The notes under the pieces were generated by a model. It saw nothing but the letters and a program-made list of their open reading frames with translations, was not told where the DNA came from and made no database searches. From the IMG/VR virus record IMGVR_UViG_2913177423_000003, positions 1 to 4,562 of that record: DNA of 4,562 nucleotides. One strand, 5' to 3'. Positions within the stretch are counted from its first letter, which is position 1. Each line of letters starts with the position of its first letter. This stretch comes from a virus (taxonomy: Duplodnaviria > Heunggongvirae > Uroviricota > Caudoviricetes). Both the position numbers and the translations under genes were made by a program. This document shows, piece after piece, positions 1 to 4,562 of the stretch.

Positions 1-114
1 AAAGATCCCCCTGTTGAGCACAACTAACACCTGGAGCGCACGCCAGACTTTCAACGGTGGGATCACCGGGACGCTGACGGGGAACGCCGACACCGCGACG
101 AAATTAAAAACAGC
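1..114. repeat. Left inverted repeat (IR-L); coding, specifies the conserved junction peptide of the fibre
   Basis: Hand alignment with the reverse complement of 4449-4562: mismatches only at positions 22, 23, 37, 58 and 91. Identity decays after about position 114. The outer 21 bp are identical. Confidence 0.9.
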
Positions 115-2020
115 ACGGAAGATTAATAACGTGCTGTTTGACGGTTCTAAAGATATTTCGCTGACGCCTGCGAACCTTGACGTCACCAGCCTGACGTTTA
201 TGAAAAACAACGGCGAAATGCCGCTTGATGCCGACCTGAACACATTTGGTCCCGTTAAGGATTATGTGGGTGTCTGGTATAAATCCACATCCTCCAACGC
301 AACACTGGAGAAACATTTCCCGGAAGACGGTGCCGTAGGTGTTCTTGAGGTATTCAATGGCGGTAATTTTGCAGGAATGCAGCGTTACACCACCAGGACT
401 GGCAATGTTTATATGCGCAACCTTTCTGGTTCCTGGAATGGCTCTGACGGCCCGTGGAGTTACTGGCGACAGATTCAGTCAGCAACACGCTCTCTGAGTA
501 CAACCATTGACCTGAATACGCTCGGAGGCGCAGAGCATCTTGGTTTATGGCGAAACAGTAGCGGCTCTATCGCTTCATTTGACCGCAACTATCCGGAAGA
601 AGGGAGTTATGGTCAGGGACTCCTTGAAGTTCTTGAAGGTGGTGGGTACTCACGCACGCAACGCTACACGACCCGCCGAGGGAATGTATATGTTCGATGT
701 CTTTCTGCTACATGGAATGCAGAGAATCCACAGTGGGAACCGTGGTCAAGAGTGGGCCATCAGTCAGAGTGTCGTTATTACGAAGGGGATTTGAATGTTC
801 TAACCGACCCCGGCATTTACAGCGTTACAGGGAAGGCAACAAACGGTCCAATGCAGGATACCGCTGGAGCAACACTGCTTGGGATACTGGAAGTAATCAG
901 ACGTTTTGATGGTGTGTCTGTTTGGCAGCGTTACACAACCACAGGGAAAGCAGAAACCACACAGGGGCGTACTTTTGAGCGCGTCTACGCCGGGAGCAAA
1001 TGGACCGAATGGCGAGAAGTATATAACTCCTTTTCGTTGCCCCTGAATCTGGGTATTGGCGGCGCAGTGGCAAAACTCACCAGTCTGGACTGGCAGACCT
1101 ACGATTTTGTGCCGGGCAGTCTGATAACCGTTCGGCTTGATAACATGACCAACATTCCCGACGGTATGGACTGGGGCGTCATTGATGGCAACCTGATAAA
1201 CATCGCAGTTGGTCCGAGTGATGATTCCGGTACGGGGCGCTCAATGAAGGTATGGCGCAGCACTGTAAGTAAAGCGAACTACCGTTTCTTCATGGTGCGC
1301 ATCTCAGGAAATCCGGGAAGCCGAACGATCACGACAAGACGAGTGCCGATAATTGACGAAGCCCAGACATGGGCAGCGAAGCAAACCTTCAGTGCTGGCC
1401 TTTCTGGTGAGCTGTCCGGCAATGCTGCTACAGCTACAAAGCTGAAAACCGCGCGAAACATTAATGGTGTCAAATTTGATGGTTCCAGCGATATAAATAT
1501 TAATACGCTGGTATCCCGGAATCGCGTCACTGCATTAAGCGGGAATGCAAAGGGGACGCCTGGTATCCAGATGTATGAGGCATATAACAATGGCTACCCT
1601 TACGCCTATGGCAATGTGCTTCATCTTACGGGTGTGTCCGCAGTTGGAGAAGGTGAGTTACTTATCGGCTGGAGCGGCACCAGTGGGGGATACGCGCCAG
1701 CATATATCCGTTCAAGGCGAGATACAGATGATGCTCAGTGGTCTGGATGGGCGCAAATTTATACAACAGCTCATAAACCCTCGGCAGGTGATATTGGCGC
1801 TTATACCGCCGCAGAATGTAATTCGCGTTTTATTACAGGTATTCGCTTAGGTGGTTTGTCATCCCTTCCAACGTGGAATGGTACTGGCTGGCATGACAGG
1901 TCAGGGCATGTTCTTACTGGTGTTGTCAATAGTAATACTGATGAATTAATTGATATCGCGCAGGCAAGACCTGTTCAGTATTGTATTAATGGCACATGGT
2001 ATAACGCGGGAAGTATTTAA
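2..2020 (+). CDS. Tail-fibre protein, variable C-terminal portion (alternative A); 5'-partial, continues upstream of the window
   Basis: The 668-aa ORF from the track stays open in frame to position 2 (aag atc ccc ctg before the TTG at 14), with no Shine-Dalgarno sequence before that TTG. It contains the tail-fibre repeat motif [17 protein letters not shown] twice (about aa 23 and 469) and three tandem units of about 90 aa with the core LEV-(13-14 aa)-QRYTT--GN-Y-R. Stop TAA at 2018-2020. Confidence 0.85.
221..1024 (+). repeat. Three tandem, diverged units of about 90 codons inside fibre alternative A
   Basis: Protein units about aa 70-160, 161-250 and 251-337. LEV cores at aa 111, 204 and 292, each followed by QRYTT then G-Y-R and W--W. 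Confidence 0.7.
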
Positions 2021-2022
2021 TT

Positions 2023-2550
2023 ATGATGCATTTAAAAAACATTAAAGAAGGCAATCCCAAGACCATTGAACAATATGAGTTAACCAAACGATTTAATATT
2101 GTCTGGTTATGGTCAGATGATGACAAAAACTGGTATGAGGAACAGAAAAACTTTCAGGATGATACTTTAAAAATGGCCTACGACGAGAACGGTATTATTC
2201 GTTGTATTGAGAAAGATGTGTCAATGATCAATCCTGATGGCTTGAGTGTTGTTGAGTTACCGAATATAACCGCCAACCGTCGCGCGGATATTTCTGGTAA
2301 CTGGCTGTTCAAAGATGGCACTGTAATCAAACGGATTTATACCCAAGATGAACTACAACAACAGGCGGAGTTACAAAAAAACACCTTGCTTTCAGAAGCT
2401 GAATTAGTCATTCAGCCGCTGGAACGCGCTATTAAGCTAAATATGGCTACTGATGATGAACGCGCCCGGCTGGAAGCATGGGAACGCTACAGTGTTCTGG
2501 TGAGTCGAGTAGATACCGAAAACCCTGAATGGCCTGATAAACCAGAATAA
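2023..2550 (+). CDS. Tail-fibre assembly chaperone (Mu U / P2 G-like family, as recalled)
   Basis: 175 aa starting MMHLKNI, with a GGGAAG Shine-Dalgarno-like sequence 9 nt upstream. It starts 2 nt after the fibre stop. The C-terminus ...[29 protein letters not shown] is the characteristic tail of tail-fibre assembly proteins. Stop TAA at 2548-2550. Confidence 0.85.
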
Positions 2551-2557
2551 TAATTAT

Positions 2558-2573
2558 GGCCCGATGTTGGGCC
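2558..2573. terminator. Candidate stem-loop in the spacer between the convergent chaperone genes
   Basis: GGCCC-gatgtt-GGGCC (5-bp GC stem, 6-nt loop) lies 8 nt after the + strand chaperone stop. Only TT follows, so it is weak as an intrinsic terminator. Confidence 0.2.
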
Positions 2574-2669
2574 TTCGAATGGTGGTTCTGGGACCAATAT
2601 CGCTTGTGGATTAATACCTTGATGCACCGGAGGTAGCAGATATATCCAGTGCACCATATATTGAATGGT

Positions 2670-3272
2670 CTACGCCTCTGGCAGTTCAGGCCAGAGGACA
2701 TCCGGCGCGGTGCTGGTATCTGTTACCGTCACCGCGTCAATGTAATCCAACACGATGTTTAGTCGGGTGGATTCCGTTTGCGTCAGCTTCCGCCCTGCCT
2801 GTAATTTCAATTGAATTAGACTGATAGAAGCCATTGCAGCATCAATCAATGACTGGCGCTGTGCTTCTGCCGCTTCTACTGCGGCATTGTGTTGTGCCTC
2901 GGTGTCTGTCACCCATTTCTCACCATCCCATTTATCATATGGCGTTAACGGGGCGATGGTGGTTGTATTTTCAGGATAATCCCCCGGTGCTGTGATTTCT
3001 TTTGATTCTCCTGTTTCGGTGCTATAAACGATTTCACCGCGATGGTCTGGCACATACTCCCATGAATTTAAATCTGCCGAACGGCAGATAGCATAACCCG
3101 CCTTATGTGTGCTAGGAGCATCTAAACAGGAATTGGCCGGAATGCCAACACCAACAGCAAGATATTCAGTTGATGCAGATATATATTCTAATGTTTCGCT
3201 ATCATAGTTATGAACGATAATATTTCCTGCCTGTACGGCAATAAGTTCATTATTCAATATCGCGTTATCCAT
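2670..3272 (-). CDS. Tail-fibre assembly protein (lambda Tfa-like type)
   Basis: 200 aa. GIPANSCLDAPS and SWEYVPDHRGEIVYSTETG resemble lambda Tfa GLPANSTDIAPP and SWHLVEDHRGKTVYDVASG (recalled from memory). The C-terminus TDTSTAPDVLWPELPEA resembles Tfa VDTSTAPDIEWPAVP. The ATG at 3270-3272 overlaps the stop of the upstream fibre ORF (TAATG). Stop TAG at 2670-2672. Confidence 0.85.
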   Translation of the reverse strand: MDNAILNNELIAVQAGNIIVHNYDSETLEYISASTEYLAVGVGIPANSCLDAPSTHKAGYAICRSADLNSWEYVPDHRGEIVYSTETGESKEITAPGDYPENTTTIAPLTPYDKWDGEKWVTDTEAQHNAAVEAAEAQRQSLIDAAMASISLIQLKLQAGRKLTQTESTRLNIVLDYIDAVTVTDTSTAPDVLWPELPEA

Positions 3273-4561
3273 TATGCAGCTCTCACAATATAATTAAATG
3301 ATGTATTACGTGGTCGCATAGATATCCATACGCTATTAAAATTATCTTCTGCTGTTCTTTGTGTGCCTGTAACTGAGTTATCAGCCGAAGCTGGAACATA
3401 GTCACTGTTATCCCCGGCTTTAGCACCAGAAGGCATTCCGATTATTTGCGCTTTATCAGCGGAAGCAAATGCTATACCAACCTTGACAGAAGTAGCCACG
3501 TCAACCCCGTAATAATCCTGTAACGCTGTGCGAATAAGTGTTGCATCCTGATTACTGAGTAGTGATCGTCCACTGTCTACACCACGTCCATCATCCCAAC
3601 CACGGATAAACTCACCGCGTAAATCAGGTAATTTACCGGTAGTGTATACCTTGGCAAGCTGAGGGTATTTTTCCATATCAAAGGCAGCGCCATTGCATTT
3701 CAGCCAGCCTGTCGGAGGCGTGGCGGAAGGCCACGGCAAGGGGACGCCTACGGGAATGATTTCGATATTTGCGCTACCGTTAAATGATACGCCGCTGATT
3801 GCGCGAGCGGTTTGCAACTTTGTAGCCGTTGCTGCATTACCTGTCGTATTTTGATTTCCCGTAGTGTTAACGCCAGGCAAGTTAATATTTGCAGTCCCAT
3901 TGAATGACACGCCTCCTATAGTTCTTGCGGTTTGCAATTTTGTTGCAGACGCCGCATTTCCTGTAGTGTTCTGGTTTCCTGTTGTATTTACACCAGGAAT
4001 CGAATCTTTAGATGTATAAATTTGCGCCCATTCTGACCACTCGGCAGTCGTTACATCTCGTCGAGAACGGATATAACTTGGAGCATGTGCACCACTTGTG
4101 CCACTCCAGCCAATCAGGAGTTCCCCCTCTCCGACAGAGGTTGCACCTTTAAGATGAACAACGTTTCCGTATGTAGTGGGATAACCATTATTGCTAACTT
4201 CATACATCTGGATACCCGCTGATGCTCCCTGTGTGGCACCAGTTAAGGCGGTAACACGCCCGCGACCAACGAGAGTATTGATACTAATATTTTTGGTTCC
4301 ATCAAATGACACACCATTAATACTGCGCGCTGTTGCCAGTTTTGTCGCGGTTGCCGCATTACCAGTGGTGTTCTGGTTTCCTGCGGTGTTTACACCAGGG
4401 AGGTTGATGTTTGTAGAGCCATCAAATGCCACACCACCGATCGTGCGGGCTGTTTTTAATTTCGTCGCGGTATCGGCGTTCCCCGTCAGCGTCCCGGTGA
4501 TCCCGCCGTTGAAAGTCTGGCGTGCACTCCAGGTGTTAGCCGTGCTCAACAGGGGGATCTT
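3272..4561 (-). CDS. Tail-fibre protein, alternative variable C-terminal portion (alternative B); 5'-partial, continues beyond the window end
   Basis: The 425-aa ORF stays open in frame to 4561. It starts with the same junction peptide as alternative A, followed by four copies of the fibre repeat (about aa 23, 63, 198, 240). A collar-type receptor-binding motif follows: TGWLKCNGAAFDMEKYPQLAKVY...GKLPDLRGEFIRGWDDGRGVDSGR (about aa 268-345). Confidence 0.85.
   Translation of the reverse strand, partial: KIPLLSTANTWSARQTFNGGITGTLTGNADTATKLKTARTIGGVAFDGSTNINLPGVNTAGNQNTTGNAATATKLATARSINGVSFDGTKNISINTLVGRGRVTALTGATQGASAGIQMYEVSNNGYPTTYGNVVHLKGATSVGEGELLIGWSGTSGAHAPSYIRSRRDVTTAEWSEWAQIYTSKDSIPGVNTTGNQNTTGNAASATKLQTARTIGGVSFNGTANINLPGVNTTGNQNTTGNAATATKLQTARAISGVSFNGSANIEIIPVGVPLPWPSATPPTGWLKCNGAAFDMEKYPQLAKVYTTGKLPDLRGEFIRGWDDGRGVDSGRSLLSNQDATLIRTALQDYYGVDVATSVKVGIAFASADKAQIIGMPSGAKAGDNSDYVPASADNSVTGTQRTAEDNFNSVWISMRPRNTSFNYIVRAA
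3821..4402 (-). repeat. Tail-fibre repeat units with a recurring PGVNT(A/T)GNQNTTGNA linker inside fibre alternative B
   Basis: Three linker copies on the - strand at about 4343-4399, 3941-3997 and 3821-3877. Hand comparison of two copies gave about 80 percent nucleotide identity; the longest exact shared run seen was about 16 nt. Confidence 0.7.
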
Positions 4562-4562
4562 T
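4449..4562. repeat. Right inverted repeat (IR-R), partner of 1-114
   Basis: Same alignment as IR-L. Read on the - strand it encodes [39 protein letters not shown], against [39 protein letters not shown] at the left end. Confidence 0.9.

Follow-up and report, generated by a model that had tools for sequence, protein, structure and literature searches.

Organization of the window

The DNA analysed here (the window) is a stretch of 4562 bp that corresponds to the whole of contig RHJQ01000048.1 (GCA_004211995.1). Since the window is an entire short-read contig, its ends are assembly break points within a repeat and not the natural ends of an invertible segment. It contains two convergent cassettes, each formed by the 3' part of a tail-fibre gene and a gene encoding a tail-fibre assembly chaperone, with a 119-bp spacer between both chaperone genes. 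Two fibre tips with their own chaperones had already been proposed from the sequence alone, and this was borne out by HMM searches in which the four proteins gave matches in tail-fibre and Caudo_TAP (chaperone) families, the Caudo_TAP genes being intact at positions 2023-2550 (+ strand) and 2670-3272 (− strand).

The window begins and ends with inverted repeats (IR). Positions 1..114 (left arm, + strand) and the reverse complement of 4449..4562 (right arm, − strand) coincided at 109 of 114 positions (95.6%), and the best of 2000 shuffled controls reached 44/114, which confirmed the inverted ends of about 114 bp described in the sequence-only reading. The initial 21 nt are perfectly repeated; across 156 nt the identity is 86%, and it decays beyond. 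A second, inner inverted repeat (1562-1765 and 4013-4216) showed 71% identity. The left arm codes for a common junction peptide starting KIPLLST(T/A) and the right arm is 95.7% identical to the IR of bacteriophage P1. The frame of the repeat is that of the P1 S gene (GAA AAG ATC CCC CTG TTG...). The outer part of the IR falls outside the window and, by comparison with P1, the predicted crossover point would lie 30 bp outward from the start of the left arm.

Both long fibre ORFs run off the window edges, in frame from base 2, and the near-identical junction peptide previously noted was found on both the + and − strands. The TTG codons at positions 14 and 4549, which had been marked as starts, encode the second leucine of the PLLST motif, also present in P1 gpS, and they are not initiation codons. 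The absence of a Shine-Dalgarno sequence before them is true but trivial, as merely 13 nt lie upstream of each.

Modules of the + arm

The fibre 3' part of the + arm (2..2020, + strand) comprises 672 codons plus the stop codon, lacks promoter and start codon, and matched PHROG tail-fibre families (best E value 1e-81). Its first residue corresponds to residue 465 of the S proteins of P1, pAVS0578-B and pCUVET17. A module resembling the H protein of bacteriophage P2 is inserted at 177..1379 (+ strand), with 81-92% nucleotide identity to tail-fibre genes of P2-like phages and 72% amino acid identity to a P2-like H protein. This module includes three tandem repeats of ~90 aa (...LEV...QRYTT...NVY...W...W), with seeds at positions 379, 658, and 925. 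The distal portion (1380..2020, + strand) carries, in this order, a second copy of a junction motif, a P1-IR-like domain (IRSRRD...WAQIYT), and a tip similar to P1 Sv'. Positions 1411-1764 aligned with the P1 IR region (L006, 2328-2681) at 76%, and the final 105 aa of the tip are 72% identical to the C-terminus of P1 Sv'.

The chaperone of this arm, Tfa175 (2023..2550, + strand; 175 aa), is of the P1 U / P2 G type (Pfam Caudo_TAP, 1.8e-35; phrog_136, 9.5e-76). Its identity is 75% with P1 U, 71% with a P2-like G protein, and 57% with P1 U'. Taken together, positions 177-2550 showed 82-88% identity with P2-like prophages.

Modules of the − arm and the spacer

The alternative fibre 3' part (3272..4561, − strand), also devoid of promoter and start codon, comprises 429 codons plus the stop codon. 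It consists of the junction peptide, four repeats of ~80-115 nt (GNAxTATKLxTARxIxGVxFxG...; copies at 3765, 3885, 4287, and 4407), a P1-IR-like domain, a Phage Tail Collar domain (Pfam Collar, 3.2e-15), and the tip. Its final 161 aa are 79% identical to the fibre of the P2-like prophage of Escherichia coli D72 and 49% identical to StfE of element e14. When the three S proteins were aligned, residue 465 of the P1-family S proteins proved to be the entry point of both arms.

The second chaperone, Tfa200 (2670..3272, − strand; 200 aa), is of the TfaE type (Pfam Caudo_TAP, 5.1e-31; phrog_105, 7e-94), and its ATG overlaps the stop codon of the fibre gene (TAATG). It is 86% identical to e14 TfaE and 87.5% identical to the chaperone of the D72 prophage. 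At nucleotide level, the collar tip and Tfa200 together shared 84% identity with the D72 prophage, and e14 tfaE also matched this region.

The spacer contains a GC-rich hairpin (GGCCC-GATGTT-GGGCC; 2558..2573), detected in a scan for terminator-like structures, which may be a weak terminator as its T tract is poor. In addition, a tblastn search identified at 2615..2695 (+ strand) the vestigial 3' end (final 27 codons) of a third chaperone gene, of TfaP type, which agrees at 70% with the C-terminal 27 aa of two proteins, e14 TfaP and the second D72 prophage chaperone (E values of 4e-8 to 1e-7). The 3' ends of this vestige and of the TfaE-like gene overlap, an arrangement also seen for tfaP and tfaE in e14, and the nucleotide homology to e14 and D72 extends as far as position 2595. 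The vestige is the scar of a cassette exchange.

Crossover sites and flanking genes in related elements

Window positions 1-148 aligned to P1 32255-32402, and the cixL crossover of P1 is annotated at 32224/32225; the window ends therefore map inside the cix crossover points of P1, at a distance of 30 bp. In the P1 annotation cixL, cixR, cin, the enhancer, and the constant fibre part Sc lie just beyond the position equivalent to the window. The Fis-dependent recombinational enhancer is annotated at 31678-31749, in the 5' part of cin, and the cin stop codon is placed 35 bp from the window-end equivalent in both P1 and pAVS0578-B (L009). The search for cix-type sites (~26-bp sites with half-sites around AAACC-NN-GGTTT) revealed no cix-like site within the window, where the core gave one chance-level match (2.1 expected) and the half-site none. 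Consequently, the description of the window as a complete switch did not hold, the crossover sites being located by homology 30 bp beyond each end.

The closest full-length relative was L012, a P1-like contig of 93,538 bp (ENA ERZ1311710 NODE_155), which is colinear with the entire window in four blocks of 84%, 74%, 86%, and 96% identity. Two cix-type sites in inverted orientation (..ACC TT GGTTTAAGAGAA) delimit the segment of L012, each located 30 bp past the window-equivalent end. At one flank there is a 186-aa invertase with Resolvase and HTH_7 domains, 98.4% identical to P1 Cin, and at the other the constant part of S (1222-aa fibre) followed by R and gp16. The sequence-only reading had predicted precisely these flanks, namely a serine recombinase with a helix-turn-helix on one side and a 5' fibre part on the other. 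The same layout was found in pAVS0578-B and pCUVET19-970.2. Two inverted cix-type copies are present in each of P1, L009, L012, and L014, the constant part Sc was found in L004, L005, L009, L012, and L014, and plasmid pNCYU-26-73-5 carries TTATCCAATACCTTGGTTTAAGAGAA 30 bp upstream of its window-start equivalent.

The assignment to the Gin/Cin/Pin/Min family made from the sequence alone was also correct, and within this family the segment could be placed in the P1 Cin/cix C-segment type. Positions 1-176 and 4387-4562 matched only S genes of the P1 family, aligning from base 1 of the window and, at protein level, to P1 S from residue 465. In the e14 (L010), D72 (L008), and P2 (L011) loci the matches were confined to inner modules (2595-3758, 177-1465, and 1967-2527) and the window ends remained unmatched. 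As both ends align to P1 S and e14 and P2 share only inner modules, the segment belongs to the P1 type. Finally, 695 of the 875 E. coli matches to the − arm were located on plasmids.

Predicted structure and function of the switch

All these results indicate that the window is very probably the interior of a P1-type (Cin/cix) invertible tail-fibre C segment, and its carrier would most likely be a P1-like phage-plasmid of Escherichia or of a close relative. By homology, the cix sites, cin, the enhancer, and Sc of this copy would be placed just outside the window. The distance between crossover points would be ~4.62 kb, with the window spanning all of it save the outermost ~30 bp per side. The kind of switch is already well known; what is new is the pair of tips, which is a mosaic. 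In one arm, repeats of the P2 H type are combined with a tip like that of P1 Sv' and a chaperone like U; in the other, P1-IR-like repeats are combined with a collar tip like that of e14 and P2 prophages and a TfaE-like chaperone. This collar tip and its chaperone were presumably imported from a segment of the e14/P2-prophage type.

According to the proposed mechanism, a Cin-type serine invertase encoded just outside one end would bind the two cix sites and, with Fis on the enhancer inside cin, would cut at the central 2 bp, so that the segment turns 180 degrees. Inversion would join one or other arm to the constant Sc part of ~454 codons, which would be transcribed from a late promoter upstream of R-S. 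The 21-mer AAAGATCCCCCTGTTGAGCAC is the expected end of the P1-type S 5' part for this copy. Expression would be limited to the arm joined to Sc and to the chaperone downstream of that arm, and the expected fibre products would be of ~1136 aa or ~893 aa. Two alternative fibres would give virions with one of two receptor specificities, that is, a host-range switch.

State of the predicted switch and alternative explanations

Comparison with L012 indicated purifying selection on all four genes. The dN/dS values were 0.24 for the + arm fibre (positions 1-1807 being 84% identical at nucleotide level to the L012 S gene), 0.09 for Tfa175 (73% identical to its L012 counterpart), 0.06 for the − arm fibre (96% nucleotide identity at 3582-4562), and 0.22 for Tfa200 (85% amino acid identity). 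The low values extend to the silent arm of L012, as would be expected if both arms were periodically expressed.

P1-like plasmids often carry decayed switches. Truncated cin genes or incomplete C segments have been described in three P1-like plasmids (PMC6906374). Among the relatives compared here, L007 shows truncation of both the recombinase and a chaperone, L004 carries an IS3 element in the position of cin and a single cix-type site, and L005 has no IR and one cix-type site. In addition, a fibre like that of the + arm is fixed to Sc in all nine PLSDB plasmids that have one, and each of them contains the junction only once. This frequent decay would favour that the window is a frozen relic with the anatomy of a P1 C segment but no inversion at present, owing to a truncated or missing cin or to the loss of one cix site; the fibre produced would then always be that of the arm now joined to Sc. 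We consider this somewhat unlikely. Neither of the fibre arms (672 and 429 codons) and neither of the chaperones is interrupted here, and in decayed relatives they are shortened; the two IR arms have been kept at 95.6% identity; and the selection on the four genes extends to the arm silent in L012. Besides, the contig breaks symmetrically at the repeats, which fits both copies, and possibly both orientations, being present in the reads, although this inference is weak.

An active switch might also have more than two states. The junction motif of ~80 nt (GNAxTATKLxTARxIxGVxFxG) is present in six copies, two in the + arm and four, inverted, in the − arm, and these copies might allow secondary exchange, either through homologous recombination or at quasi-cix sites. 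Plasmid pNCYU-26-73-5 carries a hybrid in which the junction motif is the exact point where the equivalent of window 1-1485 passes directly into the collar tip and Tfa200. The symmetric break of the contig could also reflect a sequenced culture with mixed live orientations. This reading is unlikely as a whole; additional states, if they did exist, would yield chimeric fibres within a lineage.

That the window belongs to another invertase system, such as the H-G region of a P2-like prophage with a Pin/Hin-type enzyme, the P region of e14 (Pin), or a Mu-like G segment (Gin), is very unlikely. The inner modules are indeed nearest to such elements, as seen in the identity of positions 177-2550 to P2-like prophages (82-88%), the D72 prophage, in which the relative of the collar tip and Tfa200 resides, encodes a recombinase of its own (188 aa), and the window retains a tfaP-type vestige. 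However, the window ends found their matches in P1-family S genes and none in the D72, e14, or P2 loci, the entire window is colinear with the 93.5-kb P1-like L012, and the E. coli matches to the − arm are mostly plasmid-borne (695/875).

A chimeric or fold-back contig with inverted ends made by the assembler, as a short stand-alone contig with exactly 21 perfect mirrored bases (resembling a de Bruijn k-mer overlap) could suggest, is hardly credible, since the arms diverge past those 21 nt to 95.6% over 114 nt and hence do not derive from folding back, the interior consists of unique sequence that is coding throughout, the 93.5-kb contig, obtained independently from another sample, repeats the arrangement block for block, P1, pAVS0578-B, and pCUVET19-970.2 share the same design, and the independent SRR8068136 assembly contains positions 1217-3107 at 100%, crossing the junction of the convergent chaperones.

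Comparison with known invertible segments

The P1-type C segment proposed for the window resembles that of P1 itself (Cin, cixL/cixR, S/U, Sv'/U') in its design and junction, with IR sequences 86-96% identical. Several differences were observed. The predicted segment measures ~4.62 kb and that of P1 4.26 kb; the IRs of P1 are perfect and of ~0.6 kb, whereas the near-identity in the window ends after ~117 nt. Unlike in P1, the ancestral IR is split by the 1.2-kb P2 H-like insert in the + arm and lengthened by extra repeat units in the − arm, whose tip and chaperone are of the collar/TfaE type and not P1-like. The pairing in L012 is the same as in the window, with a collar arm and a 200-aa chaperone facing a 175-aa chaperone and a long arm, but its alleles differ: the distal tip of the collar arm has diverged (pN of 0.46 over the last 82 aligned codons) and the spacer between chaperones has 58 nt in L012 and 119 nt in the window.

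The P region of e14 (PinE; stfP-tfaP / tfaE-stfE) shares with the window the TfaE-type chaperone, the collar tip, and the tfaP overlap. However, e14 and D72 lack the junction/IR sequence of the window ends, and their invertases are 78-83% identical to Cin. As this junction is unmatched in e14 and D72, the window would have borrowed such a cassette while sitting elsewhere. Regarding P2, positions 177-1465 are 81-92% identical at nucleotide level to P2-like H genes, but the P2 tail fibre (H/G) is single and fixed, without IR or second cassette.

The G segment of Mu (Gin/gix) and the Min multiple-inversion region of p15B follow the principle of the P1-type segment, in which a serine invertase joins a constant Sc part to one of several alternative Sv parts, each with its chaperone. 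Mu has 34-bp IRs and p15B six crossover sites. With respect to these known properties, the window differs in that it has a single outer pair of IRs and lacks cix-like sites in its interior. The P1 record itself notes that the P1 tips and U/U' are homologous to Mu, and that there are regions homologous to p15B.

Terminal repeats and nature of the contig

The ends of the window are inverted repeats, as the sequence-only reading had noticed: when 4449-4562 is reverse-complemented, 109 of its 114 bases agree with positions 1-114, against 44/114 in the best of 2000 shuffles, and identity is 86% over 156 nt, decaying beyond. Bases that tell the two arms apart are at window 22/23, 37, 58 and 91 and beyond 115. 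The two long fibre ORFs, at 2-2020 on the + strand (the + arm) and at 3272-4561 on the - strand (the - arm), were confirmed to be open to the edge in the same frame and to share a near-identical junction peptide, KIPLLST(T/A)[31 protein letters not shown]. The TTG that had been marked as their start encodes a Leu inside this peptide, and P1 gpS has the peptide too.

Exact sequence look-up located both chaperones of the window on the NCBI contig RHJQ01000048.1 (assembly GCA_004211995.1), whose 4562 bp are the same sequence as the window. For the 175-aa chaperone there was a second match, on a 1891-bp contig (L002) from an independent assembly of run SRR8068136, and no further occurrences of the chaperone pair were detected. 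Since the chaperones were found only on these two contigs, the window is a complete short-read contig without flanks in the record. Its ends are assembly break points. Exactly 21 mirrored terminal bases are perfect (1-21 and 4542-4562, with the first mismatch at 22/23), and this looks like the k-mer overlap left by a de Bruijn assembler that breaks at a collapsed repeat. An assembly artefact as the origin of the mirrored ends was judged very unlikely. Outside the contig, the perfect repeat is likely to extend for another 35 nt or so and to reach the cix core, by analogy with the related contig ERZ1311710 NODE_155 (L012), whose inverted repeat has 164 nt and begins 41 nt outside the window-equivalent end. 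That the contig break reflects a mixture of orientations is speculation. Mirrored ends on stand-alone short-read contigs are a recognisable signature of invertible segments, yet the recombination sites fall outside.

The 1891-bp contig corresponds to window 1217-3107, and it breaks at these two positions, where no repeat internal to the window is found; the breaks suggest further near-identical fibre or chaperone sequences in the same genome, for example of a P2-like or e14-like prophage.

Position relative to the P1 crossover sites

The sequence-only reading had proposed a complete DNA-inversion switch with two tail-fibre tips, each with its own chaperone. When the cix core AAACCNNGGTTT and the half-site TTCTCTTAAACC were scanned over the window with up to 2 mismatches each, only a chance-level match was obtained. 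As there is no cix-like site in the window, completeness was rejected, and the recombination sites, the invertase, the enhancer and the constant fibre part would thus all be located outside the contig.

Alignment with P1 gave the position of the window ends. The first 148 nt are 86% identical to P1 32255-32402, and the last 115 nt are 96% identical to the P1 inverted repeat. In the P1 record, cixL occupies 32215-32234 with the crossover at 32224/32225, the cin gene, which contains the enhancer, ends at 32220, and cixR occupies 36471-36490 with Sc, the constant 5' fibre part, beyond it. This alignment and the annotated cixL put the first base of the window 30 bp inward of the crossover point. 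Across the site, P1 reads ...CCTAAACC TT GGTTTAAGAGAACTCGGTACCAGCGGTGA up to the equivalent of the window start and AAAGATCCCCCTGTTGAGCAC... from there onwards, and the flank expected upstream of AAAGATCCCCCTGTTGAGCAC would be ...ACCTTGGTTTAAGAGAACTCGG(C/T)ACCAGCGG(C/T)GA. Residue 1 of both arms aligns to S residue 465 in P1 (987 aa), pAVS0578-B (967 aa) and pCUVET17-1010.2 (1181 aa).

Relatives with flanks and assignment to a P1-type element

Among the complete genomes of E. coli and in PLSDB and INPHARED, no record covered at least 80% of the window. When the - arm was used as a protein query, one full-coverage match was retrieved, P0003 (81% identity), encoded on L012, a contig of 93,538 bp. 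The window is colinear with L012 from 12684 to 7988 in four blocks, comprising window 1-1807 (84%), 1967-2566 (74%), 2621-3298 (86%) and 3582-4562 (96%). Along L012, DarA/LydB/holins come first, then a 186-aa Resolvase+HTH_7 protein (98.4% identity to P1 Cin) and a cix-type site; 30 bp further on lie the collar arm and its neighbour, a chaperone of 200 aa. The genes facing these encode a chaperone of 175 aa and S (1222 aa), beyond which R and gp16 are located. The same layout was observed in pAVS0578-B (L009), where the cin stop lies 35 bp before the window-end equivalent, and in pCUVET19-970.2 (L014). The exact site WWACCTTGGTTTAAGAGAA occurs as two inverted copies in each of P1, L009, L012 and L014.

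Membership in an e14- or P2-type segment was considered and rejected, because the similarity of e14, the D72 P2-like prophage and a P2-like phage to the window is confined to inner modules and never includes its ends. Moreover, P1-sized plasmids account for most of the matches that the - arm has in E. coli. From the layout of L012, L009 and L014, the site WWACCTTGGTTTAAGAGAA, the ends unmatched in e14 and P2, and the plasmid matches, the window most probably sits in a P1-type element, and not in one of e14, P2 or Mu type. The earlier interpretation was therefore right in kind and is narrowed here to the Cin/cix C-segment type of P1, of which the window is the interior and not a complete switch, with a role in fibre switching that is putative.

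The C segments of L009 (10064-10973) and L014 (10193-11126) also contain a third fibre fragment, which lacks its N-terminal part and follows a junction-like motif with 84% identity to window 1393-1485, and there are only two exact cix-type sites. This fragment may be left over from an earlier exchange of cassettes or from a Min-like arrangement of greater complexity.

Mosaic structure of the arms and chaperones

HMM searches of the four proteins, which the sequence-only reading had recommended, bore out their assignment: both chaperones matched Caudo_TAP, the - arm matched the Phage Tail Collar family of Pfam, and the + arm, for which no Pfam family was matched, gave strong hits to PHROG tail-fibre families. 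The + arm starts with the junction motif (1-156), continues with a 1.2-kb P2 H-like module with three tandem repeats of about 90 aa (177-1379; 81-92% nucleotide identity to P2-like phages) and with a second junction motif plus a P1-IR-like domain (1411-1764; 76% to P1), and finishes in a distal tip 72% identical to P1 Sv'. In the - arm, the junction motif is followed by further repeat units, which bring the number of copies to four, by a P1-IR-like domain, and by a collar domain and tip whose identity is 79% to the fibre of a P2-like prophage and 49% to e14 StfE. This combination of alleles, with the P2 H-like module and P1 Sv'-like tip on one side and the collar tip of e14/P2-prophage type on the other, is new, and the system itself has long been known. 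The mosaic diversity of C segments in the P1 family was well documented before, and the window extends it by one combination and opens no new question.

A motif of about 80 nt (GNAxTATKLxTARxIxGVxFxG) is present in six copies across both arms, two on the + strand (1-156 and 1380-1500) and four on the - strand (3765-3844, 3885-3964, 4287-4366 and 4407-4486). There is also an inner inverted repeat, 1562-1765/4013-4216, with 71% identity. P1 has a 0.6-kb repeat, whereas in the window the ancestral repeat is split; the motif copies and the inner inverted repeat are what remains of that P1-type repeat, or expansions of it, and likely exchange points.

The + arm chaperone Tfa175 (2023-2550, + strand, 175 aa) is intact and 75% identical to P1 U, and the - arm chaperone Tfa200 (2670-3272, - strand, 200 aa) is intact and 86% identical to e14 TfaE. 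The stop of the - arm fibre overlaps the ATG of its chaperone (TAATG), and 2 nt separate fibre and chaperone on the + strand. The convergent chaperone genes are separated by 119 bp (2551-2669), compared with 58 bp in L012 and 28 bp in P1. A GC-rich hairpin with a poor T tract, located at 2558-2573, may or may not act as a transcription terminator. A vestigial TfaP-type chaperone gene, reduced to the codons of its last 27 residues (YLDAPEVADISSAPYIEWSTPLAVQAR), was identified at 2615-2695 on the + strand (70% identity, E 4e-8). This vestige and the TfaE-like gene overlap at their 3' ends, in the same way as tfaP and tfaE in e14. It is the scar left when the collar cassette was imported from an invertible segment of e14/P2-prophage type. 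Such a scar indicates that whole tip-plus-chaperone cassettes travel between invertible segments of unrelated phages.

Proposed mechanism and use of both arms

Cassette anatomy, frame-preserving repeats, and homology and colinearity with Cin/cix systems were directly observed, and the mechanism was derived from P1 biology, that is, from the annotation of the P1 record and the summary in PMC6906374. Cin, with Fis bound at the enhancer, would invert a segment of about 4.62 kb between two cix sites, and the inversion would join Sc (about 454 codons) to either arm. A late promoter upstream would then transcribe only the fused arm and the chaperone downstream of that arm. A scan of the window for sigma-70-like promoters gave 3 sites versus 7.6 in shuffles and, consequently, no evidence for an internal promoter.

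Both fibre arms and both chaperones are intact. In comparison with L012, all four genes are under purifying selection, with dN/dS values of 0.24 (+ arm), 0.06 (proximal - arm), 0.09 (Tfa175) and 0.22 (Tfa200). The value of 0.06 belongs to the arm that occupies the silent position in L012. Four intact genes under such selection indirectly support that both arms may still be in use. A P1-like phage-plasmid that offers two host ranges is probably present in the source strain, which bears on transduction and phage-plasmid spread.

Fixed, decayed and hybrid relatives

Decayed switches are frequent in P1-like plasmids (PMC6906374). The three loci with a single copy of WWACCTTGGTTTAAGAGAA are visibly decayed or fixed: pNCYU-26-73-5 (L004, CP042620.1) has an IS3 element in the cin position, the P1-like locus L005 is without inverted repeat, and in another P1-like locus, L007, recombinase and chaperone are truncated. 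The first of them carries at 5210-7735 a hybrid fixed fibre, in which window 1-1485 (95%) runs directly into window 3841-2658, which encodes the other arm's collar tip and Tfa200. The breakpoint is inside the repeated junction motif, and the hybrid illustrates exchange at this motif.

In an orientation census with chimeric queries (Sc+arm versus cin+arm), the - arm queries did not discriminate (257 Sc+arm and 111 cin+arm records), since the first 660 nt or so of this arm are P1-IR-like and P1-type segments have them at either end. The + arm queries gave 9 Sc-fused records and 0 cin-adjacent ones. These nine are P1-like PLSDB plasmids (H185-H193, e.g., CP115328.1 and NZ_KP453775.1) in which a + arm-like fibre of P2 H type is fused to Sc; as all of them have a single junction copy, their fibres are fixed and have no bearing on flipping. 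They are non-invertible versions. In L005, an ORF annotated as serine acetyltransferase was found downstream.

Follow-up and report, generated by a model that had tools for sequence, protein, structure and literature searches.

What does a short contig represent when nearly the same coding sequence lies inverted at both of its ends, and where would recombination take place if these repeats bounded an invertible segment? Both questions are raised by the 4562-bp stretch of viral DNA analysed here (henceforth the window). Since the window is a whole contig, has the Sv-U / U'-Sv' layout of phage P1 and carries terminal arms whose homology is in register with the crossovers of phages P1, P7 and D6, it very probably represents the cargo of a Cin-type invertible tail-fibre C segment from a P1-like phage-plasmid, assembled as a separate contig. 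Membership in the P1-type C segment rests on the homology of arms and cargo, the cix crossover sites, the recombinase gene and the enhancer all being absent from the window.

Gene content of the window

Exact matches of two chaperone proteins identified the window as the entire draft contig RHJQ01000048.1 (4562 bp, assembly GCA_004211995.1), and its edges are therefore contig ends. The layout is of the P1 type, with two opposed tail-fibre C-terminal cassettes, each followed by its own assembly chaperone. On the plus strand, Sv, the variable C-terminal part of the tail-fibre protein S (2-2020, 672 codons), is open from position 2 and has no start codon of its own; it is followed by a U-type chaperone of 175 aa (2023-2550, Pfam Caudo_TAP E = 1.8e-35), placed like P1 gene U. 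On the minus strand, the alternative variable part Sv' (3272-4561, 429 codons), likewise devoid of a start codon and running off the contig end, contains a Collar domain (Pfam Collar E = 3e-15) and four fibre-repeat motifs, and its U'-type chaperone of 200 aa (2670-3272, Caudo_TAP E = 5e-31, plus Caudo_TAP_N) sits in the place of P1 gene U'. By analogy with P1, Sv would be expressed only as a fusion to the constant part Sc across the crossover site. A scan of the central region for terminators and promoters gave nothing bearing on the terminal repeat.

The terminal inverted repeat

When the window was aligned, with no gaps allowed, to its reverse complement, positions 1-114 matched 4449-4562 at 109 of 114 sites (95.6%), far beyond chance. 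The differences fall exactly where the first-pass annotation had listed them, at 22, 23, 37, 58 and 91, and positions 1-21 are indeed identical between the arms. Its reading of the codons also holds: in the frame starting at position 2, the changes at 22, 37, 58 and 91 are silent third-position changes (in T, S, G and D codons), and position 23 is a first codon position (ACT, Thr, vs GCT, Ala). Given that about 25% of all single-base changes there would be silent, at least four silent changes among five has a probability of 0.017. The left arm (1-114, plus strand) encodes the first 38 residues of Sv and has 93-95% identity to arms of the P1 family; the right arm (4449-4562, minus strand) encodes the same 38 residues at the start of Sv', with Ala in place of Thr at residue 8. 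Both are open to the contig end.

Past position 114, the bases at 115-156 retain 59.5% identity, and farther in only about 26%, the background level, is left; a repeat search returned the same pair as 1-156 against 4407-4562, at 86%. This decaying tail (115-156, plus strand, with its partner at 4407-4448) is the remainder of the first 'GNAxTATKLxTAR-I-GV-FDG' fibre-repeat motif, and constitutes the mosaic joint where the two cassettes diverge. Arm matches in Escherichia coli mostly end at 114-127.

Crossover sites predicted beyond the contig ends

In P1 the constant 5' part of the fibre gene S (Sc) lies outside the segment and the cin gene just past its other end. The serine invertase Cin recombines two inverted cix sites of 26 bp each by conservative exchange at their central 2 bp. 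Strand exchange at this 2-bp core fuses Sc to either Sv or Sv' and thereby switches host range (PMC6906374; bioRxiv 10.1101/2022.07.24.501295). As reference we took the GenBank annotation of P1 (L006), in which the cixR crossover is at 6119/6120, the C segment at 6120-10375 and cixL at 10366-10385; cin is annotated on the other strand at 10380-10940, with the Fis-dependent recombinational enhancer (10851-10922) inside it. P7 and D6 are annotated in the same way, cixL and cixR of D6 by homology.

We compared the window with 33 arms from P1, P7, D6, P1-like plasmids and IMG/VR contigs, comprising about 25 P1-like phage-plasmid loci besides P1, P7 and D6. The arms are in register with the annotated crossovers of these three phages and have 93-99% identity over window positions 1-114. 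The 26-mer reads TTATCCAATACC-TT-GGTTTAAGAGAA at the Sc-side cix and CAATCCTAAACC-TT-GGTTTAAGAGAA at the cin-side one. In all 33 arms a 17-nt spacer (CTCGGnACnAGnGGnGA) separates the inner half-site GGTTTAAGAGAA from AAAGATCCCCCTGTTGAGCAC, the 21 bases with which the window opens. The sequence at which the window starts (AAAGATCCCC...) thus always begins 29 nt inward of the TT at the centre of the 26-bp cix, i.e. with 17 nt between the end of cix and the base matching window position 1, and with the TT itself 29-30 nt outside (33/33). The reading frame across the junction is the same as in P1 (..VIQYLGLRELGTSGEKIPLLST..). One of the cix sites is directly adjoined by cin, with a gap of 4-10 nt in P1, P7, D6, L009-L013 and L093.

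Given this fixed 29-nt offset in the relatives, the cix sites are predicted 18-43 bp beyond both ends of the window (-43 to -18). The crossover site had earlier been suggested to lie at or across the window edge; the offset in the 33 arms bears out a position outside the window, but one wholly beyond the edge and not across it. The Sc-side flank of GTGCTCAACAGGGGGATCTTT (or its complement) would be expected to read TCACCGCT(G/T)GTACCGAGTTCTCTTAAACC-AA-GGTATTGGATAA, and the cin-side flank ...AA-GGTTTAGGATTG, followed by cin. The window itself was scanned for the AAACC-NN-GGTTT core, which had previously been reported as missing from it, and nothing rose above chance. No match to the P1 cix 26-mer with up to seven mismatches and none to the Din consensus with up to three was found within the window, and the best paired half-sites within it scored 16/24, equal to shuffled sequence.

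Under this arrangement Sc would be joined to one of two partners, Sv (accompanied by chaperone U) or Sv' (accompanied by U'). The 114-bp repeat would be the coding sequence for the first 38 residues past the junction, which both cassettes would need in order to fit Sc, and would not be required for strand exchange. All five mismatches, 51-120 nt inside the crossover, would travel with their own cassette upon inversion. In this isolate, too, cix and cin are predicted, and the segment probably inverts.

Relatives of the window and orientation of the segment

A P1-like phage-plasmid contig of 93.5 kb (L093, ERZ1311710 NODE_155) is collinear with the whole window, with identities by block of 84%, 74%, 86% and 96%, and encodes the same two chaperones, of 175 and 200 aa. 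Its cin occupies 7393-7953, with the centre of the cin-side cix at 7957-7958; the Sc-side cix is at the other end, and both cix cores lie exactly 29 nt outside the positions equivalent to the window ends. Here cin adjoins the Sv' arm: the block with 96% identity corresponds to window 3582-4562 and abuts the cin-side cix and cin, and the best full-length relative of Sv' (81% identity) is also found in this contig, beside cin. Homologues of the Sv arm are fused to Sc in L001, L002, L091 and L092 and located next to cin in L011 and L012, so both orientations exist among the relatives. As for the orientation in this isolate, the symmetric contig break gives only a hint of both. The neighbouring recombinase was a serine resolvase/invertase in all relatives.

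The arm was found in 114 of 5426 complete E. coli genomes, and 142 of its 147 places there were on plasmids; among the matches listed, the plasmids carrying it were mostly of 90-100 kb. Over window positions 1-1485, Sv has 95.5% identity to the S gene of P1-like plasmids, in which it is fused to Sc. A megablast of the whole window against complete E. coli genomes, INPHARED phages and PLSDB plasmids returned no record covering at least 80% of it, which places the source element outside these collections, and 41-mers of either arm had no exact match in IMG/VR. Exact matches to the chaperones were restricted to the window contig and one Logan contig of 1891 nt (L004, SRR8068136_463), which is 100% identical to window 1217-3107; the run SRR8068136 is probably the read set behind the assembly of the window. 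Searches with the Sv and Sv' proteins had as best matches P0017 (97% identity, 74% coverage), P0001 (90%, 93%) and P0123 (81%, 99%); the ceiling in the large protein database was 90% identity over 93% coverage for Sv and 81% over 99% for Sv'. No near-identical Sc-fused Sv or Sv' protein from another assembly was found in these searches, which recovered the relatives L091, L092 and L093, none of them the same element.

One relative has a larger repertoire. In L009 (NZ_CP124376.1, 493-7723) an extra, N-terminally truncated fibre cassette and its chaperone lie between the usual two, i.e. some members of the family hold more than two cassettes.

Selection and possible exchange in the arms

Among 29 distinct arms, the variable columns within positions 1-114 numbered 8, 5 and 21 at codon positions 1, 2 and 3 respectively (of 38 each), and 15 of the 29 are identical in the peptide that they encode for the first 48 residues, counted from the inner half of cix. 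Within single elements (P7, D6, L009, L011, L012, L093 and the window) the paired arms have 92-97% identity, differing at 3-9 of 114 sites, mostly silent third positions; the arms of L093 differ at eight sites, of which 22 and 58 are common to the differing sites of the window. The right arm of the window is 99.1% identical to an L011 arm, 97.4% to a D6 arm and only 95.6% to the left arm of the window itself, and being nearer to the arms of other elements than to its partner argues against frequent homogenisation within the element. The third-position bias over the 29 arms and the affinities of the right arm support the earlier proposal that the repeats are held by selection on the peptide and not by frequent gene conversion, and the 114-nt arm is a family-wide conserved coding block, apparently under purifying selection on the junction peptide.

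That the arms are alike mainly through concerted evolution, by gene conversion or RecA-dependent exchange between the inverted copies, we consider distinctly improbable. The silent differences retained within seven elements, the window included, are difficult to reconcile with it, as is the greater closeness of the right arm to other elements, and in most elements the similarity ends sharply at about position 114, at the mosaic joint. There are nonetheless traces of such processes. P1 has arms that are 100% identical for 300 nt, with about 96% identity at 301-600, and the same is found in L018, an identity that exceeds the need of coding constraint; parts of the family, e.g. P1, do show homogenisation or recent duplication. 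Position 22 (A or G) is tied to opposite cassettes in the window and in L093, as would fit exchange within the repeat, but position 58 keeps the same association of arm and cargo in both. Occasional exchange between arms may thus take place.

The contig ends

The outer boundary of the repeat is the end of a draft contig, not a biological boundary. Outwards from the first site at which the arms differ, the contig runs on for 21 nt and ends, and the block of 21 identical outer bases is plausibly the signature of an assembly break. The arms would be identical from position 21 out to the crossover, i.e. over at least 50 bp, and such an identical outer stretch would collapse to one node of the assembly graph, which the cargo contig would overlap by about one k-mer. 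An independent contig of 4180 nt that also consists of the C segment only (L030, the whole of IMG/VR UViG_2737471842_000002) has the same signature, with a perfect terminal inverted repeat of exactly 20 nt that stops where its arms first differ. The assembler resolved the exact inverted repeat of 32 nt at 59-90, which implies that it drew on read information, and a 21-nt overlap misfits a simple k=21 graph; the outer block may have been left collapsed by the presence of both segment orientations in the culture.

The GATC that had been noted at positions 4-7 is present in both arms. It is incidental coding sequence, part of the AAG ATC codons (Lys-Ile), and is kept in 31 of the 33 arms, the other two having AAG CTC; nothing suggests a function for it.

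A contig of 5293 nt (L018, IMG/VR UViG_3300012281_000016) presents another kind of end. Its terminal inverted repeat is perfect over more than 800 nt, both ends carry cin fragments and a cin-side cix half-site, and the contig looks like a fold-back misassembly across a P1-type C segment.

For annotation, which is where the practical value lies, short draft contigs with short perfect terminal inverted repeats and two opposed fibre cassettes would be read as the cargo of invertible segments, with the recombinase and crossover sites located on neighbouring contigs. Where the repeat ends in a contig of this kind is set by the assembler and not by biology.

Mosaic structure and internal repeats of the cassettes

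The first 176 nt of the window match P1-like elements only, and positions 177-1465 of Sv have 80-92% identity to the H tail-fibre genes of P2-like phages (Peduovirus and Yersinia phages), which defines a sharp mosaic joint between an adapter of P1 type and a fibre of P2 type. The pairing of the two cassettes is a new mosaic, and may define a new host-range pair for a P1-like phage-plasmid.

Several internal repeats were apparent. Units of 80-115 nt encoding the GNAxTATKLxTAR-I-GV-F-G motif are located at 3765-3844, 3885-3964, 4287-4366 and 4407-4486 on the minus strand and at 1397-1516 on the plus strand; the motif corresponds to Phage_fiber_2 in relatives, and the outermost unit forms the inner end of the terminal repeat. 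In Sv a short motif occurs three times (379-395, 658-674 and 925-941, spaced by 279 and 267 nt) and a 'QRYTT..GNVY.R' peptide recurs, which suggests that the receptor-binding part may consist of three tandem domains of about 90 aa each. A second inverted repeat of 204 nt and 71% identity (1562-1765, plus strand, and 4013-4216, minus strand) encodes a '...GYP..YGNV.HL.G....' domain common to both cassettes.

In two P1/D6-like plasmids (L091, 9245-11770, and L001, 5210-7735) the S gene consists of window 1-1485 (95.5% identity) joined to the reverse complement of about 3841-2658, so that the 200-aa chaperone is now co-oriented, and one cix site is left. These genes look as if the inverted fibre-repeat motifs at about 1485 and 3841 had undergone exchange and the remainder had then been lost. 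One could go further and regard the fibre-repeat motifs as secondary, recombinase-independent points of exchange, with the arms merely the outermost of a set of recombination-prone coding repeats and these hybrids as products, a generalisation that we hold to be improbable.

Alternative origins of the segment

A frozen remnant, i.e. a locus of P1 C-segment ancestry that in this isolate has lost cin or one cix and no longer inverts, is unlikely, yet such loci do exist. In published P1-like plasmids, cin is often truncated or the C segment altered (PMC6906374). Among the nearest relatives of the Sv half, L001 has an IS3 insertion and a single cix site, L002 also has one cix site, and L091 has one cix site together with a recombinase gene in the opposite orientation. 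In the window, however, the two cassettes, their chaperones and the arms are all intact and run open to its ends, the break is symmetrical at the two arms, as expected if both ends join one collapsed repeat, and the collinear relative L093 has the full system. It is barely credible that the terminal repeat is purely an artefact of assembly, a fold-back or a chimeric contig. The ends of the window were certainly set by the assembler, as it is a whole draft contig, and fold-back contigs occur at this locus, L018 being an example. The two arms, however, differ at five sites and run into two different intact cassettes, and the same paired arms occur in complete plasmid and phage genomes, which refutes the repeat itself as an artefact and leaves only its 21-nt outer boundary as artefactual.

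Some observations are reminiscent of more elaborate switches, either a multiple-inversion system with internal crossover sites, such as Min of p15B, or a tyrosine-recombinase shufflon. The fibre-repeat motif occurs six times and in both orientations, L009 has more than two fibre cassettes, and the S genes of L091 and L001 resemble the product of an exchange between inverted motifs. Such a system is nevertheless very improbable here: the window has no internal cix-like or quasi-cix 26-mer (the paired half-site and consensus scans described above), no set of at least three internal crossover sites like that of Min or an Rci shufflon and no short, multi-copy sfx-like repeats, and the serine recombinase beside the segment in all relatives speaks against a shufflon.

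Comparison with known invertible systems

The closeness to P1 is evident in the gene order Sv-U / U'-Sv', in arms that are 93-96% identical to those of P1 over window positions 1-114, and in the start of the window 29 nt inside the annotated cixR crossover. The segment to which the window belongs is predicted at about 4620 bp, compared with 4256 bp in P1. The arms of P1 extend over about 0.6 kb and are nearly perfect, whereas in the window, as in P7, similarity is lost at about 114-156 bp. Distally, too, both cassettes differ from those of P1 and are other mosaics: Sv is P2-H-like and has three internal repeats, and Sv' has a Collar domain. The closest known systems also include L093 and elements of the D6, RCS47 and pAVS0578-B types. 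Even the P1-like L093 is collinear with the window but reaches only 74-96% identity, depending on the block.

The Din family of serine invertases includes Gin, acting on the G segment of Mu, Pin on the P segment of e14, Hin on the H segment of Salmonella and Min of p15B. The cargo of Mu, e14 and p15B likewise consists of alternative fibre C-termini, and the GenBank record of P1 notes its similarities to Mu and p15B. By homology, the system of the window would belong to the same class, with 26-bp sites made of 12-bp half-sites around a 2-bp core and the invertase beside the segment. Mu differs in having repeats of only 34 bp, and the arm sequence of the window is specifically of the P1 type; Min has six crossover sites, in contrast to none found inside the window. 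Descriptions of the switch mechanism and of the conserved arms go back to the 1980s. The system of the window, with its predicted crossover sites and conserved arms, is already known and ordinary; what is new here is only the combination of cargo.

Follow-up and report, generated by a model that had tools for sequence, protein, structure and literature searches.

A repeated junction motif as a probable module joint in the tail-fibre genes of a predicted P1-type invertible cassette

Genes and modules of the window

The window, meaning the whole stretch of 4,562 bp that was analysed, is one complete assembly contig (RHJQ01000048.1; GCA_004211995.1). It contains two opposed gene sets, each made up of a fibre variable part and a Caudo_TAP chaperone, which converge on the centre (open reading frames 14-2020(+), 2023-2550(+), 2670-3272(-) and 3272-4549(-)). 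The layout is thus Sv-TAP / TAP'-Sv', with a terminal inverted repeat (IR) of 156 nt (1-156 versus 4407-4562; 86% complementary). Both fibre frames run open to the contig ends and both encode KIPLLST(T/A)NTWSARQTF. The TTG at nt 14, which had been listed as the start of fibre A, is therefore an artefact, and from the frame being open to the contig start it follows that fibre A continues a constant part lying upstream. The following features were assigned:

1-156, plus strand: left arm of the terminal inverted repeat (IR-L), coding for the beginning, J1 included, that the two variable fibre parts share
2-2020, plus strand: variable part of fibre A (Sv-type), 668 aa from nt 14
26-145, plus strand: J1, the IR-encoded junction motif (aa 5-44, NTWSARQTF...FDG)
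176-1024, plus strand: three knob repeats of ~90 aa (aa 55-337); homology to P2-like H genes begins here
1025-1360, plus strand: domain X (aa 338-449), predicted to be an internal shaft domain and not a tip
1361-1498, plus strand: J2, the second junction motif (aa 450-495), on which the sequence-only reading had centred
1409-1456, plus strand: putative recombination hinge inside J2, with the parental switch at 1409-1422 and the KTAR codons ending at 1456
1499-1765, plus strand: K domain of fibre A (aa 496-584), common to fibre B and the long IR of P1
1766-2020, plus strand: distal tip of fibre A, Mu S' type
2023-2550, plus strand: chaperone for fibre A (Pfam Caudo_TAP, PF02413; E=1.8e-35)
2670-3272, minus strand: chaperone for fibre B (Pfam Caudo_TAP, PF02413; E=5.1e-31)
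3272-4561, minus strand: variable part of fibre B, 425 aa when counted from nt 4549, with a frame that stays open as far as the contig end
3763-3997, minus strand: pair of J repeats arranged in tandem before the collar tip of fibre B (repeat families D1/D2, 120-nt spacing)
4013-4282, minus strand: K domain of fibre B, partly the partner arm of a weak inverted homology
4283-4402, minus strand: additional J repeat that separates J1 from K in fibre B
4407-4562, minus strand: right arm of the terminal inverted repeat (IR-R), partner of IR-L

The flank of P1 cixR (...TTAAGAGAACTCGGTACCAGCGGTGAAAAGATCCCCCTGTTGAGCAC) matches the window from nt 1 onward, and the window starts at AAAGATCCCCC, ~27 nt inward of where the cix crossover lies in P1. 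Because of the terminal inverted repeat, the outward-open frames and this match to the cix flank, we regard the window as the probable interior of an invertible tail-fibre cassette of the P1 C-segment type. The invertase gene, the pair of crossover sites and the constant part of the fibre would lie beyond the ends of the window; in P1, a serine invertase gene adjoins the C segment. P1-like phage-plasmids provide the closest frame, with nt 1-1479 being 95.5% identical to pNCYU-26-73-5. A promoter and terminator scan of the central region found nothing beyond chance, except for a small GC hairpin.

In relatives, the part corresponding to fibre A is preceded by a P1-type Sc of about 420-470 aa. 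The knob repeats of fibre A form repeat family D3 (spacing 279/267 nt), and shuffle tests gave z=32 for Kn1-Kn2 and z=4-5 for Kn3. When knobs, X and K of fibre A were compared profile to profile, no significant similarity was found, apart from the last knob strand against K (probability 47%, 23 columns). As these comparisons and the pairwise shuffle tests agree, it is unproven that the 90-aa repeat family also includes X and K. K of fibre A matches PHROG tail-fibre families with E-values of 1e-61 to 1e-65. At the distal end, aa 564-668 align with residues 385-488 of PDB 8JU3 (phmmer, E=1.3e-45), named the Mu gp52 fibre (PMC11821841). The alignment opens in the last strand of K (YIRSRRD..WS.W..IYTT versus FYRSARD..WSEIYTT), and the real tip of fibre A would consist of aa 586-668 together with the end of K. 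The chaperone of fibre A appears to travel with this tip; similarity to the P2-like prophage of E. coli EC556 runs on through the chaperone gene at 67-97% per 60-nt window. Fibre B is arranged in the order J1, J, K, J, J, followed by a tip of the phage tail collar-domain type.

Copies and conservation of the junction motif

The sequence-only reading had proposed that a diverged second copy of the junction module lies in the middle of fibre A, with homology to fibre B's N-terminal module. This copy is real: aa 447-585 (nt ~1352-1765) share homology both with the start that the IR encodes for the two fibres and with aa 1-180 of fibre B. In a composition-adjusted BLASTP comparison, fibre A aa 447-635 and fibre B aa 1-241 aligned with E=4e-54 and 45% identity, and the single gap of 40 residues in this alignment corresponds to the extra J repeat in fibre B. 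Besides the N-terminal module of fibre B, J2 and K are homologous to the segment directly after cix in P1 S. Of the span originally given (1361-1813), the homology held, although not up to its end: convincing similarity stops at about nt 1765 (..WAQIYT), after which the Mu S'-type tip follows.

The identity of about 60% between the two junction copies, counted earlier by hand at the nucleotide level, was reproduced, as J1 (aa 5-44) and J2 (aa 451-490) agree at 72/120 nt and at 27/40 residues. Most differences do indeed fall on third positions, with 30/40, 32/40 and 10/40 identities at codon positions 1, 2 and 3. To J1 against J2 a score of 145 was assigned, compared to 23.5 +/- 5.0 for 2000 shuffles (z=24.5), none of which reached 145. 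Likewise, the observed score for K of A against K of B was never reached by shuffled sequences (z=51). As the shuffles never reach the observed scores, neither the J1/J2 nor the K/K similarity is compositional, and the possibility raised at the outset, that only a shared Gly/Thr/Ala composition was being seen, is excluded. The weak second inverted homology was also found; it spans 204 nt (1562-1765 versus 4013-4216; repeat I1) and is 71% complementary.

The motif is not confined to the two copies first noticed. J is a motif of ~40 aa of the form GNAxTAxKLxTARxIxGVxFDG, of which the window holds seven copies, two in fibre A and five in fibre B, including the IR-encoded ones. Searching with the consensus GNAxTAxKLxxARxIxxVxFxG gave six matches in the window (fibre A aa 23 and 469; fibre B aa 23, 63, 197 and 237), two in P1 S and two in Sv'. 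The tandem period of J is ~40 aa (120 nt), seen in fibre B as repeat family D2 with spacings of 120, 402 and 120 nt.

In an alignment of 21 relatives and fibre B, J2 holds the sole invariant columns. Third codon positions of J1 and J2 are 25% identical, which is the random level, and positions 1 and 2 are at 75-80%. This pattern points to long purifying selection on the protein and not to decay. We also searched for traces of an inversion site. In the window, no cix-like site was found with a 22-nt pattern allowing <=3 mismatches, and a AAACCNNGGTTT-type core gave a single match at chance level, located well away from J2 at 2381. Nor does the peptide that precedes J2 resemble ..IQYLGLRELGTSGEKIPLLS, which cix encodes. 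Since the protein is kept, silent sites are saturated, the invariant columns lie here and a cix-like site is missing, J2 is best seen as a maintained and probably functional element that also serves as a mosaic joint, and the earlier view of J2 as a fossil junction does not hold.

J is probably a structural element of the shaft, or a linker. Searches of Pfam, NCBIfam and PDB sequences gave no match for J or K, which are found in PHROG tail-fibre families only. Pfam PF03406 (Phage_fiber_2) did not match fibre A, fibre B or J2 plus K, even at E-values up to 10. In relatives, PF03406 matches parts that lie outside the extent of the window. An AlphaFold2 monomer model of fibre A aa 330-668, built on the 21-sequence alignment, had a mean pLDDT of 30.6 and was unusable.

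Breakpoints and exchange of distal parts

The sequence-only reading had predicted rearrangement breakpoints at 1361-1480. Such breakpoints exist. Megablast matches end at 1465 for P2-like phages and at 1479-1494 for P1-like plasmids. By sliding identity, nt 1-1440 match the P1-like plasmid pNCYU-26-73-5 at 97-100%, and this value drops to at most ~47% beyond 1500. The H gene of the P2-like EC556 prophage shows the reverse: its homology sets in only at nt 177, immediately behind J1, with a rise in identity from 40% to 95% at nt 181, and nt 1441-2040 are 93-100% identical.

A three-sequence comparison located the change of parent more precisely. The 11 consecutive informative sites at 1324-1408 are all of the pNCYU type, and at 1423-1520 all but two of 28 informative sites are of the EC556 type. 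Since the sites change type between 1409 and 1422, the parental switch is placed in an interval of 14 nt inside J2. The informative sites over 823-1320 are mixed, so that other histories are possible.

The sequences found behind J2 are diverse. Among 113 homologues with the same X-J2 part, at least five unrelated distal classes follow directly after ..TATKLKTAR, namely K, a Mu/P1-type domain, another fibre segment, a collar tip and further J repeats. For instance, P0026, which shares 97% identity with aa 1-496 of fibre A, goes over directly from J2 to a collar tip. Other P1-like plasmids become homologous to fibre B just behind its last J, at aa ~264. J motifs are thus located at the boundaries of exchangeable modules, as the breakpoints near nt ~177, within 1409-1494 and near aa ~264 of fibre B show. 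Together, the breakpoints and the varied distal parts bear out the view that fibre A is a concatenation of modules with J2 at a module boundary.

From these comparisons we infer that exchange at J takes place by homologous or short-homology recombination. Among close relatives, the nucleotide conservation of J2 is not visibly above that of its flanks, and for this reason the joint could also reflect selection for functional chimeras and not a preference of recombination.

The reading that we favour, and hold to be quite likely, is that J2 and K form a conserved adaptor between modules and that distal parts are exchanged at J. J2 and K (nt 1361-1765) would then be a standard adaptor of the tail-fibre superfamily of P1 S, P2 H, Mu S and T-even gp37. 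J would be a conserved stretch of trimeric shaft between globular fibre domains, and its invariant middle may be the evolutionary joint at which phages recombine distal parts. The part exchanged would comprise the domain that follows, the tip that binds the receptor and the gene of the matching chaperone. On this reading, fibre A is a mosaic of three parts: a P1-type frame (constant part, cix and J1); a cassette of three knobs and domain X, also present in P2-like H and T-even gp37; and J2-K with the Mu S'-type tip and chaperone, near-identical to a P2-like E. coli prophage.

Alternative histories and relation to known fibre systems

The gene layout of the window is that of the P1 C segment (Sc / cix / Sv-U / U'-Sv', with the Cin invertase), and the cix-flank sequence and J1 are nearly the same in both. 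The segment is 4,256 bp long in P1 and at least 4,562 bp in the window; the inverted repeat is ~0.6 kb and near-identical in P1, but 156 nt at 86% in the window. The IR of P1 encodes J-K-J', which is homologous to J2-K of the window. Moreover, the tips differ from those of P1, being of the Mu S' and collar types. P1 S has one J followed directly by K, inside the long inverted repeat, whereas fibre A of the window has a knob cassette of 446 codons inside J. 5' of the KTAR codons the J of P1 is identical to J1 at 82/93 nt, and 3' of them it is identical to J2 at 50/63 nt. On this comparison, fibre A corresponds to P1 S interrupted at the KTAR hinge by 446 additional codons (nt 119-1456). This insert consists of the 3' half of one J, the three knobs, domain X and the 5' half of another J. 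This arrangement explains the two J copies of fibre A and the weak inner inverted homology of the window (K of A against K of B). It may have arisen by insertion into a P1-like J or by deletion in the P1 lineage.

The P1 arrangement also gives rise to the strongest rival explanation, which we consider unlikely and which partly overlaps with the favoured reading. It holds that a long IR of the P1 type (cix-J-K, ~0.6 kb) was once present on both arms and was split when the knob cassette entered the J of fibre A and an extra J entered fibre B, so that the K/K homology would be its decayed inner half. Consistent with this, both P1 arms continue from cix straight into J-K-J', S and Sv' of P1 agree at 66/66 nt in the first J and at 97% in the second, the window has the same module order, and the P1 J is a J1/J2 hybrid split at KTAR. 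The K domains themselves argue against it. K of A and K of B share 72% of residues and 67% of nucleotides, K of A and K of P1 share 76% of nucleotides, and the silent positions, at 43% and 58%, respectively, are near saturation. By contrast, K of A is 93-100% identical to the H gene of a P2-like prophage that lacks an invertible segment. Since it is so close to this prophage and so much further from B and P1, the K copies look like separate lineages of a common module and not like a repeat that decayed in situ.

Very improbable, in our view, is the model put forward in the sequence-only reading, in which an older complete fibre was extended by an in-frame second fibre, leaving J2 as a fossil inversion junction. 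It does account for two J copies within one gene and for the resemblance of J2-K to the N-terminal module of fibre B. It further requires that aa 338-449 were once a terminal, possibly receptor-binding, tip, and domain X does not behave like one. A word-index search with X alone returned 9 fragments only and was replaced by an exhaustive search of representatives, together with tblastn against phages. The latter showed X to be 55-62% identical to mid-gene segments of T2/T6-type gp37. The exhaustive search found 88 representative proteins, of which the 77 with a full-length match were counted; in 75 of these the last X is followed by 53 residues or more, with a median of 264. Many homologues have two or three X in tandem, interleaved with knob repeats. 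Because sequence follows X both in gp37 and in nearly all representatives, X is probably an internal shaft domain. In addition, the search for X homologues found no relative with a shorter fibre A ending near aa 449, J2 is the most conserved part of the protein, and cix-like sequence is missing near J2 as in the rest of the window. The direction implied by a second fibre fused behind an old tip is doubtful as well, since, compared with P1 S, the order of modules suggests that a knob cassette entered one J in front of a J-K-tip already present; alternatively, fibre A reads as the product of wholesale swapping of distal parts at J.

A true fossil of this kind was seen elsewhere. In locus L007, P0034, an H protein of a P2-like prophage, has P1-type Sc-cix-J1 sequence. 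No partner site or invertase was found in the 15 kb examined around it, and its solitary cix-like site is one mismatch from that of P1.

Equally improbable is that there are either rare inner inversions through the in-frame inverted homologies of the segment (J2 against the J copies of B, and K of A against K of B), giving four fibre types and not two, or a dedicated recombination hotspot at the KTAR hinge. The weakest proposal is that J2 or the K/K pair is itself a second recombination substrate, either as a secondary site of the p15B Min type or for RecA, so that inner inversion would yield four fibres. An inverted in-frame homology (1562-1765 / 4013-4216) does exist and natural fibres combine the proximal cassette of A with a B-like J-K-J-J (P0037, P0039 and P0132), but its arms are merely 71% identical, no AAACCNNGGTTT-type core lies in or near J2, and the natural combinations are just 68-79% identical to this element and hence not its derivatives. 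Inner inversion is further made unlikely by J2 sharing no in-register exact run longer than 11 nt with the other Js of the window, and runs of this length are far below what efficient homologous recombination needs. The P1-related plasmid p15B, in its Min system, likewise shuffles the 3' ends of tail-fibre genes in an invertible region, but it has six invertase crossover sites, whereas the window has no internal crossover-like site.

A further close system is formed by the P2 gpH-type tail fibres of P2-like prophages, for example that of E. coli EC556. Its H protein has 840 aa, and nt 177-2550 of the window match in one piece at 87.7%, spanning the knobs, X, J2, K, the tip and the chaperone gene. 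Where the window has P1 Sc-cix-J1, EC556 H has a P2-type N-terminal part for baseplate attachment; it has a single J (J2) and its locus is non-invertible.

Fibre-tip exchange is a well-known route by which phages change host range. Short conserved motifs reportedly flank exchangeable fibre segments, and such segments are said to be common to P1, P2, Mu and T-even phages, in work attributed to Haggard-Ljungquist (1992), Sandmeier (1992 and 1994) and Tetart (1998). The window is a new combination of known modules with an unusually sharply mapped joint, and as such it represents ordinary mosaicism of a kind already described. The principle has been known since the early 1990s, and the understanding of host-range evolution is therefore unchanged. 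What is gained is a precise module joint at the sequence level: it is the ..TATKLKTAR hinge within a 40-aa motif, and the P1-like invertible cassette in which it lies brings together parts known from P1-like plasmids, P2-like prophages, Mu and T-even phages. This joint can guide both the design of engineered chimeric fibres and the annotation of fibre genes, the latter because J and K have no Pfam or NCBIfam model. Functional chimeric fibres of P2 and P1 have been built experimentally (PMC9942202), and the inversion regions of P1/D6-like plasmids are reported to be their most divergent parts (PMC6799933; PMC6906374).

The remaining parts of fibre A also have counterparts in known fibres. The domain ahead of the tip in Mu S' has no detectable sequence similarity to the rest of K, but the solved Mu S' tip (8JU3) matches that of fibre A, and in the window the cognate chaperone gene lies directly downstream. 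With T2/T6-type gp37, fibre A has the cassette of X and knobs in common.

Contig ends and a cix remnant in a P2-like prophage

The window (1-4562) corresponds to one complete short-read contig (RHJQ01000048.1, GCA_004211995.1), and both of its ends are located within the inverted repeat, some 27 nt further in than the crossover position of P1 cix, the site at which the Cin invertase acts. These ends are an assembly break typical for an invertible segment. As they fall inside the inverted repeat, the apparent open reading frame start at TTG 14 is an artefact.

We also found a cix-like site outside such a segment, in the P2-like prophage locus L007 (GCA_017012515.1). Its tail fibre gene H (product P0034, 1018 aa) contains the C-terminus of the P1-type constant fibre part Sc, followed by cix and the sequence of J1, the copy of the shaft motif J (about 40 aa) that is encoded in the inverted repeat. 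At L007 6986-7008 there is a single cix-like site, TCCAGTACCTTGGTTTAAGAGAA, with one mismatch to that of P1; the 15 kb examined yielded neither a partner site nor a gene for an invertase. The H gene of L007 carries a genuine fossil inversion junction within a non-invertible gene.

Shaft modules of fibre A

Fibre A (+ strand) harbours a second copy of the motif, J2 (1361-1498), in which parentage switches sharply. Upstream of J2, between 823 and 1320, informative sites of the P1-like plasmid type and of the P2-like prophage type take turns in short patches, which suggests that older gene-conversion tracts are present within the third of the approximately 90-aa knob repeats and the internal shaft domain X (aa 338-449).

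Domain X (1025-1360) and the preceding knob repeats show about 55-62% identity to T2/T6-type gp37 of virulent T-even phages. The complete knob-X cassette is also present in one representative protein, P0134, where X is followed by the first half only of a J-like motif (HTWTAQQDFNG). In the very long fibre P0132 (1494 aa, also a representative protein), the cassette and J-J-K, K being the domain that follows J2 in fibre A, are succeeded by four further J repeats ahead of the tip. Evidently, the J unit can be multiplied, which varies the fibre length.

Tips, chaperone genes and the central gap

The G+C content of the fibre body is about 50%. It drops to 36-41% at 1801-2400 (fibre A tip and first half of its chaperone gene) and to 38-40% at 3001-3450 (where the fibre B tip ends and its chaperone gene begins), which fits an origin of tips and chaperones different from that of the shaft modules.

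On the fibre B arm (- strand), the fibre stop codon and the chaperone start codon share one base (3272-3274, ATGA-type junction), and on the fibre A arm 2 nt lie between them. This spacing suggests that translation is coupled in both arms. Between the convergent chaperone genes, a gap of 119 nt contains a small G+C-rich hairpin (GGCCC-AACATC-GGGCC, 2558-2573) that may act as a bidirectional terminator.

Follow-up and report, generated by a model that had tools for sequence, protein, structure and literature searches.

A probable P1-like invertible tail fibre segment pairing two distinct fibre tips, each with a predicted assembly chaperone of its own type

The window (the whole stretch of DNA analyzed here, 4562 bp) is the complete contig RHJQ01000048.1 from assembly GCA_004211995.1 of Escherichia sp. 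E14S1, and holds four genes in two convergent arms, each composed of a tail fibre gene and a chaperone gene. On the plus strand, arm 1 carries the variable C-terminal part of a fibre (positions 2-2020; the ORF runs from 14 to 2020 and its frame extends open to base 2) and, behind it, a 175-aa chaperone of the Mu U/P1 U/P2 G type (2023-2550). On the minus strand, arm 2 carries the variable C-terminal part of a second fibre (3272-4561; ORF 3272-4549, open to the window end) and a 200-aa chaperone of the lambda Tfa/HK97 Tfa/e14 TfaE type (2670-3272), and a 119-nt spacer (2551-2669) lies between the two convergent chaperone genes. The window ends in a terminal inverted repeat, the left arm of which (1-156) encodes approximately the first 50 aa common to both fibres and pairs with the right arm (4407-4562); the fibre ORFs of both arms reach the window edge at the same frame offset. 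Both small proteins are already annotated at NCBI as 'tail fiber assembly protein'. Sequence identical to a part of the contig, 1891 bp long, is also present in the Logan run SRR8068136. A whole-window DNA search of phage, plasmid and complete E. coli genome collections returned no record covering at least 80% of the window, and the exact combination is therefore absent from those three collections, in which only its separate parts are present.

In arm 1, the fibre stop codon TAA (2018-2020) is followed by tt and then by the chaperone ATG at 2023, leaving a 2-nt gap, and in arm 2 the fibre stop (3274-3272) and the chaperone ATG (3272-3270) overlap by 1 nt in the sequence TAATG. From this geometry we infer that translation of each chaperone is coupled to that of its fibre; the Shine-Dalgarno-like sequences 5' of both chaperone starts are weak, which is compatible with the predicted coupling. 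An earlier sequence-only reading of this DNA had described these ORFs and both junctions, all of which are present as it gave them, together with the peptide strings that it quoted (MMHLKNI...EWPDKPE for the arm 1 chaperone; GIPANSCLDAP, SWEYVPDHRGEIVYS and ...DVLWPELPEA for the arm 2 chaperone).

Fibre 1 is built from a P2-H/P1-S-like shaft with three QRYTT repeats, a module that is common to both fibres (aa ∼447-583) and a Mu-S-type tip (∼1760-2017); aa 564-668 (∼105 aa) match the C-terminus of the Mu fibre S (8JU3_A, E = 1e-45). Fibre 2 consists of the common N-terminal stretch, 40-aa repeats, the common module and a collar-domain tip (3275-3758), with a Collar domain (PF07484) at aa 268-315 (E = 1.9e-14) and tip matches to T4 gp37 (2XGF) and the short tail fibre 9CUY. 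The first 54 aa, which fall inside the terminal repeat, are 80% identical between the two fibres, and the internal module of ∼135 aa (fibre 1 aa 447-583 versus fibre 2 aa 1-180) is 45% identical. An internal inverted repeat at 1562-1765/4013-4216 (71% identical) corresponds to this coding module and not to a recombination site. At the level of sequence, then, fibres 1 and 2 are not wholly unrelated, though their tips are.

Both chaperones score far above the curated cut-off of the Pfam family Caudo_TAP (PF02413; 22.1 bits). The arm 1 protein matches this profile with an E-value of 1.8e-35 and 122.4 bits (alignment aa 40-175) and the PHROGs family phrog_136 with an E-value of 1e-75; the arm 2 protein matches Caudo_TAP with an E-value of 5.1e-31 and 108 bits (alignment aa 78-199) and phrog_105 with an E-value of 7e-94. 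On the strength of these E-values both are real chaperone genes and not chance ORFs, and the HMM searches place both products firmly in a tail fibre assembly family. As is typical of Tfa genes, each lies directly downstream of its own fibre gene.

The arm 1 chaperone is 75% identical to Mu U (PDB ID: 5YVQ_B) over the full length of 175 aa (E = 8e-88), 75% identical to P1 U and 86% identical to the chaperone of a P2-like prophage, and belongs with Mu U, P1 U and P2 G in phrog_136; the arm 2 chaperone does not. In the entry 5YVQ, the structure of Mu U was determined as a complex with the fibre. An AlphaFold model of the arm 1 chaperone (pLDDT 88) has an α/β N domain and helices at 108-161, and the modeled N domain superimposes on 5YVQ_B with a TM score of 0.96 and 1.0 Å rmsd. 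Precomputed Pfam assignments for this protein do not include the N-terminal family Caudo_TAP_N (PF28596).

Precomputed Pfam does assign Caudo_TAP_N (PF28596) to the arm 2 chaperone, and this match, together with phrog_105, puts the protein in the subfamily of lambda Tfa, HK97 Tfa and TfaE. Full-length identity is 86% with HK97 Tfa and 35% with lambda Tfa, and aa 17-123 share ∼32% identity with T-even gp38-type proteins. The AF2 model (pLDDT 97.6) comprises an all-β N domain (1-122) and a helical C domain (helices 124-182); neither sequence nor fold gave a match in the PDB, 5YVQ_B included. The sequence-only reading had likewise described this protein as lambda Tfa-like.

When the two chaperones were aligned with each other by BLASTP, only aa 110-175 of the arm 1 protein and aa 136-199 of the arm 2 protein could be paired, at 28% identity and an E-value of 0.35. 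Profile-profile comparison with hhalign, using 22 relatives of the arm 1 chaperone and 75 diverse relatives of the arm 2 chaperone, aligned aa 113-175 with aa 133-199 at 99.1% probability (E = 1e-18), and a 78-position family, phrog_3792, matches aa 101-175 of the former and aa 121-199 of the latter. Because of the hhalign probability and the phrog_3792 matches in both proteins, the common part is assigned as a true homologous helical domain of ∼63-80 residues, about one third of each chaperone. Neither BLASTP nor hhalign produced any pairwise or profile alignment outside the C-terminal third, and the two proteins are thus not close paralogues throughout. The sequence-only reading had held that they share only a short C-terminal region around a WP motif; the restriction to the C-terminus is correct, but the domain is longer than stated and extends beyond that motif. 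Its distinction of two chaperone types likewise holds at the level of subfamily and N domain, but both proteins belong to one family, Caudo_TAP.

As judged from their sequences, the N domains are unrelated, and as far as database searches and the secondary structure of the models tell, they also differ in fold. Given the spans of the Caudo_TAP alignments, some similarity may exist upstream of the helical domain, for example in a W-x-x-DG-x-V hairpin. A passage of PMC9608196, citing the Mu Tfa structure paper, describes Tfa proteins as a variable fibre-binding N domain joined to a conserved helical C domain for assembly. Both chaperones conform to this two-domain plan, with homology confined to the last ∼63 columns and helices placed behind unlike N domains, and their N domains exemplify two of the three or more classes that occur in such segments.

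The third class has left a trace in the spacer. Positions 2615-2695 on the plus strand read YLDAPEVADISSAPYIEWSTPLAVQAR, which shares 70% identity with the C-terminal 27 aa of a 146-aa Tfa from a P2-like prophage, L007 (E = 1e-7), and an in-frame stop lies just upstream of this reading; by sequence, the stretch is the dead 3' end of a gene for the third, 'short' type of chaperone. The 27-codon remnant looks like a scar left where a Mu-type arm took the place of a short-type arm. It is also conceivable, although we would put this forward only tentatively and consider it less probable than otherwise, that the convergent coding regions of the C domains have served as a handle by which whole arms are swapped among P1-, P2- and Mu-like elements, with the remnant as the scar of the swap that replaced the short-type arm. 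The spacer also contains a GC hairpin at 2558-2573, and a promoter and terminator scan of the spacer returned only two weak terminator-like hairpins. RNA from the minus strand of the spacer folds better than shuffled sequences (z = -3.2), and RNA from the plus strand folds no better than shuffles.

Each tip and its chaperone recur together outside this window. A non-invertible P2-like prophage has a fibre and chaperone that match bases 177-2550 at 87.7% identity in a single block, and bases 2595-3758 match, again in a single block and at 83.5% identity, the collar tip plus chaperone found both in a P2-like prophage with an invertase and in a P1-like plasmid; the left limit of the latter block, at 3758, coincides with the opening codon of the collar domain. 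A sibling contig from another assembly, L012 (4813 bp), is ∼95% identical to the window except at ∼1800-2650, where identity falls to 54-76%, and this divergent stretch is exactly the fibre 1 tip, its chaperone and the spacer. The neighboring chaperone gene is 98 to 100% identical between the window and L012. We examined 160 IMG/VR loci drawn from the best 80 relatives of each chaperone, a sample of close and partly redundant kin that makes the following counts indicative: all 81 scorable lambda-type chaperones lie downstream of a collar tip and 146 of the 150 scorable U-type chaperones downstream of a Mu-S-like tip, so that tip class and chaperone class agree in 227 of 231 scorable cases. None of the 231 scorable cases in these 160 loci is a crossed tip/chaperone pair. 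The junctions are conserved as well, as TAATG or TGATG in 81/81 lambda-type cases and as a stop, 1 to 3 nt and ATG in most U-type cases, and forms like both window junctions recur in 232 relatives.

The partners of the two units vary from one element to another. The plus-strand unit of the window is paired with a U' unit in P1-like plasmids of E. coli and E. ruysiae, and the minus-strand unit is paired with a short-type unit in the P2-like prophage L007 and the P1-like plasmid L008; since each thus meets a different partner elsewhere, the arms are independent modules. The sequence-only reading had proposed that tip and chaperone are exchanged as a unit and that the segment alternates two distinct receptor-binding units. 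The recurrence of each tip and chaperone as a single block, the block-wise difference of L012 and the lack of crossed pairs in the 160 IMG/VR loci all agree with the first proposal, and the second is borne out by the pairing of a Mu-S tip with a Mu-U-type chaperone in one arm and of a collar tip with a lambda/HK97-type chaperone in the other. The Mu S-U complex in 5YVQ and the strict co-occurrence suggest that each chaperone binds its own fibre tip and is needed for trimerization.

Convergent chaperone pairs were also counted in the 160 IMG/VR loci, which had been fetched with both chaperones. U-type with U-type pairs are the most numerous (69), followed by lambda-type with the third, short type of 137 to 146 aa (55), and lambda-type with U-type was counted twice, both from one contig. 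Segments with two different chaperone types are therefore common by this count, and the pairing of U with lambda type is rare, being found in the window, in L012 and in one IMG/VR contig. On that IMG/VR contig the adjoining Cin is 97% identical to P1 Cin.

From its sequence matches, the window is best read as the invertible C-segment carried by a P1-like plasmid prophage, short of ∼28 nt at either end. It shows the inverted repeats at both ends and the two convergent arms in frame with the boundary that define such a segment. The S gene of P1-like plasmids is 81 to 95% identical to bases 1-1494, and in the P1-like plasmid L010 this match begins at approximately codon 415, with fibre 1 of arm 1 in frame with the S gene. 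In L010, an inverted copy of the first 157 nt of the window ends 35 bp from a gene for a 186-aa protein of the Resolvase family (serine invertase); this gene adjoins the repeat in the relatives L010, L016 and L174-176 and is intact in close relatives. Cin/Gin-type segments have 26-bp crossover sites (cix/gix type) at their boundaries. In four P1-like plasmids, the position that corresponds to the window's first base has a cix-type site, TCCAATACCTTGGTTTAAGAGAA, ∼28-40 nt further out, and the sibling contig L012 is bounded exactly by GTTTAAGAGAA at both ends. The 4562-bp window itself contains no cix-like site at up to 3 mismatches and no invertase gene, and the constant part of S, the cix-type sites and the invertase are best read as lying on other contigs.

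The terminal repeat of the window (1-156 versus 4407-4562) is 86% identical over 156 nt and exact only for its first 21 nt. These 21 nt were considered as the crossover site and rejected, the real site being further out in relatives; the exact repeat is more likely an assembler k-mer overlap at a graph branch. The symmetrical break of the window within the repeat is suggestive of the presence of both orientations. From the inverted repeats and the relatives we infer that the segment inverts.

We propose that a Cin-type serine invertase flips the segment at cix-type sites, both of which would lie outside the window. The arm facing the S promoter would be fused in frame to the constant part and expressed with the chaperone gene directly behind it, with transcription coming from a late promoter upstream of the tail fibre operon (LPs in P1) and ribosomes that finish the fibre restarting at the adjacent chaperone gene. 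The chaperone N domain would then dock on its own tip, and the helical C domain would drive trimerization from the C-terminal end, as proposed for Mu Tfa. If each N domain recognizes its own tip in this way, tip and chaperone would for that reason be inherited and exchanged as one block. The outcome would be two particle types with different receptor specificities, a difference that the unlike tips lead us to expect. Taken as a whole, an invertible P1-like C-segment with two unrelated tips, each with a cognate predicted chaperone, is in our judgment a highly probable explanation of the locus.

One could argue instead that the two chaperones are diverged paralogues of a single ancestral gene and the arms variants of one unit. 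Mu provides the precedent of a paralogue pair, U and U', at 56% identity, and here both chaperones match Caudo_TAP over nearly the whole profile and both end in ...D(T)...WP..PE. Yet no alignment extends outside the C-terminal ∼65 residues, the modeled N domains are α/β with a match to 5YVQ_B in one case and all-β with no such match in the other, the fibre tips are unrelated too, and each chaperone has full-length relatives at 75 to 90% identity in unrelated phages (Mu, P1 and P2-like phages in the case of arm 1, HK97 and P2-like phages in that of arm 2), which together make common descent within the segment exceedingly improbable.

A frozen mosaic that no longer inverts, with one arm kept as a silent cassette that is raw material for recombination only, is a more serious contender but still an unlikely one. 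The terminal repeats have diverged to 86% identity, the window has no invertase or site, the spacer carries a dead gene fragment, and damaged cin genes or C-segments have been found often in P1-like plasmids (PMC6906374). Against such decay, none of the four genes is disrupted, and the two arms keep one and the same frame open as far as the edge; the symmetric contig break in the repeat, like the break of L012 at the site, is what would be expected if the reads support both orientations; and close relatives keep an intact 186-aa invertase beside the repeat. We also considered that the window could be part of a multi-arm, shufflon-like system of the p15B Min type in which more than two tips are exchanged, as p15B-like invertases have been reported in P1-like plasmids (PMC6906374) and in the P1-like L010 S' and cin are separated by two additional ORFs (417 and 92 aa). 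The window has only two arms and one pair of terminal repeats, its internal repeat is the 71% identical coding module described above, and the finding of no internal cix-like site, with up to 3 mismatches allowed, argues against a multi-arm shufflon within it, so that we regard this reading as very unlikely. An invertible P1-like C-segment with two unrelated tip and chaperone units remains the preferred explanation.

On the preferred explanation, a host-range switch can alternate unrelated receptor-binding modules and not merely two versions of one, and a tip is inherited as one block with the N domain of its chaperone. The result is of use in annotating P1-like plasmid prophages and in deciding which parts should be transferred jointly when P1-, P2- or Mu-based particles are re-targeted. 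It implies no new mechanism: invertible fibre segments, the exchange of fibres with their chaperones and the modular plan of the latter are already in the literature.

Among the closest known systems is the P1 C-segment, which occupies the same place in the S gene, is flanked by the same type of site just outside and is likewise composed of two convergent arms with a chaperone gene at the end of each; it is 4256 bp long compared with ∼4620 bp here. In P1 the two chaperones are the paralogues U (175 aa) and U' (177 aa), whereas here the U' arm is replaced by a collar tip with a 200-aa lambda/HK97-type chaperone; the spacer is 28 nt in both P1 and Mu and 119 nt with a gene relic here. Relative to the Mu G-segment, arm 1 is a unit of the Mu G(+) type with the same 2-nt gap between fibre and chaperone, but the shaft and the recombination sites are P1-like and not Mu-like. 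The two Mu chaperones, U and U', share 56% identity from end to end and fall into one PHROG, phrog_136, whereas the arm 2 chaperone has only the C-terminal domain in common with them. Arm 2 resembles the segments of P2-like phages and e14 (stfE/tfaE, with a pin-type invertase), to which it is 83.5% identical at the DNA level with the same overlapping stop and start, and these segments likewise combine two chaperones whose N domains differ. In them the 200-aa Tfa faces a short Tfa of 137 to 146 aa, and the 3' ends of the two genes overlap by ∼28 nt; here only a dead 27-codon remnant of the short Tfa is left and a Mu-U-type unit stands in its place. Neither chaperone differs in anything essential from the Tfa family PF02413. 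Since canonical Mu and P1 pair the paralogous U and U', the arrangement described here is a mosaic variant, and the segment is a mosaic of well-known parts and not a new kind of system.

The relatives of the 200-aa chaperone, the lambda/HK97/TfaE-type tail fibre assembly protein (Tfa) of arm 2, were compared as representatives clustered at 50% identity. Many of these, for example P0250, P0254, P0278, P0245, P0260 and P0276, match the chaperone in one part only, either the C-terminal part (∼90% identical) or the N-terminal part (55-83%), and in one representative its N domain is embedded in a protein of 470 aa. These one-part-only matches are evidence that the N and C domains of Tfa have been shuffled independently of each other.

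The spacer between the convergent chaperone genes (2551-2669) holds the start of a dead remnant of a chaperone C-terminus, 27 codons on the + strand at 2615-2695, which runs slightly past the spacer end and has an in-frame stop ahead of it. The remnant derives from a third, "short" chaperone type of 137-146 aa, and it is 70% identical to the chaperone that is paired with the 200-aa Tfa in the P2-like prophage locus L007. It looks like a scar left when one arm was replaced. Two candidate RNA structures fall within 2548-2672: the + chaperone stop is followed directly by a GC-rich hairpin at 2558-2573 (GGCCC-6 nt-GGGCC), and the - strand transcript contains a long stem immediately past the - chaperone stop; the - strand RNA of this region folds better than its shuffles (z -3.2). 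Possibly, the hairpin and the - strand stem act as transcript ends or stabilizers of whichever arm is expressed.

Both fibres carry repeats. In fibre 1, three successive domains of ∼110 aa each (∼300-1020, + strand) bear a LEV...QRYTT...W..W signature, and this region is 81-92% identical at the DNA level to the H tail fibre genes of P2-like phages, some of which infect Yersinia pestis. In fibre 2, a ∼40-aa repeat ([35 protein letters not shown]) makes up part of the shaft (3763-4486, - strand); it is encoded by an 80-115-nt unit that occurs four times at a spacing of 120 nt, in two pairs. The two fibres also have a module in common (GYP..YGNV.HL.G...[14 protein letters not shown]...YIRSRRD), whose coding sequences form an inverted repeat inside the segment (1562-1765 and 4013-4216, 71% identical). 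Such internal homology could allow invertase-independent recombination.

The terminal inverted repeat (1-21 and 4542-4562) is exact over precisely 21 nt and divergent beyond, and the contig ends ∼28 nt short of the position of the cix-like site, a Cin-type crossover site, in relatives. The sibling contig L012, unlike the window, starts exactly at the cix-like site. The window ends look like a k-mer overlap in the assembly graph rather than a biological boundary.

In the P1-like plasmid locus L010 (GCA_026233565.1), two additional ORFs of 417 and 92 aa (12015-13546) lie between the S' cassette, the alternative fibre arm, and the invertase, suggesting that some P1-like plasmids carry a third exchangeable cassette.

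Follow-up and report, generated by a model that had tools for sequence, protein, structure and literature searches.

The window examined here, i.e. the whole 4562-bp draft contig RHJQ01000048.1 of GCA_004211995.1, carries one fibre-plus-chaperone cassette on each strand, and the two cassettes converge on a 119-nt spacer (2551-2669) between their chaperone genes (Table 1). The plus-strand chaperone shares 71-86% amino acid identity with 80 viral loci and the minus-strand, tfaE-type chaperone 86-90% with 80 viral loci. Apart from the contig of the window itself, an exact-protein look-up for the two chaperones returned a single Logan contig. Four repeats of ~80-115 nt lie in the minus-strand fibre gene (3763-4486) at a spacing of 120 nt; they form two pairs and are 70-75% identical; the two fibre genes also have in common a 204-nt inverted homologous block (1562-1765 / 4013-4216) that is 71% complementary.

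Table 1. Features of the 4562-bp window in order of position.
Feature	Coordinates	Strand	Remarks
Terminal inverted repeat, left arm	1-156		Partner arm 4407-4562; 156-nt arms, 86% complementary
Fibre gene	14-2020	+	Upstream partner of the 175-aa chaperone
Tail-fibre assembly chaperone, P2 G / P1-Mu U type	2023-2550	+	175 aa; Pfam Caudo_TAP, E 1.8e-35
Linker TAATTAT	2551-2557	+	Joins the stop codon to hairpin 1; Mu/D108/P1 have AAATTAA in its place; kept in L136
Hairpin 1, GGCCC-gatgtt-GGGCC (GGCCCGATGTTGGGCC)	2558-2573		Probably a degenerate form of the bidirectional terminator hairpin found between U and U'
Junction stretch	2577-2594		18 nt; holds most of the TGGT-N6-ACCA dyad (2583-2596)
Pseudogene fragment	2595-2698	+	Degraded 3'-terminal ~105 nt of a 'short' Caudo_TAP chaperone gene (~146 aa); the last 29 nt lie over the 3' end of the minus-strand chaperone gene
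Hairpin 2	2620-2656		Relic of a 14-15-bp inverted repeat that intact short tfa genes have within their coding region
tfaE-type tail-fibre assembly chaperone	2670-3272	-	200 aa; Pfam Caudo_TAP, E 5.1e-31; convergent with the plus-strand chaperone
Fibre gene with Collar domain	3272-4549	-	Partner of the 200-aa chaperone

The terminal repeats match mainly P1-like plasmids of ~90-100 kb, 142 of the 147 matching places being plasmid-borne, and the sequence of the window ends is absent from the P2-like/Mu-like loci L003 and L008. Plasmid p15648-1 (L175) has, immediately beyond the point equivalent to the start of the window, both a recombinase gene and the cix-like site CTAAACCTTGGTTTAAGAGAA. Because the terminal repeats match P1-like plasmids beside a recombinase gene and a cix-like site, we read the window as the inner part of an invertible tail-fibre segment of the Cin/Gin type, which most likely belongs to a P1-like phage-plasmid. 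The crossover site of p15648-1 (L175:6963-7000) is placed ~17 nt outside the window-start point and adjoins the recombinase gene. Short-read assembly broke inside the terminal inverted repeats, within which the contig ends.

The preliminary description had taken the spacer to be non-coding, which is borne out by stop codons in all three plus-strand frames. Both of the symmetric elements it had singled out are present, namely the GC hairpin GGCCCgatgttGGGCC (hairpin 1) and the TGGT-N6-ACCA dyad, the latter starting 10 nt past hairpin 1, with the two centres 24 nt apart, and having a negligible folding energy (-3.8/-2.6 kcal/mol). That the spacer might instead encode a small RNA or a small protein, or serve as a promoter or a secondary cix-like site, is scarcely conceivable given that all plus-strand frames are closed, that an Rfam 15 scan of 2400-2800 at E<=10 yielded a best score of 13.9 bits against a gathering score of 35 with all E-values above 1, and that neither a promoter-like site nor a cix-like site (an AAACC-NN-GGTTT dyad with flanking half-sites) was found in the spacer. 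The one cix-like match in the window, at 2376-2397 inside the tfa gene, is at chance level (2.1 expected).

Hairpin 1 starts 7 nt past the stop codon of the plus-strand chaperone gene (2548-2550), between two Caudo_TAP genes. The contig has just one other 5-bp all-GC hairpin with a 3-8-nt loop, and a 5-bp all-GC hairpin arose in 0.4% of 20,000 shuffles of the spacer. The hairpin is homologous to the element AATTAAGGCCCG-loop-CGGGCCTT: positions 2551-2576 align without gaps to the U/U' spacer of P1-like elements (score 30, p<=0.001 from shuffles), with 21 of 26 positions identical by a hand count from the local alignment. The 3' end of the plus-strand chaperone gene has ~84% matches in more than 600 complete-genome E. 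coli records, and these alignments extend past its stop codon and across the hairpin before breaking off at 2575/2576. In P1-like plasmids and Mu-like prophages the gap between U and U' is 28 bp long and has the sequence aaattaaGGCCCGATAGCGGGCCttctc. Among the 80 IMG/VR loci with the plus-strand chaperone type, GGCCC..GGGCC occurs within 40 nt of the stop codon in 64, and in 61 of these 64 a GGCCCG-loop-CGGGCC hairpin is accompanied by a convergent ORF of at least 100 codons 24-30 bp away; a few of the 80 have an unrelated GC hairpin with a T-tract (GGCGGGCGGATTGCCCGCCTTTTCTTT) in the place of hairpin 1. In the record of phage D108 (GQ357916) the hairpin is annotated as a rho-independent terminator on each strand, and the scan tool that we applied to the window flags both strands of the D108 hairpin as well. 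Bidirectional termination thus presumably was the ancestral role of hairpin 1. In phage Mu, the 3' end of the P late transcript was reportedly mapped to the U-U' gap by Zha, Zhao & Howe in 1994; other Mu and SfMu papers that we consulted contained nothing specific on this gap.

At 8-25 nt past the tfa stop in loci L012-L091, the 4-nt loop of hairpin 1 is found in both orientations between identical flanks (GGCCCGATAGCGGGCC, GGCCCGCTATCGGGCC), and palindromic (ATAT) and shortened variants are also present; this suggests that the loop was inverted, either by template switching or because the quasi-symmetric ends of U and U' recombined. A P2-like phage (L004:4113-4170) and a P2-like prophage (L007:3666-3881) have no invertible segment, yet both carry hairpin 1 followed by a ~38-nt relic of the U' 3' end, to which the prophage adds a fragment of a helix-turn-helix gene, perhaps the C-terminal end of an invertase; by their sequence, both look like scars of a lost invertible segment.

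Most of the remaining spacer has a different parentage. When compared with nt 336-441 of the intact LWY24 gene, positions 2595-2698 show 81% identity and a score of 63 against 16.7 +/- 2.2 for shuffles (p<=0.001), and the relic peptide YLDAPEVADISSAPYIEWSTPLAVQARG matches YLDALELVDTSSVPDIEWPTPPAVQAR* in BL21. The frame of this remnant is broken by an in-frame stop and a 1-nt deletion, neither the start nor the upstream part of the gene is left, and the old TGA of the displaced chaperone is now GGA at 2696-2698. By our own reading, the same substitution alters the tfaE-type chaperone on the other strand: close to its C-terminus, the window encodes Leu and relatives encode Ile. About 2200 E. coli records match 2451-2769 only from 2588-2607 onward, with two tail-fibre assembly genes under the match. 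In the P2-like prophages of BL21, C4 and LWY24, a plus-strand chaperone gene of ~146 aa occupies the position of this remnant and overlaps the convergent tfaE-type gene by 29 nt, and the same 29-nt overlap with a convergent ORF, free of any spacer, is seen in 71 of the 77 usable IMG/VR tfaE-type loci. The convergent ORF lies only 58, 290, 290 or 354 nt away in four of the other loci, some of which keep just a truncated piece of short tfa beyond the tfaE stop, and the last two have no convergent ORF within range. Between the two homologous parts, the junction stretch, tested as the 35-nt segment 2577-2611, resembled neither parent significantly (p 0.33 and 0.12).

The division into two parents has one counterpoint, since the short tfa gene, too, aligns to positions 2556-2585 once a 9-10-nt gap is allowed (ATGGCCCG...TTGG.C.T..GAA.GG; score 25, p 0.002), and the existence of this alternative alignment leaves the position of the junction and the parentage of hairpin 1 less than fully certain. 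Taken at face value, it would make everything from ~2556 on a remnant of short tfa, in which a 9-10-nt deletion within ATGGCCCGGTAAAGCCGCTATTGGTCGTCTGAAAGG created by chance a hairpin that merely resembles that of U/U'. The segment 2551-2576 does reach the above score against the short tfa gene, ATGGCCCG is common to both sequences, and by our own count the next 20 nt after the gap are ~70% identical. The gap-free U/U' match is nevertheless the better of the two and is contiguous with homologous coding sequence; moreover, the linker TAATAATTA(T) is common with the IMG/VR locus L136 and resembles TAAAAATTAA of D108/P1, all of which makes a purely short-tfa origin quite unlikely. The origin of hairpin 1 from the U/U' element is therefore retained in what follows, and the same linker is the reason to suppose that the incoming chaperone gene brought its own 3' flank with it.

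Two further loci share the scar. Plasmid pSBF45b (L176) and the IMG/VR contig 3300045988_132327 (L136) have the same 3' end of the plus-strand chaperone gene, CCTGATAAACC[AG]GAATA, and have in common with the window the derived remnant characters GGATTAA-TA, GGAGGnAGnAnATAT and CCATAT. Hairpin 1 is missing in both. In L136 the linker TAATTAT is preserved and followed directly by sequence that begins 5 nt ahead of hairpin 2, which leaves a 58-bp spacer, and on pSBF45b (L176:3466-3578) the stop codon of the G/U-type chaperone gene is lost, so that the gene reads into the scar and encodes 178 aa. The convergent tfaE-type gene of pSBF45b appears truncated, with an ORF of only 144 aa. The absence of hairpin 1 from both loci indicates that it is dispensable in the scar lineage, and with the order of events resting on three loci we infer that the window form is ancestral and that the deletions in L136 and L176 are derived.

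These relatives also bear on the trivial explanation that the junction is an assembly artefact, a chimeric short-read contig built across a repeat. The contig is indeed short and ends in inverted repeats, and no place in the complete E. coli genomes covers at least 80% of 2451-2769. A closed plasmid (pSBF45b) and an IMG/VR contig (L136) belong to the same scar lineage, and an identical 119-nt spacer occurs in a second, independent assembly (Logan SRR8068136), rendering an artefact very improbable. The exact junction is rare, since the 22-mer GTTGGGCCTTCGAATGGTGGTT that spans it had no match in genome contigs or viral contigs. Elsewhere, at the centre of the segment of p15648-1, the convergent chaperone genes are separated by an AT-rich cargo that includes a serine acetyltransferase gene (L175:9209-10312), hairpin 1 staying beside U' and the other chaperone gene having its own hairpin and T-tract. 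On these sequences, the segment centre seems to be a hot spot of insertion and exchange.

A further question is whether the spacer acts as a functional bidirectional transcription stop that blocks read-through from the expressed into the silent cassette in either orientation, as had been tentatively proposed in the preliminary description. Hairpin 1 in the window has only five GC pairs, to which the plus strand alone adds a G.U pair, against 6-9 pairs and about -14 kcal/mol in the canonical stem, and its energy amounts to -10.8 (plus strand) and -10.9 (minus strand) against -14.4/-14.2 kcal/mol; the stem is weakened without being abolished. The further claim that it lacks a U-tract holds for the plus strand, whose tail TTCGAATGGTGG fails the terminator scan; on the minus strand the tail ATAATTATTATT is terminator-like in a simple scan, which the minus-strand version passes weakly (ATAATTATTA). 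Hairpin 1 is not a canonical intrinsic terminator, there being no U-tract on the plus strand and an interrupted A/U tail on the minus strand, and it would be an eroded copy of the U/U' hairpin whose plus-strand T-rich tail was lost at the recombination junction. The fold of 2540-2680, for which energies no better than those of shuffled controls had been named as counting against a stop, gives a similarly divided picture: on the plus strand it is no better than the controls (z -1.53; 16 of 200 shuffles equally stable), and on the minus strand it is marginally better (z -2.35; 7 of 200), the minus-strand excess coming mostly from hairpin 2.

Several observations speak for such a stop, comprising the homology of hairpin 1 to a D108 hairpin that is annotated as two terminators and flagged on both strands, the conserved central position of the hairpin in 61 of 80 loci, the unrelated GC hairpin with a T-tract found at the same place in a few loci, which suggests selection, the minus-strand version that passes the simple scan, and the transcript end said to have been mapped in the corresponding gap of Mu. 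They are opposed by the shortened stem with its reduced energy, by a plus-strand tail that reads TTCGAATGG where D108 has TTGTTTCATTCT, by a plus-strand fold at the level of shuffles, and by the deletion of the hairpin in L136 and L176; a dedicated stop would also be dispensable, because 71 of the 77 tfaE-type loci overlap and have no spacer at all. The proposal thus stands as regards the ancestry of the hairpin (61/80 loci, the D108 annotation) and falls short for this particular spacer, the bulk of which is pseudogene, with a weakened stem, a replaced plus-strand tail and relatives in which the hairpin is lost. We consider a functional two-way stop unlikely; given that hairpin 1 is weakened here, that its plus-strand tail is gone and that it is deleted in the two closest scar relatives, the termination role is better placed in the ancestor, and in the window hairpin 1 would be at best a weak, mainly minus-strand stop.

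The strongest structure of the spacer is hairpin 2, which the preliminary description had passed over. Its stem, TGCACCGGA/TCCAGTGCA, comprises 9-12 bp (12 pairs on the minus strand, two of them G.U), its energy is -17.9 kcal/mol on the minus-strand RNA and -12.5 kcal/mol on the plus-strand RNA, it begins 13 nt beyond the minus-strand chaperone's stop codon, and neither strand has a U-tract. For the intact form the energy lies between -25 and -28 kcal/mol; in L003:4006-4053, 12-13 nt past the overlapping tfaE stop, it attains -27.7 kcal/mol, a stability matched by only 0.02% of 5000 synonymous recodings of the same 16-residue peptide (mean -12.0, sd 4.3). Among 37 unique sequences the stem is almost invariant, and the sole variable terminal pair shows all four combinations. 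Hairpin 2 is kept in all three scar loci (window, L136 and L176), in which, by our own reading, arm versus loop divergence shows no clear excess of arm conservation. It is tempting but doubtful to regard hairpin 2 as a selected nucleic-acid element rather than a coding residue, namely a terminator, RNA-stability element or processing signal that needs no spacer. Selection of this kind could explain why hairpin 2 survives in the scars while hairpin 1 was lost, but quasi-palindrome correction by template switching could give the same pattern without selection. In our opinion, the strong hairpin concealed in the coding region of intact short chaperone genes is the sole point here that might be worth an experiment.

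Taken together, the spacer is very probably a mosaic scar, left by a recombination junction in the middle of an invertible tail-fibre segment of the Cin/Gin type and made up of a degenerate U/U' hairpin and the stump of a displaced chaperone gene. A P2 G / P1 U-type fibre-plus-chaperone cassette (14-2550) would have replaced an earlier plus-strand cassette, carrying along its own 3' flank, i.e. the small GC two-way rho-independent terminator hairpin of U/U'. The displaced gene would have been a ~146-aa chaperone gene that ended 29 nt inside the convergent tfaE-type gene, and its ~105-nt stump would have been left behind to decay because its removal would damage the overlapping tfaE gene; the stump still contains what appears to be the long internal hairpin of the displaced gene (hairpin 2). 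The present-day spacer would be mostly passive. Minus-strand transcripts are predicted to contain hairpin 2 and then hairpin 1 with its AUAAUUAUUAUU tail, which could result in weak termination or protection of the 3' end, and on the plus strand, since the U-rich tail of hairpin 1 is gone, read-through is probably ended by Rho rather than by hairpin 1. In either orientation of the segment, what is transcribed beyond the expressed chaperone gene is untranslated antisense RNA, which is expected to be subject to Rho-dependent termination, thereby limiting read-through, and such a limit fits the missing spacer in most tfaE-type loci. The spacer may still retain a residual role as a terminator or stabiliser.

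These findings have little importance in themselves: the feature is an ordinary mosaic scar with a degenerate copy of a terminator hairpin that is already known and annotated in D108. They do provide a worked example of tail-fibre cassette exchange at the centre of invertible host-range segments, in which the leftovers of the exchange are a terminator hairpin imported with the gene and the stump of a displaced gene that is shielded by its overlap with a neighbour. For annotation, the spacer should be recorded as a pseudogene fragment with a degenerate terminator hairpin and not as a new regulatory element.

In comparison with known systems, hairpin 1 corresponds to the U-U' hairpin of the Mu/D108 G segment and of the P1/P7 C segment, which likewise lies at the segment centre, 7-10 nt past the stop codon of the G/U-type chaperone gene, and with the Mu/D108/P1 element it shares the core sequence AATTA-GGCCCGAT...GGGCCTT. 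The window differs from these systems in its stem of five GC pairs plus a possible G.U pair (-10.8 versus -14.4 kcal/mol) and in a spacer of 119 bp where theirs measure 24-30 bp; relative to D108 in particular, the T-rich plus-strand tail TTGTTTCATTCT has given way to TTCGAATGG, and the minus-strand T5 run of TTAATTTTTATT is broken in ATAATTATTATT. The other half of the locus is like the overlapping pair of BL21-type P2-like prophages, the minus-strand gene and the 105 nt past its stop codon being homologous, the overlap region 2670-2698 being ~95% conserved with respect to the BL21-type short tfa/tfaE pair, and the internal inverted repeat being retained; in contrast to that pair, the plus-strand partner is dead in the window, where only its last ~105 nt are left and a different chaperone gene lies upstream. 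Finally, the scars of pSBF45b and L136 are without hairpin 1, whereas the window retains it.
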